Virus record (IMG/VR): IMGVR_UViG_3300032236_001850
Span: 1-64,000 of that record
DNA: 64,000 bases
Strand: one strand, 5' to 3'
A program made the translations under genes and the position numbers. The notes beneath the pieces were generated by a model. The model had not been told where the DNA came from. It saw only the letters and a list, made by a program, of their open reading frames with translations, and made no database searches. Positions 1-64,000 of this stretch are shown here, one piece after another; position 1 is the first letter of the stretch; every line of letters starts with the position of its first letter.

Positions 1-240
1 ATGAACCATTAGAACCTGAGGAACCATTAGAAGATACTGAACCATTGGAGCCATTAGAACCATTAGTACCTGAGGAATCTGATGAACCATTAGAACCTGA
101 GGAACCATTAGAAGATACTGAACTATTAGAACCTGAGGAACCATTAGAACCTGAGGAACCATTAGAAACTGAGGAACCATTAGAAGATACTGATCCATTA
201 GAACCTGAGGAACCATTAGAACCTGAGGAACCGGAACTTG
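1..240. repeat. Coding tandem repeat, 18-nt unit GAACCATTAGAACCTGAG with variants
   Basis: Directly visible; encodes SGSNGS on the minus strand. Confidence 0.95.
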
Positions 241-721
241 TAGAATTTGAGGAGGTATTTTGTTTATTTTCCTTTCTGTTATCTGTTGTCGTTGAGCTTT
301 GTACACTTCCTATTGAAGATAACATGTTTGTTGAACCTGAACTTTCGGATGCTGCTTTTTCTGCTATGCTTGAAGTAATGTCACTTATTGCAGATAATGA
401 ATTTATAACACTTATTAAAGAAATAGCACTATCCTGAGCTATACCAACTGCTGTTGGAAGACCTATAATGGATGAGCACGGATTATTGTTTCCAAATGAC
501 TGATAAACACCATTAGCCCATGAACTAAAAGCACCATTTGTAAAATCGCCGGGTTGAAATGTTTGTATTTGACCGTAATAAGTTACTGTTATACCGTTTG
601 CTGGTACCTGTATTGTTTTAGATGTCCCTGTACAAGGGTCATTATAGGAATAATCAAGCGTCTGCGAATAACAGGCGCTTGATATAAGAAGCAGTATAAT
701 AAGTAAAGCTCTAACATGCAT
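2..721 (-). CDS. Secreted Ser/Gly/Asn-repeat protein (partial, runs off left edge; absent from ORF track)
   Basis: ATG at 721 overlaps the upstream TAA (TAATG). Manual translation MHVRALLIILLLISSACYSQTLDYSYNDPCTG... gives a signal peptide, then an open frame into (SSGSNG)n repeats with no stop seen to the window edge. Confidence 0.8.
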   Translation of the reverse strand, partial: MHVRALLIILLLISSACYSQTLDYSYNDPCTGTSKTIQVPANGITVTYYGQIQTFQPGDFTNGAFSSWANGVYQSFGNNNPCSSIIGLPTAVGIAQDSAISLISVINSLSAISDITSSIAEKAASESSGSTNMLSSIGSVQSSTTTDNRKENKQNTSSNSTSSGSSGSNGSSGSNGSVSSNGSSVSNGSSGSNGSSGSNSSVSSNGSSGSNGSSDSSGTNGSNGSNGSVSSNGSSGSNGS

Positions 722-1437
722 TACGATTTAAAGATTCCTTTTTTAATCATTCTAGCAACTATTCTGGAAGAAGCAGTTTCTAGTGATTTTTTTGTTGTTA
801 TACCTATTGTTGATTGGTTAAATTTAACCTCACTGTCGTCAACTCCATCCAGTATTGAAGCTGTTTTTATTGTTTTAGCCTCACCCAAACCAGATCCAAC
901 TAAAACCTCGTTGGTTTCTGCATCAACAAACTTAACCTGTAGACCAAGTCTTGTTACTTGTGTTGTTTTAGATTCGCCATTCACCTTTAATACTTCATCC
1001 TCCGAAACTGAGAAATCATAAACCTCTATATAAACAAAGTATTTAGCAAGTTTAATCTTTCCCTTACCGTCCAATTTGTTTTCAGTAAAACCTTTTGCTG
1101 AAGCTTTGAATTGGGAAATCATTCTTTCCTTAATTTCAAGTTTATCCTCAGTGAAAACAAATCTATTTGTCATCTCAAGAAATTCCAAAACTATATTGGT
1201 AACACCCAGACCAACTCTTTTATCCTTAAGCTCTGGATACATTTCATAAAGTTCCTCGTTTATACCAACTTTCAAAAGTTGAATTGGAACCTTTATCGTG
1301 TCATTATAGTCGGAAACTAAATCTATCGACTGTGTTTTTTCGAATGAAGCTTGATAGGTTTCTGTCTTAACAGAGCCTATTTGTGCCTTACTTGTTAAAG
1401 CAAATAAGACACAAATTATAATAAGCGCTCTTCTCAT
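721..1437 (-). CDS. CsgG/HfaB-like secreted protein
   Basis: Signal peptide; GLGVTNIVLEFL..RFVFTE and VTRLGLQVKFVDAETNEV..GSGLGEA resemble the CsgG/TolB-N-like fold family. Confidence 0.55.
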   Translation of the reverse strand: MRRALIIICVLFALTSKAQIGSVKTETYQASFEKTQSIDLVSDYNDTIKVPIQLLKVGINEELYEMYPELKDKRVGLGVTNIVLEFLEMTNRFVFTEDKLEIKERMISQFKASAKGFTENKLDGKGKIKLAKYFVYIEVYDFSVSEDEVLKVNGESKTTQVTRLGLQVKFVDAETNEVLVGSGLGEAKTIKTASILDGVDDSEVKFNQSTIGITTKKSLETASSRIVARMIKKGIFKS

Positions 1438-1441
1438 TTTA

Positions 1442-1789
1442 TTATTTTTGACCAGTTACATCAGATAGAGAAACTCCATCCTCTTCGTCAACTTTTTGGA
1501 TAAGCATTTTATCTCTGTCTTCAGAGTTAAACCAGTAATCAACAACTTTGTTTAAATTACCAACAAATGCACCTAGAAGGATAAGTAGCATTTCTTTCCA
1601 ATCCTCACCGATCGGCACACCGAAAAATACACCTGAGTTAATACCAAGTATAATTAATGTGAATAAACCCAATACGATTGCAGTTATTCTCCAACGATTG
1701 TTTTGCATCTCTTGAAGCATGTAGTAAAATCTGTTGTTAGCTTCAACAGGCTCTGGCTTTTTAGCCCCTAATAATTCTTTGATTTTCAT
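1442..1789 (-). CDS. Two-TM membrane protein (holin-like?)
   Basis: Start reassigned to MKIKELL (1789); two hydrophobic helices ending LLGAFVGNLNKVVDYWFNS. Confidence 0.6.
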   Translation of the reverse strand: MKIKELLGAKKPEPVEANNRFYYMLQEMQNNRWRITAIVLGLFTLIILGINSGVFFGVPIGEDWKEMLLILLGAFVGNLNKVVDYWFNSEDRDKMLIQKVDEEDGVSLSDVTGQK

Positions 1790-1811
1790 GTTTTGTTTTG
1801 TTTTGTTTGTT

Positions 1812-2015
1812 TTATCTATGACCGTGGCTATGACCATAATTATGACCATAACCACCATAATAGTGTATTTGGTAATATGGCTTTGGATAATAATATCTAG
1901 GTCCATAATTTGTGTAAATAGGTCTAGGTTCTACATAATATGATGACGGTGTTAATTGAATACCGCACGAGCTCATACCTAGAGCAACAAGTAATACTAT
2001 TATCAATTTTCTCAT
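1812..2015 (-). CDS. Small Tyr/Pro/Gly/His-rich lipoprotein
   Basis: MRKLIIVLLVALGMSSC lipobox. Confidence 0.65.
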   Translation of the reverse strand: MRKLIIVLLVALGMSSCGIQLTPSSYYVEPRPIYTNYGPRYYYPKPYYQIHYYGGYGHNYGHSHGHR

Positions 2016-2017
2016 AA

Positions 2018-2350
2018 TTACCAAGGTGCGTCTTCTGACTCACTTTTCTTTTTCTCCTCCTTTGAAGCTGCTGGTTTCTCAACAGTTTTTTCTTTGATGA
2101 TGGTTGTTGTTCCACCAGCTTGTTGTTTTTGTTGATTAGTGTTATTGTTTGTTAAATTAACCACAACAGGAGCAGCTGGAGCAGCTTGTTCAGTTTTTGG
2201 TTTTTCCTCGTCATCTTTATGACCACCAAATAGTTGTGTTGATAACCAGATACCCCCACCACCGATAACGGTGGTAAGAGTTCCAATTATAGTTTTCTTT
2301 AATCCAGACCAGGTTCCATCTGATTCTGGTACATTTGATTCTTCTGACAT
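2018..2350 (-). CDS. Single-TM protein with low-complexity tail
   Basis: IIGTLTTVIGGGGIWL hydrophobic segment; part of the operon. Confidence 0.7.
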   Translation of the reverse strand: MSEESNVPESDGTWSGLKKTIIGTLTTVIGGGGIWLSTQLFGGHKDDEEKPKTEQAAPAAPVVVNLTNNNTNQQKQQAGGTTTIIKEKTVEKPAASKEEKKKSESEDAPW

Positions 2351-2358
2351 CTTAATTG

Positions 2359-4293
2359 TTATTTTTTTATAATTTTCTCAGCTTCGTTTTGACTTTTAGC
2401 TTGTAAATAAGCTACATATACTCCACTAGCGAAGCTTTGTAGGTCATAGCTATATGTATAGGTACCCGCTGGCATTTCTTTGTCTAAAATAACGCTTTTA
2501 ATAGCTCCGTTCATGTCAACCACACAAAGCTTAACTTTACTAGACTCTTTAACCTCAAATTCTATATTAACAAGATTTGTTGTAGGATTTGGGTAAACTT
2601 TCATTGTTTCTTTGGTTTCTACACCAGTAATAGATGAAGTTTTATAAACCATCAATATTCCATTAGTTGGAGTTATTGACATGTCTTTTGCATTCTGATC
2701 TCCTGAGAATTTTCTTGTAGTGTAAAGTGGTGAAGCACTCCAAGTATCCTGTGGTGTTTTAGCTATAAATCTAAGGGTAAAAACATTATAATTATCAGGA
2801 AGCGAGTAGCTCTTATCAGCTGATGGATCATAACCACCCCATTCTATCTCTCCGTTAGTTGGATTTAGAAAAGAAAGCCAGAACATTGATTTTTCTGAAT
2901 TTTTTATGTCTTTAAATTCCAATAGGTTTTGATCATAAATCATACCAAATTGTAATGCAGTAATAGATTCACCTGCAGTTTTAAGTGTAACCGGGATCTC
3001 AACTAAATTACCTTCATTAACTGAAATACTAGGTACATTAAGTTCCATAGTTGAAGTTGGAAAATCGTAACTTACTTGTGTGTCTATAACATTTTGAGTA
3101 GCTGCTGGCATACCTGGAGCAGGTACAGCAGAAACTGTGATTGGTGTCATACGAGCCATGTGGTAACCTGTACCATTTGCATCACCAGTAACCATTACAT
3201 AATAAACAGAAGGAGCTTGGGCTGCGTCAGTTATAGGAATGTAAAAATCTGTTTGTCCTGGTATTGTTGATGTGTAGTTAGTTGTAGGTGAACCTGTTAT
3301 GGTTGCATACTCTGCTGCAGTAAAGAATTTGATATCAGCTACAGCATTAGGCCAAGTTGTGAATCTACCAGCAATTCTACCAAATACACCGTAAGCATCG
3401 GTAATTGTTACGTTATTAGAACCATTTACATCAGCTGCGTAAAATTGAAATCCTGATGGTGTTCCATTTCCAAGAACCCATTGGTTAATAAGTTCAGCAT
3501 CAGTTGTTGTTATAACGTTACCTGGAGTCATTGTGCTTCCTTTAACTGCTATACGTACATCATAATAAGTTAAATCTATAGGCTCAGTGAATTGGAAGTG
3601 TCCATTTGCATCTGTAGTGTATGAATTATGTATAGTCCAGTTTGATGTTGTTTTAACTTTCTTTTCAAGATTAAATGGTAAGTTCTTAGCTGGTGTTCCA
3701 GTTACGTTAGTAAAATCACCACTATAAGTAAGATTTTGGTTAAGCCAAGCACCACCATATGAATGTAAAGTCATAGCAACGTCTAAACCTGGTTGGTTCG
3801 ATGCAAGATACGGGAAAGAAGGTTGAGAAGCAAGCGGTACCCATGTTAAGTTTCCTATCGAAGTTAAAGAATAGAAAGTAGCAGCAGGTGCGTGCTGGAA
3901 AGTAAGTTCAAATAATTCACCCTGTGGTAAACTGTAATTTGTATCAGTACCAGTATAAACTAGTGTGATTGTAACGTAACCTTGTGACGGTTGATCGATA
4001 AATTGTAATGCTAAATTAGTTGTTGATCCAACTATTGCAGGAGAACATCCTACGAAAGCAGTTTTATCATAGAATAATCTAAACTGTAAACCAGTAACTT
4101 TTTCTGCATTTGTTGATGTGTTACTAAATGTTAATCTAGCTTTAGAAACACCAGCAGTAGATGTACCAATGGTGTAATTCTGTGCAAGTATCGTGTAGAT
4201 ACCATTCCCAGGTGCTGCCGGTACAGTTTGTGAAAATCCTAAAAAGGAAGCACAAAGAAAAGCAGCGATTAAAAAAATCTTCAATTTGTTCAT
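2359..4293 (-). CDS. T9SS cargo protein: signal peptide, cohesin-like, dockerin-like, cohesin-like, type A CTD
   Basis: CTD KVYPNPTTNLVNIEF...SGVYVAYL...EKIIKK; dockerin NVITTTDAELINQWVLG...AADVNGSNNVTITD; cohesin VEIPVTL..ITALQFGMIYDQNLLEF and VTGLQFRLFYDKTAF. Confidence 0.8.
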   Translation of the reverse strand: MNKLKIFLIAAFLCASFLGFSQTVPAAPGNGIYTILAQNYTIGTSTAGVSKARLTFSNTSTNAEKVTGLQFRLFYDKTAFVGCSPAIVGSTTNLALQFIDQPSQGYVTITLVYTGTDTNYSLPQGELFELTFQHAPAATFYSLTSIGNLTWVPLASQPSFPYLASNQPGLDVAMTLHSYGGAWLNQNLTYSGDFTNVTGTPAKNLPFNLEKKVKTTSNWTIHNSYTTDANGHFQFTEPIDLTYYDVRIAVKGSTMTPGNVITTTDAELINQWVLGNGTPSGFQFYAADVNGSNNVTITDAYGVFGRIAGRFTTWPNAVADIKFFTAAEYATITGSPTTNYTSTIPGQTDFYIPITDAAQAPSVYYVMVTGDANGTGYHMARMTPITVSAVPAPGMPAATQNVIDTQVSYDFPTSTMELNVPSISVNEGNLVEIPVTLKTAGESITALQFGMIYDQNLLEFKDIKNSEKSMFWLSFLNPTNGEIEWGGYDPSADKSYSLPDNYNVFTLRFIAKTPQDTWSASPLYTTRKFSGDQNAKDMSITPTNGILMVYKTSSITGVETKETMKVYPNPTTNLVNIEFEVKESSKVKLCVVDMNGAIKSVILDKEMPAGTYTYSYDLQSFASGVYVAYLQAKSQNEAEKIIKK

Positions 4294-4318
4294 GTTATGT
4301 TTTGTTTTGTTTTTTGGT

Positions 4319-5140
4319 TTATTTTAGAAGAGTATAGTACTCCTTAAAATGCTTAATTCTATCTGGTAGACCGATAGTACCACCATTTACTTTTTTAGTT
4401 ACTGCAGTAACTGTTGCATCATCTGCTCCTTTGTCACATATAGGCCAAAGACCATTTGAATTAAAGAAGAAAGCTGCAGAAGCTAAAGGATATTTAGTTG
4501 CAACTAAATCTGGGTTAGCCACGATATCCTCGGTTACCAATTTATCAAAAGAAGCATAATTCGATTTACCCGTTAATTGAATATAACCTCTTCCTCTAAA
4601 TTTAAAGCCTTCACCTGAAGCTTCATCGCCATTACCCATTCTATTAGAATAAACTTTGTTTGCAATTTTTTCCTTGTTTCTGTCGTATGGTTTTGCAGAT
4701 TCAAGGGTTGGGAAATACTTTTTGAATGTTGTATTCAATCCCGCTGCTCCATAGTTTAAATTCTCATAAACTGCTTTGAAACCTCCACTCTCGTGTCCAC
4801 ATTGTGATAGGAAGTGTGCCAATCTTAATGGTGTTGTGATATTGAAGGTTTTTGCAGTGTCAGGAATCTGTGCGATCACCTCTGCAGGTACGTGCCCTTT
4901 TAGAGCATCAAGTTTAAATGGACTAGCTGGTATGGTAGCAGCGGATGTTGTATTATCAGCACTGAACATTTTGTTCCATGTACCATCACCAACTATACCA
5001 TCAGCGGTTAATCCATTAGCAGCTTGCCATGCTTTTACGGCCTTTTCCGTACCCGGACCGAAAGCACCATCTGCTGCTAAACCTAGTTTACTTTGGAGTT
5101 TTTTTACATCATCTCCACTTGATCCAACTTTTAAAATCAT
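4319..5140 (-). CDS. Endolysin: peptidoglycan-binding domain + GH19 lysozyme-like domain
   Basis: LKVGSSGDDVKKLQSKLG..ADGAFGPGT (PG_binding_1); RLAHFLSQCGHESGGF and FRGRGYIQLTGKSNY (GH19). Confidence 0.92.
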   Translation of the reverse strand: MILKVGSSGDDVKKLQSKLGLAADGAFGPGTEKAVKAWQAANGLTADGIVGDGTWNKMFSADNTTSAATIPASPFKLDALKGHVPAEVIAQIPDTAKTFNITTPLRLAHFLSQCGHESGGFKAVYENLNYGAAGLNTTFKKYFPTLESAKPYDRNKEKIANKVYSNRMGNGDEASGEGFKFRGRGYIQLTGKSNYASFDKLVTEDIVANPDLVATKYPLASAAFFFNSNGLWPICDKGADDATVTAVTKKVNGGTIGLPDRIKHFKEYYTLLK

Positions 5141-5158
5141 ATTTTGTTTTTTTTCCTT

Positions 5159-5166
5159 TATATATC
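5159..5166 (-). promoter_or_regulatory. GATATATA putative late promoter (lysin/envelope operon)
   Basis: Motif recurs ahead of late-type operons. Confidence 0.65.
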
Positions 5167-5256
5167 CCCCTGGCCCCCAATATTTTTATGATTTTTCTGA
5201 CGTCTCTAACGAAACTTTTTTGACTTTTCCTGTTGAATATTGATAAACAATAAGTT

Positions 5257-5940
5257 ATGAAATATATTTCTATAGATGTGGAAACCAGTGGGTTAGATCC
5301 AGAATCAAATCAAGTTTTATCAATAGGAGCGGTAATTGAGGACACAAATAACCCTTTGCCCTTTGAAGAATGTCCAAAATTTCATGGTGCAATCAAGCAC
5401 GAGGATATAACTGGATCACTCTTTGCAATAAATCTAAATCGTGAGCTGATAGAGACTATAGTTTCTTATCAGACATGTAACAACGACGACGAGAGGAAAG
5501 ACGTCGAGAAAGCATCAGGAATGAAGTTTTATCATAAGGATGATATAGTTGAAGCTTTTTATCATTTTCTTTATCTTAATGGTATGGTTAATGTTGATCC
5601 CGATATGAACCTTCTGGAGAGAGTGATGAAACTAAATGACGATGGGAAATCTGTTCCTGTACTTACCTCCAGAATAAAACCCACCCACATAACAGTGGCT
5701 GGTAAGAATTTTGCTACCTTTGATAAACATTTTCTGGAGAGATTACCTAGATGGAAACAGGTAATTAGAATCAAACAAAGAATACTAGATCCTGCCATTT
5801 TGTATATTGATTGGAAAAATGATACTAGTCTTCCTTCACTGGGACAATGTAAAGAAAGAGCAGGAATTCACGGTATCGTGACTCACAATGCCTTGGAGGA
5901 CGCATGGGATGTTGTTGAATTATTAAGAAAAAAATACTAA
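5257..5940 (+). CDS. DEDDh 3'-5' exonuclease (DnaQ-like)
   Basis: IDVETSG, GKNFATFD, HNALEDA motifs. Confidence 0.85.
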   Translation: MKYISIDVETSGLDPESNQVLSIGAVIEDTNNPLPFEECPKFHGAIKHEDITGSLFAINLNRELIETIVSYQTCNNDDERKDVEKASGMKFYHKDDIVEAFYHFLYLNGMVNVDPDMNLLERVMKLNDDGKSVPVLTSRIKPTHITVAGKNFATFDKHFLERLPRWKQVIRIKQRILDPAILYIDWKNDTSLPSLGQCKERAGIHGIVTHNALEDAWDVVELLRKKY

Positions 5941-6210
5941 ATGAATTACACAAGACCAAACAACGAGGGATATAAGGATTCACCAGAGGATTGGCTAAAT
6001 TCTGCACTGATATTTAGTAGAACCATTTCTCTTCTACTTGAAGAGAACGAGGGTGTTGTTGTATCGATTAAAGGTGATGCAATAAATCCAATAAATCCCA
6101 AAAGTGACCGTGTCGTTGTCTTCTATAAGGATAGACAGATACACATCGATGATATACAAGATCCGAATCTCAAGGAGGGTGATTTTATTAGAATAGTTGA
6201 AGAAAATTAA
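5941..6210 (+). CDS. Hypothetical protein
   Basis: Intact ORF abutting neighbours. Confidence 0.7.
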   Translation: MNYTRPNNEGYKDSPEDWLNSALIFSRTISLLLEENEGVVVSIKGDAINPINPKSDRVVVFYKDRQIHIDDIQDPNLKEGDFIRIVEEN

Positions 6211-6221
6211 ATTATATAAAA

Positions 6222-6935
6222 ATGGAAGAAAAAAACAAAAAAATTAAGGAAGAAAATGTTGATGTGGCAAAGCAAACTGAGATAGTTGTTGTTCTGGATA
6301 GATCTGGATCAATGGCAAGTATTTCAAAATCCACAGTAGATGGATTCAATTCTTTTCTTAATGAACAGCAAAATGCCGAGGGTGAAGCTTTTATGACTCT
6401 GGTTCAGTTTGATGACAGATACGAGATTGACTATAAAAGTGTTCCAGTAAAAGATGTTAATCCATTAATAGATGGAGAAACATTTAAGCCTAGAGGAATG
6501 ACCGCTCTGTTAGATGCTATTGGTAAAACAATTAATGAGCTGGAAACTGACAGGGATGTTGTTTTTGTAATCATTACCGATGGTGATGAAAACTCAAGTA
6601 GAGAATACCAGAGAGATGCGATTATGAATATGATCAAAACCCTGGAGGACGAGAAAGGTTGGTATTTCTTATTCTTAGGAGCAAATCAGGATGCCATTGC
6701 AGCTGGTGGGAATATGGGTATCACCGGAAACAAATCATTTACGTATAGTGCTGATGATATCGGTACCGCTAACGCATTTGCTTCATTCTCTAGTAACATC
6801 TCAAACTACAGATCAGCCAAAATGAACTATTCCGCTATGAACATGGATAAAAATATTTCATTAAATGATTTGCAGGATCTTAAAATGAATCTGGATTTCA
6901 GCGAGGATCAAAGAAAAGAACAAGACAAAAAGTAA
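6222..6935 (+). CDS. vWA domain protein (TerY-like)
   Basis: MIDAS DRSGS, GMTALLDAIG, IITDG. Confidence 0.88.
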   Translation: MEEKNKKIKEENVDVAKQTEIVVVLDRSGSMASISKSTVDGFNSFLNEQQNAEGEAFMTLVQFDDRYEIDYKSVPVKDVNPLIDGETFKPRGMTALLDAIGKTINELETDRDVVFVIITDGDENSSREYQRDAIMNMIKTLEDEKGWYFLFLGANQDAIAAGGNMGITGNKSFTYSADDIGTANAFASFSSNISNYRSAKMNYSAMNMDKNISLNDLQDLKMNLDFSEDQRKEQDKK

Positions 6936-7141
6936 TGATTAAGGATCTATCCGATGAAGATCTGGACATGGCGATCTTCGAAATGAATGTTTGGAATGTT
7001 ATAAATGATCTTGATGATCGAATAATAGAACTAGACTCCAGGACTGAACTTTCCGACGAGGAAAGAGATGAACTGGAAAGATCCAAGACGAGATTAGAAG
7101 ATCTTTTGAAAAGAATAAACAATAAAAAAGGACTCAAATGA
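6935..7141 (+). CDS. Hypothetical coiled-coil protein
   Basis: TAATG overlap with the vWA gene. Confidence 0.7.
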   Translation: MIKDLSDEDLDMAIFEMNVWNVINDLDDRIIELDSRTELSDEERDELERSKTRLEDLLKRINNKKGLK

Positions 7142-7152
7142 GTCCTTTTTTA
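7123..7152. terminator. Bidirectional intrinsic terminator
   Basis: AAAAAAGGACTC-AAAT-GAGTCCTTTTTT between convergent genes. Confidence 0.9.
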
Positions 7153-7169
7153 ATTTATAGATATATGGA

Positions 7170-8624
7170 TTAATATCCGTTAGCCATATTATTATTCATG
7201 CATTCGTTGATTTTATTAGCAACATGTTCTTGTTTAGATTCCTTTATGTATTTTGTTATCTTAGCAAGTTCTGGATTTGTATAATCACCAGCGTCTAGAT
7301 ATTTGTCTACAAGTTCATGAAGATCTGCTTGTGACATATTTTCATAATCATCCTCTGTTGCAGGTGCAGGTGCTACTGGTTCCTCATCGTCAGGTGTAGG
7401 ATAATCCTCATCGTCATCATCTCCATAATCAGAATCACCTTTAAGACCAGCTTTTTCCATTTCGTAATCGTTAAGCATTTCTGCTATACCGTCTATTATT
7501 TCTTGAACCTGTTCTCTTGCTTCAGCAGTTCCTGATAAGATACCACTGAACAATTCTAAGAATTCTCTAGCTGGCATACGCATCATTTCACCAAAGACAT
7601 ATTCCTGTAGATTTTTGATCTTATCAGCTTCCTTGAAACTATTGATATAATCTCTTAAATCTGCTGCTATTTCTGGACCAAATCTAAGATCTTCCAATTC
7701 ATCAGCTAACGAGTCAGTGTTTGCTATAATGGTTTCAGCTTTTTCTGTATCATCGGTAGGTAGTGCAGCAGCAGAGATCAACTCATAGATACCCTTTACT
7801 GTCTCGTGTAACAGCATAACAAATTCCGTTCCGATAGCATTAATTGTTGGTCCGATCGAATCCATCAGATCTTCAAGATCCTCAGCATCTGGCTCGTCTG
7901 TATTCATAAGCTCATCTAGAATTTTTTGAGCTAATTTTTCGGCATCCTCTGGGTCTTCTGGTGTGTTCCATTCAACTTTAACCGATCCTGAAAATCCAGA
8001 TTTGTCTCTTGTCCACATTTCTTTTTGAACTGCTAATGGTATAGCCCAATCGAAGAATGATGCTATTTCTGATATCTTATTAAGTAATAGGATATACTCC
8101 TCACCAAGTTCGTTACCTAATATTGTTTTAAGTCCATCCGAACAATCCTCAAGATTAAGTATTAATTTGGTATTCTTAGCCATACCTTGTGCTATGTTAT
8201 TAGCAATTTTTCTTCTGTGAACTTCGGATATGATATCCTCATCCTCTAGAGCTTTAAGCATTTGATCCTCTGGTGGTTCACCTGGTACGTCCTTCATCAT
8301 CTTCTGAATCTCGTCGTCCCTTTGTAATTTTATCTTAAGGTTTACGCCGTCAAGAATATCTCCATAGTGTTCCATTATCACATCAACAGCAAGTCTTTCT
8401 AGTGCATCCTCATGTCCTCTTTGGATTTGTCTTGCTCTACTAACGTGTTGCATGAACATTGGAATTTCTCTACCGAATCTTCTTTGAAAATCTGCATTTA
8501 TTTGTTGTGCTCTTGCTTCAACATCATGCAAATAATTACCTGGTGTATCTCCCTCCCCAGGAATTCCTGGATTTCCTTGCAATGATGCTTCGTCTATTGC
8601 ATATTCATCAAACTTCTTAATCAT
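7170..8624 (-). CDS. Hypothetical acidic protein with capsid-targeting-like leader
   Basis: MIKKFDEYAIDE/A N-terminus. Confidence 0.8.
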   Translation of the reverse strand: MIKKFDEYAIDEASLQGNPGIPGEGDTPGNYLHDVEARAQQINADFQRRFGREIPMFMQHVSRARQIQRGHEDALERLAVDVIMEHYGDILDGVNLKIKLQRDDEIQKMMKDVPGEPPEDQMLKALEDEDIISEVHRRKIANNIAQGMAKNTKLILNLEDCSDGLKTILGNELGEEYILLLNKISEIASFFDWAIPLAVQKEMWTRDKSGFSGSVKVEWNTPEDPEDAEKLAQKILDELMNTDEPDAEDLEDLMDSIGPTINAIGTEFVMLLHETVKGIYELISAAALPTDDTEKAETIIANTDSLADELEDLRFGPEIAADLRDYINSFKEADKIKNLQEYVFGEMMRMPAREFLELFSGILSGTAEAREQVQEIIDGIAEMLNDYEMEKAGLKGDSDYGDDDDEDYPTPDDEEPVAPAPATEDDYENMSQADLHELVDKYLDAGDYTNPELAKITKYIKESKQEHVANKINECMNNNMANGY

Positions 8625-9003
8625 TGTGTTTAGCTTTTAATTTTGGTAAATCAAACTCCAATGGAATTTTATTTTTTCTTAATTCTGTCATAAATCTAGC
8701 AACAACATCTTTAGCTGATGCTTTTGGGTGTGGTTCGACAGCTGGCTTATCTCTTCTAATTGGACTAGGTCTTTGAGGGGTTTTACCTGGAGCTGTACCT
8801 GGTTTGATTGTTGGTGCAGGCTTAGAAGGAGCTTCTTGAGCTGCTTTTGGATGTGGCTCGACAGCTGGCTTATCTCTTCTTATCGGACTAGGTCTTTGAG
8901 GGGTTTTACCTGGAGCTGTACCTGGCTTAGTTCCAGGTGCAGGTTTACTTGGTGCCTTCTGAGGACCATTCGATAAAAACTCGTCGATTTTTGTATAAAT
9001 CAT
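8617..9003 (-). CDS. Pro/Lys-rich protein with 41-aa internal duplication
   Basis: Start reassigned to MIYTKIDEFL (9003), downstream of the GATATATA motif. Confidence 0.75.
   Translation of the reverse strand: MIYTKIDEFLSNGPQKAPSKPAPGTKPGTAPGKTPQRPSPIRRDKPAVEPHPKAAQEAPSKPAPTIKPGTAPGKTPQRPSPIRRDKPAVEPHPKASAKDVVARFMTELRKNKIPLEFDLPKLKAKHND
8719..8964. repeat. Two-copy 123-nt coding direct repeat
   Basis: APSKPAPxxKPGTAPGKTPQRPSPIRRDKPAVEPHPKA twice. Confidence 0.9.
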
Positions 9004-9024
9004 AACTATTATTATTTTTATATG

Positions 9025-9040
9025 TGGATATATATATCCA
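9025..9040. promoter_or_regulatory. Palindrome TGGATATATATATCCA giving GATATATA on both strands (putative divergent late promoter)
   Basis: Perfect 16-bp palindrome between divergent genes starting at 9003 (-) and 9061 (+). Confidence 0.75.
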
Positions 9041-9060
9041 AATCTAATATTATATTTATT

Positions 9061-10725
9061 ATGAAGAATCAAAGTTTTCGTACCTTTTTCGATATTGAGC
9101 CGCTAATGGAGAACGTTCAGGATGCAAAATCCTATCTTGTTAAGCTTTATGCGGAAAAAAATAAAATCAAACCTTCGGAAATAGACGAAGAAACAAAGAA
9201 ACACATTTGGGACAATCCAAAATTCCTTGAAGTAAAGGATCTTATGGATAGAAATAAAATGCCAGGTAACACTCTACCGTTTCTTAAATTTGCAGTTGAT
9301 CAAAGAGCAACCATGGAACAATTGGAAGAAATTGTTGAATTATTGAAAGATAATAAAAACAATCTTAATTCCTTGCCTATGTCTATTCTTGAGTATTCTA
9401 AAATTGATAGAAACAAGAAGAAAAAAGAGGGAGAAGATGAAGAGGATGATAATGATCACAGACCAGGATGGGAAATGCTTCGAGATGATCTTTCAAATAT
9501 TGAGAGAAAAAGAAAATTGAAAAATTTCATCGACAGATTAACTCCTAGAATGAAAGAATATGTTAATAAAAAAGCAACAACAAAGCAACTAGAAAAATTA
9601 GAAGAGATATCAAGCCAATTAAAACTTATGCCTAAAAATAAGGAGGGCAGAGAAGCTTGGGATGCTTTTTTCTATCCAGATCTTGGTGTTCTAAATGATC
9701 ACGGTAAGGTAAAAGGTAGAATGGGATCTTATGATGACACCATAACATATACTGATTATAAAGATCCAGCAAAAGCAATGGATGGCATAATATCTGACGC
9801 CGAGGCTTTTATTTCTAAATGGGGAGAAGACGAGGATGCTGTTATCGCTAAAATAAAATCACTTGGTCCACAAGCTGGTATCATTTTCGCAAGAGATGGT
9901 TTTCTAATTATGTCTGCAAGAACACCGGAAGCACAAAGATTAGTTTGTTCAGAAACCGGCTGGTGTATTAGAACAGATTCTACATTTTGGAGCTATAGTT
10001 CAGGTAGAGTCCAAGTAAATGTAATTAATAATAATATACCAACCTCTGAAAGAAATAGTTTGGTTGGTATAACTATTAATAAAAACGGTACAGTTCACAC
10101 CGATGCAGATAGACCTAACGGTAGAATTCAGGCACAAGGTGGAGGAAATTACACTGGAAAACCTGCTACTGAATTACTTAGAAGAATTGGCGTACCTCAA
10201 GCTGGTATAGAAGCATTTGAAAGACAATTTCCAAAGGAAGCAAATGTTAAAATAATTCTAGAGCATTTCTTTAAAAATGCTGGAGGATTAAAACCTGATT
10301 TTATTGTTGAATCTCTTGTTAGCTTTAATAAAGGATTTCTTAAAGGAACTTTACCTGAAGATGAATGGGAAGAAATATCAGCTCTAATCTCTGAAATTAT
10401 ATCGGATGTTGAGGGTCTGAAACCTAAGGATTTCCTATCAGCATTCCTTGGTGACGGAGCAGATAAAACTGGTGGAATTTATGTCGAAGCAGCTTGGAAT
10501 ATATTTGATAAGCTTATTGGTGTTAAGAATGTAACTGAGGCTCAAATCGAGAGAATGTACGAAGATACAAAAGAAGGATACGAGGCTTTAGAACTGCTGA
10601 TTGGAATGTACGATGAAGGTTCCTTACCTGGGGTACCAAGAGAAGATTACGAAGCAATGAAATCTGCATACTCATACAAGGATAAATCTCTTGCTAGATT
10701 TAAGAAATTAATGAAAGAAAAATAA
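9061..10725 (+). CDS. Hypothetical protein, paralog of 31257..32756, capsid-targeting-like leader
   Basis: Start at MKNQSFRTFFDIEPLME/N; shared blocks AGII, AQ..C...WCI, GIY..A.W..FD..IG. Confidence 0.85.
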   Translation: MKNQSFRTFFDIEPLMENVQDAKSYLVKLYAEKNKIKPSEIDEETKKHIWDNPKFLEVKDLMDRNKMPGNTLPFLKFAVDQRATMEQLEEIVELLKDNKNNLNSLPMSILEYSKIDRNKKKKEGEDEEDDNDHRPGWEMLRDDLSNIERKRKLKNFIDRLTPRMKEYVNKKATTKQLEKLEEISSQLKLMPKNKEGREAWDAFFYPDLGVLNDHGKVKGRMGSYDDTITYTDYKDPAKAMDGIISDAEAFISKWGEDEDAVIAKIKSLGPQAGIIFARDGFLIMSARTPEAQRLVCSETGWCIRTDSTFWSYSSGRVQVNVINNNIPTSERNSLVGITINKNGTVHTDADRPNGRIQAQGGGNYTGKPATELLRRIGVPQAGIEAFERQFPKEANVKIILEHFFKNAGGLKPDFIVESLVSFNKGFLKGTLPEDEWEEISALISEIISDVEGLKPKDFLSAFLGDGADKTGGIYVEAAWNIFDKLIGVKNVTEAQIERMYEDTKEGYEALELLIGMYDEGSLPGVPREDYEAMKSAYSYKDKSLARFKKLMKEK

Positions 10726-10745
10726 TAACAAAACTCTAATTAAAA

Positions 10746-12014
10746 ATGGAAAAAAGCATAAAAATAGCAAGATTTGAAGATTATCTTTTAGAAGCTAGAA
10801 AAAGATGGGATTCGTTGAATAACAGAACTAATGAGCTCTATAGATCTTTCGAGGAAACCAACGAAGGTAAAGATTTATCAGCCATTGGGGTTTATATCGA
10901 GGAGAGAACACCACAGGTTCTTATTTGTAAAAGAAGAGGTGGTCCTATGGCAACTGTTGAGCTTTTCAAAGATGAAGATGGAAAATATTGTTACGAATAC
11001 ACATCAACTAAGGAAGGTGTTGAGAGATACAATCTTTCCAAATTTGATTCCCCACATGCTTGTCTGAGAGGTTTCTTTCTAAGAATCATAAGAAACAACA
11101 TTCCAGCTGCAATCATACCTAAAAAAGATATACCAAATCTAAATTTCAATGAGCTTGTTCCTGTTGGAGCAGGTTTACCATTTACTGAAATTCTTGCGAG
11201 AATGAAAAGAGTGATTGGTGGTGAGGAATTAACAAACCTTGATGCTAATGCAGTTCAAAAACTTCCAATTATAAAAAACCTTGAGGATATGGGTATGGTT
11301 GGTAGAAGAGTTGATAATAAAGAAACCATAATCAAGAAGGTGGATATCATATCACCCAAATATAAATTCTACTCAAGAGCAGCATTCAGAGTTGGTGAGA
11401 TATATGGTAAAACCATTGCTGGTATCTTAAAATTGCAGTATGATGATCTAAGAAGATCAAGTAAAGGTAAAGGTCTTTTATTTGACGATGGTCAGGAAAT
11501 CTGGAGAGTTAATAACTCAAACCGTATTCCTTTAAATAGTATAAATTATAGAACTGGTGATAATTCACTTAAATGCAATATTCAAGACGAGGAAGTATTT
11601 GGATCTGTTTTTGTTTCCATATTCGTTAGAACTTTCAAGAGAGCTAAGGGAAGATACGAGAATGAAAAATTAATTAATCCAGAGGCTCACATGATAAAAA
11701 GTGAGGGTGAGGAAACACAAAGAATTGCTACCGAACTTAATGGTCTTCTCTCTGATTACTTTACTGAAGCAGCAGCAAGATTAGAGCCAACCATATTCAT
11801 CAGTCCAGAATTCGATAAAAATCAAGCAATTGTTAATAATGCTAATGCACTTTTGATTAAGTATCTTATGAAAAATGGAACTTTTGAATTAAAGAATAGA
11901 ATAATAAAAAACAGAGAACTTGATGATCTTGTTAATATTACAACTAGACACGAGGATATTGATGACTTAACAAGAAAATTAATTAGAGCTGCTAGAGTTC
12001 TTAGATTTACATAA
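10746..12014 (+). CDS. Hypothetical protein with capsid-targeting-like leader
   Basis: MEKSIKIARFEDYLLE/A. Confidence 0.8.
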   Translation: MEKSIKIARFEDYLLEARKRWDSLNNRTNELYRSFEETNEGKDLSAIGVYIEERTPQVLICKRRGGPMATVELFKDEDGKYCYEYTSTKEGVERYNLSKFDSPHACLRGFFLRIIRNNIPAAIIPKKDIPNLNFNELVPVGAGLPFTEILARMKRVIGGEELTNLDANAVQKLPIIKNLEDMGMVGRRVDNKETIIKKVDIISPKYKFYSRAAFRVGEIYGKTIAGILKLQYDDLRRSSKGKGLLFDDGQEIWRVNNSNRIPLNSINYRTGDNSLKCNIQDEEVFGSVFVSIFVRTFKRAKGRYENEKLINPEAHMIKSEGEETQRIATELNGLLSDYFTEAAARLEPTIFISPEFDKNQAIVNNANALLIKYLMKNGTFELKNRIIKNRELDDLVNITTRHEDIDDLTRKLIRAARVLRFT

Positions 12015-12259
12015 TGGAAGCAATAGACGAGAGAAAGAAACAGGAAGTTTGCGAAGGATGTGGTAAACAAATAGCAGACCCTGAAAAAGAATGTCCAACA
12101 TGCGGAACTTTTCCACATAAAGCCTATCACGAGAGAGCAGCAGCTAAAACACTGGGAATTTCAAAATGGGTCAAGAATTCTCCAGTCATGCAACCCAATC
12201 AGAAACTAACTGAAAACACACACAAACTGATAAATATAATATCCTTTGATGATTTTTAA
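12014..12259 (+). CDS. Zn-ribbon protein with C-terminal targeting-like motif
   Basis: CEGC..CPTC; ends KLTE/NTHKLINIISFDDF. Confidence 0.7.
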   Translation: MEAIDERKKQEVCEGCGKQIADPEKECPTCGTFPHKAYHERAAAKTLGISKWVKNSPVMQPNQKLTENTHKLINIISFDDF

Positions 12260-12291
12260 AAAAAATTCCGGCTTTGACCGGAATTTTTTTT
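12258..12291 (+). terminator. Intrinsic terminator
   Basis: A8-TTCCGG-CTTTGA-CCGGAA-T8. Confidence 0.9.
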
Positions 12292-12313
12292 GATATGTGT
12301 CTAAAAAATATTG

Positions 12314-13183
12314 ATGAGAATATTAAAAGCAACATACGGAGATCAGGATATAACTGAATTGATAAGATCAAGGATCAATAATCAAAAATTAGTTATTAGA
12401 GTAAATAATGATATATGTGGTGATCCAAATCCAGGAACAATAAAATCACTAAATATTGATTGGACCGATGGTGGTAAATTTTTCAGCCAATCCTGGATTG
12501 AAGGCACCACTTGTACAATACCAAAGTCAATAAATAGAAAATTGGGTATATTTTATTCCAATAATAAGGATTATCAAACCTACCCAACCATAAAAGAATC
12601 TTTAGAAAGAATAAAAATTGCATCCGATGGTATTGCTGATGTGTTTACGTGTTTATGGGAAAGAATGGACAGTAATCCATTTCCTGAATCCCCTAGTTGG
12701 TATAAAGTTTCCTCGCATCTAACACAAACAATTCAGATACTACAAACCTTATATAGTGCTAGATCCTCAGGTGAATATGATTATGTAAGCTTTCTTGAGC
12801 ATGATTGTTTATATGCCGAGGGATGCTTCGATTATCCAGATTTTGAAAGTGGACAAATGTTATGTAATATGAATTATATAGGTCTATGTAAAGAGGGATG
12901 GCAGGAAAGAAATCAAAATGACAAACCTTTATCACAAATAACAATGAGATTTCATGATGCAATATCACATTTTGAGTCGATTTTACCAAATGCTATCTTA
13001 ACAAACAGCGGATTGGTTGAACCTCAATGTGAAATTCTAGAATGGAGATCTATAAATCCATCAGTTCATGTTAATCATGGATTTCATTTCACTTCTCATT
13101 TTTCTATCTATAGTAAGGATAGAATATCCGGGTATGATCCATACTGGGGTGATTTTAGAAAATTTTCAAATTTATTTTTTTAA
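12314..13183 (+). CDS. Putative glycosyltransferase-like protein with N-terminal lectin-like module
   Basis: ATYG..DIT...N..CGDPNPG..K.L resembles SUEL-type lectin-like domains; YVSFLEHDCLY is a DxD-like motif. Confidence 0.45.
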   Translation: MRILKATYGDQDITELIRSRINNQKLVIRVNNDICGDPNPGTIKSLNIDWTDGGKFFSQSWIEGTTCTIPKSINRKLGIFYSNNKDYQTYPTIKESLERIKIASDGIADVFTCLWERMDSNPFPESPSWYKVSSHLTQTIQILQTLYSARSSGEYDYVSFLEHDCLYAEGCFDYPDFESGQMLCNMNYIGLCKEGWQERNQNDKPLSQITMRFHDAISHFESILPNAILTNSGLVEPQCEILEWRSINPSVHVNHGFHFTSHFSIYSKDRISGYDPYWGDFRKFSNLFF

Positions 13184-13206
13184 TCCGCAACTTTTTATTA
13201 TCTTTG
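13175..13206 (+). promoter_or_regulatory. Conserved 32-bp promoter (copy 1)
   Basis: TTTTTTTAATCCG-N11-TATCTTTG. Confidence 0.85.
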
Positions 13207-13210
13207 CAAT

Positions 13211-13495
13211 ATGAGAAAAGCAAGAACGATCATACATGTTAACCAGCACAACATAAAAGCGAATGCTAGAGGTGAAAGTAAACCTGTATTAACGTGTAAG
13301 ACCTCTAAGGGTAACAATTACTCTAACGAGATTGTGATTCTCGGGCAAGATGGCAAGGAAGCAGCAAGAGTAATCTACTCTCCCAATAAGCCATTAGCAT
13401 GTGGAGCTAAAGTTTGGATAGAAACATACAGTGGAGTTCAAATAGACAATCCTATTGATGTAAAAGAAGCAACAAAAACAATTTGTAAGATATAA
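13211..13495 (+). CDS. Hypothetical phage protein
   Basis: Intact ORF directly after the promoter. Confidence 0.75.
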   Translation: MRKARTIIHVNQHNIKANARGESKPVLTCKTSKGNNYSNEIVILGQDGKEAARVIYSPNKPLACGAKVWIETYSGVQIDNPIDVKEATKTICKI

Positions 13496-13497
13496 AG

Positions 13498-13887
13498 ATG
13501 TCAAGAAAAAAATCAACCGCTCACGTTGTCGTATTGAACCAAAACGGACAAGTACTTTGTGTTAGTAGAAAGGACAATCATAATGATTTTGGATTGCCCG
13601 GGGGTAAGATTGAAAAGAAAGATAAAAGTAATAAATCTGCTGCGATCAGGGAAACTCTAGAGGAAACTGGAATAGTGGTTAAAAAGGCTACTCTAATTTA
13701 TGCTGAACATAGAAGAGGTGCAATGGGTTACACTTATTTAGCAACCGATTGGTCTGGAGAAATTGGAACTGATGAACCACACATGGTTAAATGGGGAGAA
13801 TTTACAGATTTAGTTGCTGGAACATACGGGGAATGGAATTTGAAGGTTTTCAAATCTTTATCTGATTATAAAAAAGTAAAAAAATGA
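13498..13887 (+). CDS. Nudix hydrolase
   Basis: Nudix box GGKIEKKDKSNKSAAIRETLEETG. Confidence 0.9.
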   Translation: MSRKKSTAHVVVLNQNGQVLCVSRKDNHNDFGLPGGKIEKKDKSNKSAAIRETLEETGIVVKKATLIYAEHRRGAMGYTYLATDWSGEIGTDEPHMVKWGEFTDLVAGTYGEWNLKVFKSLSDYKKVKK

Positions 13888-14117
13888 AAAAAGCAGGAAT
13901 TATAATATCAATGTTACTTGGTGGTGCTTTATTGATGTGCATATTAATTAGTGCTACCAAACCAAAGAATGAATTATCAAATTACACAGTAGCAAAAACG
14001 TGTAGTGGTTTCACTGACGCTGAGTATTTTATAAATTCCTATAAAAACAACGGATACACTGTTAAGTTTATGATTGGTGATCGAAATGGTTGTTTGGTGG
14101 TGATGGAAAAAATGTAA
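13884..14117 (+). CDS. Small membrane-anchored protein
   Basis: N-terminal hydrophobic helix. Confidence 0.7.
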   Translation: MKKAGIIISMLLGGALLMCILISATKPKNELSNYTVAKTCSGFTDAEYFINSYKNNGYTVKFMIGDRNGCLVVMEKM

Positions 14118-14122
14118 TAATT

Positions 14123-14524
14123 ATGGAAATATTAAAAGGACACGTTACAAAAAATAATAATAATTGGATTTTTAAATGGACCTATCTTATAGAGGATGGA
14201 GACGCTGTTCATATGAAGTCAGCTCCACTTTCACCTGAATACATACACGGAGTAAATGATGGAGATAAGGTTGAGGCCTACATCGTTGAAACAAAAGATG
14301 GTGAAACTCTGGCAAGGCTTTTACCCAAAGATCCGTACGATACGCCATACTCAAATGAATTTCCAGAATTGTGGGTTAAGAATGTTGAGGATGGATCTGT
14401 TCATGAGGTTTTCAAATACATAAAAGATCACGAAGGTGAAATCCATATTTGGTGTAGCACTTGGTATGGACATCACAGAATAGGTAGGGATTGTATATTT
14501 ACACATGTTGCTTACAAAGAATAA
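14123..14524 (+). CDS. Hypothetical protein
   Basis: Start reassigned to MEILKG. Confidence 0.7.
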   Translation: MEILKGHVTKNNNNWIFKWTYLIEDGDAVHMKSAPLSPEYIHGVNDGDKVEAYIVETKDGETLARLLPKDPYDTPYSNEFPELWVKNVEDGSVHEVFKYIKDHEGEIHIWCSTWYGHHRIGRDCIFTHVAYKE

Positions 14525-14540
14525 TTAAACAAAAGAAAAG

Positions 14541-15164
14541 ATGAGAATGCCAATCGACAATTTTGATCAAATAAGAGGTATGCTGGATTTCTCGATTCCT
14601 GGTACTTTCTATTTTCTTCAGATACTAAAAAGACGTAAAGAAAATCCAGATCTTGGGAAGGACATGGTTCACATAGCAGATTACTATATTGATAGCCTGA
14701 CTAAATATGATGATCTAAAACCCATGATAATCAGACAATGTGATGCTGAGAATGCTAGAGCATACTTCAGACTTAATCGTAGGGACGAAAAACGTGTTGC
14801 TAGCGAGGCTTTAAAGCTTATGGTGGAGTATGTGTTGTCTGAAAATTATAAGCCAGCTAGGAGCGCCTATGCGTCCTGTGCGGGCAAGTACCCATCGGAG
14901 AAAAATAAGACATGGATAGTTGATTTAGATTGGAAAGACATCCCGCAGGGATTCACCAAAGACATTTATATAGATTCTGTTATTTCGTCGATTAACTCCA
15001 TAACCAAATCTTATAAGCCCGATGCAGTCCAAAATATAGTTAAGATACAAACTATGAACGGAATGCATCTTATTGTTAGTCCATTTAGACTTGATGAGTT
15101 TGAGAAACACTGGCCAGAAATAGATGTACACAAGGACAACCCGTCGGTTTTATATCAACCTTAA
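14541..15164 (+). CDS. Hypothetical protein, possible AEP-superfamily fold
   Basis: WIVDLD and TMNGMH resemble AEP motifs I and II; weak. Confidence 0.4.
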   Translation: MRMPIDNFDQIRGMLDFSIPGTFYFLQILKRRKENPDLGKDMVHIADYYIDSLTKYDDLKPMIIRQCDAENARAYFRLNRRDEKRVASEALKLMVEYVLSENYKPARSAYASCAGKYPSEKNKTWIVDLDWKDIPQGFTKDIYIDSVISSINSITKSYKPDAVQNIVKIQTMNGMHLIVSPFRLDEFEKHWPEIDVHKDNPSVLYQP

Positions 15165-15175
15165 GAAATAAAGAT

Positions 15176-15523
15176 ATGAGAGATCCAAATTTTAAAATTG
15201 GACAGTTCGTATACCATAGAGATGTATACGATCACAGAGAACCACTAAAAATTGTGGGGATCAGAGAAACAGAATTGGAACTTGAGGGTGACTACTCGGG
15301 AGGAACTCATGGTGTCACGCAGAAACAATGGATGCCTATAAAGGGTATTTCTAGGATTAGAGACCACAAATACAAAAAAGAATGTAGAGACGCTGCAGTG
15401 GTGATAGAGGAACTAGCAAAACCAGTAGATAGAAACCATGATAACATGACAAGAACTATGTTTGATTTGCTTGACATGGTTTTTAAATTGACCAATGACG
15501 TTTCTTTAAATCCAGAATTTTAA
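15176..15523 (+). CDS. Hypothetical protein
   Basis: Intact ORF in gene train. Confidence 0.7.
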   Translation: MRDPNFKIGQFVYHRDVYDHREPLKIVGIRETELELEGDYSGGTHGVTQKQWMPIKGISRIRDHKYKKECRDAAVVIEELAKPVDRNHDNMTRTMFDLLDMVFKLTNDVSLNPEF

Positions 15524-15525
15524 TC

Positions 15526-15738
15526 GTGGATTTAAAACTGTTTTTTAGAATAAATATTGATCTTAGTAGAAGAAGATGGGAATTCTATCCTGGAAAGGAT
15601 GTAAATTCAACCAGATATTCTATTAGCCTTTCTGAAGCAACTACTGAGAACGATGCTTGGAAAACACTCAATCTAGCTCTTCAAAAAAGTCCAGATTTTT
15701 GCTTCAAAAAATTTTATTTTATAGATATACCAATATAA
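15526..15738 (+). CDS. Hypothetical protein
   Basis: GTG start; stop overlaps the helicase ATG. Confidence 0.5.
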   Translation: MDLKLFFRINIDLSRRRWEFYPGKDVNSTRYSISLSEATTENDAWKTLNLALQKSPDFCFKKFYFIDIPI

Positions 15739-17180
15739 TGACCACAAAGAAAAAGAAAAAACCAATAGTTGATATAGACGTTCTAAACTCGGATCAGAGG
15801 GAAGCTTTTGAAGAGTTGAGAGATTTTATATGCGACAGGGATGACGAAAATGTTTATGTTCTTAAGGGTTGGGCAGGTACAGGTAAAACCTTTTGTATAA
15901 GCGTTCTCGTTAGATACATTTTGGAAGTGGTGCATCCTAAAAGCGCTTGGTATAAAATAGCTGTAACTGGACCTACTAATAAATCGGTTAGAGTTATAAA
16001 GAAGACAAGCAATCTAAGAAATCCTAGAGTTACTTTCCAAACAATACACAAGCTTCTTGGTTTAACCGAGAAGATAACCAATGATGGGCAGCAAGTTTTT
16101 GTCAACCAGGAGAAGAACTTCAAACCACAGATCAACTCTGTGAAGCTTCTAATCATAGACGAGGTTTCCATGCTTAATGATGATCTTTTTCATGAGATCC
16201 TTAAATATCGGGACAAGCTAAAGATTATCTGCATGGGTGATCCAGCACAGATACCACCAGTGGGTAAACCTGACTGTATCCCGTTCAGAGACGAGTTAGC
16301 TGATCCTTATGGTATTAAAACTCTTCAACTCAAAAAGATAATGAGACAGAAAGAGGGTAATGCCATCATAGATTCCTCTGTGCTTATTCGTGAAGATCTT
16401 TGGTCTGAAAGAAATCCAGTTAAGCCTGTTACCTCTCTAAATTCACTTGGCGAGGGTGTGGAATTTTTAAATCTTAATGATGGGGAGACAAGGAAGGGCT
16501 TCGGTGATATTCTTGCCAAATATTTCAGATCAGAAGAATTTAAGGATGATTCTGAGTACTGCAAGATTATAGCATGGAGAAATAAAACGGTTTCCAGCAT
16601 GAATAATCTTGTTAGAAGAATCATATTCGGAGAGGATGAATGTAGATCTAAGATACTCGTTGGTGAAAAGTTAATTGCAAATTCTCCGGTTATAATTCAG
16701 GGGAATCTGATACTATTTAATACCAATGATGAATTTTCTGTTGAGTCTACCAAGATAAGGGAGATGAACATGGTTCTAAAAACATTCTCCCCCGTTATAG
16801 AAGTGAAACTAAAGTTCTATGATGCCGTGGTTAGCTATCTTAATGACGAGGATGAGATTGAGAAGACCTCAATAGAAATACTACATGAGGATAGTGAAGC
16901 CGAATTTTCCAAAATTGCAAACCTACTTAAACTGAAGGCAATAGAAAAGAAGGGCAGGGATAGAAGCTGGATAGATTACTACGATTTTATGAGAAACTTT
17001 GCTGATGTTAGCTTTGCATATGCAATAACAGCACACAAAAGCCAAGGGAGCACTTATAACACAACATTTGTACTGGAAGATGATATAGATGTAAACATCA
17101 ACGTTGTTGAAAGAAACAGAATCAAATATACTGCCTACACAAGATCAAGTAAAAAGGTTTACATATTGAAAAGATTTTAA
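15738..17180 (+). CDS. dda: SF1B DNA helicase (Dda/RecD-like)
   Basis: GWAGTGKT, IIDEVSM, MGDPAQIPPV, YAITAHKSQGST; start at MTTKK. Confidence 0.85.
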   Translation: MTTKKKKKPIVDIDVLNSDQREAFEELRDFICDRDDENVYVLKGWAGTGKTFCISVLVRYILEVVHPKSAWYKIAVTGPTNKSVRVIKKTSNLRNPRVTFQTIHKLLGLTEKITNDGQQVFVNQEKNFKPQINSVKLLIIDEVSMLNDDLFHEILKYRDKLKIICMGDPAQIPPVGKPDCIPFRDELADPYGIKTLQLKKIMRQKEGNAIIDSSVLIREDLWSERNPVKPVTSLNSLGEGVEFLNLNDGETRKGFGDILAKYFRSEEFKDDSEYCKIIAWRNKTVSSMNNLVRRIIFGEDECRSKILVGEKLIANSPVIIQGNLILFNTNDEFSVESTKIREMNMVLKTFSPVIEVKLKFYDAVVSYLNDEDEIEKTSIEILHEDSEAEFSKIANLLKLKAIEKKGRDRSWIDYYDFMRNFADVSFAYAITAHKSQGSTYNTTFVLEDDIDVNINVVERNRIKYTAYTRSSKKVYILKRF

Positions 17181-18379
17181 ATAAGCCCTTGATTTAGTTT
17201 CCTTCCAATATTAACAGTTTGTCTAGTTACACCAATTTTTTTCATTATTCTATCTTGCATTTCTTGGAATCCATCGATCTTGTATAATTCTAGCGGATTC
17301 TTTTTGTAGAAATCACAAATTTTATCAAAATATTTTCTATGAAAATCATCAAGGCTTACATTATCTATATAATCTCGTATTAGGTCACTATAAATATTTG
17401 GTAAAATTGATGATAAATCAGTCATACCAAATATGGTATTAACATGTTCTAAAAATCTTAAAGAAAGAACATTGCCCCAACTACCATACCTGTCACACGT
17501 TATTTTGGTTATAGATAGGAGATTGTCAATAATGCATTTTTTTATAATGTCAACAACCTCCTCTGAAGTTGATTTGTTGGATATCTGTAAAAGAATGGTC
17601 CCGTTACTTCTCCTTGTAATGCTTGTTTTTTTTCCATAAACGTATTCGACGGTAATCCAGCTATGTAAGGCGCTATGAAAGTTATTCATAAACACATTTA
17701 AAATAAAATGATCATCCTCCTCTTCCTCGTTTATGGCAAATAAATTTTTTAATATAGCATCCCTAAGACCGCTATGCAGCGTGGGTGAGATAGTATATCT
17801 TTTATTCCCCAAAGTAAGTAGTTGATTATTTATTAATATTTGACTTTTTTTACCATGTTCATTAAAAGTGGCGTGGTACCCAAGATCTACCGAGAATTTG
17901 TTACATATATCTGCTATTTCCCTTAAATCTGCAGGTTCTGTAATTCCAGAATTTTGTTTTATGATTGATTCTATTTCACTTTTGGATTTACCAAGGATCC
18001 TTTTAATTCCTATTTCTTCTATTTTTTTAATAAGATTTTCCTTTTTTATCCCATTGATTGCTACCATTTTTGATATAAGATATAGGTATAAGCTATTTAA
18101 ACATTCGTTTAGAGATGGAAATGCTCTGTCAACAAAAGTATTTCCCTGGGATACGCATTTATATGCATACCCACCATCACCGGTTGGATAAAGCATTGTC
18201 TTGGAGCCGACACCATTCATATGAATAAAACCGCTGGATTTTACATCGAATGTTATGAATCCTGGTTGTTTAAGTGCCATTATTCCATTCATCGTTTCAT
18301 TTCTTCCCAATTCTCTGGTTAGCTCGGCAGCTTGTTCTTTCTTGCTTGCCTCGAATAATCTGAAGTTTAATATTTTCAT
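17177..18379 (-). CDS. Hypothetical protein with capsid-targeting-like leader
   Basis: MKILNFRLFE/A; GATATATAG just upstream. Confidence 0.8.
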   Translation of the reverse strand: MKILNFRLFEASKKEQAAELTRELGRNETMNGIMALKQPGFITFDVKSSGFIHMNGVGSKTMLYPTGDGGYAYKCVSQGNTFVDRAFPSLNECLNSLYLYLISKMVAINGIKKENLIKKIEEIGIKRILGKSKSEIESIIKQNSGITEPADLREIADICNKFSVDLGYHATFNEHGKKSQILINNQLLTLGNKRYTISPTLHSGLRDAILKNLFAINEEEEDDHFILNVFMNNFHSALHSWITVEYVYGKKTSITRRSNGTILLQISNKSTSEEVVDIIKKCIIDNLLSITKITCDRYGSWGNVLSLRFLEHVNTIFGMTDLSSILPNIYSDLIRDYIDNVSLDDFHRKYFDKICDFYKKNPLELYKIDGFQEMQDRIMKKIGVTRQTVNIGRKLNQGLI

Positions 18380-18383
18380 CCTC

Positions 18384-18391
18384 TATATATC
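18384..18391 (-). promoter_or_regulatory. GATATATA putative late promoter
   Basis: 4 nt upstream of the ATG at 18379. Confidence 0.65.
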
Positions 18392-18408
18392 AAAAAAATA
18401 CAAAATCA

Positions 18409-18440
18409 TTTTTTTATTTCGCGAATCTTTCATATGTTTG
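18409..18440 (+). promoter_or_regulatory. Conserved 32-bp promoter (copy 2)
   Basis: TTTTTTTATTTCG-N11-TATGTTTG. Confidence 0.85.
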
Positions 18441-18463
18441 CAATGAAATTAAAAACAATTAAA

Positions 18464-18961
18464 ATGATTAAAAAATTAGTAGAAAATTTGATCTTTGGAT
18501 CCCGATGGTTACTTATACCATTCTATTTGGGTCTTATTGTAGTCATGACAATTTACACTTTTGTCTACACCAAGGAGATTCTCCATCTGGTGTCGGAAGT
18601 TAATCACATAACCAAGGAAGAGGTTATGCTGATGATTCTGGAACTTGTGGATATTGTTATGATAGCAAACTTGGTCAAGATGATTATAACGGGAAGTTAT
18701 AATTCTTTTGTTGACAAGTCACACGGAGTTGATGGTGAGAATGTTTCATCAGGAATGCTTAAAGTTAAGATGAGTACTTCACTCATCGGTGTTTCTTCGA
18801 TTCACTTATTACAAACGTTTATTAATGCCTCTGCCATTAGTTGGGATAACCTAAATAAACAAATGCTTATACATGGATCATTCCTTGTGGGCTCGCTAAT
18901 ACTAGCAATAATAGATTACTTACACGAAAAAGCTGAAGCAAATGCAGGAGGACATCACTAA
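18464..18961 (+). CDS. UPF0114/YqhA-family inner-membrane protein
   Basis: IFGSRWLLIPFYLGL, LVDIVMIANL..MII.GSY..FV, LKVKM..S.IG.SSIHLL; start uncertain (18443 or 18464). Confidence 0.85.
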   Translation: MIKKLVENLIFGSRWLLIPFYLGLIVVMTIYTFVYTKEILHLVSEVNHITKEEVMLMILELVDIVMIANLVKMIITGSYNSFVDKSHGVDGENVSSGMLKVKMSTSLIGVSSIHLLQTFINASAISWDNLNKQMLIHGSFLVGSLILAIIDYLHEKAEANAGGHH

Positions 18962-19136
18962 AAAACAGAAAGAGCATCTGGTTATCATTATAGATGACCT
19001 GGGTAAAATCTCGCCAAAAAAGTACTCTTGTCCATTCGAGAACAAGACAAAGGAGGAAGCAGTAAAAGCTGCTAAGGCTCAGTATGAGCTAAACAACAAG
19101 AACATTTATTATAAATCTTATTATTTCGAACACTAA
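18942..19136 (+). CDS. Hypothetical protein
   Basis: Fills gap in gene train. Confidence 0.55.
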   Translation: MQEDITKKQKEHLVIIIDDLGKISPKKYSCPFENKTKEEAVKAAKAQYELNNKNIYYKSYYFEH

Positions 19137-19149
19137 TTTAATTTTAACT

Positions 19150-19632
19150 ATGAAGAATTTTTTCTATCTTTTTCTGACAATCTTTATTGTCTCGTGTGTG
19201 GGTAATCACCACAAAAAACACAATGGTGAAACCTATGCAACTACAGATCGACCTGGATATTGCTATCATGGCAATGATGGCCTTTGGTATCTGTACTACC
19301 TAAATTCTACCGGTAATGGTTACACTTATGCTGGTACAGCCCAAAACTTTACAAGTTACAACTCATCAGAGACTGTTAGCTGGTCTCCAACAGCAGAGAA
19401 TGTAACAAATTTTGAATCTGTTCCTGAAGGAGTAGCGGAATCTATGACAGAAGCAACGGGTGAAACGACAGGTGGAACTGAAGCTACTGAAGGTGCAGAT
19501 GGAAGCATGTCGGAAGCTGATGGAAGTTCTGAAGGTGGATCTGATGGTGATTCAGGTTCTAGCAGTTCAGATTCAGGATCCGGTGGAGGTGACTCTGGTG
19601 GAGGTGGAGACGGTGGAGGTGGCGGAGAATAG
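19150..19632 (+). CDS. Lipoprotein with Gly/Ser/Glu-rich tail
   Basis: MKNFFYLFLTIFIVSC lipobox. Confidence 0.75.
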   Translation: MKNFFYLFLTIFIVSCVGNHHKKHNGETYATTDRPGYCYHGNDGLWYLYYLNSTGNGYTYAGTAQNFTSYNSSETVSWSPTAENVTNFESVPEGVAESMTEATGETTGGTEATEGADGSMSEADGSSEGGSDGDSGSSSSDSGSGGGDSGGGGDGGGGGE

Positions 19633-19642
19633 CCATAAAAAC

Positions 19643-19676
19643 ATAAAAAACCCAATCTGATGATTGGGTTTTTTAT
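19643..19676. terminator. Bidirectional intrinsic terminator
   Basis: ATAAAAAACCCAATC-TGAT-GATTGGGTTTTTTAT between convergent genes. Confidence 0.9.
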
Positions 19677-20644
19677 TAATCGTCAAATTCTGTTAATGCT
19701 CCGACTGGGGCAAATATTATTTTACCAAATGGTGGTTTATTGTACATTTGTGGTGAACATATAAACCAAATGACCTTATTCACATATTTTTTAATATTGA
19801 ATTGACTTTCTTTTGGCATTTCACCACCAGTATCCGTTAAATAAATAAAAACCGAGGGGTTTATTTTTTCATCTTCAACGTATTTGAAAGGAGGTAGAAA
19901 TCCACAATCGTTACCCCCTGTGGTTGCCCATTTGGAAAGATCCGGAAGTTGACCTCTTTTAATATTTACTTTATCAACATTATCTATTTGATCGCTACAG
20001 TATATAATATAAAGTGTATCGCACTTAAACTTTTTTGCTAAAAAGACAACCTCGTTAATAAAGGTCTTTGATTGGTTTTCCGATATCGAACCTGAAGTAT
20101 CGACTGCAGCAACTATTGTTTTCAATGTTTCCACTCCGCTTCTTTTCTGTCCATATATTGCTGTTCCTCCGGCTATAAATCTTCTATTTGGAAAAACCCA
20201 ATCCATTTTATTTACCGCCTTGTCAAAGAATCTTTTTAATTCTCCTTTCCAATCAACTAGAGCTGTTGTTCCTATTGAAGAATCAAGCATGGATCTTATG
20301 CTATCTGTTACTGCTCCCCCGTTAGTTGAAAGAGCCGATGCTGTTATTTTTCCCCAATCCGGCATTTTTATTTTTTTGTCGTAGGTTGTTGATTTTTTAT
20401 CTCCCTTATATTCTTTAGCATCAGTTTTTATAAGCTTTCCCTTGTTAGCAACATCGTTTGTTGTCGCAGCAGAATCACTTCCCTTACCAGTTGCTTTTGG
20501 AATATCTGACATAATATTGGGATTTTCTGAGAATTCAACATTCCCAATTTCCCCTTCCGGTTCACCATTATTGTTAACTTTTTCTCCTCCCTTTTTGGAG
20601 TCTTTTTTATTAACTACTGAATATTGACCTTTTTTTACTAACAT
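19676..20644 (-). CDS. vWA-like domain protein (DUF2201 C-terminal type)
   Basis: IVAAVDTSGSIS, GGND, FIYLTDTGG; DWK.EL.RF preceding motif. Confidence 0.8.
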   Translation of the reverse strand: MLVKKGQYSVVNKKDSKKGGEKVNNNGEPEGEIGNVEFSENPNIMSDIPKATGKGSDSAATTNDVANKGKLIKTDAKEYKGDKKSTTYDKKIKMPDWGKITASALSTNGGAVTDSIRSMLDSSIGTTALVDWKGELKRFFDKAVNKMDWVFPNRRFIAGGTAIYGQKRSGVETLKTIVAAVDTSGSISENQSKTFINEVVFLAKKFKCDTLYIIYCSDQIDNVDKVNIKRGQLPDLSKWATTGGNDCGFLPPFKYVEDEKINPSVFIYLTDTGGEMPKESQFNIKKYVNKVIWFICSPQMYNKPPFGKIIFAPVGALTEFDD

Positions 20645-20647
20645 GTT

Positions 20648-21664
20648 TTAAATTTCTATATCGCCGTTATTGTACACTTTTTTTATTGTACCACTTCCAC
20701 CTGATTTTAATACTACCTTATCGCCAACCTTAGGTAATAGTTTTCCGTTACTTTCCCCTGGTTTACCTTCTCCAGGTTTTCCTTCACCTTCTCCAGGTTC
20801 TCCGTTACCTTCCCCTTCTCCAGGTTCTCCGTTACCTTCTCCAGGTTCTCCATCACCTTCTCCAGGTTCTCCATCACCTTCTCCAGGTTCTCCATCACCT
20901 TCTTCATCTCCATCTCCATCTCCATCACCTTCTTCTGATTCTCCATCACCTTCCCCAGGTTCTCCTTCTCCAGATTCGTTATCTCCTTCCGCATCTTCCT
21001 GTTCATCTGAATCGTTTTTTCCCTCTTGTACTTGAAGATCTTCATTTGCTTCCGGTGTTTTCTCCTCTGGATCGTTAACTTCGCCCATCGCTGCCTGCAT
21101 CATAAGCTGATCTATTCTATTCATTGCTCCATCCTCTAAGAGTAGCTGGTAAATATCTTCAGCTCTCATACCAGCATATTTTCTTTCGTATAATCCAGCT
21201 TCCTTACCGCCCATTATTGGTTTTTTCCATTTACCGTTTATGAAATTGTCGTCGTGAATTAATAGCGGGTTTATTGCATAATCACAAGCAACGTTCCATA
21301 ATCTTGGATCTCTATTCTCTCTTCTTATATTATGCTGAAACATACAATGAAGAACCTCATGTGCAAGAACAAATCTTAGTGCTTCATCCGATTGATCCTG
21401 CACAAATTTTGGATGGAATATAATGGAAATTCCATTTGTGCACATTGTTGGTGGATCTATTTTATCTGAACCATAGATATCCAAATGCGCCAGCAATCTT
21501 CCGTAAAGATTTGCATTAAGATTAAGCCATAAAATGGCTCGCTTCATCTTTTTGTTTATCTCCTCAGAATCATAGGATTCCGACTCGTTTATGGCTTTAA
21601 TGTAAACATTAAAGCTAGTTATAGCCTTTCCTATGCCGGATCTAGTTTCTAATAATCTTTCCAT
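20648..21664 (-). CDS. Putative HExxH metallopeptidase (DUF2201_N type) with acidic repeat linker
   Basis: TMCTNG, FVLAHEVLHCMFQH, WNVACDYAIN; C-terminal KVGDKVVLKSGG small beta-barrel. Confidence 0.8.
   Translation of the reverse strand: MERLLETRSGIGKAITSFNVYIKAINESESYDSEEINKKMKRAILWLNLNANLYGRLLAHLDIYGSDKIDPPTMCTNGISIIFHPKFVQDQSDEALRFVLAHEVLHCMFQHNIRRENRDPRLWNVACDYAINPLLIHDDNFINGKWKKPIMGGKEAGLYERKYAGMRAEDIYQLLLEDGAMNRIDQLMMQAAMGEVNDPEEKTPEANEDLQVQEGKNDSDEQEDAEGDNESGEGEPGEGDGESEEGDGDGDGDEEGDGEPGEGDGEPGEGDGEPGEGNGEPGEGEGNGEPGEGEGKPGEGKPGESNGKLLPKVGDKVVLKSGGSGTIKKVYNNGDIEI
20755..20965. repeat. Coding tandem repeat, about 21-nt unit (G[DN]GEPGE)
   Basis: Directly visible; TTCTCCAGGTTCTCCATCACC units. 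Confidence 0.9.
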
Positions 21665-21669
21665 GGATA

Positions 21670-23166
21670 TTATATGTGTCCACTTGATTTTAATTTCCCC
21701 GTTAATAGAACAACAGCATCTCTTTTTGGACCTTCTTTATCTGTTGGAAGCGGTGTAAATTCTGGGAATTTACCAAGTATTAATGTTTTGTACATCCAGG
21801 ATAAAACTTCATTTTCATCATATCTAGAAATGTATTTTAATGCATTGTAAATTTTAGTAGGATCATACTCCTCTATTCTACCAAGTAGTAATGTTGCTAT
21901 ACCGTAAAGAACTGCGATGTCTGTCTTTGCTTTCATTACCAATGGAACATCGTCTGGATCTTCTAATATTCTATCAAGATCACTTTCCGGTATTTCTTTA
22001 AGAACTTTAAGGTAGTCTACGAAATCTGTTGCTCCTTCTATACCAACGGATGGTGAGAATATGTCAAATATTTGATCCATTGGAAGTTGTCTCCAGTTTT
22101 TCAAACCTTTAATTTTTAATTTACCAGCTAATTTAAGTGCTCCATCGGTCCAAGATCTAGGTGATGGATAAACTTTACCTTGATCTGGATCATTCTTATG
22201 AAATAAATGTTTCTTTCTCATAATGAATGCAGGTAATTCTGGTAATATTTTACTGTGTCCTACTGCAAATTCTTCCCATTCTTCTGGTTTAGGCACAAAG
22301 TTATAAACATCAAATCTATTTGCAAGAGCTGTCGACATTGGGTGGATATCAGCATCCGGGTCATCCTCTTGTCTGTTACCAGCTCCAACTATAATCCATT
22401 TATCAGGTAATTGGTAATCACCAATTCTGCCAGCTTGTACGAATTTAAGAAGCACATTATAGATTGGACCTTGAGCTCTGTTCATCTCATCAAGGAATAC
22501 TATACCACCTTTTCCATTCTCACCGTTATCTCTTGGTAATATAGATGGCGGGTTATCTCTGGTAAATCCTGAACCTGGATCGATAATAGCACCATTTTTA
22601 ACAACAGATGGTGTTATCTCGTGCTGTGATGGTATACCTCTAAAATCCTCAGGCAACATTGTTTCCAAATCTAGGAATAGGAAATTACATCCTATTTTGG
22701 AAGCTGCTTCAACCACAATTTCAGTTTTACCAATACCTGGTGCACCGTACATAAAAATAGGTTTTGCTCTTTCTCCTGCAACTTTTAATTCATATAGATC
22801 AATGATTTGGTTTTGTAGAAATTTACCTGATTTATCTATCGGGTTACCAGATTTAACTCCCCCTGGCCAACCAGTTCCAACCACAGCCTCATCTAGAGAT
22901 TCAGTAATACCAACTTCTCCAAAGAAATTTCTAAATTGGTCCAGAATAGGTCCATTCTCAGGCACAAATAACATGGCTCCAGGAAGTCCTTTTTTAGGAC
23001 CTCTTTTAATTTTTCTAATTTTATCATTTGCAAGAAGCTCAAAGAAATCCTTTGTCCATCCTGTGAATTTATCTATAACATTTGCTTTTAACCAGCTAAA
23101 AAGTCCTTCGTTGACCATGTATGATTCATTAACATAATCCTGAAAATTAAAAATTCTTTTTTTCAT
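21670..23166 (-). CDS. MoxR-family AAA+ ATPase with capsid-targeting-like leader
   Basis: GAPGIGKT, FLDEMNRA, ALANRF; N-term MKKRIFNFQDYVNE/S..VNE/G. Confidence 0.88.
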   Translation of the reverse strand: MKKRIFNFQDYVNESYMVNEGLFSWLKANVIDKFTGWTKDFFELLANDKIRKIKRGPKKGLPGAMLFVPENGPILDQFRNFFGEVGITESLDEAVVGTGWPGGVKSGNPIDKSGKFLQNQIIDLYELKVAGERAKPIFMYGAPGIGKTEIVVEAASKIGCNFLFLDLETMLPEDFRGIPSQHEITPSVVKNGAIIDPGSGFTRDNPPSILPRDNGENGKGGIVFLDEMNRAQGPIYNVLLKFVQAGRIGDYQLPDKWIIVGAGNRQEDDPDADIHPMSTALANRFDVYNFVPKPEEWEEFAVGHSKILPELPAFIMRKKHLFHKNDPDQGKVYPSPRSWTDGALKLAGKLKIKGLKNWRQLPMDQIFDIFSPSVGIEGATDFVDYLKVLKEIPESDLDRILEDPDDVPLVMKAKTDIAVLYGIATLLLGRIEEYDPTKIYNALKYISRYDENEVLSWMYKTLILGKFPEFTPLPTDKEGPKRDAVVLLTGKLKSSGHI

Positions 23167-23190
23167 TACCTCTATTTTTATTTTATTATC

Positions 23191-23198
23191 TATATATC
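23191..23198 (-). promoter_or_regulatory. GATATATA putative late promoter (MoxR operon)
   Basis: Recurrent motif. Confidence 0.65.
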
Positions 23199-23208
23199 GC
23201 CAAAAATA

Positions 23209-23240
23209 TTTTTATATTCCGAAAGAATTTATTACTTTTG
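23209..23240 (+). promoter_or_regulatory. Conserved 32-bp promoter (copy 3)
   Basis: TTTTTATATTCCG-N11-TACTTTTG. Confidence 0.85.
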
Positions 23241-23258
23241 CAATATAAAAATGAAGAA

Positions 23259-23726
23259 ATGGATAAAGATCTAGCTGAAGCGGAAGCAAGAGTTCTAAAT
23301 TATATAAGAACAACCAAGGAATATTCTGAAATGAATTTCCAGGATAATAACAGTAAAATATGGGTTGCCCATAATTCGCTGATTGCCGCTGCCAAAATAT
23401 ACATCATCGACAATTATAAATTGATTGACGATTACACTGATCTTGATCTTATATTGAGAAGTGGAGCAACAGGCGGGAGGTTTTATTTTGGGCCAAAAAG
23501 AAACAGGGAGGTTTCTAGATCAAAGGAGTTAACCAGAATTTTAAAAGAACTGGATAACCAAACAATAGTTATAGAAAGCTTCGATGAAGCTATCTATGAC
23601 TGGACAGATGGGGATTTTTCAGTGGTGTTCAATGGTGAATCATACAATTGGATAGACGATGATTCAGTTATAAGTATAGCGTCTTACATAGAAAAAAAAT
23701 TAGAGGAAAATGAAATACAATATTGA
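23259..23726 (+). CDS. Hypothetical protein
   Basis: Start reassigned to MDKDLAE. Confidence 0.7.
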   Translation: MDKDLAEAEARVLNYIRTTKEYSEMNFQDNNSKIWVAHNSLIAAAKIYIIDNYKLIDDYTDLDLILRSGATGGRFYFGPKRNREVSRSKELTRILKELDNQTIVIESFDEAIYDWTDGDFSVVFNGESYNWIDDDSVISIASYIEKKLEENEIQY

Positions 23727-24828
23727 GGAAGTTAACGAATATGTGGCTAAGGGATTGGTTGATAAATGTGAGCATAAAGAACTCCCGATAGCAATCTATA
23801 AATATTCACGTAATTGTCAGTTCGAATGGATCTGGGATAACATCACGATGAATATGAGAGGTACCGTTCTCGATGAGAATGGAAACCTTATAGCCCGTAC
23901 ATTTCCTAAGTTTTTCAATATTGACGAGGGGAACATACCAAATTTACCATTTGAAGTTTTCGAAAAACTTGATGGTTCACTTGGTGTCCTATTCAACTAT
24001 GAGGGAGAATGGCATCTGGCAACACAAGGTTCATTCTATTCTGATATTGCTATTTATGCACAGGAGATATTGAAACGAAACGAAACTTATAAGGATGTGT
24101 TCTCTGAGAAATTTACTTTCCTTTTTGAAATCATATACCCAAAGAATCGAATAGTTTGTTCATATGGTGATGATGAGAAATTGGTGCTTCTTGCTGCTTT
24201 CAATACTAAATCAGGTAGAGAGGTTCCTTATCAGGAATTAAAGGACGTTGCGGAAAGAACTGGATTTGAATGTGCTAAAAGATATGATGGGATCAAGGAT
24301 CTTAAAAAGATAAAATCACTAATCGGTGATAATCAGGAGGGATTTGTTATAAGATTCTCTGATGGAACTAGAGTAAAAGCAAAGGGGGAGGAATATGTAA
24401 GGCTTCATGGGGTTCTGACATCGTTCTCCAACTTAGATATCTGGAGATGCTTAAAAGAGGGAAGCGATTATAGATCTTTAATGGTTGATGTTCCTGATGA
24501 ATATGATGCATGGGTTACAAACATTGAACAGGATCTCCAATCTAATTTTAATTTTATAGAGGCAACGGTAAAGGCCGAATATAAATTATTAGTAAAGAAA
24601 CTTAAAAGTCAAATCCCGACGGAGGAGGAAAGACAAGATCGAAACTCACCAGTACTTAAGGCATACAATAAGGAATTCTTTGAGCTTGTGGAAGGAAACA
24701 GATTAGCTGGGTATTTATTAGATCATCACAGAAATAAGGACTATTCAGGATCAATCTGGAATCAAATAAGGCCGGATTACGAAAAACCATTTTGGACAGA
24801 TTACTCATTAAAAAGAAATAAACCATGA
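23710..24828 (+). CDS. RNA ligase, T4 Rnl1-like
   Basis: Motif I EKLDGSLG, FEIIYPKNRIV, EGFVIRF, RVKAK. Confidence 0.88.
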   Translation: MKYNIEEVNEYVAKGLVDKCEHKELPIAIYKYSRNCQFEWIWDNITMNMRGTVLDENGNLIARTFPKFFNIDEGNIPNLPFEVFEKLDGSLGVLFNYEGEWHLATQGSFYSDIAIYAQEILKRNETYKDVFSEKFTFLFEIIYPKNRIVCSYGDDEKLVLLAAFNTKSGREVPYQELKDVAERTGFECAKRYDGIKDLKKIKSLIGDNQEGFVIRFSDGTRVKAKGEEYVRLHGVLTSFSNLDIWRCLKEGSDYRSLMVDVPDEYDAWVTNIEQDLQSNFNFIEATVKAEYKLLVKKLKSQIPTEEERQDRNSPVLKAYNKEFFELVEGNRLAGYLLDHHRNKDYSGSIWNQIRPDYEKPFWTDYSLKRNKP

Positions 24829-25133
24829 TATACCCAATTATAACAAACCAAAGAAGAAAGTCAAAGATTGAGAAACCCAAGATCGAGACTCTAGGAAGCT
24901 ATACAAAATTAACACCGGAGGAATTCCAGAAACTCATGGCAGAGAGAACAAGAGTTTCTGGTTTAGTTGAATCTATTGGGTATATTAGCAACTGGTACGG
25001 ATTCGATAATCTCAAACATGAGGAGAAGATCGATTTTGTCAGAAGAATCGAAACACCAGAGTATTACACTTTGGCTGCAAGGATTAAAAGAATCATTAAA
25101 AAAGTTAGAAATGGAAGAGGTAATAAGTCATAA
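24825..25133 (+). CDS. Hypothetical protein
   Basis: Overlapping gene train. Confidence 0.65.
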   Translation: MIYPIITNQRRKSKIEKPKIETLGSYTKLTPEEFQKLMAERTRVSGLVESIGYISNWYGFDNLKHEEKIDFVRRIETPEYYTLAARIKRIIKKVRNGRGNKS

Positions 25134-25347
25134 GGTAAGAAGTAAAGTTGGTGAATTCTTATGCAAGAATGGATTTGAAGATAATGGACGAGGATTCTTC
25201 AATGAATATTGTTTGGTTATAGTGGAAGAGAATCACTATTGCGTGGAGATGGATCAGGGACACATGTTTAGCAATGATCTAAATATTTATTGGTTGATAG
25301 GTGTTCTTACTTATAATGGTTTAATGAATAAAAATTACATTCAATAA
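25111..25347 (+). CDS. Hypothetical protein
   Basis: Start reassigned to MEEVISHK. Confidence 0.6.
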   Translation: MEEVISHKVRSKVGEFLCKNGFEDNGRGFFNEYCLVIVEENHYCVEMDQGHMFSNDLNIYWLIGVLTYNGLMNKNYIQ

Positions 25348-25748
25348 TGATTAAAGAACAAGAAATAGAAAAAGCAAAATTAGAGTTTGCAATAGAGCAA
25401 TTGGAGCAACATATAGTTCATCCAATGAAACCCGGTTATAGAAGACATGACGTCATGGATAAGATCAAGGAATTAAAATCCCAGCTTAAGTCCATTACTG
25501 ATTCCGAGAGTAAAGAAATCATCATATTAATCCAAACCGATGGATCTTGCGAGATGGCAAGGGTATCAATGGATGGTGTTGGTGTGATGGAAGGCAACTT
25601 TTGGGATTTTCACCCAGGGTGTCACAATATAAATGAATATGGTGACTTTGGAAACTGTGATGATTTAGCAATAAAGATATTGCTTAAGCTCACAAAGGAA
25701 GGTAAAAAAGCCAAGATAATTAAGGAAAAATATAAATACGAATACTAA
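25347..25748 (+). CDS. Hypothetical protein
   Basis: TAATG-coupled. Confidence 0.7.
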   Translation: MIKEQEIEKAKLEFAIEQLEQHIVHPMKPGYRRHDVMDKIKELKSQLKSITDSESKEIIILIQTDGSCEMARVSMDGVGVMEGNFWDFHPGCHNINEYGDFGNCDDLAIKILLKLTKEGKKAKIIKEKYKYEY

Positions 25749-26395
25749 TGAAAATAATATTACAAGGACATCAGAAGATCTTCTGGACATCTGATTCCCA
25801 CTATAACCACTCCAACATATGTAGTGCTACTAGCGAATGGCCTGCAGGAAGAGGAACTCGGAAATTCAATTCATTGAATGAAATGAACGACCGACTAGTA
25901 TACGAGATCAATGCAATGGTAGGAGAGAATGATATACTAATCCACCTGGGAGATTGGAGCTTTGGTGGCATAGAATCTATCTCGGAGTTTCGAAATAGAA
26001 TTAACTGTAAAAACGTACACATCTTCTTAGGGAACCACGATCATCACATAAAAAACAACAGGGATAATGTGAGAGATCTTTTTGCTAGTGTCAATAAGCT
26101 GGAAACTATAGAGCTTCGAGTTCCACAAGGAAAGGAAACTAAGAAATACACATTTGAATGCTGTCATTTCCCAATAGCTAGTTGGGATGGACTTGGCAAG
26201 GGATATTCACATTTGCATGGACACGTTCATCTTCCTGGTAACTTAAAGATACACAAGGGAAGAGCAATGGATGTTGGTGCAGACGGAAACAACTACAAGC
26301 CATATTCATTGAATGAAATATTGAAGGCATTGGAGGGAAGACCTAAGATGCACTTATCATTACCAAAGGATCATCACACTGAGGAGGGGGACTAA
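25748..26395 (+). CDS. Calcineurin-like metallophosphoesterase
   Basis: SDSHYNH, HLGDWS, GNHD, HGHVH. Confidence 0.9.
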   Translation: MKIILQGHQKIFWTSDSHYNHSNICSATSEWPAGRGTRKFNSLNEMNDRLVYEINAMVGENDILIHLGDWSFGGIESISEFRNRINCKNVHIFLGNHDHHIKNNRDNVRDLFASVNKLETIELRVPQGKETKKYTFECCHFPIASWDGLGKGYSHLHGHVHLPGNLKIHKGRAMDVGADGNNYKPYSLNEILKALEGRPKMHLSLPKDHHTEEGD

Positions 26396-26396
26396 T

Positions 26397-26783
26397 ATGA
26401 AAACTTTATATCTATTGAGAGGATTACCAGGATCTGGTAAAACAACACTAGCTAAAAATATTGGCGGAGTTCACTATGAAGCCGACCAATATTTTGAGGC
26501 TAATGCTGGTGTACATTTCGATGGATATCAGTTGCAAAATGCCCATAATTACTGTAGAGAAAATGTAATTGGTGCTATGGAGTTGGGTGAACCTAGCATC
26601 ATAGTTTCCAATACTTTGACTAGAAAAAAAGAGGTCGAAGAATACATGGAACTCGGTGAAAAATATGGCTATAGAGTTTTCTCACTGGTTGTTGAAAATC
26701 GCCACGGTGGTGAAAATTCACACGATGTTGGTGAAGCAACATTAAACAAAATGAAAAACAGATTTGATTTAAAATTAATGTGA
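26397..26783 (+). CDS. P-loop kinase (AAA_33/PNK-kinase-like)
   Basis: LLRGLPGSGKTT, EADQYF, VSNT. Confidence 0.85.
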   Translation: MKTLYLLRGLPGSGKTTLAKNIGGVHYEADQYFEANAGVHFDGYQLQNAHNYCRENVIGAMELGEPSIIVSNTLTRKKEVEEYMELGEKYGYRVFSLVVENRHGGENSHDVGEATLNKMKNRFDLKLM

Positions 26784-27523
26784 TGGAAGAAAAATATTTG
26801 ACGCTTGAGGAGGCAAAGAAAAAATATGGGACATTTGAGAATGGTAGATTCTATGGGGTTCATAAAATATTCGACATTTACATAAATGATAAGCCACAGA
26901 GTGTTTATCGTGTGTCTGGATATGAACATCAACTCGGAAAGAATAACGGTGGACCTGCAGAATGGTGGCTTGATTATTCAACAGAAGTAAATCCAGAGAG
27001 GGAATTGGTTCCATATCTTGACCGCGGTGTACACAGGATATGTTGGGAAATCCGTTACAAACAGACCAATAGAACAAAACACAAATGGGGTGAATGGAGA
27101 ATCAATGCCACTGGGCTTTGTGAGATCCACGCAAACGGTAGGCACATTTACACCATGGTTAACTCAGATTTAGGTTCTGCTCTTTCAAATGCGCATGTTA
27201 TGACCGAAAGGCTTCTAAGTCACGTTTACGATTTTATAAATCCTGAGAATGACAATAACAGAAAGATCTATTACTATGGCCTACCAGCAACAGTAAGAAC
27301 TGGTTCAGCTCCCGGTGAGATCTGGGTTTATCCTGACTATGAAAAAATACCTGAAGCTAAATGGTGGAAGATATACTCGGAAAGAAGAACGCCAGCAGAA
27401 GATCTTGGTTCTAGGGAGGATAGAGAAATGGAGGAATCTGATGTGGAAGAGCATAAGGGATACGGATCGATCAATCACGGTGATGCTTTTTGGGATGGTA
27501 TGATTAACTGGTTTAGAAAATAA
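26780..27523 (+). CDS. Hypothetical protein
   Basis: Intact ORF. Confidence 0.75.
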   Translation: MMEEKYLTLEEAKKKYGTFENGRFYGVHKIFDIYINDKPQSVYRVSGYEHQLGKNNGGPAEWWLDYSTEVNPERELVPYLDRGVHRICWEIRYKQTNRTKHKWGEWRINATGLCEIHANGRHIYTMVNSDLGSALSNAHVMTERLLSHVYDFINPENDNNRKIYYYGLPATVRTGSAPGEIWVYPDYEKIPEAKWWKIYSERRTPAEDLGSREDREMEESDVEEHKGYGSINHGDAFWDGMINWFRK

Positions 27524-27933
27524 TGAAGTTTCTACATAGAGAACTGAATATGAGTTATTTCTCAGAATTTTCTGAGGAGAACATTAGAATTATATCTTTG
27601 AAAATTGATGAGATTAATGAGGATATGGTCAGTATGCTTTTTTCCATTATGCACGAATTTCTTGATTCCAAAACTCTTAACCATATATGTTATCACACTA
27701 GTAAATTACTGGGTATCGATGGCAATAATATGTATATTATAATGGATGGGGATTGGGTAAAAACAAAAGATCTAAATTTTGGTAAAGATTTGGATTTTAT
27801 AGTAATCGATGATAGAAGGGGCGATCCTCAATCCATAATTAATGCAATTAAAATAAAAACGAAACAAGGCGATGTTTTTCCGGTAGAAAGATATCTAGAG
27901 ACATTAATAATATTTTGGAAAACAATAAAATGA
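27523..27933 (+). CDS. Hypothetical protein
   Basis: TAATG-coupled. Confidence 0.7.
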   Translation: MKFLHRELNMSYFSEFSEENIRIISLKIDEINEDMVSMLFSIMHEFLDSKTLNHICYHTSKLLGIDGNNMYIIMDGDWVKTKDLNFGKDLDFIVIDDRRGDPQSIINAIKIKTKQGDVFPVERYLETLIIFWKTIK

Positions 27934-28346
27934 TGAACACATATAACCTATTTTTGGACGATATAAGACATCCTTATGATTGCATAAGTTATATGCCATC
28001 CCCAGGAATATATTCAAAATACGACTGGAAAACGGTCCGCAATTATGATGAATTCGTTTCTTTCATCACAAAGAACGGACTTCCCGATCTAATCTCATTC
28101 GATCATGATCTAGCGGACGAGCACTATAACCCTGACATGTACAACGGCCAGGAGATCTACAACAAGCACTATTCAGAATTCAATGAGAAGACTGGTATGG
28201 ACTGTGCAAAATGGCTCGTTGACTATTGCATAGACAACAAAAAGGAACTTCCTGATTTTGTGGTTCATTCCATGAATCCAGCGGGAGGCGAGAACATCAG
28301 ACAACTATTAACACAATTTAAAGAATTTCAACACAAAAATCAATAA
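27930..28346 (+). CDS. Cyclic-phosphate-processing receiver (cREC) domain protein
   Basis: LFLDDIR.P, ISFDHDL, TG.DCAKWL, VHSMNPAG. Confidence 0.8.
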   Translation: MMNTYNLFLDDIRHPYDCISYMPSPGIYSKYDWKTVRNYDEFVSFITKNGLPDLISFDHDLADEHYNPDMYNGQEIYNKHYSEFNEKTGMDCAKWLVDYCIDNKKELPDFVVHSMNPAGGENIRQLLTQFKEFQHKNQ

Positions 28347-28347
28347 C

Positions 28348-29025
28348 ATGGATTACGGAGCAGAATTTAGAAAGTACGCACAGAGCGAAAAGGGAATTAG
28401 TTCATTAACAATGGACTATCATGCAAAACACGTCGAAGCATCAATGACTCCAATGATTCTCGAAGAAAGAGAATTAAGGGTAACACAGATGACAGTTTTT
28501 GACAGATTAATGATGGACAGAATCCTTTGGGTTGCTGGACCGGTTAACGATAGAATGTCAACAATAGTTCAAGCACAACTTATGTTCTTGGATTCTGTGG
28601 AAGTGAAGGACATCATCATGCACATTGATTCACCTGGTGGATCTGTTAAAAGTGGTTTAAGTATGGTTGATGTTATGGACTACATCAAATCTGATATCTC
28701 AACGATCAACACAGGTATGGCTGCTTCAATGGGATCAGTGCTTTTAGGTGCTGGTACAAAAGGTAAAAGATCATCGTTAAGATTTAGTAAAGTGATGCTT
28801 CACCAATCCAGCGGTGGTTTCAGAGGAAACATCCAAGATGCTGAAATTGACTGGAAAGAGTGGCAAGAGGTAAACTCTATCCTATTTGATTTGCTTGGTG
28901 ATTTCTGTGACAAAGATCCAGAACAAGTTAAGAAAGACTCACAAAGAGATTTCTGGATGAGTGCTCAGGAAGCAGTTGATTATGGAATCATTGACGAGAT
29001 CGTAAAAGGTAAAAGAGTAAGATAA
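28348..29025 (+). CDS. clpP: ATP-dependent Clp protease proteolytic subunit
   Basis: VFDRLMMDRI, QAQLMFL, IDSPGGSV, GMAASMGS, MLHQ. Confidence 0.95.
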   Translation: MDYGAEFRKYAQSEKGISSLTMDYHAKHVEASMTPMILEERELRVTQMTVFDRLMMDRILWVAGPVNDRMSTIVQAQLMFLDSVEVKDIIMHIDSPGGSVKSGLSMVDVMDYIKSDISTINTGMAASMGSVLLGAGTKGKRSSLRFSKVMLHQSSGGFRGNIQDAEIDWKEWQEVNSILFDLLGDFCDKDPEQVKKDSQRDFWMSAQEAVDYGIIDEIVKGKRVR

Positions 29026-29435
29026 TGGAAAGAAAGATACCAAGTAATTTGGGAGCACAAATCCTACACCCCCTAATTGGGTGGAGTGACGAGATGCACA
29101 CGGAGGAAAGGTATGTTGAGAAGATACAAGAATTTGAGAGAAAGGTTGAGAAGTCAATCATAGAGACATTCAAAAGAATTGATATTCATGGGATCGTTAA
29201 AACCGATCCCTATTCTCTTCCATACAAGAATGAGGTTAAAGTAACACTAAGAGGTGAAAGTTATCTTAATGGACCTTATGAGATCTTTAGAGTTGTTAGA
29301 CCCATTATAAAGCAATTACTAAATGAGAATCTTTATAAAATTAGATTCTATGTTTATATTGATGTTGATACTAAGGGAAGACATCCATTAAGCATGGGTG
29401 AGATTAATTATTATTTCAGATATTATGAGCACTAA
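29025..29435 (+). CDS. Hypothetical protein
   Basis: TAATG-coupled. Confidence 0.7.
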   Translation: MERKIPSNLGAQILHPLIGWSDEMHTEERYVEKIQEFERKVEKSIIETFKRIDIHGIVKTDPYSLPYKNEVKVTLRGESYLNGPYEIFRVVRPIIKQLLNENLYKIRFYVYIDVDTKGRHPLSMGEINYYFRYYEH

Positions 29436-29688
29436 GGAGGAAGCACTAGAAAAAAGACATCAGTTTATTTTGAACTCAGTGGAAACTTTTGGTCTTAATG
29501 TTGATTTTGATCAATGGAACGAGAAGGGATGGATCAGAATAGAAAGTAAGGTTTGTAAAGATTTTAGACCTTTGATAATCTTCCAGGATTTTACTGAGGA
29601 TGCTATTCTTGATGAATTAAGAAATTATATGTATTGTCTAGGTGAATACAGCTTTAAATTAAAGTTTAAAAATTTATTGGATTTATAA
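29425..29688 (+). CDS. Hypothetical protein
   Basis: Start reassigned to MSTKEE. Confidence 0.65.
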   Translation: MSTKEEALEKRHQFILNSVETFGLNVDFDQWNEKGWIRIESKVCKDFRPLIIFQDFTEDAILDELRNYMYCLGEYSFKLKFKNLLDL

Positions 29689-29879
29689 TGGCACGTCTTA
29701 CTATAAACGAGAAGGAGCAAGAGTCTCTTGATAAATGGAAAAAAGCAATATCTGAACTTTATGAAGATCCAGGTAATATCCATTTCACTGTCAATGTAAC
29801 AGGAATCGGAACCACGGTAATAGCACACAGTAGTAAGGTTCAAGTTACCAAGGATATAACTGATTACAGTTCTTGGTAG
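29688..29879 (+). CDS. Hypothetical protein
   Basis: TAATG-coupled. Confidence 0.65.
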   Translation: MARLTINEKEQESLDKWKKAISELYEDPGNIHFTVNVTGIGTTVIAHSSKVQVTKDITDYSSW

Positions 29880-29887
29880 GATATATA
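29880..29887 (+). promoter_or_regulatory. GATATATA putative late promoter
   Basis: 4 nt before the ATG at 29892. Confidence 0.65.
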
Positions 29888-29891
29888 GTGG

Positions 29892-30623
29892 ATGCTTAAA
29901 CACATAAAGGAATATGAGGAATACGATCCCTCACTGGAAAAACTAAACGAGGGTCTGGGAGATCTTTGGGAGAGATTTAAAAAAGCTGTTAGTGACTTTT
30001 TCAGCAGAAAGAAAACTGTTGTGGTGAAGAAGCCGGGAGCTAAAGTTATGGATCCAAGTCTTATAACGGGGGAACATATGATATATTTAACACATCAGCA
30101 AGGACCAACTGGACTTGCTAATATCTTAGATATACTTAGAGGCGATGCTAAAATTGAGGACAACTCAAGAAATAAGCTGCTTAATAATATGCCACAGTCA
30201 GATCCAAGATACCAAAAAGTTCAGACAGGCAAAAGCAAACAAGCAGTCAAGGCATTTTTAGAATATCAAAAATCCACTTGGGATGAATATAAAAAAGAGG
30301 CTTTAACCAAAATTAATGATCCTCAGAATGCCAAGGTTAAACAAGCCATAGAGAAGGCTAAGGCTAAGATACCGGATTTCACTAAAGATTTTATAACAAC
30401 AGTGGCTTATAAGGAATCAAGATTTGATCCTAATCCAAAAACAAATAAGGCATATAGAGGTTTATTTCAGATAGGTGATAGTGCTTGGGCTGAACTTAAA
30501 AGAGTTTATCCAATGAAATATAAAGGTGCTAAAGCTCCTCTTGCACCAATCAAGAACACGGAAGCTGGGTGTGATTATTTAAAATTGGTTTATGATAGAT
30601 TTGAGAATCTAATTAAGCATTAA
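29892..30623 (+). CDS. Lytic transglycosylase (SLT)-like protein with capsid-targeting-like leader
   Basis: VAYKESRFDP...YRGLFQI; N-term MLKHIKEYEEY..KLNE/G. Confidence 0.7.
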   Translation: MLKHIKEYEEYDPSLEKLNEGLGDLWERFKKAVSDFFSRKKTVVVKKPGAKVMDPSLITGEHMIYLTHQQGPTGLANILDILRGDAKIEDNSRNKLLNNMPQSDPRYQKVQTGKSKQAVKAFLEYQKSTWDEYKKEALTKINDPQNAKVKQAIEKAKAKIPDFTKDFITTVAYKESRFDPNPKTNKAYRGLFQIGDSAWAELKRVYPMKYKGAKAPLAPIKNTEAGCDYLKLVYDRFENLIKH

Positions 30624-31239
30624 ACCTCTCACAGAATTTATAAAAGTTTCTAAAAGGTATACCATCAGTCCAGCTTTTTTCTGGATGAAACTGCAAACCA
30701 AAAACTCCAATATCTAGATTTTCGAATCCTGCTATTGGAGTTTCTTTTGTTTCTGCTATTAGTCTACACCCTCTAGGTAGTGAAGCTAACATATATGAAT
30801 GTGCCATGAAAACCATCTGGTCTTCCGTTATATCTAGGCCTTCAAATAGGATGCTAGGGTAGAGGTGTGCAATAACCTCGGAATATTCACCAATACTGTC
30901 GTTGCAATTAATTATCTCCGAACCAAGATAGGAACCAAGTTCCTCATTACCATAACAAAGTCCAAGTTTAGGTAATTTTGATTCGAATATTTTGGAGGAT
31001 GTTCTTATTGACGTGTCTCTAGATCCTGAAATTATAATACCAAAACATTCTGATAATTTGGAATCTAATAATTCATCCAAATTTGGATCATCGTATGCTA
31101 CTGCGACAAAAGGAATTCTGTTAGCTCTTAGTTGTATCTCAACGTCAAGGTGAGGTGCATTCATATGCATCACCAGAAGTTTATTATTTACCCAAGATTT
31201 GAAGGGCTTGACTCTATTTAAAGCTAAATTACTTTCCAT
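30613..31239 (-). CDS. Class I glutamine amidotransferase (GMP-synthase GAT-like)
   Basis: GIIISGS, LGLCYG, GLQFHPE (Cys-His-Glu triad). Confidence 0.85.
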   Translation of the reverse strand: MESNLALNRVKPFKSWVNNKLLVMHMNAPHLDVEIQLRANRIPFVAVAYDDPNLDELLDSKLSECFGIIISGSRDTSIRTSSKIFESKLPKLGLCYGNEELGSYLGSEIINCNDSIGEYSEVIAHLYPSILFEGLDITEDQMVFMAHSYMLASLPRGCRLIAETKETPIAGFENLDIGVFGLQFHPEKSWTDGIPFRNFYKFCERFNA

Positions 31240-31256
31240 CCGTTTTATTTTTGGCT

Positions 31257-32756
31257 CTATTTGGCCCTTTTGTTAAATTCTCCCATCATTTCCTCTCTGT
31301 CTGCTATAAGCTCTCTCATTCTTGTCAAACTCTGAATAAAACTAGGATCAAGTCCATTGGTATCTTCATAATCATCAATAAGTGATTCCATGCTTTCCCA
31401 TCCTCCTATAGAGGTCTCTTTGATTTCATCAATTTCAGATTTTGTGTAATCCTTACCTATAATTGCATCAAATACTCTCCATCCTGCAATTGTATAAATC
31501 CCTTGACCTATAAACCAATCCATAAAATCTGATTTTGGTATTTTCTTATTGTTGTAGATTATCTCTGAAACCGTTCCAGCAATCTTATTCCAGATACCCT
31601 CCGGCATTTCACCTGCAAGATCACCTTTACTTGCACCTAATAATGCCTCAATTATTTGATCTTTGTTTTTACTTTTGTATAACTGTGAAAGTGACTTCTT
31701 TATTGCAAATTCTGAATCTAGTGAATCTACTATGGTGTCAACTAAGGATTTTGGATAACCCAATTTGGTAAAATGTTCCTCTGGTGAATTGCTTTTTTTA
31801 ATGTTTACATCGTTTATATCATGTGAATCTGTAACAGATCCAGCAAATGATACGGTGTTACCAGTTAGAAAAAGAGGATCTGCTGGATCTATTCCAAAAT
31901 TAAATATATTAATCTGTAGACCCTTGGAAGAATACCCTTCGAATGAACCCCTATTGATACACCAGTTTGCAACGGCGCATAATTTTTTCTGTGCGTCTTC
32001 GGTTCGGATTGTCATTACTAAATATTTATCGTCAGAGTAAATAATACCTGCTTCAGGCTCAAGACTTTCAAGTTCATCAATTTTCTTTTTCATCCCAAGA
32101 TTTGAAAACCCACCAATGTAATTTGATATGTATTGAATCACATCGTCAATTTTCCATCTCTCCATGGATTTTATTTTTTCAAAAAGACGATCTATAGCAG
32201 ATTTACCAAGTTCTTGTAATTGAACTGCCATGGTGATTACTTTTTTCTGTTTTTCTGTATCCAATGAACGATATTGATCTCTTAATCCCTTAGGTAGCGA
32301 ATTTACAAACCATTTAGATTCTTTTTCTCTCTCTATAGTTCTAATTTCGTCGGTCAACTGTTCAAATCCGCTTATTCCCTCTCCTCTTTCTTCATTAGCA
32401 AATTTTTCAATAGGTTTACTCAATTGTTGAACTATATACTTCTTAGTTGTTATCGTGTCAAGTAATTGCTTTAATGATCTTACCTCCTCAGTATCTGTGG
32501 AAAGAGCCACAGGTATACCCTGATCAAAGTGAAATTTCACAAAAGGTAAAACGTATCCAGGATGATTTTTCAAAAGATTCATTATTGCCTGGTAAGATCC
32601 ATTTTTCAATGCTTCTTCCTTTTCTTCGGGAGTTAGTTGATTAGTTTCTTTTTTGTGTATTTTTGCATATCTTTTTTGCATATAAGCCTTTGCAGCAGAT
32701 ATGTTCTCATTTAAACTCCAATCTACAAAGGATTCAAATATATAGGATTTTCTCAT
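31257..32756 (-). CDS. Hypothetical protein, paralog of 9061..10725, capsid-targeting-like leader
   Basis: MRKSYIFESFVDWSLNE/N; shared blocks. Confidence 0.85.
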   Translation of the reverse strand: MRKSYIFESFVDWSLNENISAAKAYMQKRYAKIHKKETNQLTPEEKEEALKNGSYQAIMNLLKNHPGYVLPFVKFHFDQGIPVALSTDTEEVRSLKQLLDTITTKKYIVQQLSKPIEKFANEERGEGISGFEQLTDEIRTIEREKESKWFVNSLPKGLRDQYRSLDTEKQKKVITMAVQLQELGKSAIDRLFEKIKSMERWKIDDVIQYISNYIGGFSNLGMKKKIDELESLEPEAGIIYSDDKYLVMTIRTEDAQKKLCAVANWCINRGSFEGYSSKGLQINIFNFGIDPADPLFLTGNTVSFAGSVTDSHDINDVNIKKSNSPEEHFTKLGYPKSLVDTIVDSLDSEFAIKKSLSQLYKSKNKDQIIEALLGASKGDLAGEMPEGIWNKIAGTVSEIIYNNKKIPKSDFMDWFIGQGIYTIAGWRVFDAIIGKDYTKSEIDEIKETSIGGWESMESLIDDYEDTNGLDPSFIQSLTRMRELIADREEMMGEFNKRAK

Positions 32757-32762
32757 AATTTT

Positions 32763-33332
32763 TTATTTCTTTTTCTTAGCTGCTTTTGCTTTTTTAGCTT
32801 GTTTATAAAGAGCTCCATCGCTAACTTCGGTTGTTCTACCTCCAACTATGAAGGAATTAACTCTAGCAAATCCCCACTGTTCAGGATTTGTTCCAGGCAC
32901 GTGTCCTTTTTTCCATGCTGCATAACCCCGATCGAAAATTTTTCTTAATATACCAAGAGGAAATCCAGATTTTTTAGCTTTATTTTTTAAAGCAACAGAA
33001 ACTTTAGAATCCTCAAATAGAGACTCTTCGTTGTTAAGTTCTTCAAACACTTCGAAAGCTGCCCACTCGATTTCGGAATTAAATTTCTCAATCGGCACTA
33101 TATTTCTAGCTGTATCAAAATCCTCACTCTCCCCGTACATCTCCTTGAATTTCTTGGTGTACTTACTTGGCTTTGTTGGTACTTTTTTACCCTTACCTGC
33201 TTTACCACTTTTGTAGTCTGCATCCCAAGGACCGTATGCTGAATCATCATTATCAGCTTTGTTTCCATGTTTTTTGATTTCTCTTTTCATTATGTCCGGA
33301 TTTGTTGTTAGGTATTTCTTTGGGTATTTCAT
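32763..33332 (-). CDS. Basic hypothetical viral protein
   Basis: C-term LKNKAKKSG..LRKIFDRG.AAW..GH.PG...QWGFARVNSF, recalled as a conserved viral domain of unknown function. Confidence 0.7.
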   Translation of the reverse strand: MKYPKKYLTTNPDIMKREIKKHGNKADNDDSAYGPWDADYKSGKAGKGKKVPTKPSKYTKKFKEMYGESEDFDTARNIVPIEKFNSEIEWAAFEVFEELNNEESLFEDSKVSVALKNKAKKSGFPLGILRKIFDRGYAAWKKGHVPGTNPEQWGFARVNSFIVGGRTTEVSDGALYKQAKKAKAAKKKK

Positions 33333-33338
33333 ATGAAT

Positions 33339-34205
33339 TTATGCTTTGATTATTTTATGATATTGGCCGTAGTTATTTATTGCCCATCTAACAACTATAT
33401 TTAGATCAGGATTGCCGAATAATATTTTTCCATTTTTCCCGCATATTATATATCTAAATGGATCATTTTTAAATTCTATGAGTATTATATCTTTAGCATC
33501 CCTCCCATTAAAAATCACTTGGTGCTCCTTATCCTTTTCGTGCCAAACTCTAATTCCAGAAGCTCTAAACAGTACTGCATAATTTCCATATCTATGTTGG
33601 TATCCGTATGCTGTAGGATATAAATAATGCTTGGGAAAGTCATCAATAGTAAATCCAAAATTATAGCCTCCCTCCACTTTATCAGAAGCTGGCAAGCCTC
33701 TTGTACATGCCAAGTCATCTATATTTTTAGCTCCGAGTTTGAATCCGGATTTGCTAATTTCTTTAGCGGCATTACTAAAATGTATGAGCCATTGATTTTT
33801 AAGTATTTCTGGTGATTTAAACCACCTCCAGGAGGGATATTTGTTTGGCCTTATGGGTAGAGTTTCTTTCTCTATTTTATCATATAGGTATTCTGCAAAT
33901 TTATCGTAGGTTTTCTTATCGTTTTTTTCTAACCAAGATATTATTTTATTTTCTCCGGCCTCCCTTGGACCTTCAAATTTATACCCAGTATCTAAAACAA
34001 AATCGTTAAAAAGGTGTGAATATTTATACGGGAGTGGATTCTTCTTCGAAGCCTTTGAAGATTTAAGATATTCGTTAAATTTTATTAATTCATTTGTTAA
34101 AAATTCATTTATTATTCGAGATCCAGTAAAACTCTTAAGAGTATCTGAACCCGTAAATTCTTTAAACAATTTAAGTGATTTCATGGTTGTTATATTTTTA
34201 TCCAA
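33339..34205 (-). CDS. Hypothetical protein with repeated targeting-like motifs
   Basis: MKSLKLFKEF..IINEF..LIKFNEYL; alternative start 34184. Confidence 0.75.
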   Translation of the reverse strand: MDKNITTMKSLKLFKEFTGSDTLKSFTGSRIINEFLTNELIKFNEYLKSSKASKKNPLPYKYSHLFNDFVLDTGYKFEGPREAGENKIISWLEKNDKKTYDKFAEYLYDKIEKETLPIRPNKYPSWRWFKSPEILKNQWLIHFSNAAKEISKSGFKLGAKNIDDLACTRGLPASDKVEGGYNFGFTIDDFPKHYLYPTAYGYQHRYGNYAVLFRASGIRVWHEKDKEHQVIFNGRDAKDIILIEFKNDPFRYIICGKNGKILFGNPDLNIVVRWAINNYGQYHKIIKA

Positions 34206-34918
34206 TCTCTGAATCTTATGATTGATTCATTTAGTGTTTCTTTAAAGTTGAATACCTTCATAAATTTAGCAAAATCAGCTTTGTAACCTCTCTGTGTTTC
34301 GTCATATTCATCTTTGGTGTATTGCCAATTGAATGAAAGTTGCTCTGGTGTTTTAAATCCGAAAAATTTAAGTACTTCTCTCTCGGTCTTAACAGCAACT
34401 TCTCCATTCCAATTATGGCCTATTGCAACCACACCACATTCTTTATCTTTTAGCAGATTGGATTCCCCAAGAGTTGTGTGTCTGTTTTCCAACCAGGTCA
34501 ATCTCTCAATTAATTGTGCGTAGATTGCATTCATCTTACCCCATCTGATAGAACCAAAGAATATAATTATATCAGCGTCATAGATGGCATTTGCAACTTT
34601 ATACATTTCGTCTGTTTTGTTGTTTATTGCTGCCCAGCATCTTATGAATTTCTCCGGATTATTGCTTTTTAACATTGCATCCTTAACTCCGCAATGATTA
34701 CCGTCCCTTGTTGAAACATTACCTTCACAAGGAAATATTTTAAGTTTACTAACATCTATAATTTCAGCATTCTTAAGCTTCTTTTTTAGCTCCGCTGCAA
34801 TCATCGATGACTTTGGCAATTCCTTCTCACCACTCCATCTATTGGATGTTGTCAGAAAAAGTATTTTCTTTTTCTTATCTTTCTTTATGTAGTTATAAAG
34901 TCTTTTCAATTTATCCAT
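34190..34918 (-). CDS. Flavodoxin-fold protein (NADPH-dependent FMN reductase / iron-sulfur flavoprotein-like)
   Basis: ILFLTTSNR..SS, IFPCEG..C..C Cys motif, DADIIIFFGSIRWG; ends TLNE/SIIRFRDWIKI. Confidence 0.8.
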   Translation of the reverse strand: MDKLKRLYNYIKKDKKKKILFLTTSNRWSGEKELPKSSMIAAELKKKLKNAEIIDVSKLKIFPCEGNVSTRDGNHCGVKDAMLKSNNPEKFIRCWAAINNKTDEMYKVANAIYDADIIIFFGSIRWGKMNAIYAQLIERLTWLENRHTTLGESNLLKDKECGVVAIGHNWNGEVAVKTEREVLKFFGFKTPEQLSFNWQYTKDEYDETQRGYKADFAKFMKVFNFKETLNESIIRFRDWIKI

Positions 34919-34922
34919 GGAT

Positions 34923-34930
34923 TATATATC
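34923..34930 (-). promoter_or_regulatory. GATATATA putative late promoter
   Basis: 4 nt upstream of the ATG at 34918. Confidence 0.65.
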
Positions 34931-34935
34931 CATAA

Positions 34936-34967
34936 TTTTTTTTATCCGCAAGAATGTTTTATATTTG
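34936..34967 (+). promoter_or_regulatory. Conserved 32-bp promoter (copy 4)
   Basis: TTTTTTTTATCCG-N11-TATATTTG. Confidence 0.85.
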
Positions 34968-34985
34968 CATTGTAAAAAATAAGAT

Positions 34986-35300
34986 ATGACTGTAAGTGAA
35001 TTTAGAAACGACCTGGCTGACCTATCAAAGGTCATTCATGAAAAGTGTGTTAAAGAATTCTACCTCATCTCTGGTAATTTCTACATGAGTAAACATCTAA
35101 TACCAGAGGAGCTAAGAGGTGAATTTGAACCATTCTATTCTGGAGGTGATTATGGAGAATGGACAGCTAACACTGCTGAATTCATACATCAATTTGCTAG
35201 AGACATGGAAGCAAATATGGTTCTGATGGATTTTGAAATAGATGAATTTTTAGAAACGTTAACCGCTGTCAGAAACTCTGAAGCAGAAGAAATGGATTAA
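34986..35300 (+). CDS. Hypothetical protein
   Basis: First ORF after the promoter. Confidence 0.75.
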   Translation: MTVSEFRNDLADLSKVIHEKCVKEFYLISGNFYMSKHLIPEELRGEFEPFYSGGDYGEWTANTAEFIHQFARDMEANMVLMDFEIDEFLETLTAVRNSEAEEMD

Positions 35301-35302
35301 TT

Positions 35303-36088
35303 ATGGGATTAGATATAACAGTTTATCGACCAATAAAGGTTACAGACAATGAAAATTTAGGGGACTATTATGTTCTTAGCGAAATGCCTGAGCTAGAGAA
35401 ATTTGCAGATCTTTCTTTTGAGAAGGAAAACTCTTATTATGACACAGATGGTGCTATAAAAATCATGGGAAGGGATCCTGAAGATTTTCTATGGACAGGT
35501 ACGAGTTACGGAGAGAAACCGGTTTTTAGTTACATTGACACCAAACACGAGCTTTACGAAGCTTCCAAATTTTTAGATAATTGTTGGAACGATGCTTATT
35601 TTGAAACTAAAGAGCAACTATTCGAATCTGAAGTTTTCAAAGAGTACAACAGAAGATTTGCTTCTGTCATGAAGAAATTTGGTTACCGTCCTAGATATAA
35701 ATATTTTGCTAGTGGAAGCATGAAAACATACTACACCCTCAATTATGCAAGATCCTTTGCTGACAAATGGGTTAATGTGAGTGTGATAGATCCACCAACA
35801 TATAAGGTGATAGAAAAATGTATAGGATTTGAAGAAGTTGGTTACCAGAGAAAGGGAGCTAATAAGAAATTCTACGAGGATGGCATGTGGGATTCACCAT
35901 GCGTCGTTGATTCGAAGACACTTAACGAACACTGGAAAAAATACTTCTCGTACCAAACCCCAGAAAGCAAGGGCGGATGGGGATCCGGTGTGGAATACAA
36001 TAAAGAAGACACTGAAATGCGTGAGGATTTCAAAAGGAATATTATTGATAAGTTCATCGAAGGTGAAACCTTTGTGATTTACCATTAG
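35303..36088 (+). CDS. Hypothetical protein
   Basis: Intact ORF. Confidence 0.8.
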   Translation: MGLDITVYRPIKVTDNENLGDYYVLSEMPELEKFADLSFEKENSYYDTDGAIKIMGRDPEDFLWTGTSYGEKPVFSYIDTKHELYEASKFLDNCWNDAYFETKEQLFESEVFKEYNRRFASVMKKFGYRPRYKYFASGSMKTYYTLNYARSFADKWVNVSVIDPPTYKVIEKCIGFEEVGYQRKGANKKFYEDGMWDSPCVVDSKTLNEHWKKYFSYQTPESKGGWGSGVEYNKEDTEMREDFKRNIIDKFIEGETFVIYH

Positions 36089-36110
36089 TATTAATTGTTT
36101 TTATTTTGCG

Positions 36111-36149
36111 AAAAATCCTCGGGAATATTTTTTATTCTCGAGGATTTTT
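36111..36149 (+). terminator. Long inverted repeat / terminator overlapping promoter copy 5
   Basis: 17-bp arms AAAAATCCTCGGGAATA / TATTCTCGAGGATTTTT (one G-U). Confidence 0.7.
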
Positions 36150-36159
36150 ATTATATTTG
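36128..36159 (+). promoter_or_regulatory. Conserved 32-bp promoter (copy 5)
   Basis: TTTTTTATTCTCG-N11-TATATTTG. Confidence 0.85.
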
Positions 36160-36179
36160 CATTATAAAATATAAAAAGC

Positions 36180-36545
36180 ATGAGTCTAAAGATAAACAAA
36201 GATCAAATAGCTAGTGTTACCCAGCACAACAACCTGAAATCTCATTACTATGACGAGTGGACTGAAGCAGGCAAGGATACATGGTTTTTCGGCTTATTAA
36301 CGATCAATGAGTGGCGTGCCGGTTATTATTCATCCTTTCTTGAAACATACTCGACTAAAGAACAATGGGAGAAGGATGGATATTACGAGCCAGTTCCTAA
36401 AGGTGGTCTTTATTACGATCCACACTTGATAATCACAATGTCAAGTGGTGAAAATATCAACAAATCGTTCAAAAGTGTCAATGATATGGAATGGTGGGTT
36501 GCTGATAACCTTAAAGGTGTTAATTTAATAAAAATAGTGGACTAA
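36180..36545 (+). CDS. Hypothetical protein
   Basis: Intact ORF. Confidence 0.75.
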   Translation: MSLKINKDQIASVTQHNNLKSHYYDEWTEAGKDTWFFGLLTINEWRAGYYSSFLETYSTKEQWEKDGYYEPVPKGGLYYDPHLIITMSSGENINKSFKSVNDMEWWVADNLKGVNLIKIVD

Positions 36546-36547
36546 CC

Positions 36548-36937
36548 ATGGAAGATCTATCAATTGGATATTTATTATCCGTAGAATTAATGAAATTCGG
36601 ATTCAATGAACCATGTTTTGCTTACTATGGCGAAATAAATGGTGGAGAGATTGAATTGTTTCATAAGAAACGTTTCGATACCGAACATGCTGGTGTTCTT
36701 GCTCCTACTATTCAACAGGTTGAAAAATGGCTTTTGGAAGTGCATGAGATATTGTTAATGCCAAATTTTGATGATAATACATGGACTTGCGATATTTTTG
36801 AGTTTGCAGTGCCAGATTTGGTTCATATTGAGACTGTAGGTCTAGAAGAGAAAGAATCATATAAGGAATCTCTTCGAGCTAGAAATGAAATTGTAATTAA
36901 GGCAATAAAAGAATCACTAAATAATATAAAGAAATGA
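36548..36937 (+). CDS. Paralog family GFxEPC/APxxQ, member 1
   Basis: LMKFGFNEPCF...APTIQQVEKWL. Confidence 0.8.
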   Translation: MEDLSIGYLLSVELMKFGFNEPCFAYYGEINGGEIELFHKKRFDTEHAGVLAPTIQQVEKWLLEVHEILLMPNFDDNTWTCDIFEFAVPDLVHIETVGLEEKESYKESLRARNEIVIKAIKESLNNIKK

Positions 36938-37059
36938 TTGAGTTAATAAAATTCTGCTTCAAGAATGAGAATTCCGGAGCTGCAACCATAATAGTTCTGG
37001 CTATAATGGTTTGGGGAATAGTTTCAATAATTAAAGCTATCAAAGGTACCGATGATTAG
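36934..37059 (+). CDS. 41-aa single-TM protein (not in ORF track)
   Basis: MIELIKFCFKNENSGAATIIVLAIMVWGIVSIIKAIKGTDD; fills the gap with ATGA overlap. Confidence 0.6.
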   Translation: MIELIKFCFKNENSGAATIIVLAIMVWGIVSIIKAIKGTDD

Positions 37060-37432
37060 AGACAGATCTGAAATGAGCAGGGATGAGATCATCGACATGG
37101 AACATTCTTTGGAGTGTGAAATGTATGGAAGAGAATACCCTGACACATTCAAGAAAAAATACCCAAAGATCTCAAATAAGCATACCGAGGAGATGGAACT
37201 AGCATATTGTGATCACTCAGTTAAAAATTTGAAGGTTGGAAATAGACTAATAACCTCATTCTATACACCGTATGGTATATCGGGAATAGATGGATGGTTT
37301 GCTAGACAGATTAAGGATGGCCCAGGTAGGTATACCAAGGAGGACATGATGAGAATGATTAGAAGAAATCCACACCTCTCAAATATTATAAAAACCAATT
37401 TATTGGATAATCTAGAATCGATGTGGAACTAA
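37052..37432 (+). CDS. Hypothetical protein
   Basis: Intact ORF. Confidence 0.7.
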   Translation: MIRDRSEMSRDEIIDMEHSLECEMYGREYPDTFKKKYPKISNKHTEEMELAYCDHSVKNLKVGNRLITSFYTPYGISGIDGWFARQIKDGPGRYTKEDMMRMIRRNPHLSNIIKTNLLDNLESMWN

Positions 37433-37806
37433 AAACATCAAAAATAGAAGAGAAGCCAACCTATTGCCATGCTTGGGTTTCTAAAGTGTCAGACAAGGTT
37501 ATGTGTAATAGCATTCCTTGCTGTGGCTACGCTCATCATGGTTTAAAGGACAGAGTAACAAATGGTTTTATGAAGTCATTAAATAAGGATATGATTCTTG
37601 AGGATGATCCACATAAACTGGAAAAGATTGGATCACATCCTTTGGTTGATGGAAAATTCATGTTTAATGATGGAACATTTCACGATCCAAATAAAACACC
37701 AGAGCAATATAAAAAAGACATCGAAGAGATCCACAGAAGAGTGGACGAGGAGATGAGAGAAAAATTTGGTGACTATATGAACGATTTAGACGAAGAAGAT
37801 GAGTAA
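37423..37806 (+). CDS. Hypothetical protein
   Basis: Intact ORF. Confidence 0.7.
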   Translation: MELKTSKIEEKPTYCHAWVSKVSDKVMCNSIPCCGYAHHGLKDRVTNGFMKSLNKDMILEDDPHKLEKIGSHPLVDGKFMFNDGTFHDPNKTPEQYKKDIEEIHRRVDEEMREKFGDYMNDLDEEDE

Positions 37807-38083
37807 AATATTATTGGAAAAGTACATATCATACCACAAGTGTCCTCGCTGTGGAAGTGGGGAAACATATCATAGTCATGCTATGGAAAATCTAGATATG
37901 AGCAAATATGGCAACGTTATTGGAATAAATCTAGCGAAGAGTCACTTTAATAAAGATGATGTGACATTGACTAAAAAAGATCTTTGTCTATCTTGCGGGT
38001 GTGAATGGGTTATGTTTATACAAAGATTAGATATGGAGGGAGAGGAACCAATGCTTATGTTTAATAGGAGTAAAGATGAGTAA
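37799..38083 (+). CDS. Zn-ribbon protein
   Basis: CPRC..CLSC. Confidence 0.7.
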   Translation: MSKILLEKYISYHKCPRCGSGETYHSHAMENLDMSKYGNVIGINLAKSHFNKDDVTLTKKDLCLSCGCEWVMFIQRLDMEGEEPMLMFNRSKDE

Positions 38084-38552
38084 TGAATTTGAAAGATACT
38101 GCAACCTGATGTATGCAGCAGGAGGTCACATGTGGACCAGTCTTAACAATGGTACAGCAATGTATCTTTATGAAGGTGAGGTTTATTACGAGGGTAGGGA
38201 TTGTTTTAAGGACGCAAAATACGGTTATCTTTATTTCATAACAAGGGATGAAGAAGGCAAAATGATAGCAAATAGAGCAGCAAAGAATTACAAACAAATT
38301 GGGCATGAGCTCACTTTGAATCTTGCAATCTATCTTCTTAGGAGAGCAGATGAAGAAGTTTACAACGTGGTTCCTGTGGAGAGAGGATTTAGAATATTCA
38401 CTCCGATTGGAACGTATCATTATTACGATGGAAACTTTTACGAAAATCGTGAGATAATAGATAGACTCTGTGTGGCATTCGAGGAGGATCTTAAAAAATA
38501 CCCACTATTTGTGGATAAAGTTGAATTTAAAAATATAGAGCACCATGGATAA
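38076..38552 (+). CDS. Hypothetical protein
   Basis: Intact ORF. Confidence 0.7.
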   Translation: MSNEFERYCNLMYAAGGHMWTSLNNGTAMYLYEGEVYYEGRDCFKDAKYGYLYFITRDEEGKMIANRAAKNYKQIGHELTLNLAIYLLRRADEEVYNVVPVERGFRIFTPIGTYHYYDGNFYENREIIDRLCVAFEEDLKKYPLFVDKVEFKNIEHHG

Positions 38553-39189
38553 AGAATTTGTATCATATGAAATTGCTGAGACTATGAAATCACTTGGTTA
38601 CGATGAACCATGCCTAGCAATGTACTCCGACGAGATTTTGGAAATGTGGCTTCAGGATCAATATAATTTCAGAAGTATCGGTGAAGAAAGCGGATTCCAA
38701 TTTAAGAATTCAATGTGGGATGACTCAAGATTCGTAGCAGCACCTTTATTGCAGCAGGCTTTTAATTGGTTTCTTGATAATTATGGTCTATTTGCTGAAA
38801 CAACACTATGGGGTGACGGTATAGGATATATGAGCTCAATCAAGGAGATAAAACAGGAGGAATTCAAAGTGGTTTATGATCTTGGATTGGCAACACCGAA
38901 TAGGGGGATTCCTAATTGGGACAAGGGGCTGGAGGATTTGGCTTGTTTGAAAAAGATAATTCAAATAGTGGGGGAAAAGAAAGATCTCGACACTGAATCA
39001 TGGAGGGTGCTGATAAATCCGATCGAGAGAGATGATTTCCTGTTATTGGTTAGATCAACTCTCCCGGATCAAAACGGAGACTTGGAGGATGGTAGGTATC
39101 AAGAAACATATAACACCAAAAATGGAACATACCAAGTTGTATGGGAAACCGATAATGAACAACCAATTGTTAGAAAACTTATAGTATGA
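38545..39189 (+). CDS. Paralog family member 2 (with C-terminal extension)
   Basis: VSYEIAETMKSLGYDEPC...APLLQQAFNWF. Confidence 0.8.
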   Translation: MDKEFVSYEIAETMKSLGYDEPCLAMYSDEILEMWLQDQYNFRSIGEESGFQFKNSMWDDSRFVAAPLLQQAFNWFLDNYGLFAETTLWGDGIGYMSSIKEIKQEEFKVVYDLGLATPNRGIPNWDKGLEDLACLKKIIQIVGEKKDLDTESWRVLINPIERDDFLLLVRSTLPDQNGDLEDGRYQETYNTKNGTYQVVWETDNEQPIVRKLIV

Positions 39190-39623
39190 CCGAAGAAATA
39201 GTAAAGTATGAAACCGCTACACTAGCTAAAGAAAGCGGATTTATTTTATCTCACCCCCTATATCTTTATGATGAAAATGGTGAAATAGTGGATACTAAAA
39301 GAAGTTTTGATTTGGCAAGCCGAACTTTTATTTTAGATTCAAAAACAATAATAGCACCCACACAGTCTCTACTCCAAAGATGGCTTAGAGAAATCCACAA
39401 CATTGATGTTGATGTTACTAGAGATAGTGAGGTTCACTATCAGGATGAAACGAGATGGATAGTTAGAGTTTCAAATTGGAATGATATTCGGATAAAGGAT
39501 TTTCCAATTGCCCAATTGAAGTTTCCAAATCATTCACATCACACAGATTTTAAATCGTACGAGGAGGCACTAGAAAAAGGATTAGTAGAAGGATTAAAAT
39601 TTATAGACAATGAGAAAATTTGA
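39186..39623 (+). CDS. Paralog family member 3
   Basis: VKYETA.LAKESGF..APTQSLLQRWLREIH..YEEALEKGL. Confidence 0.8.
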   Translation: MTEEIVKYETATLAKESGFILSHPLYLYDENGEIVDTKRSFDLASRTFILDSKTIIAPTQSLLQRWLREIHNIDVDVTRDSEVHYQDETRWIVRVSNWNDIRIKDFPIAQLKFPNHSHHTDFKSYEEALEKGLVEGLKFIDNEKI

Positions 39624-40095
39624 GAAATTAACACAGCTTAGAAATTATGTTACAAGGACTTTAAATAGGGGTCTTAAGGAGGTTCATATAGGTGATGGTG
39701 TTTGGCTTTTTGGAAGACAAAAATATGTAAAGGGTAAGGGTATGCACATGGTTGTTTATGGACCTGATCGAAAAACGGAGTATCACATTTGGGGTCAGGA
39801 TGTGAAAGACCTAGTGATCGATGATGATTACGGAAATGATGGCTACGTTAATAGAGATGGCAACAGAGCAGCAGAGTCGAAAGTGAAGATCTACATACTT
39901 ACTACCATCCTAGATAAACGCCAAAATTGGTGCTTTGATTTGAAAGTGATTCCAGAAAACGGTCCGCTTAAAGTTGTTTATTCAAATGGTACTGTTAAGA
40001 ATATAGAATTCAATGGTGTGTTTGAAAATGTACAATTGAAAAAAGATTGGGGTTACAGATACGAGGTTTCTCCTGTGGCGTATCGAATTAAATAG
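39610..40095 (+). CDS. Hypothetical protein
   Basis: Intact ORF. Confidence 0.75.
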   Translation: MRKFEKLTQLRNYVTRTLNRGLKEVHIGDGVWLFGRQKYVKGKGMHMVVYGPDRKTEYHIWGQDVKDLVIDDDYGNDGYVNRDGNRAAESKVKIYILTTILDKRQNWCFDLKVIPENGPLKVVYSNGTVKNIEFNGVFENVQLKKDWGYRYEVSPVAYRIK

Positions 40096-40102
40096 GAATT
40101 TA

Positions 40103-40134
40103 TTTTTTTATCTCGAATCTTTTATTTATATTTG
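40103..40134 (+). promoter_or_regulatory. Conserved 32-bp promoter (copy 6)
   Basis: TTTTTTTATCTCG-N11-TATATTTG. Confidence 0.85.
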
Positions 40135-40152
40135 CATAATAAAATAAAAATT

Positions 40153-40293
40153 ATGACATTTACTGAATGGTGGGCTCAAAATGGTCCGGTTTACGAAAAA
40201 GCTGGAGTTAGCGAATCAATAGCTAAAGCTATTTGGGGAGCAGCTTGTGACAACATAGAAATTGCAATGATAAAAGCTCTTGTTAAAAAATAG
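40153..40293 (+). CDS. 46-aa protein (not in ORF track)
   Basis: MTFTEWWAQNGPVYEKAGVSESIAKAIWGAACDNIEIAMIKALVKK directly after the promoter. Confidence 0.7.
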   Translation: MTFTEWWAQNGPVYEKAGVSESIAKAIWGAACDNIEIAMIKALVKK

Positions 40294-40295
40294 CG

Positions 40296-41084
40296 ATGAA
40301 GGACTTCTATCTCAAAAGCGGTGAAAAAGTAAGGCTTATTGAAAAGATAGGCGATAAAAGATTCTTGGTTGAATCCTATATGTACTACTCCGGATACGAG
40401 GGTGATGAATACGAGGATCTTTCAGGAACACAGATCGTAGTTAATGAAATATTCGAGACAGTTAATCACGTTTTTGCCAAGGAGGTTGAATTCAATAAAC
40501 AGAGACTTATTGAGATAAACAAGGAAATCTCGGATAAAAGAAAAGAGTTGCTCGACATAAAGACTGAATTGACGATCAACGAGAAAAAAAGAAATGATCT
40601 GAATAGATTGATAATTGATCGTAGCCAATTTTTGGATTGCAAGGAGTTTATAGTTTTTATAAAGGACAGGGTAATGCCAGTCAGAAGAGAAGGCGGTGCG
40701 AGAGGATTAAAGATGTCGATTGAAATAAATCTCATAACAGGTGAGCAAAGGAGCTGGGTTTACAAGATTTATGATGATTATAATTCGAGCAGTGACTATG
40801 TTGAAAAATCATCGGATATTCTTTTCGACCCAACAGAGGAGGAGATAACTGAACGCATCAAGGAAAGAATAAAATCAGGAAAATTCTCTGCAACGCAGAT
40901 ATCAATGACTGATGACAAATATCTGGATGAAGCTCAAATCAATGCTAAGCACTCAGAAATCTTGGATAGACAGATGAAAGAATATAACAAGATTGAAGCT
41001 GAGATCGCAGCAGGTAAAGAAAAATTAGATAATCTTGCTACCAAGATTAGCACTAATATAAAATGGCAAAAACAAGAAGCATGA
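40296..41084 (+). CDS. Hypothetical coiled-coil protein
   Basis: Intact ORF. Confidence 0.75.
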   Translation: MKDFYLKSGEKVRLIEKIGDKRFLVESYMYYSGYEGDEYEDLSGTQIVVNEIFETVNHVFAKEVEFNKQRLIEINKEISDKRKELLDIKTELTINEKKRNDLNRLIIDRSQFLDCKEFIVFIKDRVMPVRREGGARGLKMSIEINLITGEQRSWVYKIYDDYNSSSDYVEKSSDILFDPTEEEITERIKERIKSGKFSATQISMTDDKYLDEAQINAKHSEILDRQMKEYNKIEAEIAAGKEKLDNLATKISTNIKWQKQEA

Positions 41085-41458
41085 TAAACATAAACAACAT
41101 GAGCTACTCCGGTAGAAGCATATCCATTAGTGGTAACAAGATTATCATAGACGGCAAGGAGGTGACGGGTGATCACAAGGACACAAAAAACATCACGATC
41201 TCAGTTAGTGGGGATTTGGATTCTCTGGATGTCGACTATTGCGACAAGATAGAAATTGGTGGAAATGTCAACAAGGCAAGAACCGGCAGTGGAGACATCA
41301 ACTGTGCTAACATCACAAACGGAGCACAAACAGGATCTGGTGATATTGAATGCGAATCCATCAATGGAGACGTACAGACCGGATCAGGAGACGTAAAAGC
41401 AACAACCATCACTGGATCAGTTAGAACTGGTTCAGGTGATATTAAATACAGAAAATAA
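41063..41458 (+). CDS. Beta-solenoid repeat protein (DUF4097-like)
   Basis: Repeated xTGSGD[IV] units. Confidence 0.65.
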   Translation: MAKTRSMININNMSYSGRSISISGNKIIIDGKEVTGDHKDTKNITISVSGDLDSLDVDYCDKIEIGGNVNKARTGSGDINCANITNGAQTGSGDIECESINGDVQTGSGDVKATTITGSVRTGSGDIKYRK

Positions 41459-41459
41459 T

Positions 41460-42329
41460 ATGAGTCATTTTACAGTTATGGTTTTCGGGGATGATGCCGA
41501 GAAACAATTAGCTCCTTTCCAGGAGAACAACATGGGTGATTGTCCAGAACAATACATGGAATTTCATGATGAAACCGAGTACATTCAAAAGGAATGGGAA
41601 GGCGAGGATCAAGAAACAAAAGACCAGTATAACAACGACATCGATGCTTATGCAGACGATTATCACGGTTACAAAAAGGACGAGGAGACAGGAAAGTATG
41701 GTTACTGGGAAAATCCAAATAGAAAATGGGATTGGTACCAATTGGGCGGAAGATGGTCAGGCTTCTTTAAATTGAAACCAGGAGCAACTGGGATCGAAGG
41801 TCAAGCGGGATTATTCAGCAAAGGTGCTGAACCTGGACACGCAGATGCTGTTAGAAAATGTGATATTGATTTCGAAGGTATGAGAGCCACTGCAGAAAAA
41901 GAGGCAGGGGAAAAATACGATGGGATCATCTCCATAGTTGGTGAATCTATAAACGAGATGCACGACTGGACACACGTTAGGGAAAATATGTTTCCTGGGG
42001 ATATAGATTTAGCTAGAAACTTCTACAACTCTCAAATAGCACCAACAAAACTGAAAGAATGGAATTCTAAAAATGATCATAAAAATTCTTTTCTTAATCT
42101 GGAGGACTTTAAAACCACAAGAGAGCATTATCTTAAAAGATGTGGTGACGCAGCTTTCTCGAGTTTTGCAGTACTTAAAGATGGTGTTTGGTACGAGAAA
42201 GGTGATATGGGATGGTGGGGAATGGTCTCAGACGAGAAGGAGCAATCAGATTGGAATGCTGAGGTTGCTAGTCTGTTAGCAGATCTTCCTGAAGACACAT
42301 TAATTTCAATTTACGATTGCCACATTTAA
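41460..42329 (+). CDS. Hypothetical phage protein
   Basis: MSHFTVMV..NP..KWDWYQLGGRWSG; start at 41460. Confidence 0.8.
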   Translation: MSHFTVMVFGDDAEKQLAPFQENNMGDCPEQYMEFHDETEYIQKEWEGEDQETKDQYNNDIDAYADDYHGYKKDEETGKYGYWENPNRKWDWYQLGGRWSGFFKLKPGATGIEGQAGLFSKGAEPGHADAVRKCDIDFEGMRATAEKEAGEKYDGIISIVGESINEMHDWTHVRENMFPGDIDLARNFYNSQIAPTKLKEWNSKNDHKNSFLNLEDFKTTREHYLKRCGDAAFSSFAVLKDGVWYEKGDMGWWGMVSDEKEQSDWNAEVASLLADLPEDTLISIYDCHI

Positions 42330-42339
42330 AAACAACACA

Positions 42340-42612
42340 ATGACACAAGACAAAGATCTATTAATTTGCGACTGTAATAGCACAGAGCACATGATGATGG
42401 TTTTCTATGCAGAAGACGAAATAGGGGATAAGACATATCCAACTGTTTATATTCATATTCATCTGACCAAGAAACCATTCTGGAAAAGAGTCAAATATGC
42501 AATTAATTACATCTTTGGAAGACAGTGTAAATATGGTGCTTTTGATGAGATGATTTTAAATCCGGATGACGCACCTAAATTTGAAAAAATTTCGGAATTT
42601 CTAAAAAAGTAG
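42340..42612 (+). CDS. Hypothetical protein
   Basis: Intact ORF. Confidence 0.7.
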   Translation: MTQDKDLLICDCNSTEHMMMVFYAEDEIGDKTYPTVYIHIHLTKKPFWKRVKYAINYIFGRQCKYGAFDEMILNPDDAPKFEKISEFLKK

Positions 42613-42613
42613 A

Positions 42614-42829
42614 ATGAAAGCAAAAATAACAAAAAGTATGGCTTTAGCTATCGAGATAGGAATAGCAGAGCTTGAAAATAGCGGAATCTGGGAGGATGGT
42701 CTTTCCAAAAAGGAAATAAAGAAAACTTACAAGGGAATAGAGGAGCTTGAAATGCTTCTTAGTAAAATAGAACAAAACAAAAAGGAAAAAGAAAATGGAA
42801 AGAAAACTAGCGAGCATTCGGAAGATTAG
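42614..42829 (+). CDS. Hypothetical protein
   Basis: Intact ORF. Confidence 0.6.
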   Translation: MKAKITKSMALAIEIGIAELENSGIWEDGLSKKEIKKTYKGIEELEMLLSKIEQNKKEKENGKKTSEHSED

Positions 42830-43934
42830 TGATCTCCAGCCAATCGAGGGTGCTGACCTTATAGAATTGGCTATCGTTGATGGCTGGAAGGTTGTGGTTG
42901 CCAAAGAGGTTGGTCACAAGATTGGTAATTTTGTTATCTACTGTGAGGTTGATTCATTCCTTCCAATTAGAGAGGAATTTGAATTTCTAAGAAAAAGCTC
43001 ATATAGAAAGATGGCTGACGGGAATGAGGGATTCAGACTTAAAACCATAAAGCTTAGAGGTCAGGTTTCTCAGGGACTTATTCTACCGCTTTCCATATTG
43101 GAAGGCGAGGAAGAGGATGAAAAATTAGGGTACCTACAAACTCCTGATGGACCAATATACCAATTAGGTCCTTACGAGGGAGCTCTTGTTATTGAGGAAG
43201 GTGCTGATGTTACGGCTAAGCTTGGTATCATTAAATGGGATCCACCAATGCCTGCTGAATTAGCTGGTGTTGCAAAAGGAAACTTCCCAAGCTTCATCCC
43301 TAAAACTGACGAGGAGAGAATCCAAAATCTTGCAAAGAATTACGAGAAAATGAGATCCCAAAAGTACTATGTAACTGAAAAGCTAGATGGTTCATCTTCA
43401 ACATTCTACGTTTACAATGGAGAATTTGGGGTTTGTTCTAGAAATCTAGATCTTTGCCGTCCTGAACCTTTCGTTGAAGGCATGGTTATGTGCGAGGATG
43501 GGATAGAAAGACCTAAAAGGGAGAACACTTTCTGGAAAGTTGCAAGAGAACTTGGAATTGAGGAGAATATGCTTGATCTCAGTGGAAATCTTGCAATCCA
43601 GGGGGAAATCATAGGCGAGGGTGTGCAAGGTAATCCCTACAAGATCAAAGGTCAAACTCTTAGAGTTTACAATGCTTTTGATATTGATGCCCAAGAATAT
43701 TTAACTTTTGAAAAATTCAAGTTGACCGTTAAGGTTCTTGGATTGGAAACTGTGCCTATTATCGATGAGGATTTCACTTTACCAGAAACAATAGACGAGC
43801 TTCTAAAGTTTGCTGAGGGTAAATCAGTGCTTAATGCGTCTGCAGAGAGGGAAGGTTATGTGATTAGAAGTTTTGACATGACAACAAGCTTTAAAGTTAT
43901 ATCAAACAATTTCTTACTTAAGGAGAAAGAGTAA
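42795..43934 (+). CDS. RNA ligase, DRB0094/Rnl2-like with N-terminal OB-like domain
   Basis: RKLASIRKI..IEGAD.IE, FIPKTDEERIQN, TEKLDGSS, QGEIIG, EGYV, FKVISN. Confidence 0.9.
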   Translation: MERKLASIRKISDLQPIEGADLIELAIVDGWKVVVAKEVGHKIGNFVIYCEVDSFLPIREEFEFLRKSSYRKMADGNEGFRLKTIKLRGQVSQGLILPLSILEGEEEDEKLGYLQTPDGPIYQLGPYEGALVIEEGADVTAKLGIIKWDPPMPAELAGVAKGNFPSFIPKTDEERIQNLAKNYEKMRSQKYYVTEKLDGSSSTFYVYNGEFGVCSRNLDLCRPEPFVEGMVMCEDGIERPKRENTFWKVARELGIEENMLDLSGNLAIQGEIIGEGVQGNPYKIKGQTLRVYNAFDIDAQEYLTFEKFKLTVKVLGLETVPIIDEDFTLPETIDELLKFAEGKSVLNASAEREGYVIRSFDMTTSFKVISNNFLLKEKE

Positions 43935-44338
43935 TGTTAATCAACCCGGTTTCACCTTATAGAGAGAGGAACGATCTCAAGTTAATAATCTGGAATGGCA
44001 GGAAAGCTACATTCTTCTGTGACCAATGTGAAAAATGTAACAGTACAGAGATATCACAGATCCGATTTAGAGGAGACGATGATATGGAGATCTATATGAG
44101 TAATTCTTATCTACCGATTTCTGGAAAAGTAATGATGAGGTGTAAGGATCACAGAGTGAGCAATGACACAGTAGAGATCGAGACAATATACCATCCAAAT
44201 TACACGGAAATGAACTATGGTTGGGAAAGAAGAAGGATTCAAGCTCCTCCTATACAGGAGAATGTCATATCTCACAGTCCCGGGAGAGATAGCATAATTT
44301 TTGATAAAAATGATTTTGCATGGGTAACTCTGAAATAG
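43934..44338 (+). CDS. Hypothetical protein
   Basis: TAATG-coupled; CxxC. Confidence 0.65.
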   Translation: MLINPVSPYRERNDLKLIIWNGRKATFFCDQCEKCNSTEISQIRFRGDDDMEIYMSNSYLPISGKVMMRCKDHRVSNDTVEIETIYHPNYTEMNYGWERRRIQAPPIQENVISHSPGRDSIIFDKNDFAWVTLK

Positions 44339-44541
44339 ATTATACTAGAGTAGCAAGGATGGATAGTGATATAATCGTAATAAAACAATACAGCGATTAT
44401 GTAGGATCAACTCTAAATGATACAATCAACACAATCGAAGACTTGGAGAAAAGGGTTGCCGAATTGGAAACTATACTCAGTATGGTTAAACGCATAGACT
44501 GGACAACAGTAAAATATAAAGAGGCCGAAACTTTCCAATAG
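44320..44541 (+). CDS. Hypothetical coiled-coil protein
   Basis: Intact ORF. Confidence 0.55.
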   Translation: MGNSEIDYTRVARMDSDIIVIKQYSDYVGSTLNDTINTIEDLEKRVAELETILSMVKRIDWTTVKYKEAETFQ

Positions 44542-44614
44542 ATCTATTGTATAATATAGCATACGGGGAAATCCGAAAACCGTCAATAGAGTAGGTAAAT
44601 CAAAATTTGAAAAA

Positions 44615-45145
44615 ATGAAAAAACTTTTATTTATCGCAATTGCTTTAATCGCAATGCAAACGAGCTTTGCTCAAACATTTTCTAAAGGTGATACTTTTGT
44701 AGAGGGCACCGTTAAATTCGTATCTTCAAATGATACAAAAACTTTCGACTTCAATCCAACTGTTGGTCATTTTGTGACAGACAAAGTTGCTGTTGGGATT
44801 TCTGTTAACACAGAAAACACAAAAACTGCAGGTGTAACTACAACTGACTCTTTTGGTTTTGGTGTATTTGCTAGATGCTACTTTTTAAGAATTGGTGAGC
44901 ATTTCAACGTTCATTCGCAATTAGGCGTGAATAGTGATAAAGCAGGTGATACAAAAACTTTAAGTGCTAATTTAGGTTTAGGTGCTAACTATTTTGTTAC
45001 CAAAAACTTATCTTTAACTTTATCTGTTGCAGACTTAGCTTCTTTCAAATCTGTTAAAGATGGAGATAGCACAACTACTATTGGATTCAGTGGGGTTACA
45101 AATCCATTCGCAACACCTACATTTGGTGTGAACTACAGATTCTAA
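44615..45145 (+). CDS. Outer-membrane beta-barrel protein (Bacteroidetes type)
   Basis: Signal peptide ..SFAQ; alternating beta-strands; terminal FGVNYRF. Confidence 0.8.
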   Translation: MKKLLFIAIALIAMQTSFAQTFSKGDTFVEGTVKFVSSNDTKTFDFNPTVGHFVTDKVAVGISVNTENTKTAGVTTTDSFGFGVFARCYFLRIGEHFNVHSQLGVNSDKAGDTKTLSANLGLGANYFVTKNLSLTLSVADLASFKSVKDGDSTTTIGFSGVTNPFATPTFGVNYRF

Positions 45146-45163
45146 TAAAAAAATATTGCTGAT

Positions 45164-45194
45164 AAAAAGGACCAGTACACTGGTCCTTTTTTTT
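45164..45194 (+). terminator. Intrinsic terminator
   Basis: AAAAAGGACCAG-TACA-CTGGTCCTTTTTTTT. Confidence 0.9.
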
Positions 45195-45199
45195 GTTTG

Positions 45200-45207
45200 A
45201 ATATATA
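45200..45207 (+). promoter_or_regulatory. AATATATA(G) variant of putative late promoter
   Basis: One mismatch to GATATATA; precedes an operon of targeting-motif genes. Confidence 0.5.
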
Positions 45208-45227
45208 GAGTAAAGTATTACTTAGAA

Positions 45228-45950
45228 ATGAAATATATCAGGATATTTGAAAATTACAGCAAAGAAAATCCAACTGAGGAGGAAGTTTATTCCGATGCAG
45301 ATGAGTATTTTCTTTCACTGAATCCAGATTTGCTTCAAACCACAGGGTTTAACACATATGCACACCACATCAAATCGAGAAAGAATGTTGATTTTGAAGC
45401 ATCCTATGCTATAAATATAAAACATTTTGGTGATAAAACATCCGATGACATATTCAGAGGACTACAGGAATTTTTTGCAAAAAAAGGGTATAATTTCAAA
45501 ATGTATTCTCCTCTCTTAAACGGAGATGAAAAAAGAGTAGCTGATCTTGTAGCCAGAATTAATATGGCAAGACCCTCAAATCGAGGCGGAGAATTGGGAA
45601 GAGCTTTATGGATAAAATGCAGAAGCGGTAAATCAATCTGTTTTTATTTCTCTCCAATAGATGATCCAAATTGGTGGCCAATTTGTTTATCCATACATAG
45701 ATTTGATGATAAAAGAATGAATTCCATTTATTGGACAAGTCTTCGTGAATATGAAAGTTTCAATATGGTTTTCTGGAATAAAACAGAAGTGATTGATGGA
45801 AATTTTTCAATTGTGTATGACTATGATGAAGAAAACGAATGTACTGCCGTGTGTGATTCAGCTTCAGATTCAATTGGATACTCAGCAACAGTAAAAATAC
45901 CGGAGGGTGAGGCTGATCCGGAGGATGTTAAATACATCCATAGAAAATAG
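45228..45950 (+). CDS. Hypothetical protein with capsid-targeting-like leader
   Basis: MKYIRIFENYSKE/N. Confidence 0.8.
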   Translation: MKYIRIFENYSKENPTEEEVYSDADEYFLSLNPDLLQTTGFNTYAHHIKSRKNVDFEASYAINIKHFGDKTSDDIFRGLQEFFAKKGYNFKMYSPLLNGDEKRVADLVARINMARPSNRGGELGRALWIKCRSGKSICFYFSPIDDPNWWPICLSIHRFDDKRMNSIYWTSLREYESFNMVFWNKTEVIDGNFSIVYDYDEENECTAVCDSASDSIGYSATVKIPEGEADPEDVKYIHRK

Positions 45951-45956
45951 GAATAA

Positions 45957-46367
45957 ATGAACAAGAAACAAGAAGTTAGCGACCTGGAGGTTGCGAGAAA
46001 GATGATAAAAATACATCAAAGTGCTGCAGATAGAAAGCTAGATTTTGATTTAAGTTTAGAAACAGTTAGAAAACTATTATCATACAAAACATGTTATTAT
46101 ACAGGAAGAGAATTTGATGAGGAAGGAGCTTTCGCAAGAAGCTTTGACCGTGTGAATTCATCCAAAGGATACGTGGAAGGAAATGTGGTTTCGTGCACTG
46201 TTGATATAAACGGCAAAAAGAGCAATCTGACATTTGATGAAATATCCGCTCTATACCACAAATTAAAGCCATTAAATGAAGAACAACCTCCCGTTGAGGT
46301 TGAGGTTAAGGTAAAGAAAACAAAGCCTGCTAGAAAGAAAAAAACGAGTGTTGAAGATGTCAACTAA
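45957..46367 (+). CDS. HNH-like (beta-beta-alpha) domain protein, possibly degenerate
   Basis: CYYTG..SFDRVNSSKGYVEGNVVSC...N..K. Confidence 0.55.
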   Translation: MNKKQEVSDLEVARKMIKIHQSAADRKLDFDLSLETVRKLLSYKTCYYTGREFDEEGAFARSFDRVNSSKGYVEGNVVSCTVDINGKKSNLTFDEISALYHKLKPLNEEQPPVEVEVKVKKTKPARKKKTSVEDVN

Positions 46368-47184
46368 AAAATTTAAAGATTGGGATATAGGTGAGTCAAT
46401 CTCCCACGAGTTGGCCGATGAGGTTGCTAAGGATCTGTATGAAATACCTCTCATAAAAAAGTGGGAGGAACACAGGGCAAAAACTTTACATTTTAATGCT
46501 GGAAGATACACCATAAACATATTGAAAGGATTTAAGGTTCATGGGTACACCAATGGATTAAAAATGGCTTTCAATCTGCCAAGGGTTTTTATAAACAAGG
46601 TAAAGGAATTGGAGAAGTATTCACACTGTCACATAGCACCAGATGTTGTTTCGGATAAACTCTATATCACATTGATCGACGACACAAAATTAAGTAGCTA
46701 CGTGAGTGATTCCGATGTGGTGAGAACTTTTAAGGAGACCGGAGACATGGAGCTTGAGGTTAGATTCAACACCAACTCTAAAAGTGAAGTAAGAAAAATA
46801 TTTGAGAAATCCATAGATTTTATAATGGATGATCTTAGGGATTCGCATTACATCTTTAATGCTGACATCAGAAAAATACCAAAACTTAACGCCATCATGA
46901 AGGAACAGGTTAATGAAACCTACCGAAATATGATTGATGATCTAAGCAAGGGAGATTTGGATGCGATTCAAAATAATTACAAATTTGATTCAAATACGAT
47001 TATAGCAATGTTGGGTAGAGCTATCGATGAGGATCCTTCATTGGAAGACCAAATAAATTCCCTACCAGATGAGGCCAAGGATATATGGTTTGAAGCATTA
47101 GGAGGAAGAGGATTCAAGGTCACCAAAAATCTATCAAAATTGTTAAAATCTATCAAAATTGTTAATGCAATGAAAATGATATGA
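46357..47184 (+). CDS. Hypothetical protein with capsid-targeting-like leader
   Basis: MSTKKFKDWDIGE/S. Confidence 0.75.
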   Translation: MSTKKFKDWDIGESISHELADEVAKDLYEIPLIKKWEEHRAKTLHFNAGRYTINILKGFKVHGYTNGLKMAFNLPRVFINKVKELEKYSHCHIAPDVVSDKLYITLIDDTKLSSYVSDSDVVRTFKETGDMELEVRFNTNSKSEVRKIFEKSIDFIMDDLRDSHYIFNADIRKIPKLNAIMKEQVNETYRNMIDDLSKGDLDAIQNNYKFDSNTIIAMLGRAIDEDPSLEDQINSLPDEAKDIWFEALGGRGFKVTKNLSKLLKSIKIVNAMKMI

Positions 47185-47561
47185 TGAAAAATGTAAAAAT
47201 ATACGAGGAGTGGGATGGGGAATCCGAAGAGAATCTTGATATACTAAGGAATTATCTCGAAAATAACAAATTTAGATCCGCTTTCGATAAGGCTTTCCTA
47301 GATAGAGGTATGGAAGCTGACGTTGTTAGAGAGCCTCTTTCAGACACTGAGATCATTGTGGAATGGTGGCCATTAGGTGAAACAGTTCCCAATAAGATAA
47401 GTTATTACATTGATGATATTGCAAAAATACTTTCCGGACTTTTTGGTGTCAAGGAGGTCACATGGAGGTTCGAACCAGGTAAGGGTGTATCGAGGATAAT
47501 ATTCGATTTGAATGAACCAATAAATAGAAACATGGTCAGATTTAAAAACATGTTAATGTAG
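47181..47561 (+). CDS. Hypothetical protein with capsid-targeting-like leader
   Basis: MKNVKIYEEWDGE/S. Confidence 0.75.
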   Translation: MMKNVKIYEEWDGESEENLDILRNYLENNKFRSAFDKAFLDRGMEADVVREPLSDTEIIVEWWPLGETVPNKISYYIDDIAKILSGLFGVKEVTWRFEPGKGVSRIIFDLNEPINRNMVRFKNMLM

Positions 47562-47576
47562 TAATTAAAAAAATTC

Positions 47577-47612
47577 AAAATAACCTTAATTTTCATTAAG
47601 GTTATTTTTTTT
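47577..47612 (+). terminator. Intrinsic terminator sharing its T-tract with promoter copy 7
   Basis: AAAATAACCTTAAT-TTTC-ATTAAGGTTATTTT(TTTT). Confidence 0.8.
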
Positions 47613-47636
47613 GTTCGAATATTTTTCATATATTTG
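47605..47636 (+). promoter_or_regulatory. Conserved 32-bp promoter (copy 7)
   Basis: TTTTTTTTGTTCG-N11-TATATTTG. Confidence 0.85.
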
Positions 47637-47654
47637 CAATATAATAATTGCAAT

Positions 47655-47870
47655 ATGGATAAGAAGTATGAAGATTGGTTGTCTCTTAGAGAATCAACAA
47701 AAAATGAGGATGGAGCTTTATGTTACTGTGGTCACACCAAAAGATGCGACTGCGGGGATCCTGACGAGACAACATTTAACGAATCAGTAGCGAGGGAGGA
47801 CATCGTTATAGGCGATCCCAATAACGGTTGGAAAACGGTAGAAAATGAAGGTAATTTCACAAAAGAATAA
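47655..47870 (+). CDS. Small Cys/His-containing protein
   Basis: CYCGH...CDC; start at MDKKY. Confidence 0.65.
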   Translation: MDKKYEDWLSLRESTKNEDGALCYCGHTKRCDCGDPDETTFNESVAREDIVIGDPNNGWKTVENEGNFTKE

Positions 47871-47873
47871 ATT

Positions 47874-48089
47874 ATGAGCGAACTAGTAAAAGTTGGAAAA
47901 ACGATGAAGAGTACATTTGAGCAAATCTCTGAGCAGGGATTCTTGGATGAATTCCCAGATTCAGAATTTAGAAACGAATCAGCATTCTCTGGAATGGGCG
48001 ACGTTTATATTAAAAGCGAATTGGTTGAAAAATTCAACCAAATGAAAGAGCAAAATCTAGGAACTAATGGAAGTTTCCCAATACTATAA
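47874..48089 (+). CDS. Hypothetical protein
   Basis: Intact ORF. Confidence 0.65.
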   Translation: MSELVKVGKTMKSTFEQISEQGFLDEFPDSEFRNESAFSGMGDVYIKSELVEKFNQMKEQNLGTNGSFPIL

Positions 48090-48092
48090 AAA

Positions 48093-48830
48093 ATGCCAAA
48101 ATTATACAAAGTAGGAGGTACAGTTCGGGATGCTATCCTTGGGATTGATTCCAAAGATATAGATTTCACTTTCGTGCTGGATGACTTAAACCAGACGGTC
48201 GAAGAGGGATTCCAAAAGATGGATGACTGGATGACGGAGAATGGATTTGAAATATTTCTCAGAGTTCCCGAAATGTACACCATTCGTGCTAGGTTTCCTA
48301 AAGGAGATCCAAACGAGAAACTGGTAGCAGATTTCGTGATGTCAAGAAAAGAAGTTGGCTACATTGAAGGAACAAGAAGACCTAAGCTTGAACTTGGAAC
48401 GCTGGAGGATGATTTAATTCGTAGAGACTTCACTATCAATGCGATGGCAGTGGACGAGGATGGGGAAATCATAGATCTGTTTGGTGGACAAGATGACCTA
48501 AGAATGGAGATATTAAGAACACCCAGGGATCCAATGATAACTCTAATGGATGATCCGCTAAGGCTTCTTCGTGCTATGAGATTTTGCATAACTAAGGATC
48601 TTGTTATCCATGACGACATCTGGGATGCTATGAAGCAACCAGCTCTGATTGATAAACTGAATCTCACAGTCAGCGGAGAGAGAATCAGAGAGGAGATTGA
48701 GAAGATGATGAAATTCGATACTGTTACATCAATGAGACTAATAACAGATTGTGACGATCACATGGAGGGAAAATTATTAAGAACACTATTCAAAGCAGGG
48801 CTTTGGCTAAAACCAACATTCAAACAATGA
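48093..48830 (+). CDS. tRNA nucleotidyltransferase / poly(A) polymerase family (class II head domain)
   Basis: VGGTVRD..DIDF, EDDLIRRDFTINAMA, DDPLRLLRAMRF, SGERIREE. Confidence 0.9.
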   Translation: MPKLYKVGGTVRDAILGIDSKDIDFTFVLDDLNQTVEEGFQKMDDWMTENGFEIFLRVPEMYTIRARFPKGDPNEKLVADFVMSRKEVGYIEGTRRPKLELGTLEDDLIRRDFTINAMAVDEDGEIIDLFGGQDDLRMEILRTPRDPMITLMDDPLRLLRAMRFCITKDLVIHDDIWDAMKQPALIDKLNLTVSGERIREEIEKMMKFDTVTSMRLITDCDDHMEGKLLRTLFKAGLWLKPTFKQ

Positions 48831-49513
48831 GAAATATAATCATTTTAATTTTATGTGCAACCACAATGTCTGCACAGTTTAAGAAAACATTCAATGAAAC
48901 AGTTACTGGTTCATATAACACAATAAAAACTGGAGAGCAGATCATAGCTTCAGTGAATTCTTTGAATCATGCGGACTATGGAAAGTTTGAGTTTGACCTA
49001 AATCCAATTTATAATGTGACTTACGTGGCTGGGAAAATGACAGCCAATGAGTTCATGAATAAAACTAATATTGGATTTAAGCACAACACCCTGTCCTTTT
49101 TCTATCTTAATCAATATGATACTTCCCTTATAAGAAGCATAGATTGGGACGAGTGGAATGGTCTTGGTGCGGGAAAGAAATTTAAGATAAGCGATAAGTT
49201 TACCACATCAGTTTCATACTGTTTCGAACAGCAACTTAGGAAGTATGTTGGTTCCGATTTAGAAACCATATACAGGAATTCATTCAGGCTGAAATCTTCA
49301 CTGAATTACGAGACAGTGGCTTTCTCAATAGAGTATTATTACCAACCAGCAATAAACACCAATGACGTCAATGTTTTTGGCACATCCAAGATAACAATTC
49401 TACCAAATAAACCAGTTAGCTTTGTTGTACAGAACACGTACAATTATATGAGCACTGACGCTGTTAAAACAATACAGAACACAACATTTGGAGTAAATGT
49501 AAATATAAAATGA
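48827..49513 (+). CDS. Outer-membrane beta-barrel protein (DUF481-like)
   Basis: Signal peptide MRNIIILILCATTMSAQ; GLGAG, RNSFRLK, YYYQP, terminal FGVNVNIK. Confidence 0.6.
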   Translation: MRNIIILILCATTMSAQFKKTFNETVTGSYNTIKTGEQIIASVNSLNHADYGKFEFDLNPIYNVTYVAGKMTANEFMNKTNIGFKHNTLSFFYLNQYDTSLIRSIDWDEWNGLGAGKKFKISDKFTTSVSYCFEQQLRKYVGSDLETIYRNSFRLKSSLNYETVAFSIEYYYQPAINTNDVNVFGTSKITILPNKPVSFVVQNTYNYMSTDAVKTIQNTTFGVNVNIK

Positions 49514-49992
49514 AAATGAATCCACTGGTAGTTGCAGCATTCCCTGGATCTGGGAAATCCTATTATAGTGAAGAATTGGATCAGTCCGGATCTTCAGTAT
49601 CAGTTGAGGTTTCTGATCTGCTATTAAAATATTACAGCTTCAATACAGAAAGAGTTAATTTAGAAATTAGTGAGATCTACCAGAAATATTCATTATTTAT
49701 AGATGAGAAAATAAATGATGGCTACTCTATAATTTTTATCCCTGCATTCTATGATGATGTATTGGAACTGATGAGATTCGAAAAGTACCGGATCGTTTTA
49801 GTTTACCCGAAACAGGATCTCCTTAATGAGTACCTGACAAGATACAAATCCCGAGGAAGTGACGGGATCTATATAGAAAAGATCTCGAGAGAATGGAACG
49901 ATTCCCTTGATAAATTAAAATCAATAGCTGGATGCAGACATATAGAGTTGAATAGCATGCAATACATATCGGATATAATAAAAGATCTTTAA
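49510..49992 (+). CDS. P-loop kinase-like protein
   Basis: VVAAFPGSGKS. Confidence 0.7.
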   Translation: MKMNPLVVAAFPGSGKSYYSEELDQSGSSVSVEVSDLLLKYYSFNTERVNLEISEIYQKYSLFIDEKINDGYSIIFIPAFYDDVLELMRFEKYRIVLVYPKQDLLNEYLTRYKSRGSDGIYIEKISREWNDSLDKLKSIAGCRHIELNSMQYISDIIKDL

Positions 49993-49994
49993 AA

Positions 49995-50912
49995 ATGAAA
50001 AGAAATCTAAAAAAAATAATCATGAACTCAGATCTCCCAATGACCAGCGGTCCGTTACTCAGATTTGATCAGGAGACAGCTGATAAGATAACAGAGAGTG
50101 GGAAAGAAACCATCAGGGAAGCCATCAAGGTTGTCAGTGCAGGAATATATGGGGAGGTAGGAGACAAATCAGATTTTAAGAAGATGCTGGAGTCATGGAA
50201 CCCAGTTGATTCGCTTGGATCCGGAGAGCCAGAGCAATTAACACAGGAGGAGATCGACGAGAGACAGGCTTATATAGACGACACCAAAAATGGATACTCT
50301 GAAGCTGCCGTTCATAAGATACTCAAGGATCTAAAGATTGACGAACCTGTTCTCAATATCTATAGATACGGAAGCCGAATCTATGGAACTGCTGATCAGA
50401 ATTCAGATCACGATTACATCATAGTTACCAGAGGAGCTATGCTTAAGAGTGGTGCTTTTAAACAGAATGCCATCTCCAGCGAAAACCGTAACATCCAAGG
50501 AATCCTTTATTCCAGAAGCGGATTTACGGATGCTATCAACAACTACGATATTAGTGCATTGGAATGCCTATCATTACATCCTGATGATGTGGTTAAAAGC
50601 ACTTGGCCTTTCAAGGTTCAAAAATGGGACAATAAGGTGATGACAAAAAAGATCATCTCGAAAGTTTCAGCATCCTGGCACACTGCTGACATGCAGGCTA
50701 AAGATGGATTCAAAGATCGTGCTAAGAAGGGTATTTTTCATGCACTTAGAATTCTGCACTTTGCATTACAGTTGAAGGAGAATCAGAAGATTGATGACTT
50801 TGGATGTGTTAACTATATCTGGGAGGATTTTAAATTGATTCCAGATGAGGAGTTTGATACCAGAGACTATATCAAGGAGAGGGATGAACTAATGGAAGAA
50901 TTAAGATCATGA
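49995..50912 (+). CDS. Pol-beta-superfamily nucleotidyltransferase with helical C-terminal domain
   Basis: YGSRIYGTADQNSDHD (GS..DxD). Confidence 0.8.
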   Translation: MKRNLKKIIMNSDLPMTSGPLLRFDQETADKITESGKETIREAIKVVSAGIYGEVGDKSDFKKMLESWNPVDSLGSGEPEQLTQEEIDERQAYIDDTKNGYSEAAVHKILKDLKIDEPVLNIYRYGSRIYGTADQNSDHDYIIVTRGAMLKSGAFKQNAISSENRNIQGILYSRSGFTDAINNYDISALECLSLHPDDVVKSTWPFKVQKWDNKVMTKKIISKVSASWHTADMQAKDGFKDRAKKGIFHALRILHFALQLKENQKIDDFGCVNYIWEDFKLIPDEEFDTRDYIKERDELMEELRS

Positions 50913-51145
50913 TAAAAATAGACGAGAAGAAACTTGACAGATATTACCAGGAATACCTAAATAGTATTGCGGAAAATCCAGAGATTAGTCACAATCTAAA
51001 GAGTCTTGCACCAGTAAATTGGTATAGTACTAGTTTGGTATCGTGTGTCTTTGCATCTATATTGGAAAGTAATTTTCACGACATAGCAACACTCGAAGAA
51101 GTTAAATTTGAAAAATTAGGAAATGAAAATAAAAGCGATTTATAA
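50909..51145 (+). CDS. Hypothetical protein
   Basis: Overlapping gene train. Confidence 0.6.
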   Translation: MIKIDEKKLDRYYQEYLNSIAENPEISHNLKSLAPVNWYSTSLVSCVFASILESNFHDIATLEEVKFEKLGNENKSDL

Positions 51146-51374
51146 AAGAAATTTGAAGATGCCGGAGGGCAAGGTGGCTTCACAAGTTGCACATGCTGTT
51201 AAGAATCTTGGGATCACTCCGATTGATTCGATTATAGTGGTTCTTTGTGTTTCGGATAAGAAGTTTGAAGAGCTTGTTGCGGAACACCCAAATTGCTATG
51301 TACAAACGGATCTAGGTTTAACCTGCGTTGAAAGTGGTACACGTACTGCTGCAGCATGGATAGAGGAGGAATAA
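51123..51374 (+). CDS. pth2: Peptidyl-tRNA hydrolase, Pth2 family (minimal)
   Basis: LKMPEGKVASQVAHA and QTDLGLT.VESGTRTA match Pth2 GK.AAQ..HA and D.G.T...GT.T. Confidence 0.8.
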   Translation: MKIKAIYKRNLKMPEGKVASQVAHAVKNLGITPIDSIIVVLCVSDKKFEELVAEHPNCYVQTDLGLTCVESGTRTAAAWIEEE

Positions 51375-51820
51375 TGGTAAACAAAGTCAACATAAACAAC
51401 AGGAAAGCAAAGTTCGATTTCGAGTTCATTAGAACTCTAACTGCTGGTATGCAGCTGATGGGATCGGAAGTAAAGGCTATCCGAGATGGCAGAGTTTCCT
51501 TTGTGGATTCCTACTGTTACTTCAACGGCAAAGAACTTTTTCTAAAGAATCTAAATATAACTCCAATATCATCTACATATTCTCACGAACCCAACAGGGA
51601 GAGAAGGTTGCTTCTTAATAGAAGTGAACTTAGAAAACTTCAGAATGATATGGACAGAGGAATGACTATAGTTCCTTTTAGAATTTTTACAAATGAGAAG
51701 GGCTTGATCAAACTAGATATCGCACTTGCTAAGGGAAAGAAGAGTTACGACAAAAAAGAAAAAATAAAGGAGGCAGATATAAAAAGGGATACTAAAAGAT
51801 TCATTGCTGGAGATATATAG
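51374..51820 (+). CDS. smpB: SsrA-binding protein
   Basis: NRKAKFDF, AGMQLMGSEVKAIR, RERRLLLNRSE, IALAKGKK..DKK; TAATG-coupled to pth2. Confidence 0.95.
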   Translation: MVNKVNINNRKAKFDFEFIRTLTAGMQLMGSEVKAIRDGRVSFVDSYCYFNGKELFLKNLNITPISSTYSHEPNRERRLLLNRSELRKLQNDMDRGMTIVPFRIFTNEKGLIKLDIALAKGKKSYDKKEKIKEADIKRDTKRFIAGDI

Positions 51821-51838
51821 GTATAAAATCATACCTAT
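51812..51838 (+). promoter_or_regulatory. GATATATA motif plus initiation-region hairpin upstream of homing endonuclease
   Basis: GATATATA at 51812-51819; hairpin ATAGGTAT-AAAATC-ATACCTAT (51817-51838) ending 1 nt before ATG 51840. Confidence 0.7.
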
Positions 51839-51839
51839 T

Positions 51840-52874
51840 ATGAGACACAGTAAAAAATATCTGATTAATTATTTAATAGAAAATTATAACAAAAAAAGTA
51901 AATCCGAGATAATTAGTGAACTCGACCTTTCGTGGACATATCTGCAAAAAATAGCATCTTTAAATGGTATAAAAAGAGAATTTTGTGAAAATAAAAACGG
52001 AGGTAAATATTCAATATTAACAAATTATGATAATATTATAAGTTGTTATTGGTTAGGATTTATGTTAGCTGATGGTAATATAAGCAAAAAAAATAATATG
52101 ATGCTCAATTTAGCAATATGTGATAAAGATCATATACTCAAAATAGAAACTCATGTTGGAAAAACCTGCGTGTATTATAAAAAAGACAATATAATAACAA
52201 TTGTTTTGAATGATTCTGTTACATTTAAAAAAATAGCATCAGATTTCAATTGGAAAACTAATAAAACAAAAAACCCACCCGTTCTACCGGGATCAATGAG
52301 CCCTGATTGTATATTTTCAATGATCATCGGATTCATTGATGGTGATGGATGTATTGATGAAAGGTATGGACTGAAAGTTAAATGTGATGGATCGTGGCAA
52401 GACATGCTTAACTATTTCCATTTAATATTAACAGGTAATTCTAAAAAATATCAAATTAACAATAATGGTTATTCGGTATTTCGAGTGGGTGACATGGTTA
52501 AACTAAAGGATATAAAGAAAAAAATTTTAGACCTTGGTATTCCAGCTATGGATAGGAAGTGGGATAAAATAGATATTAATAGGATATACAAATCGGAGAA
52601 AAAATCTATTATTTCGGAGATGCTAAATAACGGGGATAACATGGAGTCGATATTAGAAAAAACAGGATTTAGCAAAACGTTATATTATTCAGTTGCAAAC
52701 AAGGAAGGAATAAATGTAAGAAAAAATAAAATATCCGATAATCAATCCGCATCGATAGTAACAATGTATAATAACGGAATTACTACCAGGGAGATATCTA
52801 GCTCACTCAAATTAAGTATATCAACAATACACAGACACATTAAAAAATACAAAGAAGCTAAAAGAAGTTTATAA
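51840..52874 (+). mobile_element. Free-standing double-motif LAGLIDADG homing endonuclease with C-terminal HTH-like region
   Basis: YWLGFMLADGNI and MIIGFIDGDGCI; HTH-like ITTREISSSLKLSISTIHRHI; more AT-rich than neighbours. Confidence 0.85.
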
Positions 52875-53341
52875 TGGAAAGAGTAGAAATGCGTGACAAA
52901 TCGCACAGGTCGATTGTACAGAAACAAGAAACACCACAATCGGAAAAGCAGAAGGTTAAAACAGAAAAGAAAATCAAATATGATCAGAATCTTAAGAATT
53001 CGATCATGAAAATGTTTAAGGATAGTAGATACTGTTCCATGATGATTAGCTATTCGTATAGATACTCTGATGAGATTGTGATTGAAGACGTGAAAGCAAC
53101 AATTCTGAAGGATGACTATGATGCCTTTATCAAGGAGATAAAGGCATGTAATTTTGATAAGACATCAACATTATCGGTTATCAACAAATATTCACCAGTA
53201 AACAGGGAGAATAGATCAACAGGATCAACAAATATCGGTTGGGTGACACCAATAGAAAGATTAGGTCCATCGTCGGGTTTAATAAAGATTGGTAAGTCTT
53301 CTAGAAATCAAGATGACGATGCATTTAATAAATTTTTCTAA
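52874..53341 (+). CDS. Hypothetical protein
   Basis: TAATG-coupled. Confidence 0.7.
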   Translation: MERVEMRDKSHRSIVQKQETPQSEKQKVKTEKKIKYDQNLKNSIMKMFKDSRYCSMMISYSYRYSDEIVIEDVKATILKDDYDAFIKEIKACNFDKTSTLSVINKYSPVNRENRSTGSTNIGWVTPIERLGPSSGLIKIGKSSRNQDDDAFNKFF

Positions 53342-53613
53342 TGAAAGAAGGAATAGTTTTAATAGCGATCCCCATATTGGTCCTAGGACTCATTATAGCT
53401 CTCCATACGAAGTCCGATAAGTATGTGGGTACTGTAGTAAAGGTTAGCTCGTGGGATGGAGCAGCGAGCTTAAAAACAAAGAATAAGAGAGGTCAAGACA
53501 CCATCATTGAGGTTAAGCCTCGAAGATTTGAAAGATTCACCGAGGGGCAGGTAATTACAGCTTGGATTGGTGGAGATTTAATAGGAGACATAGCAACAAC
53601 AAATCCACAATAA
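53341..53613 (+). CDS. Membrane-anchored OB-like protein
   Basis: N-terminal TM helix then beta-strands. Confidence 0.65.
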   Translation: MKEGIVLIAIPILVLGLIIALHTKSDKYVGTVVKVSSWDGAASLKTKNKRGQDTIIEVKPRRFERFTEGQVITAWIGGDLIGDIATTNPQ

Positions 53614-53614
53614 T

Positions 53615-53782
53615 ATGACAGTAAAACATCTAATCAAAATTCTAGAAAAAATTGACGGTGATAAAATAGTCGTCATAACAGATCCCGATGGGATATCTTG
53701 GACCAATGTCGGTGATGTGGTTGAGGAAAAGTGTGAGGTAAAGATAATAGAGGATGGTGATGATCCTTTCCATGATAGCTAA
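53615..53782 (+). CDS. 55-aa protein (not in ORF track)
   Basis: MTVKHLIKILEKIDGDKIVVITDPDG... fills the gap exactly. Confidence 0.65.
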   Translation: MTVKHLIKILEKIDGDKIVVITDPDGISWTNVGDVVEEKCEVKIIEDGDDPFHDS

Positions 53783-53783
53783 T

Positions 53784-53999
53784 ATGAAGTATTACTTTAT
53801 AACATATCAGGCAACTAGCAGTTCAGGTTCAATTTCCAAATGGAATCAGGTTATCTGCACATCTCCCATGGAGTTCATAAAGAAAGTCGAGAAAGCGGAG
53901 GATCATGGAACTCCATTTAGAAGATATTTCGGATTCGTTGTCATCAACACATGTGAAATATCTGAGGATGACTACAATAAGTATAAAGATCAATTTTAA
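53784..53999 (+). CDS. Hypothetical protein
   Basis: Start at MKYYFITY. Confidence 0.65.
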   Translation: MKYYFITYQATSSSGSISKWNQVICTSPMEFIKKVEKAEDHGTPFRRYFGFVVINTCEISEDDYNKYKDQF

Positions 54000-54010
54000 A
54001 AACAATTATA

Positions 54011-54352
54011 ATGGCTTACGATAAGGAATACTACGAAAAAAACAAAGACAAATTCTCAGAGGCAAGAAAAAAATGGTATTATAAAGACAGAGCCAAAAAG
54101 ATGGCTATGGGTTTAATAAAACCAAGACTCACTGAGGAACAGAAAAAAGAAAAAGCAGATAGCTACAGAATAAAAGCTGTTGAAAGATACCACACAGATC
54201 CCGATTTTAGAGAGAAATGTTTAGAAAATTACAGCAAAAGATATCATTCGGATCCGGACTTCAGAGAAAGAAAAAAAGTGTATCTTAAAGCATGGAGAGC
54301 AAAACGTAGAGAAAATAAGAAAAATAATGAAACAGCACATAGAGGAAATTAA
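54011..54352 (+). CDS. Basic helical protein with RYHxDPDFRE repeat
   Basis: Two 19-aa-spaced repeats. Confidence 0.7.
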   Translation: MAYDKEYYEKNKDKFSEARKKWYYKDRAKKMAMGLIKPRLTEEQKKEKADSYRIKAVERYHTDPDFREKCLENYSKRYHSDPDFRERKKVYLKAWRAKRRENKKNNETAHRGN

Positions 54353-54812
54353 AAAAATCGCAATCGAAACATTTGCGATGAATCATGATTCCATCCATGG
54401 AATCCAACATTGGGAGGAAGTTCACGAGAATGGACTTATGTTATCGAGACAACCTGGTGTGGATTTGGTGGTTGTTCGCCTTTTTGCATACCTACATGAT
54501 TGTAAAAGAGAAGACGACCATCAGGATCCGGAGCATGGCGACAGAGCTGCTGATTTTGTTGTTTGGCTTAGAAACACCGGGAAATTACATTTTTTGAAAC
54601 ATGAACAATATCACAAATTATGGATGGCATGTTTACAACATCATAAAGGTGTAGTCGACACTGAGGATATCACTATCGGAGCTTGCTTTGATGCTGATAG
54701 AATAGAGCTAATACGTTGCGGCATAACACCAAGAGAAGATCTAATGAGCACACCAATGGGAATTAGGATCGCTAAGAAGATGAACGAATTAAAAACATTT
54801 AAAGGACATTAA
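54327..54812 (+). CDS. HD-domain phosphohydrolase
   Basis: HGIQHW, FAYLHDCKR, HGDRAA, CFDADR. Confidence 0.85.
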   Translation: MKQHIEEIKKIAIETFAMNHDSIHGIQHWEEVHENGLMLSRQPGVDLVVVRLFAYLHDCKREDDHQDPEHGDRAADFVVWLRNTGKLHFLKHEQYHKLWMACLQHHKGVVDTEDITIGACFDADRIELIRCGITPREDLMSTPMGIRIAKKMNELKTFKGH

Positions 54813-54816
54813 ATAA

Positions 54817-54848
54817 TTTTTTTAATTCGAAATTAATCATTACATTTG
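54817..54848 (+). promoter_or_regulatory. Conserved 32-bp promoter (copy 8)
   Basis: TTTTTTTAATTCG-N11-TACATTTG. Confidence 0.85.
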
Positions 54849-54868
54849 CGATATAAAAATAAAAGAAT

Positions 54869-55453
54869 ATGGATTTGACAACCTACGTAGACTGGTGCAT
54901 AGCACAACACGATAACACCAACCACATGTACGACAAATATATTCCGTACAGTTTTCACCTGAGAATGGTAGATAGAGCAGCACAGCAATTTGAACACCTT
55001 TTGGATGATACTAAAGACATGCAAACTGGTAAATCTAGAGAGATTCTAGAGGGAAGCAGAATTGGATTCGTTTCTCTTAAAATGGCTTGTAGAAAAGCTT
55101 GCTGGGGACACGATACAATTGAGGACACAAGAACTTCCTACAACGATGCAGTTAACCATCTCGGTAAAGATGCAGCTGATATTGTTTATGCAGTTACCAA
55201 CGAGAAAGGTAAAAATCGTGCAGAAAGAGCCAATGACAAGTACTATGCTGGAATAGTAGAAACACCAGGAGCAGTTTTTGTTAAACTTTGCGACCGTATA
55301 GCTAATGTTCAATATGGTAAAATGACGGGGAGCTCAATGTACGACAAGTACAAAAAAGAAAATGCTAACTTTGTTACTAAACTTGGTGGTGACGACAAAG
55401 ACCACAAGCTAGCACCAATGTTCGAATATTTGTTGAATCTTTTTAAAGATTAG
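54869..55453 (+). CDS. Small alarmone hydrolase-like HD protein (RelA/SpoT HD type)
   Basis: PYSFHL..V, HDTIEDT, V..VT.EKG, VKLCDRIANV. Confidence 0.85.
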   Translation: MDLTTYVDWCIAQHDNTNHMYDKYIPYSFHLRMVDRAAQQFEHLLDDTKDMQTGKSREILEGSRIGFVSLKMACRKACWGHDTIEDTRTSYNDAVNHLGKDAADIVYAVTNEKGKNRAERANDKYYAGIVETPGAVFVKLCDRIANVQYGKMTGSSMYDKYKKENANFVTKLGGDDKDHKLAPMFEYLLNLFKD

Positions 55454-55456
55454 AAC

Positions 55457-56338
55457 ATGATAACAAGCTCAAATAAATTAGAGATATTTGAAAATTTCAT
55501 ATCGCTTCCCAAAAAATCTTTACAATCTGGATCAAAGATGGAAATTGGTACCAATGGTATCGGTAATTTTCTAATCAGTGGTGCTATGGAGAGAGACTCA
55601 AATTCTCTTACTGATTCAATAGAGGTACGTGCAGTTGATTATTTTCACTATCTGCATATGCACGAACACACTCTCAAGAGTTGGATCAAATTAAAAGGTG
55701 CGGAATTATTATTTCCAAAAAAGAAGATAACAAAAATCAGATACCAATCGGTTGATGAATTCTTTAATGATGTTAAGGAGTCAATCAAAACTCTGGAGGT
55801 AAATCCAGGTTCTGTTGAATTCTACACCAATGCCATAGAAACTGCAAAAGAAAATGGGCAAATAGCTTTCTTAGAAATTCTGAGGGATAAAAAGAACGGT
55901 GTTCTTGCGGAAGCTAAGTTATTGGAAGTTGGTGAAATCAAATATGTTACCGAGGAGGATGTTGTTAAATTTTACAAGAAAGCAAATCTGAAGGAAAGAA
56001 TGCTAAAGATGACGTGGATGAAAAACTACGCCAGAATGATTCCGGACGAAGTTATAGCGGAGAAGAAAAAATACGATGCTTCTGAGTTATTCGATAACTA
56101 TGTTATATTACATTTTGATAAATATGACAATTCCACCCAGATGACAAAGGCGGAGGTTGAGAAGGCCAAGGATCCAATTCTATTTGGTGTTCTTAAAGGA
56201 ACCAGAAAATTGTACTTTATAGGGGATTGGATTGACGAGTACTGTGATCTAACTTTGGATAAATTCCTATCAACTCTAGAAATGGAAGAAGCTAGAAAGC
56301 TTTCAGAGGAGTCAATAAAGGAAGGATTAAAAATGTAA
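55457..56338 (+). CDS. Hypothetical phage protein
   Basis: Intact ORF; DPILFG..LYFIGDWIDEYCD C-term. Confidence 0.8.
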   Translation: MITSSNKLEIFENFISLPKKSLQSGSKMEIGTNGIGNFLISGAMERDSNSLTDSIEVRAVDYFHYLHMHEHTLKSWIKLKGAELLFPKKKITKIRYQSVDEFFNDVKESIKTLEVNPGSVEFYTNAIETAKENGQIAFLEILRDKKNGVLAEAKLLEVGEIKYVTEEDVVKFYKKANLKERMLKMTWMKNYARMIPDEVIAEKKKYDASELFDNYVILHFDKYDNSTQMTKAEVEKAKDPILFGVLKGTRKLYFIGDWIDEYCDLTLDKFLSTLEMEEARKLSEESIKEGLKM

Positions 56339-56354
56339 TTTTTTTCAAATTTTA

Positions 56355-56386
56355 TTTTTTTATTCCGGAAGAATTTCATATATTTG
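56355..56386 (+). promoter_or_regulatory. Conserved 32-bp promoter (copy 9), probably driving the ncRNA cluster
   Basis: TTTTTTTATTCCG-N11-TATATTTG. Confidence 0.85.
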
Positions 56387-56405
56387 CAATGTAATTAATA
56401 AAGGA

Positions 56406-56654
56406 ATGGCAAAGAACAAGATACAGGAAGAGATATACAAGGCAGAAGGACTTAGACGAATGCTTGCTAGAAAAAAGCAGAGATTCGAAAAGTACAGAAC
56501 CCTTGCTATTGAAGCTAGAGATCTAGGAATTCCTTTAGCAGGAGCAAGACTTGGAGGATCTTGGCCAGACCCAGATTCCCCAACAGGATATTCCCAGAAA
56601 TGCTCGTATGAGGCATGGGGAACATGTCAATCACCATGTAACGGTGATTGCTAA
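56406..56654 (+). CDS. Hypothetical protein, Cys-rich C-terminus
   Basis: First ORF after the promoter. Confidence 0.7.
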   Translation: MAKNKIQEEIYKAEGLRRMLARKKQRFEKYRTLAIEARDLGIPLAGARLGGSWPDPDSPTGYSQKCSYEAWGTCQSPCNGDC

Positions 56655-56661
56655 TAAGATT

Positions 56662-56720
56662 TGGTACGTAGCTTAGTGGTAGAGCTTTACAGCGGGAGTT
56701 CGATTCTTTCCGTGCCGGCA
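56662..56720 (+). ncRNA. tRNA-like RNA lacking an anticodon arm (mimic or tRNA pseudogene)
   Basis: Acceptor TGGTACG/CGTGCCG; D arm GCTT-AGTGGTA-GAGC; T arm GGGAG-TTCGATT-CTTTC; only an 8-nt linker TTTACAGC between them. Confidence 0.65.
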
Positions 56721-56888
56721 AAGCAGTTTTTATGATGCATCTCCATCGACAGAGAACGTTGTTTTAGATTTAAAAATAATGTTAATGTGGTCGGGTAGTT
56801 TAAAAGTTTTCCTAGCCTTAAGGAAAAGTACGGATGGGTTTGCAGAAGACAGTTTCCGAGCCTAGTGGAAAAGTCGGTATATAAACAG

Positions 56889-56916
56889 GGGAATCGGTCG
56901 GCTTTAACCGATTCCC
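56889..56916 (+). other. Perfect 10-bp hairpin preceding the second tRNA-like RNA
   Basis: GGGAATCGGT-CGGCTTTA-ACCGATTCCC. Confidence 0.8.
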
Positions 56917-56920
56917 AACA

Positions 56921-57048
56921 GGGGGAATAGACCAGGCGGTATGGTACGTCTCTAGCTTATATTATAGATAGAATCTATGACGTCTTCACACTAAGACGAA
57001 GCTTAGATGATTCAAGTGTCACAGGTTCGATTCCTGTTTCCCTCACTA
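56921..57048 (+). ncRNA. tRNA-like RNA with anticodon arm replaced by a branched domain
   Basis: Acceptor GGGGGAA/TTCCCTC + ACTA; D-like ACCA-GGCGGTA-TGGT; T arm ACAGG-TTCGATT-CCTGT; inner hairpins ATAGAT/ATCTAT and CGTCTT/AAGACG. Confidence 0.7.
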
Positions 57049-57049
57049 A

Positions 57050-57400
57050 CCGCGTCACTGTAAGCTGCAGTGATAACTGGACACGAACCAAGGTGGTTCC
57101 GCGGATCACCAATAAAATCGTCTGAGGCAGAGTCCAAGTCCAGGGTTAGGATATTGAGTCTACTACATAACGGCACGTGAAATTAATACCGACATGTACT
57201 GTCTGGCAGGTCAGGCTAGGCTCATTGGAACATGTTCTTCGTGGTGGATAGAACGGTATTTTATAGGATGGACGCATTGGTAATAGTTAGGTAAGGAGAG
57301 AACTGCAGTGGGCTGCTGCACTACACCTCGAGAAAAATCGCAAGATAAAACTGCCAATTTAGATGGGAGAACTAAGCCATCCAATAGAATACCAAACACA
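57050..57400 (+). ncRNA. Candidate structured ncRNA (unassigned)
   Basis: GC-richer ORF-poor region with several nested helices. Confidence 0.45.
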
Positions 57401-57420
57401 GAAGAAAATTATTATTGTTA

Positions 57421-57452
57421 TTTTTTTAATCCGAATTATTACCATATATTTG
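57421..57452 (+). promoter_or_regulatory. Conserved 32-bp promoter (copy 10), inside a perfect 15-bp inverted repeat
   Basis: TTTTTTTAATCCG-N11-TATATTTG; arms 57428-57442 / 57454-57468. Confidence 0.85.
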
Positions 57453-57489
57453 TGTAATAATTCGGATTTTTAATTTTAAATAAAAACTT

Positions 57490-57711
57490 ATGACACCAGA
57501 AAAATTAGACGAAGCTAAGGAATTCAAAAGAAACTCAGGTATAATGGCAATAGTGCTTTGGGTATTCGTAGGCTTCCTTGCATACATGGCAGATCCAAAA
57601 ACTATAGAAGTTGCAAGCTTTGTTGGTATTGGAGCTATTGCTTTAACCTACATATACTTCAGAATGGGTTCGTTAATTAAAGAATATGAAAAGATAATCA
57701 ATGGAAAATAA
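57490..57711 (+). CDS. Two-TM small membrane protein
   Basis: Two hydrophobic helices. Confidence 0.75.
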   Translation: MTPEKLDEAKEFKRNSGIMAIVLWVFVGFLAYMADPKTIEVASFVGIGAIALTYIYFRMGSLIKEYEKIINGK

Positions 57712-58237
57712 CATCCAAACCATCGAGGAAAGATTCTTGGATGCTCTAAGAAAAAAATCCGACAAGGAACCAAAACTTTTTATCTACTGGAATCTTTTCA
57801 GTATTCTACATTTGGGAGATCCTGATTTTTTAGAGCACATAATTATGGAATACCAACAAGCTCCCGAGGATAGCTGGTGGTTTATCAACTTCCATAGAGC
57901 TCTTAGACAGTGTGATTATTTCAGTGACTCGTTATGCATGAATAGGTCGACTATAACTAAAGATGAGAGTAGCAGGAGAAATGAAATTCTATTAAGAAGA
58001 GCAAGAATCAGGAGAGAAGCAGATTTTGACGAGAACGACAAGGAAACAGAATACTATTCGCTCGGAATTGAGTTGGATCAGTTAAACAGGAAAAATACCA
58101 CATATGAAAGAACCTCAATCTCCGGACACCTTGACTCCATACTTTACCAATGTATTAGTAATGGTAATGACGAGTTGTTCAATTTCATGAGAGAATTTCT
58201 TGCTAAAAATGTTGAACTAGAAGCGAAGGAAGCTTAG
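57701..58237 (+). CDS. Hypothetical protein
   Basis: Intact ORF. Confidence 0.7.
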   Translation: MENNIQTIEERFLDALRKKSDKEPKLFIYWNLFSILHLGDPDFLEHIIMEYQQAPEDSWWFINFHRALRQCDYFSDSLCMNRSTITKDESSRRNEILLRRARIRREADFDENDKETEYYSLGIELDQLNRKNTTYERTSISGHLDSILYQCISNGNDELFNFMREFLAKNVELEAKEA

Positions 58238-58238
58238 C

Positions 58239-58982
58239 ATGTCACGTATACTTTGTCCATGTTGTTTATCTCCATTGGTAGTCACTCACCAAGAAAGGTA
58301 TCAAGATATCAGCGAGCACGTATCCAACCCCAACGGAACGCCATCTATGAAGGACGGATACCAATGCCTAAATTTTGATTGGTGTTTTGCTTCAATGTAT
58401 AAATGTACATGGTTGGAGGACGGAGACTTCTTTTGTGGACCTCCACCAGAGGGCATGAATTACGGAGACATTAGAGATATCCTCGAGAGACACTGGAAAT
58501 TTCCAACCAAGACTATAGCGATTAATTCGTGGAATTTTTTCTATAAACTTGGTGAGATAGAAACCAAAAGAAGAATTAAAACCTATAAAATAGGAAGGTA
58601 CACCTTTAGATTTACACCCAAGGGGAAGGGTTATAAATACCCACCAAATGAACAATACATGCCAAGAAGGTTCTCCTATAAAATGGATATACTAAAAGAG
58701 ACATCCGATGGATGTCACACGTACATACTCAGCGACTATAGCATGGTAAGACATTCATTATCAGACTTTAGATCAAATTATAGGGATGCATTTAATCCAA
58801 AAACCAAATATCCAGATTGGGCAATTGATAAATGCATGGAGTTAATCAGATGCTCAACTCTTAGTGGTTACAATGACAGAAGAAGATATAAATTGATCTC
58901 AATGGTTCTCATAAAAATATTATTTCCGGTCAAGGTGAGGAGGATAAAAAATCTTGCAAAAGAGAAAAAAAGATTTTTTTAA
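58239..58982 (+). CDS. Hypothetical protein with N-terminal Cys motifs
   Basis: CPCC..C....C. Confidence 0.7.
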   Translation: MSRILCPCCLSPLVVTHQERYQDISEHVSNPNGTPSMKDGYQCLNFDWCFASMYKCTWLEDGDFFCGPPPEGMNYGDIRDILERHWKFPTKTIAINSWNFFYKLGEIETKRRIKTYKIGRYTFRFTPKGKGYKYPPNEQYMPRRFSYKMDILKETSDGCHTYILSDYSMVRHSLSDFRSNYRDAFNPKTKYPDWAIDKCMELIRCSTLSGYNDRRRYKLISMVLIKILFPVKVRRIKNLAKEKKRFF

Positions 58983-59005
58983 TTCGAAATCTTTTCATAT
59001 ATTTG
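58974..59005 (+). promoter_or_regulatory. Conserved 32-bp promoter (copy 11)
   Basis: TTTTTTTAATTCG-N11-TATATTTG. Confidence 0.85.
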
Positions 59006-59020
59006 TATAAAATTTTACAT

Positions 59021-59551
59021 ATGGCAACATTAACTTACATAGGATTGGCAATATTGGTGGTGACTGTAATAATCATTGGAGTTTCATCAGCTAAAAGTAG
59101 ATCAAGAAAAGCAGAGTACAAGGATTGGAAGATTGGTGATAAATTGGTTCTCGATGCGTATAACGGTGACACTGCATACACAGTTCTAAAGAAAAGTGGA
59201 AAAAATTATGCAACCCTTTGCGGGTGGTCTAAGAATAACATCTATGTCGATGTCCATGACGGTAACGTCTACAAAATTGAATGGGATGAACTAAAATTAA
59301 ATAAATCCGCTCTATGGAGAAGAAACTTCGAAGAGGCTAAGGAAGCTATGGGAGTTGATCCACATTTTAGTGCGGATATAGAGGAATCAGACAGAAGCTC
59401 GACACCAAGCTCACCAAAGGGAACCATAGACGGTAAACCAATAGAATTACTAAGTGAAGTTGAATGCGAGGTTTATTTGAAAAAAGCCATCGATGAGGAA
59501 GATTACCAAACTGCTGAGGCTTTAAGAAAAAGAATAGAGCACTTTAGATAA
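59021..59551 (+). CDS. Membrane-anchored protein with C-terminal UVR-like helix pair
   Basis: N-terminal TM; LKKAIDEEDYQTAEALRKRI. Confidence 0.7.
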   Translation: MATLTYIGLAILVVTVIIIGVSSAKSRSRKAEYKDWKIGDKLVLDAYNGDTAYTVLKKSGKNYATLCGWSKNNIYVDVHDGNVYKIEWDELKLNKSALWRRNFEEAKEAMGVDPHFSADIEESDRSSTPSSPKGTIDGKPIELLSEVECEVYLKKAIDEEDYQTAEALRKRIEHFR

Positions 59552-59910
59552 TGAGAGATCAAATAGTTTCACCAAACATAGCACAGATAGCTAGGGATTT
59601 TAATTTTGATTGGCTATGTGACGGTTTTTACCAGAATGGTAGATACGATAAACAATCAACTAAATGTCACAACTCAGCATGTGCTTTACCCTGTGCACCA
59701 ACACAATCTCTGCTACAAAGATGGTTTAGAGAGGTTCACGGATTACATTTTATAATCGATGCATCAATTAATGGTTGTGGTTACCGATGTTCGGTAGTTA
59801 GAGGAATAGGAGGAATTTATTATGATGTTGGTGGGAGATATGATGAGTACGAGGGAGCATTGGAAGTTTGCTTGTTAAGAGCTTTTAAAATAGTAGGAGA
59901 AAATGAATAG
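59551..59910 (+). CDS. Paralog family member 4
   Basis: VSPNIAQIA..F..APTQSLLQRWFREVH..YEGALE. Confidence 0.8.
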   Translation: MRDQIVSPNIAQIARDFNFDWLCDGFYQNGRYDKQSTKCHNSACALPCAPTQSLLQRWFREVHGLHFIIDASINGCGYRCSVVRGIGGIYYDVGGRYDEYEGALEVCLLRAFKIVGENE

Positions 59911-60271
59911 ATTATTTGTTAGTTTTGAATTGGCTAGAATTCTAAAAGAATTAGGATTCAATGAACCCTGCGTTGCAATATTTAATATGAGCAACGAGTT
60001 AAGTTTGGATGATGGGTTTTATAAACAGGAATTCTATCATAAGGACACAGTTCTTGCACCACTCCTCCAACAAGTAACAGATTGGCTTAGAGATGAGCAT
60101 GGGATCATTATAGTGATTATGCCATTTCTAATGGAAGATAATTCAATCACCTACGAGTACACAAATTACACCGATAAGGATCAGGACGAAATAGATCACG
60201 GCGATGGTCCTTACGAGGATTACTATGATGCATTAAACGCAGCAATAAAATCAGCACTATCATGCATATAA
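59903..60271 (+). CDS. Paralog family member 5
   Basis: VSFELARILKELGFNEPC..APLLQQVTDWLRDEH. Confidence 0.8.
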   Translation: MNRLFVSFELARILKELGFNEPCVAIFNMSNELSLDDGFYKQEFYHKDTVLAPLLQQVTDWLRDEHGIIIVIMPFLMEDNSITYEYTNYTDKDQDEIDHGDGPYEDYYDALNAAIKSALSCI

Positions 60272-60672
60272 TGGAAGAACATTGTGTACCTGTTGATATA
60301 GCGGTACAACTTCATAATAGAGGATTCAATGAACCATGCTTTATGGTTTATGACGAGGACGGTTTTCTGGAAGAGTGTGTAAATGTTAATACTCACAAGC
60401 TTCACCCAATGGACTATAATCACTTTGATGGTTTACCTGGATGCATTTCTGCTCCTCTATATTCTCAGGTTGTTAATTGGCTGGAAAAAAGATGCAGTAC
60501 ACTGATAGAAACGTTCAGAGGCGATGATGGGTTTTTAGATCTACGTGTTAGAGTGTGGGAAGACCATGATGCTGATGGCTACGGGTACATGGAAAAATAT
60601 AATTCATATTCAAAAAGGGATATGAGGGAATGTCTTAACGAGGGAATCAGAGAGGCACTAAAACTTTTATAA
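60271..60672 (+). CDS. Paralog family member 6
   Basis: VPVDIAVQLHNRGFNEPCF..APLYSQVVNWL. Confidence 0.8.
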   Translation: MEEHCVPVDIAVQLHNRGFNEPCFMVYDEDGFLEECVNVNTHKLHPMDYNHFDGLPGCISAPLYSQVVNWLEKRCSTLIETFRGDDGFLDLRVRVWEDHDADGYGYMEKYNSYSKRDMRECLNEGIREALKLL

Positions 60673-61025
60673 TGAGGAGACTTTTTAAATTTTATAATGA
60701 CGAGGCTGGATGGTTTGTGGATTTACCAGAGTGGGAGGGATCGAAAGCGGATCTTCAGATGGTTTCCGGTGCTGATACATTTCTGGATATACTTTCACAG
60801 GGAGACACAACAGTTTATGTCACTTTATCCGACGAGGATTTCGATGGTGCAGATTTCATGGAGTTTCTATATCTTGGCAGATTGGAAAATTGGGAGCTTG
60901 GTGAAGGTGCATGGTATAGGATGGGAAAATATATGGGGATCAGATACGATATTGATATGTGGCTTTGTGATGTTACCAAGTTTGTATTCGGAGGATTTCC
61001 AGCAACAATTTATTTTAAATCATGA
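60672..61025 (+). CDS. Hypothetical protein
   Basis: WFVDLPEW....LQMVSGADTFLD, WLCDVTKFVFG. Confidence 0.75.
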   Translation: MRRLFKFYNDEAGWFVDLPEWEGSKADLQMVSGADTFLDILSQGDTTVYVTLSDEDFDGADFMEFLYLGRLENWELGEGAWYRMGKYMGIRYDIDMWLCDVTKFVFGGFPATIYFKS

Positions 61026-61276
61026 AATACGGAATAGTTATAGCAGCAATTATATTGGTTATTAGCATTCAATGTTCGGGACCAAAAAATATATGCAAGA
61101 AAGCGGAGAGAATTGATGGTGAGGTGATCTATGCTATACCCTCGCCGGGTGGAAGAACAGTCACACTAGAAACCAAAAACGGCAGAGTTATAATTTACAG
61201 GGTTCCTTTAGAGCAACCACTTTATAATATCCCTGTTTGTAAGCACAGAGGAAAATATTATTGGGTGATGCCATGA
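61022..61276 (+). CDS. Small lipoprotein-like/membrane protein
   Basis: Hydrophobic N-term ending ISIQC. Confidence 0.65.
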   Translation: MKYGIVIAAIILVISIQCSGPKNICKKAERIDGEVIYAIPSPGGRTVTLETKNGRVIIYRVPLEQPLYNIPVCKHRGKYYWVMP

Positions 61277-61686
61277 AGGGAAGAGTAATATCAATACTAG
61301 CTTATAATAGATTCACTTTTGGAGATCAGGTTGTTTCACAGTTTGTTCTTTTTGAGTGTAAATGGTTATTCTCTATCATTTTCTTTTATTTCCATAAAAG
61401 CGACGGTTCTCAGGATAGATTCCACACTCATGCATTCAATGCTCTTTCGATAAAATTATTTGGTAGATATGATGAGTATTTGCTTCTTAGCGAGGAAACT
61501 GGAGAATATGTGGTAAGACCAAGAGTAAATACATTACAGTATTTTCCTAGGGATTCCTATCACAAAATAGGTAAATCAAACGGCTGTATGACAATATTAT
61601 TCTCTGGTCCATGGAATAAAACGTGGAAGGAATACATTAACGGAAAGGTTGTTAATTACAACTGGAATAGAAAACAAAAATTATGA
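61273..61686 (+). CDS. Cupin-like protein
   Basis: FHTHAF..G.YDE..YHKI..TILFSGP. Confidence 0.6.
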   Translation: MKGRVISILAYNRFTFGDQVVSQFVLFECKWLFSIIFFYFHKSDGSQDRFHTHAFNALSIKLFGRYDEYLLLSEETGEYVVRPRVNTLQYFPRDSYHKIGKSNGCMTILFSGPWNKTWKEYINGKVVNYNWNRKQKL

Positions 61687-62060
61687 CAGAATCAGAAATG
61701 TTGAAGAACTTCTTCGACTTCGATGGATTATATCGAGAAATAAGAAAAAACACATTAGAGGATTTCCCAACTCTGGAGGAATACCTTGATTTCATAGAAG
61801 ACCAGGGTGAGGATAAGGTGAAGGCAGAAAGTCTTTATCTTTTCATAATTGATCCAATTCACGATGATATTTTCATGGACTTTGAACCTGGAGAGGATAA
61901 TCAAATAGTTGTTAAAGATGACATTCTAGAAATCTACTTCTGGCAGGACACTGGTTATTCTAATGAGGGTGGAACCCATTATGGAGGATATGAATACTGG
62001 TTTAGGATAAACCTTGAACATGAAAATTTTATTAGTTTAGAAGTTGTAAATCAAAATTAA
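61683..62060 (+). CDS. Acidic hypothetical protein
   Basis: Intact ORF. Confidence 0.7.
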   Translation: MTESEMLKNFFDFDGLYREIRKNTLEDFPTLEEYLDFIEDQGEDKVKAESLYLFIIDPIHDDIFMDFEPGEDNQIVVKDDILEIYFWQDTGYSNEGGTHYGGYEYWFRINLEHENFISLEVVNQN

Positions 62061-62061
62061 A

Positions 62062-62352
62062 ATGAGCGAGACAGTAAACAATTATTGGTTCTGTGAAATA
62101 GGGCCATTACATGAAGGTGAAAGCGTTGGTGATTGGCCATTGAGAAGAGCAGTAGAGGAAAAATTCAGTGAAGTATTGGGTAGGGATGCATTGACATGTT
62201 CCTCCGGTTGGGGTTTAACCTACGAGATTAAGGATGTTATTTCAAGCATAAGACATCTGCATATAACTGACGAATCTGGTGAAAAGTTGAGAAAAATCAA
62301 GGAGATATTATACAATAAAGAATATCTAGAGTTTCCAAATCTCGAAAAATAA
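62062..62352 (+). CDS. Hypothetical protein
   Basis: Intact ORF. Confidence 0.7.
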   Translation: MSETVNNYWFCEIGPLHEGESVGDWPLRRAVEEKFSEVLGRDALTCSSGWGLTYEIKDVISSIRHLHITDESGEKLRKIKEILYNKEYLEFPNLEK

Positions 62353-62363
62353 TTCACAAATAA

Positions 62364-62395
62364 TTTTTTTATATCGAAACTTTTTCATATATTTG
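62364..62395 (+). promoter_or_regulatory. Conserved 32-bp promoter (copy 12)
   Basis: TTTTTTTATATCG-N11-TATATTTG. Confidence 0.85.
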
Positions 62396-62430
62396 CATTG
62401 TTAATTTAAAAACAATTAAAAAATAACAAG

Positions 62431-62889
62431 ATGGCAAAAAGAGAACAAGTATTAGGAAACTTTAAAGCAGTAGAAAAAGAAATTGCAGCAATCGAGTCTG
62501 CACCAGCAGTGGTTTATATCACAGCATCAAAATATATCCCGTCAGTTGGGTATGTGGCAGAATTAGCAGACATCAAACAAGTTGTTAAAGCACAAAAGCT
62601 TATCAACGAACAAAAAGGTGGTTTGGATGAAGCTGCTAAGGCATTAGGTCTTAGTGAAGACGACTTCCAAGAGGAAGCTGCAACATTCATGGGATTCCCA
62701 ATCTCAGTTTGGGAACAAGACATCAAAAATCGTTTGGCTGAACTTAAATCAGAGACGAGACTTGCTAAACTTAAAGTGGCAAGAAAAACTCTTAAGAAAA
62801 ACCTTTCCAAAGACGACAAGTTCGAATTGGAAATGGGAGACATCAATGATGTACTTTCAACATTGAATATTGAGGAGGAATCTAACTAA
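62431..62889 (+). CDS. Helical hypothetical protein (monocistronic)
   Basis: Own promoter and terminator. Confidence 0.8.
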   Translation: MAKREQVLGNFKAVEKEIAAIESAPAVVYITASKYIPSVGYVAELADIKQVVKAQKLINEQKGGLDEAAKALGLSEDDFQEEAATFMGFPISVWEQDIKNRLAELKSETRLAKLKVARKTLKKNLSKDDKFELEMGDINDVLSTLNIEEESN

Positions 62890-62910
62890 TCATAGAAATA
62901 TTTTATTCAC

Positions 62911-62940
62911 AAGCTGCATCTTTCTGGTGCAGCTTTTTTT
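62911..62940 (+). terminator. Intrinsic terminator
   Basis: AAGCTGCA..TGCAGC-T7. Confidence 0.85.
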
Positions 62941-62958
62941 AACCATAAATTATTTTCT

Positions 62959-63603
62959 ATGAAGACAAAGTTAGACAAAGAGTTTGACTTTCCTTCACTT
63001 ACAAACCTGAAAGCTCTCAGAGATGAATCTAAGAGAAGGAAGGAGCTGAAAAAAGAACTCGAAATAGTATCGGATAGTATAGACGACTACATTCAAAAAT
63101 TCATTGAGTGCAGTATGTTTAAATTGAATTCACTCCAGGATTTGGATACTGTGATTGCACCTCAAGACGTTCATAAATTTACACTTCTTGACATACCATT
63201 CAAGAACTTTAAAAAATTGAAATTAGCCTCTGAGATCATTTCGGAAATACTTAAATTAAAGGGTGTTGAATATTGTATGGGGTGGTTTTGTAAAACCCAA
63301 AGAAAGATCGATCCGTTTAAGAACGTGATTTTCGACGATGCTGAACCCTGCTCAATATTTGTGGATTTTCAGAACAAGAGTATGTTTTTCATCCCATCTG
63401 TTATCAATCCAGAAATTGGTGTGAATCACAAGGAAAACAAATTGGTTATAGCATATAGAAAAATGAGGGTTGGTGATCCTTATAACACATCTTCGTGGAA
63501 CCACCCGGTTGATCAAATATATCCATGGCACTATACATTCCATATGAAATGCACTGTTGATATAGACACGTTAAATTTTGAAACTACAGAACAAGGATGG
63601 TAA
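62959..63603 (+). CDS. Hypothetical protein
   Basis: Intact ORF. Confidence 0.75.
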   Translation: MKTKLDKEFDFPSLTNLKALRDESKRRKELKKELEIVSDSIDDYIQKFIECSMFKLNSLQDLDTVIAPQDVHKFTLLDIPFKNFKKLKLASEIISEILKLKGVEYCMGWFCKTQRKIDPFKNVIFDDAEPCSIFVDFQNKSMFFIPSVINPEIGVNHKENKLVIAYRKMRVGDPYNTSSWNHPVDQIYPWHYTFHMKCTVDIDTLNFETTEQGW

Positions 63604-64000
63604 AAGAAAAAATAATAAAAGAGCTCAAGCAAGAATACGATTTTAAATCTTTAACCGATCTGAAGAAGCTTGTGGAGATAGTTAAGGAGAAAAATGAAGT
63701 TCTTAACATCATAAGAAAATCCGAAATAGAAATCAGAGATTATATTGAGAAATTAGCTGATAGTTTTGAATATGATCTGAATGAAATAGATTCCTATATA
63801 GGTGTTAATAATTTTCCACAATTCTATAAGGACTCCGGGTTATCAGCTAAAGAGATCAAAAGTATAAAATCAATCTCCGAATTAATAAAGGATAATTATT
63901 GGACATCTGATAAACAAAAATATTTTATTGACACTGTTAATAAAAAAATATACATGAGATCTCAGAGATCGGTAATTATTTTTGAAAATGCAATAGTCAT
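63597..64000 (+). CDS. Hypothetical protein (partial), N-term similar to upstream gene
   Basis: MVKEKIIKELKQEYDFKSLTDLK vs EFDFPSLTNLK; open to the right edge. Confidence 0.7.
   Translation, partial: MVKEKIIKELKQEYDFKSLTDLKKLVEIVKEKNEVLNIIRKSEIEIRDYIEKLADSFEYDLNEIDSYIGVNNFPQFYKDSGLSAKEIKSIKSISELIKDNYWTSDKQKYFIDTVNKKIYMRSQRSVIIFENAIV

What the first reader, a model, noticed from the sequence alone, without database searches (positions are those of the whole stretch)
51812..52874. Homing endonuclease with T4 I-TevI-style control written into the end of smpB
Seen: the last codons of smpB (GGA GAT ATA TAG) contain GATATATA. It overlaps an 8-bp hairpin (51817-51838) ending one base before the LAGLIDADG ATG (51840). 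Known: T4 intron endonucleases are silenced on early read-through transcripts by a hairpin over the initiation region and expressed from a late promoter whose transcript lacks the 5' arm. Inference: the same logic here. This independently supports GATATATA as a late promoter; the cut site may lie in or near smpB of endonuclease-free relatives.
Basis: partly seen in the sequence, partly recalled or inferred. Interest (0 to 1): 0.62.

Follow-up and report, generated by a model that had tools for sequence, protein, structure and literature searches.

The report
Mobile endonuclease cassette rewriting phage smpB's end
A 1,066-bp selfish DNA-cutting-enzyme gene sits inside the last codons of the smpB gene of a 434-kb phage, and it brings its own late promoter and an RNA hairpin over its start codon, the layout that phage T4 uses to delay such enzymes; this is a new example of a known strategy, not a new kind of system.

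Summary
smpB ends GGA GAT ATA TAG. GATATATA is at 51812-51819. An 8-bp hairpin (51817-24/51831-38) ends one base before the ATG at 51840. The 344-aa ORF is a double-motif LAGLIDADG endonuclease with extra HTH domains.

GATATATA is a real -10-only promoter. There are 92 copies, and 70 lie within 50 nt upstream of an ORF start. An A lies 5 nt downstream in 69 of 92. It heads sheath, portal, protease and endolysin genes, and the genome encodes a gp55-like late sigma.

They belong to a 1,066-bp cassette (51800-52865, flanked by the 8-nt repeat CTAAAAGA) inserted 6 nt before the old smpB stop. Close relatives and two pond metagenomes hold the exact empty site.

The cassette is mobile. Its distribution is sporadic, dN/dS is about 0.1, and a 95-100% identical block sits in diverged flanks.

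Homologs as distant as about 30% identity also sit directly after phage smpB. In about half the lineages a promoter-like box forms the 5' arm of a hairpin reaching the ATG, with different sequences.

Timing, transcription start and cleavage are untested, and no RNA data exist.

The parts
51374..51820 (+). smpB coding sequence (148 aa). 51374-51799 is native; the last seven codons, 51800-51820 (TTC ATT GCT GGA GAT ATA TAG = FIAGDI*), are supplied by the inserted cassette.
   Evidence: Pfam SmpB E 7.7e-47. Endonuclease-free alleles end ..DTKR SI* or NM*.
51792..51799 (+). Left copy of the 8-nt direct repeat CTAAAAGA that bounds the insert.
   Evidence: Sequence. Read laying joint 51791->52858 with 8 letters fitting both sides.
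51800..52865 (+). The 1,066-bp mobile cassette (equally 51792-52857). It holds the new smpB tail and stop, the late promoter, the hairpin and the endonuclease ORF.
   Evidence: Absent from L005 and L006. Skipped exactly in pond-metagenome contigs X2 and X3. A 95-100% identity block sits in diverged flanks between L007 and L001.
51812..51819 (+). GATATATA, a late (-10-only, gp55-type) promoter box. The predicted transcription start is 51823-51825.
   Evidence: Genome-wide placement, the +1 A, absence of a -35 and late genes downstream. gp55-like sigma at genome 281665-282024.
51817..51838 (+). RNA hairpin: 5' arm 51817-24 (overlaps the TAG stop and the end of the promoter), loop 51825-30, 3' arm 51831-38. 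Extended pairing of 51814-17 with 51839-42 covers the AUG.
   Evidence: Equivalent hairpins in relatives.
51840..52874 (+). Free-standing LAGLIDADG homing endonuclease gene (344 aa): N-terminal helical domain, double LAGLIDADG core and two C-terminal HTH modules.
   Evidence: dN/dS 0.07-0.15.
52047..52076 (+). LAGLIDADG motif 1 (YWLGFMLADG, residues 70-79; D78 invariant).
   Evidence: Alignment A4.
52320..52349 (+). LAGLIDADG motif 2 (MIIGFIDGDG, residues 161-170; D167 and D169 invariant).
   Evidence: Alignment A4.
52725..52868 (+). C-terminal helix-turn-helix module (residues about 296-343). It is present only in this clade and a few others.
   Evidence: Pfam HTH_24 3.4e-6 and HTH_7. Alignment A4. 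Model helices.
52858..52865 (+). Right copy of the 8-nt direct repeat CTAAAAGA.
52866..52876 (+). Displaced original smpB tail (AGT TTA TAA). It is now read in its old phase as the endonuclease's last two codons and stop. The old TAATG overlap with the start of the next gene (ATG 52874) is kept.
   Evidence: Alignment A3 against L005 and L006. Relics of the smpB tail at the C-termini of distant homologs (P0007 ..IKRN, P0034 ..IDRDSKRSLNY).
47629..47636 (+). TATATTTG box of the nearest upstream early-type promoter, the probable start of the polycistronic unit that runs through smpB into the endonuclease gene.
   Evidence: No terminator-like site lies between it and 51840 except a weak one at 49775.

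Best explanation
The locus is a free-standing LAGLIDADG homing-endonuclease cassette of 1,066 bp. It is inserted six nucleotides before the original stop codon of the smpB gene of a 434-kb, distantly T4-like phage. The phage's promoters suggest a Bacteroidota host.

The cassette replaces the last two smpB codons with its own short tail (FIAGDI*). That tail carries the phage's late promoter box GATATATA, which is probably read by the phage's gp55-like sigma factor.

The endonuclease ORF ends by reading the displaced smpB tail in its old frame. It reuses the old stop codon and the overlap with the next gene's start.

Transcripts that start at the early promoter about 4 kb upstream run through smpB. 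They contain both arms of a hairpin that pairs the region up to and including the AUG. In a genome where only 6% of genes have a Shine-Dalgarno sequence, this pairing should depress initiation.

Transcripts that start at the late promoter begin about 5 nt after the box, at the end of the 5' arm. They cannot form the hairpin, so the enzyme is made late. This is the same logic as T4 I-TevI, segB and Aeh1 mobE.

The enzyme presumably cuts endonuclease-free smpB alleles at ..ACTAAAAGA|AGTWTATAATGG.. during co-infection. Repair then copies the cassette in, together with about 100 nt of flanking smpB.

Shown: identity of the genes, the exact insert and empty site, mobility, the promoter class, and presence and conservation of the hairpin.

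Inferred: the transcription start, the timing, translational silencing and the cleavage site.
For: Gene identities.

Exact insert and empty site: L005 and L006 lack the endonuclease, and their smpB stop overlaps the next gene's ATG. Contigs from two pond metagenomes (different studies), about 95% identical in the flanks, skip exactly 1,066 bp (51791->52858) with 8 shared letters.

Mobility: only 1 of the 80 closest phage smpB loci carries the gene. dN/dS is 0.07-0.15. Between L007 and L001 the endonuclease dS is 0.13 while smpB dS is 1.6. A 95-100% identity block runs from about -100 to the end of the ORF, in flanks that are 72-85% identical or unalignable.

Target specificity: every homolog of 40% identity or more, and several at 30-39%, lies directly after a phage smpB in otherwise different neighbourhoods.

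Promoter: 70 of 92 GATATATA copies lie within 50 nt upstream of ORF starts, at 4-6 nt (17 copies) or 13-29 nt (50 copies). Controls score 1/57, 1/29 and 1/24. An A lies 5 nt downstream in 69 of 92 copies. There is no -35 signal. The box heads tail sheath (4e-118), portal (3.5e-55), head protease (1.2e-39) and endolysin (1.4e-67) genes. A gp55-like sigma is encoded (phrog_234 at 2e-15; T4 gp55 by phmmer at 1.2e-6), as is a T4-type Gp23 capsid protein. This is the only copy of the box in the + strand block between 34.9 and 73 kb.

The box follows the resident genome. In a 476-kb relative, the box used 4-5 or 19-24 nt before 15 of 18 ORFs is AATATATAAG, and that version stands at its smpB/endonuclease junction.

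Hairpin: it is in the top 0.7% of start-region stabilities in this genome. Among late leaders it is matched only by 405133 (-8.0 kcal/mol), whose hairpin does not touch the promoter or the ATG. In the 476-kb relative it is the only strongly folded leader of 15 (-8.6 against 0 to -3.7 kcal/mol).

Of 26 distinct junctions, 12 fold at or below the 5% tail of 935 background ORF starts. The sequences and registers differ. Examples are L029 GATACATAGTA/TACTATGTATT at -11.1, L040 at -10.3, L227 at -10.6 and L042 at -11.1 kcal/mol.

In each case examined (the window clade, L029 and L030) the 5' arm ends at the predicted +1.

G.U pairs make the sense strand far more stable than the antisense strand in the L030-L040 clade. 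This points to RNA rather than a DNA palindrome.

Early unit: a conserved TATATTTG promoter lies at 47629, with no convincing terminator before 51840.

Precedent in T4: PMC2988022.
Against: No transcript data exist: all runs that hold this DNA are DNA runs. The start site, the timing and the silencing therefore remain inferences.

The hairpin is modest (-7.5 kcal/mol; p = 0.06 against shuffles of the junction alone). It is weakened without compensation in close relatives: L001 has TAG->TAA, giving an A.C mismatch and -2.0 kcal/mol; L002 folds at -4.1. It is absent or weak in L035/37, L046, L053, L063 and L069.

TATATA-type boxes are self-complementary. An AT-rich leader will therefore pair with them more easily than with random sequence.

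The smpB stop codon lies inside the 5' arm. Every ribosome that finishes SmpB must melt the hairpin 20 nt before the AUG, so silencing on translated early mRNA may be leaky or may turn into coupling.

The predicted late leader of this window still forms a weak 5-bp pairing over the AUG (-2.1 kcal/mol).

Position +5 after the box is T here, not the usual A, although A stands on either side.

Cleavage of the empty site is untested.
Confidence: 0.6

Rival explanations
1. Ribosome-gated coupling rather than silencing. The smpB stop codon lies in the 5' arm and the AUG lies 19 nt downstream. The hairpin therefore keeps free ribosomes off the endonuclease start. Each ribosome that terminates on smpB opens it and may re-initiate. 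The enzyme would then be made early at a low level tied to SmpB synthesis, and the late promoter would add a second, independent supply.
For: The stop codon lies within the 5' arm and the stop-to-ATG gap is 18-20 nt in the window clade, L029, L030/31, L039, L040, L221 and L226. Overlapping stop/start junctions (TAATG, ATGA) are the rule in this operon.
Against: In L035/37, L042, L095, L227 and L283 the gap is 28-40 nt. The hairpin there lies wholly beyond a terminating ribosome's reach, yet the promoter-arm/ATG-arm layout is kept. Coupling does not explain why the 5' arm always coincides with the promoter box and ends at the predicted +1.
Confidence: 0.2
2. The inverted repeat is a DNA operator. 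The endonuclease, through its HTH modules or its pseudo-symmetric nuclease core, binds the palindrome over its own late promoter and represses it, as I-TevI does at its operator.
For: In this window the repeat is a perfect 8+6+8 palindrome of LAGLIDADG-site size and overlaps the promoter. The antisense strand folds as well as the sense strand here. The protein carries extra HTH domains. I-TevI autorepression is documented (PMC2988022).
Against: The promoter region shows no similarity to the empty site beyond chance: best 11 of 20, reached by 493 of 500 shuffles. In the L030-L040 clade the pairing depends on G.U pairs, and the antisense strand hardly folds (-8.8 against -0.6; -10.3 against -2.5). 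That is not expected of a DNA palindrome. The second HTH module is missing from most family members, which still have the hairpin.
Confidence: 0.1
3. The hairpin is a by-product without regulatory function. A self-complementary TATATA box next to an AT-rich leader pairs by chance. The cassette is simply a late-transcribed selfish gene.
For: p is only 0.06 for this junction against its own shuffles. There are uncompensated losses in L001 and L002, and weak folds in about half of the lineages.
Against: Other leaders driven by the same self-complementary box rarely fold. In this genome 63 of 70 fold weaker than -2.8 kcal/mol, and in the relative 14 of 15 fold at -3.7 or weaker. Twelve of 26 distinct junctions lie in the 5% tail of the background, against 1.3 expected. 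Arms change together between clades, for example stop TAG with CTA against stop TAA with TTA.
Confidence: 0.1

Closest known systems
T4 I-TevI (also I-TevII and I-TevIII): intron-encoded endonucleases with a late or middle promoter inside an early transcription unit, and a hairpin that forms only on the longer transcripts (PMC2988022)
   Same: A selfish endonuclease gene sits inside an early polycistronic unit. A -10-only late promoter lies immediately upstream. The promoter overlaps the 5' arm, so late transcripts lack the inhibitory structure. A gp55-type sigma is encoded by the phage.
   Different: The enzyme is LAGLIDADG, not GIY-YIG or HNH. It is not in an intron (no group I or II match). 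The hairpin covers the AUG and its AU-rich approach rather than a Shine-Dalgarno sequence, which this genome hardly uses. No operator resembling the homing site was found. The promoter box is GATATATA, not TATAAATA.
Free-standing phage endonucleases with the same control: T4 segB and Aeromonas phage Aeh1 mobE (PMC2988022; PMC2790892)
   Same: They are free-standing, homing without an intron, with a late promoter plus hairpin. They spread with co-conversion of flanking host-gene sequence.
   Different: Those enzymes sit between genes or split a gene into two. This cassette lies inside the last codons of its target. It supplies a substitute C-terminus and stop for that gene, and it finishes its own ORF on the displaced tail.
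Monomeric double-motif LAGLIDADG homing endonucleases (I-Tsp061I, I-AniI, the I-OnuI family)
   Same: Two LAGLIDADG motifs with conserved acidic residues. The same fold (Foldseek probability 1.00; TM up to 0.64 on the target).
   Different: Sequence identity is only 10-20%. The protein has an added N-terminal helical domain and one or two C-terminal HTH modules. It lives in phage genomes, neither in an intron nor in an intein.
WhiA (LAGLIDADG fold plus HTH, a bacterial regulator; PDB 3hyi)
   Same: The domain combination is LAGLIDADG core plus C-terminal HTH. It was hit at rank 5.
   Different: From general knowledge, WhiA has lost the catalytic residues and is not mobile. Here both acidic residues are invariant and the gene shows presence/absence polymorphism and lateral transfer.

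Membership tests
LAGLIDADG homing endonuclease (double-motif, monomeric) | Two LAGLIDADG motifs, each with the acidic residue at position 8 | tested here: met
   YWLGFMLADG (D78) and MIIGFIDGDG (D169). G73, F74, A77, D78 and G164-G170 are invariant in 22 homologs.
LAGLIDADG homing endonuclease (double-motif, monomeric) | The alpha-beta-beta-alpha-beta-beta-alpha fold, twice in one chain | tested here: met
   Model pLDDT 91. The top PDB matches are LAGLIDADG enzymes, inteins or WhiA, with E down to 5.8e-6.
LAGLIDADG homing endonuclease (double-motif, monomeric) | Pfam family score above the gathering threshold | tested here: inconclusive
   PF14528 scores 22.2 bits against a cut-off of 22.5. 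PF00961 scores 17.5 against 23.1. Many homologs carry PF14528 in the precomputed table.
LAGLIDADG homing endonuclease (double-motif, monomeric) | Site-specific double-strand cleavage of a site of about 20 bp | not testable with these tools
   This needs purified protein and the empty-site substrate.
Homing (mobile) endonuclease gene | Precise presence/absence polymorphism at one site in a conserved host gene | tested here: met
   L005 and L006 lack it. X2 and X3 contigs skip exactly 1,066 bp.
Homing (mobile) endonuclease gene | Sporadic distribution, and a history different from the flanking gene, with co-conversion of the flanks | tested here: met
   One of 80 smpB loci carries it. Between L007 and L001 the endonuclease dS is 0.13 and smpB dS is 1.6. 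The identity block starts about 100 nt inside smpB.
T4-type late-promoter plus hairpin control of an endonuclease gene | [quoted passage not shown] | tested here: met
   Promoter class established genome-wide. gp55-like sigma. Early TATATTTG promoter at 47629, with no convincing terminator in between. The evidence is by sequence only.
T4-type late-promoter plus hairpin control of an endonuclease gene | A structure over the initiation region that needs sequence upstream of the late start | tested here: met
   The 5' arm at 51817-24 ends at the predicted +1 (51823-25). The AUG is paired in the long form. The layout is conserved in many lineages.
T4-type late-promoter plus hairpin control of an endonuclease gene | A mapped late 5' end, and protein made only late | not testable with these tools
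   No RNA run holds this DNA.
Group I/II intron-encoded or intein-encoded endonuclease | A ribozyme core around the ORF, or an in-frame protein insertion | tested here: not met
   No intron family matches at E up to 10 in 51300-53400. Only 40 nt of the insert are non-coding. smpB ends at a stop inside the insert, and the ORF is in another frame.

The most novel reading that the evidence does not exclude
The promoter-hairpin leader is a portable part of the homing cassette. It has travelled with one LAGLIDADG lineage through the smpB genes of many huge Bacteroidota-type phages, and it retunes its -10 box to each resident late sigma (GATATATA here, AATATATA in the 476-kb relative). The stop codon built into the 5' arm would make it a two-input gate. 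Early, the endonuclease start is opened only by ribosomes finishing SmpB. Late, it is opened by transcription from within the stem. The downstream gene's old stop/start coupling would be handed from smpB to the endonuclease. The selfish gene would thus have wired itself into the expression of both neighbours.
Probability: 0.2. Interest if true: 0.6.

Novelty: new member of a known kind. Interest (0 to 1): 0.5.

Why it matters
The delay-by-late-promoter-and-hairpin strategy was worked out for GIY-YIG and HNH endonucleases of T-even coliphages. This locus suggests that the same strategy serves an unrelated enzyme family in very large, uncultured freshwater phages that barely use Shine-Dalgarno sequences. 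The logic therefore looks like a general solution for selfish nucleases living inside early operons.

The locus also gives four practical leads:
- a clean natural pair of filled and empty sites for a new LAGLIDADG specificity;
- a defined late-promoter consensus, with many leaderless late genes, and an early-promoter consensus for this phage group;
- a case where a mobile gene rewrites the C-terminus of a translation-rescue factor without destroying it;
- evidence of recent genetic exchange between diverged megaphages.

Tried and rejected
- blastn of 51000-54000 against GenBank phages found no match.
- A sequence search of PDB gave only a marginal HTH hit. The fold search was needed.
- Group I/II intron reading: no Rfam match at E up to 10. 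Intein reading: rejected on frame and stop codon.
- There are no paralogs of the endonuclease in the genome (tblastn), so within-genome comparison of leaders was impossible.
- RNA evidence: all 11 runs are DNA and none is RNA, so read laying could only show DNA structure.
- Column-based covariation: the 16-sequence alignment A6 showed that the hairpins of different clades use different registers (pair-column sums of about 47, 43 and 41). One consensus structure cannot be counted. Per-lineage folding against shuffles and against 935 background ORF starts was used instead.
- Operator-like similarity between the empty site and the promoter region: best 11 of 20, which is chance level.
- A sigma-70 consensus scan of 40-56 kb gave fewer hits than shuffles (48 against 56). 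This host's promoters are of another type, found afterwards as TATATTTG.
- Complex prediction, the search of protein representatives and the protein-atlas search were not used, because no claim needed them.
Full report
**Setting.** The window is the first 64 kb of a single-contig virus record of 434,509 bp. The record has direct terminal repeats, 35% G+C and 31 tRNA genes. It encodes a T4-type Gp23 capsid protein (E 1.7e-41) and a portal, head protease, tail sheath and gp4-like head-closure protein. It also encodes a small region-2-only sigma factor like T4 gp55, at genome 281665-282024 (phrog_234 at 2e-15, Pfam Sigma70_r2 at 5.9e-5, and phmmer with T4 gp55 at 1.2e-6). Runs that hold this DNA come from pond and freshwater metagenomes.

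**The observation.**
- smpB (51374-51820; Pfam SmpB 7.7e-47) ends GGA GAT ATA TAG.
- GATATATA is at 51812-51819.
- ATAGGTAT (51817-24) and ATACCTAT (51831-38) form an 8-bp stem around a 6-nt loop. One T follows, and then the ATG at 51840.
- RNAfold extends the stem, with one bulge, so that the AUG itself is paired.
- The ORF 51840-52874 has two LAGLIDADG motifs, each with its acidic residue. These are invariant in 22 homologs.
- The ORF folds with pLDDT 91 into a structure whose PDB neighbours are LAGLIDADG enzymes, inteins or WhiA.
- It carries an N-terminal helical domain and two C-terminal HTH modules.

**GATATATA is a late promoter.**
- The genome has 92 copies. Seventy lie within 50 nt upstream of an ORF start on the correct strand: 17 at 4-6 nt and 50 at 13-29 nt.
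- One-letter variants show no such placement: GATATATT 1/57, GATATATG 1/29, GATATATC 1/24. T4's own TATAAATA scores 6/69.
- Nothing is conserved upstream of the box. The fifth base after it is A in 69 of 92 copies.
- With a start at that A, the 4-nt class gives leaderless mRNAs that begin with AUG.
- Genes behind the box include tail sheath, portal, head protease, an endolysin, a transglycosylase-like protein and a tail-fibre-like protein.
- Together with the gp55-like sigma, this is the T4 type of late promoter with a different consensus.

**A second promoter class marks the early units.** A long conserved element ends in TATATTTG. About 50 copies lie 12-43 nt before ORFs. It has the form of the Bacteroidota -7 box (my own knowledge of that consensus). 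Only 6% of genes have a Shine-Dalgarno-like sequence.

One TATATTTG promoter lies at 47629. From there to the endonuclease gene the ORFs abut or overlap, and no convincing terminator intervenes. The GATATATA at 51812 is the only copy in the + strand block between 34.9 and 73 kb. The endonuclease gene is therefore a late-promoter island inside a probable early operon.

**What the element is.** Two close relatives lack the endonuclease: L005 from a 430-kb contig and L006. Their SmpB is 91-92% identical to the window's. In both, smpB ends ..GAC ACY AAA AGA followed by AGT ATA TAA (or AAC ATG TAA), and the stop overlaps the next gene's ATG as TAATG.

In the window and in relatives L001, L002, L004 and L007, homology to the empty allele stops after ..ACT AAA AGA (51799). 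It resumes at 52866 (AGT TTA TAATGG..). The stretch between is 1,066 bp and is bounded by the 8-nt repeat CTAAAAGA (51792-99 and 52858-65).

Contigs from two pond metagenomes of different studies are about 95% identical in the flanks. They skip exactly these 1,066 bp, with 8 letters that fit either side.

Three consequences follow:
- The last seven codons of smpB (FIAGDI*), the promoter box and the hairpin are cassette sequence, not native smpB.
- The endonuclease ORF finishes on the displaced smpB tail in that tail's old reading phase (..KRSL*). It reuses the old stop and the old overlap with the next gene.
- Distant family members also end in relics of the smpB tail (..IKRN in P0007..IDRDSKRSLNY in P0034).

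The element is neither an intron (no Rfam match, and only 40 non-coding bases) nor an intein (wrong frame, with an internal stop).

**Mobility.**
- Of the 80 phage smpB loci closest to this one, only one has the endonuclease.
- dN/dS among five copies is 0.07-0.15, so the protein is under purifying selection.
- L007 and L001 have nearly identical endonuclease genes (dS 0.13), but their smpB genes have dS 1.6.
- Identity between L007 and L001 is 72-85% across smpB. It rises to 90-93% over the last 100 nt of smpB and stays at 95-100% through the ORF. It then collapses, because the downstream genes differ.
- This pattern is the signature of a recent transfer with a short co-conversion tract, and the tract includes the promoter and hairpin.

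**A family dedicated to smpB.** Every homolog with 40% identity or more lies directly after a phage smpB, and so do several at 30-39%. The other neighbours differ between loci (NUDIX and Gp23 in one; thioredoxin, Gad2 and sigma-70 in another). More distant homologs sit elsewhere.

**The regulatory layout is conserved.**
- In the 18-20-nt-gap clades the box overlaps the smpB stop, just as in the window. The sequences differ: L029 GATACATAG.., and L030/31/39/40 AATATATAAG...
- In clades with longer gaps the box lies in the spacer, usually about 19-21 nt before the ATG (about 11 nt in L046).
- In the 476-kb relative (G001), AATATATAAG lies 4-5 or 19-24 nt before 15 of 18 ORFs. The junction therefore carries the resident genome's own version of the late box.
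- Of 26 distinct junctions, 12 fold at or below the 5% tail of 935 background ORF starts (1.3 expected; the lineages are related, so this is not a clean probability). Examples are -11.1 kcal/mol (L029), -10.3 (L040), -10.6 (L227), -11.1 (L042), -10.0 (L283) and -8.6 to -8.8 (L007, L030/31, L221, L226).
- The arms differ in sequence and even in register between clades. In each clade examined (the window clade, L029 and L030) the 5' arm contains the box and ends at the predicted +1, while the 3' arm runs up to or into the ATG.
- Changes are matched across arms. For example, stop TAG pairs with CTA in L029, and stop TAA pairs with TTA in L030.
- In the L030-L040 clade the stem needs G.U pairs, so the sense strand folds far better than the antisense strand. 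This favours an RNA structure over a DNA palindrome.
- The hairpin is specific to the endonuclease. Among 70 late leaders in this genome, only one other (405133, -8.0 kcal/mol) folds as well, and its hairpin does not involve the box or the ATG. Among 15 late leaders in G001, the endonuclease leader is the only one below -3.7 kcal/mol.

**Mechanism proposed.** The following steps are inferred.
- Early transcripts from about 47.6 kb carry both arms, so the AUG and its AU-rich approach are paired. In a system that relies on unstructured leaders instead of Shine-Dalgarno pairing, this should depress initiation.
- Late transcripts begin at 51823-25, in or at the end of the 5' arm, and cannot form the stem.
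- This is the arrangement documented for I-TevI, I-TevII, I-TevIII, segB and Aeh1 mobE (PMC2988022).

**Weak points.**
- There are no RNA data.
- The stem is modest and scores p = 0.06 against its own shuffles.
- L001 and L002 have lost part of the stem without compensation.
- About half of the lineages fold weakly.
- The window's short leader keeps a -2.1 kcal/mol pairing over the AUG.
- The smpB stop codon lies inside the 5' arm, so terminating ribosomes must open the stem. Silencing could be leaky, or could act as coupling (rival 1).
- An I-TevI-like operator was looked for and not found: 11 of 20 matches, which is chance level. Binding of the HTH modules to the palindrome is not excluded (rival 2).

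**Comparison and novelty.** The element works like the T4 cases and meets every sequence-testable criterion for that control scheme and for a homing endonuclease gene. It differs in four ways:
- the enzyme family is LAGLIDADG, with added HTH modules;
- the target is smpB;
- it sits inside the last codons of its target, supplies a substitute tail, and ends its own ORF on the displaced one;
- it works in a Shine-Dalgarno-poor setting.

A full-text search found no paper linking smpB, homing endonucleases and phages in this way. I file it as a new member of a known kind.

Noticed in passing
window 34960, 36152, 40127, 47629, 56379, 57445, 58998, 62388 (+) and about 40 more sites genome-wide: A second, long conserved promoter-like element: ..ATTTTTTTATTCGAAA..(N)..TTCA TATATTTG, lying 12-43 nt before ORFs. 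It is probably the early class read by host polymerase, and it has the form of a Bacteroidota-type -7 box. A sub-class at about 186-195 kb has a different upstream half (..TTAACG..ATCGTTG..), perhaps a middle class.
   Followed up: partly
window 18384, 29880, 34923 and 14 further genome sites: Seventeen GATATATA boxes lie only 1-6 nt (14 of them exactly 4) before the ATG. This implies leaderless late mRNAs that begin at the A of AUG.
   Followed up: partly
G000:C1:400049-400513 (+), locus L298: A tmRNA-like match: Rfam RF00023 at 41.4 bits (cut-off 47), E 6.7e-16. ARAGORN finds no tmRNA. The phage may carry a divergent tmRNA to go with its SmpB.
   Followed up: partly
window 49995-51374: smpB is preceded by a PTH2-like peptidyl-tRNA hydrolase fragment (83 aa, E 1.6e-5) and a nucleotidyltransferase-domain protein. 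Relative L001 has a PolyA_pol/CCA-adding-type gene nearby. This may be a translation-rescue gene cluster.
   Followed up: no
window 52874-53341: The gene after the cassette is 155 aa here but 85 aa in L005 and L007 (same N-terminus, MERVEMRDK), and it is absent in L001, L002 and L006. The pond contigs X2 and X3 replace 80 bp (53244->53325) with 35 other letters. A terminator-like hairpin (53121-53147) lies inside the ORF.
   Followed up: no
window 9027-9038: The palindrome GATATATATATC gives a box on each strand between divergent genes. This looks like a bidirectional late promoter. A similar pair lies at genome 207600/207602.
   Followed up: no
G000:C1:85414-86610 (-), locus L009: Another gene behind a GATATATA box (22 nt). 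It has weak matches to a PHROG annotated as homing endonuclease (2.3e-6) and to D5-like regulators. It may be a second selfish nuclease under late control, but its leader does not fold.
   Followed up: partly
G000:C1:176981-177008 and 355547-355581: Two other late leaders have a hairpin whose 5' arm lies in the promoter box and whose 3' arm ends 2-4 nt before the ATG (-7.4 and -6.5 kcal/mol). One heads a 124-aa protein of unknown function, the other a tail-fibre-like protein. The same switch may be used by a few phage genes, as in T4 (soc, e, 49).
   Followed up: partly
loci L139-L186 (endonuclease-free phage smpB alleles): Many endonuclease-free phage smpB genes end in an intrinsic terminator that overlaps the stop codon (..AAAAGGGACTTGAAATAGTCCCTTTTTTT). 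Several are followed by a TATCTTTG-type promoter box.
   Followed up: no
window 45164-45191 (+): A strong intrinsic terminator (12-bp stem followed by a T run) lies after the gene at 44615-45145. It marks a transcription-unit boundary upstream of the smpB unit.
   Followed up: no

What the first reader, a model, noticed from the sequence alone, without database searches (positions are those of the whole stretch)
56889..57048. tRNA-like RNA whose anticodon arm is replaced by a three-way junction
Seen: acceptor GGGGGAA/TTCCCTC with discriminator A and CTA, D-like hairpin with GG loop, and a perfect T arm. Between them a long stem (TCTAGCTT/AAGCTTAGA, one bulge) closes two perfect 6-bp hairpins (ATAGAT-AGA-ATCTAT; CGTCTT-CACACT-AAGACG). 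A perfect 10-bp hairpin ends 4 nt upstream. The tidy pairing of the insert argues against random decay. Both tRNA-like RNAs here keep the elbow and acceptor and alter only the anticodon domain. Inference: a possibly undescribed class of phage tRNA-mimic ncRNA (mini-tmRNA-like, decoy or scaffold), processed by RNase P and CCA enzyme and possibly partnered with phage SmpB/Pth2.
Basis: partly seen in the sequence, partly recalled or inferred. Interest (0 to 1): 0.82.

Follow-up and report, generated by a model that had tools for sequence, protein, structure and literature searches.

The report
Phage tRNA look-alike lacking an anticodon
A 434-kb freshwater phage carries a tRNA-shaped RNA gene, found in RNA libraries, whose anticodon arm is replaced by a small three-way junction; it is a divergent member of an apparently undescribed set of non-decoding tRNA look-alikes that sit where related phages keep their tRNA genes.

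Summary
Window 56921-57045 (+) has a 7-bp acceptor stem, a D-like hairpin with GG, a perfect T arm and discriminator A. A stem closing two hairpins takes the place of the anticodon arm, and a 10-bp hairpin ends 4 nt upstream. Rfam scores it as tRNA only marginally (30.8 bits against a cut-off of 29). ARAGORN calls nothing. No single excision restores an anticodon arm. It is not a tmRNA (no G3:U70, no tag frame) and not a Y RNA.

The three-way junction occurs only in three phages about 88% identical. Phages of similar relatedness carry, at the same place and with the same flanks, a tRNA-Phe-like body with a conserved AGUAC/GGAA internal loop plus hairpin instead. That form is a strongly covarying, phage-only family (10 members, 14 of 25 pairs compensatory).

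The element lies in a roughly 0.8-kb noncoding array of closed RNA domains and odd tRNA look-alikes. Metatranscriptome contigs cover the array. SmpB, a CCA-type nucleotidyltransferase and RNA ligases are encoded nearby.

Best reading: a non-decoding, tRNA-derived module matured like a tRNA, so that it punctuates and stabilises the array. Processing and function are inferred, not shown.

The parts
56379..56386 (+). TATATTTG, a candidate Bacteroidota-type -7 promoter box for the transcript that carries the 82-aa ORF and the RNA array
   Evidence: One search gives the position, 20 nt before the ATG at 56406. The motif is not enriched window-wide. A 761-nt metatranscriptome contig of a relative begins at about 56387. 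The promoter role is inferred.
56406..56654 (+). 82-aa ORF with a Cys-rich C-terminus. In distant phages its homologue sits directly after smpB and is nearly always followed by an armless tRNA-like RNA
56662..56718 (+). Armless tRNA-like RNA (acceptor, D arm, T arm, no anticodon arm).
   Evidence: Rfam tRNA 34.2 bits. Twelve orthologues show a covarying acceptor stem
56719..56888 (+). Block A, a conserved structured RNA domain of unknown kind
   Evidence: RNAalifold on 7 relatives: 13 pairs with compensatory changes
56889..56916 (+). 10-bp hairpin ending 4 nt (AACA) before the tRNA-like 5' end
   Evidence: one compensatory pair. A different hairpin occupies the same place in L092 and L184
56921..57045 (+). 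The tRNA-like RNA of the finding: acceptor, D-like hairpin, T arm and discriminator A
56947..57009 (+). The three-way junction that stands in for the anticodon arm: bulged closing stem, hairpin 1 (56962-56980) and hairpin 2 (56981-56998)
   Evidence: Fold. Across window, L002 and L003: one G-C to A-U compensatory pair, wobble-compatible one-sided changes at 4 further pairs, one pair broken in two sequences. Found only in three contigs
57010..57020 (+). Extended variable region AUUCAAGUGUC. Its last five bases, GUGUC, match the variable loop of the orthologues and of tRNA-Phe
57046..57149 (+). Block C, a closed and highly conserved RNA domain that starts at the base after the discriminator
   Evidence: 35 predicted pairs and almost no sequence variation, so no covariation test is possible. 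This stretch is held in all four RNA runs
57153..57226 (+). Block D, a closed RNA domain
   Evidence: 3 compensatory pairs in the closing stem
57258..57397 (+). Block E, a closed RNA domain shared by every relative in which this stretch was recovered, including L008
51356..51820 (+). Phage smpB
   Evidence: Pfam PF01668, E 8.9e-47; tblastn
48093..48830 (+). PolyA_pol head-domain protein (CCA-adding enzyme family)
   Evidence: Pfam PF01743, E 3e-20

Best explanation
The element is a non-decoding, tRNA-derived module. It descends from a tRNA-Phe-like gene and is the local orthologue of a phage family in which the anticodon loop is replaced by an AGUAC/GGAA internal loop plus hairpin. In this lineage the D arm has drifted and that arm has been swapped for a three-way junction.

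It is co-transcribed with an 82-aa ORF and four other closed RNA domains, probably from a promoter near 56379. Only the acceptor/T-arm stack and the elbow are kept. These are the parts that RNase P, RNase Z and CCA-adding enzymes recognise.

The most likely mechanism is that the host tRNA-processing enzymes cut at 56920/56921 and after A57045. That would release a stable RNA of about 125 nt. It would also define the hairpin-protected 3' end of the upstream domain and the base-paired 5' end of the downstream one. The phage's own CCA-type enzyme may then add CCA.

Shown: the structure, conservation of the tRNA body, loss of any anticodon arm, presence in RNA libraries, and the modular layout. 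Inferred: the cleavages, CCA addition, stability, and any function of the junction itself.
For: tRNA body: Rfam tRNA hit. Across 8 orthologues, pairs 2:71 and 7:66 change on both sides and 93.8% of cells are paired, against about 55% when the partners are slid.

No anticodon arm: ARAGORN calls nothing, and no single excision restores a canonical arm in any orthologue.

Orthology: the upstream hairpin plus AACA, the acceptor, G10, the variable loop GUGUC, the T arm and the trailer ACUAACC are all shared with the S-turn forms.

The S-turn family is real: 14 of 25 pairs are compensatory and 0 of 500 shuffles reach the observed values. My model R1 gives members 74-110 bits, canonical tRNAs at most 63, and the window element 32.

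Modular layout: every block is a closed domain that abuts a tRNA-like element. Relatives gain or lose whole tRNA-like units at block borders. L090 has the element and Block C without Block A; L092 and L184 have Block A and the element without Block C.

RNA: four metatranscriptome runs hold the array. One 761-nt contig at depth 41 starts near the candidate promoter, while the upstream gene is at depth 2.9. A 193-nt contig that is 99% identical covers 56991-57180.

Shared processing signature: the trailers (discriminator followed by CAA or CUA, no encoded CCA) match those of canonical tRNAs in related phages.

Context: CCA-type enzyme, SmpB and RNA ligases are encoded nearby.
Against: No read-level ends were available. 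The RNA contigs run across both borders of the element, which shows a precursor (or contaminating DNA) rather than a processed product. RNA libraries can contain DNA, and the flanking genes of the relatives may simply fall below the 85% likeness limit. Covariation for the junction itself rests on three sequences and is not significant (115 of 500 shuffles). The element evolves at about the same rate as the rest of the array. A pure processing signal would not need a maintained arm, yet arms are maintained by compensatory changes in each lineage.
Confidence: 0.45

Rival explanations
1. It is a trans-acting tRNA mimic. After tRNA-like maturation, the RNA itself is the product. The replaced arm would be a binding surface for a protein or the ribosome. 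Possible roles are a decoy or sponge for tRNA-binding defence or repair enzymes, or a partner of phage SmpB.
For: Arms are kept by compensatory changes in each lineage, and the internal loop of the S-turn family is invariant while its helices covary. SmpB lies within 5 kb in the window clade. In distant phages smpB is directly followed by the 82-aa gene, which in turn is followed by the armless tRNA-like RNA. The window is rich in RNA-repair genes.
Against: The window's junction shares nothing with the conserved S-turn arm, so any common partner would have to bind the tRNA body. There is no G3:U70. S-turn members in L188-L194 have no smpB or 82-aa gene within the fetched flanks. No partner has been identified.
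Confidence: 0.22
2. It is a decaying copy. The window lineage lost the functional S-turn arm, and what remains is a transcribed, slowly eroding pseudo-tRNA-like relic with no function of its own.
For: It scores only 32 bits on the S-turn model. The D arm has drifted (10 of 17 positions identical, read) and shifted register. The junction is confined to three close relatives. Its substitution rate is similar to the surroundings. Covariation is not significant.
Against: Of the 8 variable pairs inside the tRNA-like element among the three phages, 7 stay paired. The acceptor and T arm are intact. The extra sequence folds into tidy helices rather than random insertions.
Confidence: 0.2
3. It is one domain of a single large ornate phage RNA, in the manner of GOLLD or ROOL with embedded tRNAs, and is not an independent RNA.
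For: An array of about 0.8 kb of closed, conserved domains lies in a tRNA-island position of a lake phage. GOLLD and ROOL are phage RNAs found near tRNA islands, and tRNAs sometimes sit in the GOLLD linker. RNA contigs span several domains.
Against: There is no Rfam hit to GOLLD, ROOL or any large RNA, even at E up to 10 in an 841-nt search. Domains are gained, lost and recombined independently between relatives.
Confidence: 0.1
4. It is a tRNA with an unconventional intron that is cut out and resealed by phage RNA-repair enzymes (Rnl1-type ligase and kinase/phosphatase).
For: In the S-turn relatives, removing GUAC..hairpin..AAG between nucleotides 33 and 34 leaves CAGAACA, UAGAAAC or CAGAAAA, which is the tRNA-Phe loop CUGAAAA with A33. 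From established knowledge of T4, 33/34 is where PrrC cuts tRNA-Lys and T4 Rnl1 seals. The window encodes an Rnl1-like ligase, a second RNA ligase, and cREC_REC and AAA_33 proteins.
Against: For the window element, no excision yields an anticodon arm, and the candidate anticodon would differ between window and L002 because the changes there are complementary. There is no bulge-helix-bulge motif. It is too short for a group I intron. RNA contigs keep the insert. Phages with S-turn members already carry a canonical tRNA-Phe.
Confidence: 0.04

Closest known systems
Canonical tRNA (Rfam RF00005), most like tRNA-Phe
   Same: 7-bp acceptor stem, U8, a D hairpin with GG, variable loop GUGUC, a 5-bp T stem with UUCGAUU, discriminator A, and no encoded CCA, as in the tRNAs of related phages.
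   Different: No 5-bp anticodon stem with a 7-nt loop. About 60 extra nucleotides form a three-way junction, and the variable region is 11 nt. ARAGORN rejects it, and the Rfam score is barely above the cut-off.
S-turn tRNA-like family, defined here (model R1; members include L091 6940-7029 and L189 4539-4635)
   Same: Same locus and flanks, and the same acceptor, T arm, variable loop and trailer. Both have a tRNA body with the anticodon loop replaced by extra structure.
   Different: Lacks the invariant AGUAC/GGAA internal loop and the canonical D arm. It scores 32 bits where members score 74-110.
tmRNA tRNA-like domain with SmpB
   Same: Same topology: acceptor and T arm kept, with the anticodon arm replaced by a helix leading to further structure. 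The phage encodes SmpB.
   Different: No G3:U70, no tag reading frame, no pseudoknots, only 125 nt, and no Rfam tmRNA hit.
T4 species 1 RNA (rnaC) in the T4 tRNA cluster
   Same: A stable phage RNA encoded inside a tRNA cluster, with a T arm (CCGGG-UUCGAAU-CCCGG) and a non-tRNA core.
   Different: No sequence similarity and a different core. rnaC has no clean 7-bp acceptor plus D arm in the fold.
mascRNA behind MALAT1, and the tRNA-like units of murine gammaherpesvirus 68 (from my own knowledge, not tested here)
   Same: A tRNA-shaped, non-decoding module. Cleavage by RNase P or RNase Z defines the ends of neighbouring structured RNAs, and a protective structure sits just upstream of the cut.
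   Different: These are eukaryotic nuclear or viral systems. No homology is implied.
YrlA (bacterial and phage Y RNA with a tRNA-like domain)
   Same: A non-decoding tRNA mimic in phages. A TROVE gene lies near the equivalent locus of one distant relative, L177.
   Different: Rfam YrlA scores 17 bits against a cut-off of 69. The D-like hairpin that the alignment used is not conserved. No TROVE match was found in the window.

Membership tests
tRNA (RF00005) | 7-bp acceptor stem, discriminator, and 5-bp T stem with a UUCRANY loop | tested here: met
   Covariation in 8 orthologues.
tRNA (RF00005) | D arm with G18 G19 | tested here: met
   ACCA/UGGU with loop GGCGGUA. The register is shifted by one relative to the canonical orthologues.
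tRNA (RF00005) | 5-bp anticodon stem and 7-nt loop with U33 and a purine at 37 | tested here: not met
   Fold; ARAGORN finds nothing; excision scan.
tRNA (RF00005) | Score at or above the Rfam gathering cut-off | tested here: inconclusive
   30.8 bits against 29 in local searches, but the hit is not reported in the whole-window gathering search.
Intron-containing tRNA | Removing one segment restores a canonical anticodon arm with a conserved anticodon | tested here: not met
   No solution exists in L002, L003 or the other orthologues. The window gives only spurious solutions. Changes at the would-be anticodon are complementary, not conserved.
Intron-containing tRNA | A recognisable intron class (group I, or archaeal bulge-helix-bulge) | tested here: not met
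   No Rfam intron hit. The insert is about 60 nt. By inspection of the fold there are no two 3-nt bulges separated by a 4-bp helix.
tmRNA | G3:U70 alanine identity pair | tested here: not met
   Pair 3:70 is G-C in all 8 orthologues.
tmRNA | Tag reading frame with resume codon and pseudoknots; Rfam tmRNA models | tested here: not met
   No tmRNA hit here. A short AUG..UAA frame in hairpin 2 is not conserved in L002.
tmRNA | SmpB partner encoded by the same genome | tested here: met
   51356-51820, PF01668, E 8.9e-47.
YrlA / Y RNA | Rfam YrlA model, and an adjacent Ro60 (TROVE) gene | tested here: not met
   17 bits against 69. No TROVE match in the window by tblastn, using only a 62-aa fragment as query, so this is a weak test.
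AAGGAAm internal loop and a canonical GCUC/GAGC D arm | tested here: not met
   R1 gives 32.3 bits where members score 74-110. Alignment.
GOLLD / ROOL large phage RNAs | Match to the Rfam models | tested here: not met
   No hit at E up to 10.
tRNA-like processing module (mascRNA type) | Cleavage by RNase P at the 5' end and RNase Z at the 3' end, followed by CCA addition | not testable with these tools
   Only assembled RNA contigs were available, with no read ends.

The most novel reading that the evidence does not exclude
The window element, the S-turn family and the armless RNAs next to the 82-aa/smpB genes together form a new class of phage-encoded, non-decoding tRNA mimics. They would be matured like tRNAs and act in trans on the translation, tRNA-repair or defence machinery, with the former anticodon arm serving as an exchangeable functional arm. 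A sharper variant of this reading: the S-turn members are tRNA-Phe genes with a new kind of protein-dependent 33/34 intron that is sealed by phage RNA ligase.
Probability: 0.22. Interest if true: 0.85.

Novelty: new variant of a known kind. Interest (0 to 1): 0.62.

Why it matters
Phage tRNA islands are usually read only as codon-usage or anti-defence supplements. In this phage clade the canonical tRNAs at one such locus are replaced by an array, present in RNA libraries, of tRNA look-alikes that cannot decode. One of them belongs by descent to a strongly covarying, phage-only family that neither Rfam nor the literature I searched describes.

If these RNAs are matured like tRNAs, they are a bacterial-virus counterpart of mascRNA-type punctuation, and a natural version of the 'tRNA scaffold' used to stabilise recombinant RNAs. 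If they act in trans, they point to a new layer of phage interference with translation or tRNA-targeting defence. Their proximity to SmpB, a CCA-type enzyme and RNA ligases makes this directly testable.

Tried and rejected
- **Known Rfam families.** Whole-window and local scans, including permissive ones, gave only tRNA. YrlA, tmRNA, ribozymes, GOLLD, ROOL and RNase P were absent or far below cut-off.
- **ARAGORN.** It calls no tRNA or tmRNA in the window. Its calls on the relatives disagree with each other (Thr, Tyr, or a 4-nt anticodon), so I disregarded them.
- **Phage GenBank collection.** No similar DNA was found.
- **Intron hypothesis.** The excision scan rejects it for this element.
- **Hammerhead-type reading of the three-way junction.** The junction has no conserved core and no Rfam hit.
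- **Y RNA reading.** The D-like hairpin in Block C is not conserved, and a different hairpin is.
- **Hidden tmRNA in the array.** There are only two T arms in 64 kb, each with a nearby acceptor partner.
- **More three-way-junction members.** Two pattern scans of IMG/VR found only the same three contigs.
- **Cellular genomes.** Two scans with S-turn patterns found nothing.
- **Pseudoknot.** A possible pairing between the hairpin-2 loop (ACACU) and the variable region (AGUGU) has 5 bp in the window but 4 bp in L002 and L003. It is unsupported.
- **Read-level RNA ends.** These could not be obtained. The single read-laying run returned contigs only.

Full report
**Source and setting**

The window is the first 64 kb of IMGVR_UViG_3300032236_001850, a 434.5-kb phage contig, and window coordinates equal contig coordinates. 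GC content is about 36%. A type IX secretion sorting domain suggests a Bacteroidota host. So do TATATTTG boxes just upstream of several ORF starts. The host assignment is an inference; the motif consensus comes from my own knowledge of Bacteroides promoters, and the motif is not enriched window-wide. DNA and RNA runs that hold the region are freshwater, pond and river metagenomes.

**The observation**

- The upstream 10-bp hairpin is 56889-56916, followed by AACA.
- The tRNA-like RNA is 56921-57045.
- It has a 7-bp acceptor stem (one G.U pair), U8, a 4-bp D-like hairpin with a GG loop, a perfect T arm with UUCGAUU, and discriminator A followed by CUA.
- Between the D and T arms, a bulged 5+5-bp stem closes an 8-bp hairpin (loop AGA) and a 6-bp hairpin (loop CACACU). 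An 11-nt variable region follows.

The Rfam tRNA model scores it at 30.8 bits (cut-off 29, E 2.5e-4 to 9e-4), but only in local searches. The whole-window gathering search misses it, and ARAGORN calls nothing. The fold is better than 197 of 200 shuffles. In the whole 64 kb, only this element and 56662-56718 combine a T arm with a fully complementary acceptor.

**Relatives with the same junction**

Only two other contigs carry it: L002 (79.9 kb) and L003 (430 kb), both about 88% identical. On the three sequences, 98% of cells pair.
- One pair of the closing stem changes G-C to A-U on both sides.
- One pair of the upstream hairpin does likewise.
- Seven pairs in all, including one in the acceptor and two in the upstream hairpin, vary on one side in a wobble-compatible way.
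- One pair of the outer stem is broken in two sequences.

With three sequences this is not significant: 115 of 500 shuffles reach the observed values.

**Orthologues with other arms**

Flanking proteins led to more distant phages. At the same position there is an element with nearly the same features:
- the same upstream hairpin plus AACA;
- the same acceptor and variable loop (GUGUC or GUGCC);
- the same T arm and the same trailer, ACUAACC.

The interior differs. L091/L089, L172/L173 and L090 have a canonical D arm, a short stem, a 5x5 internal loop (CAGUA opposite GAACA) and a hairpin. L092 and L184 have a third kind of irregular arm.

Across the eight orthologues, acceptor pairs 2:71 and 7:66 change on both sides, and 93.8% of body cells pair. 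Within each arm type, hairpin stems show compensatory changes: C-G to U-A between L091 and L172, U-A to C-G between L091 and L090, and G-C to A-U between L092 and L184.

So the tRNA body is constrained, the arm is maintained within a lineage, and the arm is exchanged between lineages whose flanking 293-aa protein is about as similar to the window's (82-88% identity).

**The S-turn family**

The AGUAC...GGAA form is widespread. Pattern scans of IMG/VR and contigs fetched through the 82-aa protein raised it to ten distinct members. Their acceptor and T stems are completely different from one another.
- 14 of 25 pairs have compensatory changes, including all seven acceptor pairs.
- 95.9% of cells pair.
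- No shuffle out of 500 reaches the observed values.

A covariance model built from eight members scores members at 74-110 bits and canonical tRNAs at 63 or less. It scores the window element at 32.3.

Invariant stretches are the D arm (UAGCUCAGU..GG.UAGAGCAA), yAGUACUU...AAGGAAm, and the variable-loop core GUG.C, usually CGUGCC. The internal loop matches the AGUA/GAA bulged-G (sarcin-ricin, loop E) consensus. That match rests on my own knowledge of the motif and has not been tested structurally.

The body is closest to canonical tRNA-Phe(GAA) of the same phages. Some members lie inside arrays of 13-35 ordinary tRNAs that already include tRNA-Phe. Two scans of 185,579 bacterial and archaeal genomes with S-turn patterns found nothing. 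I found no description of the family in the papers searched.

**What the window element is not**

- *Not an intron-containing tRNA by canonical rules.* No single excision restores a 5-bp stem and a 7-nt loop with U33 and R37 in any orthologue. Only spurious solutions appear, and only in the window. The would-be anticodon changes in a complementary rather than a conserved way.
- *Not a tmRNA.* Pair 3:70 is G-C throughout. There is no conserved tag frame and no pseudoknots, and no tmRNA hit covers this element.
- *Not YrlA.* It scores 17 bits against a cut-off of 69, and the D-like hairpin that alignment used is not conserved.
- *Not GOLLD or ROOL.* There is no hit.

**Surroundings**

The element lies in a noncoding stretch, 56655-57489. 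In order, it contains:
- an armless tRNA-like RNA (56662-56718);
- Block A, with 13 covarying pairs;
- the hairpin;
- the element;
- Block C, whose closing stem starts at the base after the discriminator;
- Block D;
- Block E;
- an AT-rich hairpin followed by a T-run around 57423-57470 (read).

Relatives insert or delete whole tRNA-like units exactly at block borders. L002 and L003 have three extra units, L091 has one of about 153 nt, and L008 has a different block. L090 has the element with Block C but without Block A. L092 and L184 have Block A and the element without Block C. This modularity argues against one obligatory large RNA.

Nearby genes:
- SmpB at 51356-51820;
- a LAGLIDADG endonuclease at 51804-52874;
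- a PolyA_pol head-domain protein at 48093-48830;
- two RNA ligases, at 42795-43934 and 23710-24828;
- an HD-domain protein at 54869-55453;
- cREC_REC and AAA_33 proteins, whose ORFs the summary scan does not identify.

No PTH2 domain was found among ORFs of 95 aa or more.

**RNA evidence**

Four metatranscriptome runs from four studies hold the array.
- In X18, a 761-nt contig of an S-turn-type relative at depth 41 runs from about 56387 to beyond 57153. Its start is just after the TATATTTG box at 56379-56386. The contig over the upstream 293-aa gene has depth 2.9.
- In X15, a 193-nt contig with two differences covers 56991-57180. That stretch includes the 3' part of the three-way junction, the T arm and Block C.

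These are assembled contigs. They cross the element's borders and give no ends. The tool itself warns that RNA libraries can contain DNA, and that runs found with a given stretch cover it by selection.

**Mechanism**

What is conserved is the part of a tRNA that RNase P, RNase Z and CCA-adding enzymes recognise (established knowledge of those enzymes). Three features fit tRNA-type punctuation of a co-transcribed ncRNA array:
- a protective hairpin sits 4 nt before the 5' end;
- a closed domain begins one base after the discriminator;
- the trailer (discriminator followed by CUA or CAA, no encoded CCA) matches that of canonical tRNAs in related phages.

Cleavage would also release a stable RNA of about 125 nt. 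I take this as the most likely mechanism, with confidence 0.45.

The rivals are a trans-acting mimic, a decaying relic of the S-turn family, one domain of a single large RNA, and an unconventional intron. Each is listed separately with the result that would refute it.

**Verdict**

The three-way junction is a lineage-specific variant rather than the hallmark of a class. The wider phenomenon appears undescribed: phage tRNA islands populated by non-decoding tRNA look-alikes, including a strongly covarying S-turn family and an armless RNA tied to an smpB-linked small gene. It is directly testable.

Noticed in passing
window 56662-56718 (also L172 3257-3315, L177 3268-3326, L174 3268-3326, L180 2425-2483, L185 526-583): An armless tRNA-like RNA of 57-59 nt (acceptor, 5-bp D arm, short linker, T arm) starts 4-14 nt after the stop of the 82-aa gene in the 12 phages aligned; two other contigs with the gene (L167, L183) did not align. 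This holds even where the protein is only 50-60% identical. The acceptor stem covaries. In several of these phages the gene directly follows smpB. Topologically it resembles an isolated tmRNA tRNA-like domain, but it has no G3:U70.
   Followed up: partly
L091 6940-7029, L172 3517-3606, L090 1802-1903, L180 2917-3006, L182 1634-1720, L188 4563-4651(-), L189 4539-4635(-), L190 7115-7212(-), L192 1407-1507, L193 8950-9048: A phage-only family with a tRNA-Phe-like body in which the anticodon loop is replaced by an invariant AGUAC/GGAA internal loop plus a variable hairpin. Deleting GUAC..AAG between nucleotides 33 and 34 would leave CAGAACA, UAGAAAC or CAGAAAA, which is close to the tRNA-Phe loop CUGAAAA.
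   Followed up: yes
window 56719-56888, 57046-57149, 57153-57226, 57258-57397: Four conserved, closed RNA domains of unknown kind. Block A has 13 covarying pairs. Block C is almost invariant and is the stretch held in all four metatranscriptome runs. No Rfam family matches any of them.
   Followed up: partly
L091 7277-7429: A class II (long variable arm) tRNA-like element that scores 40.6 bits on Rfam tRNA. It carries a stem-closed insert of about 50 nt in the anticodon loop, and removing the insert leaves the 7-nt loop CUCCAAA.
   Followed up: partly
L002 8249-8324, 8411-8512, 8529-8596; L008 6659-6749, 6994-7132: Further odd tRNA-like units (acceptor plus T arm with non-tRNA cores; two of them have a second T-arm-like hairpin in the D position). 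They are gained and lost between close relatives at the borders of the RNA blocks.
   Followed up: partly
L178 3387-4080: What looks like the 5' half of a tRNA gene is followed by an insert of about 650 nt that appears to contain an ORF. This may be an intron with a homing endonuclease.
   Followed up: no
window 55457-56338: A 293-aa protein (PHROG 10081, annotated 'transposase', no Pfam hit) has homologues next to tRNA arrays in several other phages, for example 11 tRNAs just upstream in L009.
   Followed up: no
window 23710-24828, 42795-43934, 48093-48830, 51356-51820, 51804-52874: A cluster of translation and RNA-repair genes: an Rnl1-like ligase, a PHA02142-type RNA ligase, a CCA-type nucleotidyltransferase head domain, SmpB, and a LAGLIDADG endonuclease that overlaps the end of smpB. 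cREC_REC, AAA_33 and NUDIX proteins lie elsewhere in the window.
   Followed up: partly
L092 1530-1900 and L184 3040-3230: Tandem repeats of an RNA-like module (a hairpin AAAGUUUCUUU..AAGAAAG followed by UACGG or UAAGG). The module resembles the central hairpin of Block A.
   Followed up: no
window 57423-57470: A 13-bp AT-rich hairpin followed by a T-run carries the next TATATTTG box in its loop. The terminator of the RNA array and the promoter of the next gene may therefore overlap.
   Followed up: no
window 56987-56992 with 57015-57019: The hairpin-2 loop (ACACU) is complementary to AGUGU in the variable region, giving a possible 5-bp pseudoknot. It is weakened to 4 bp in L002 and L003.
   Followed up: partly
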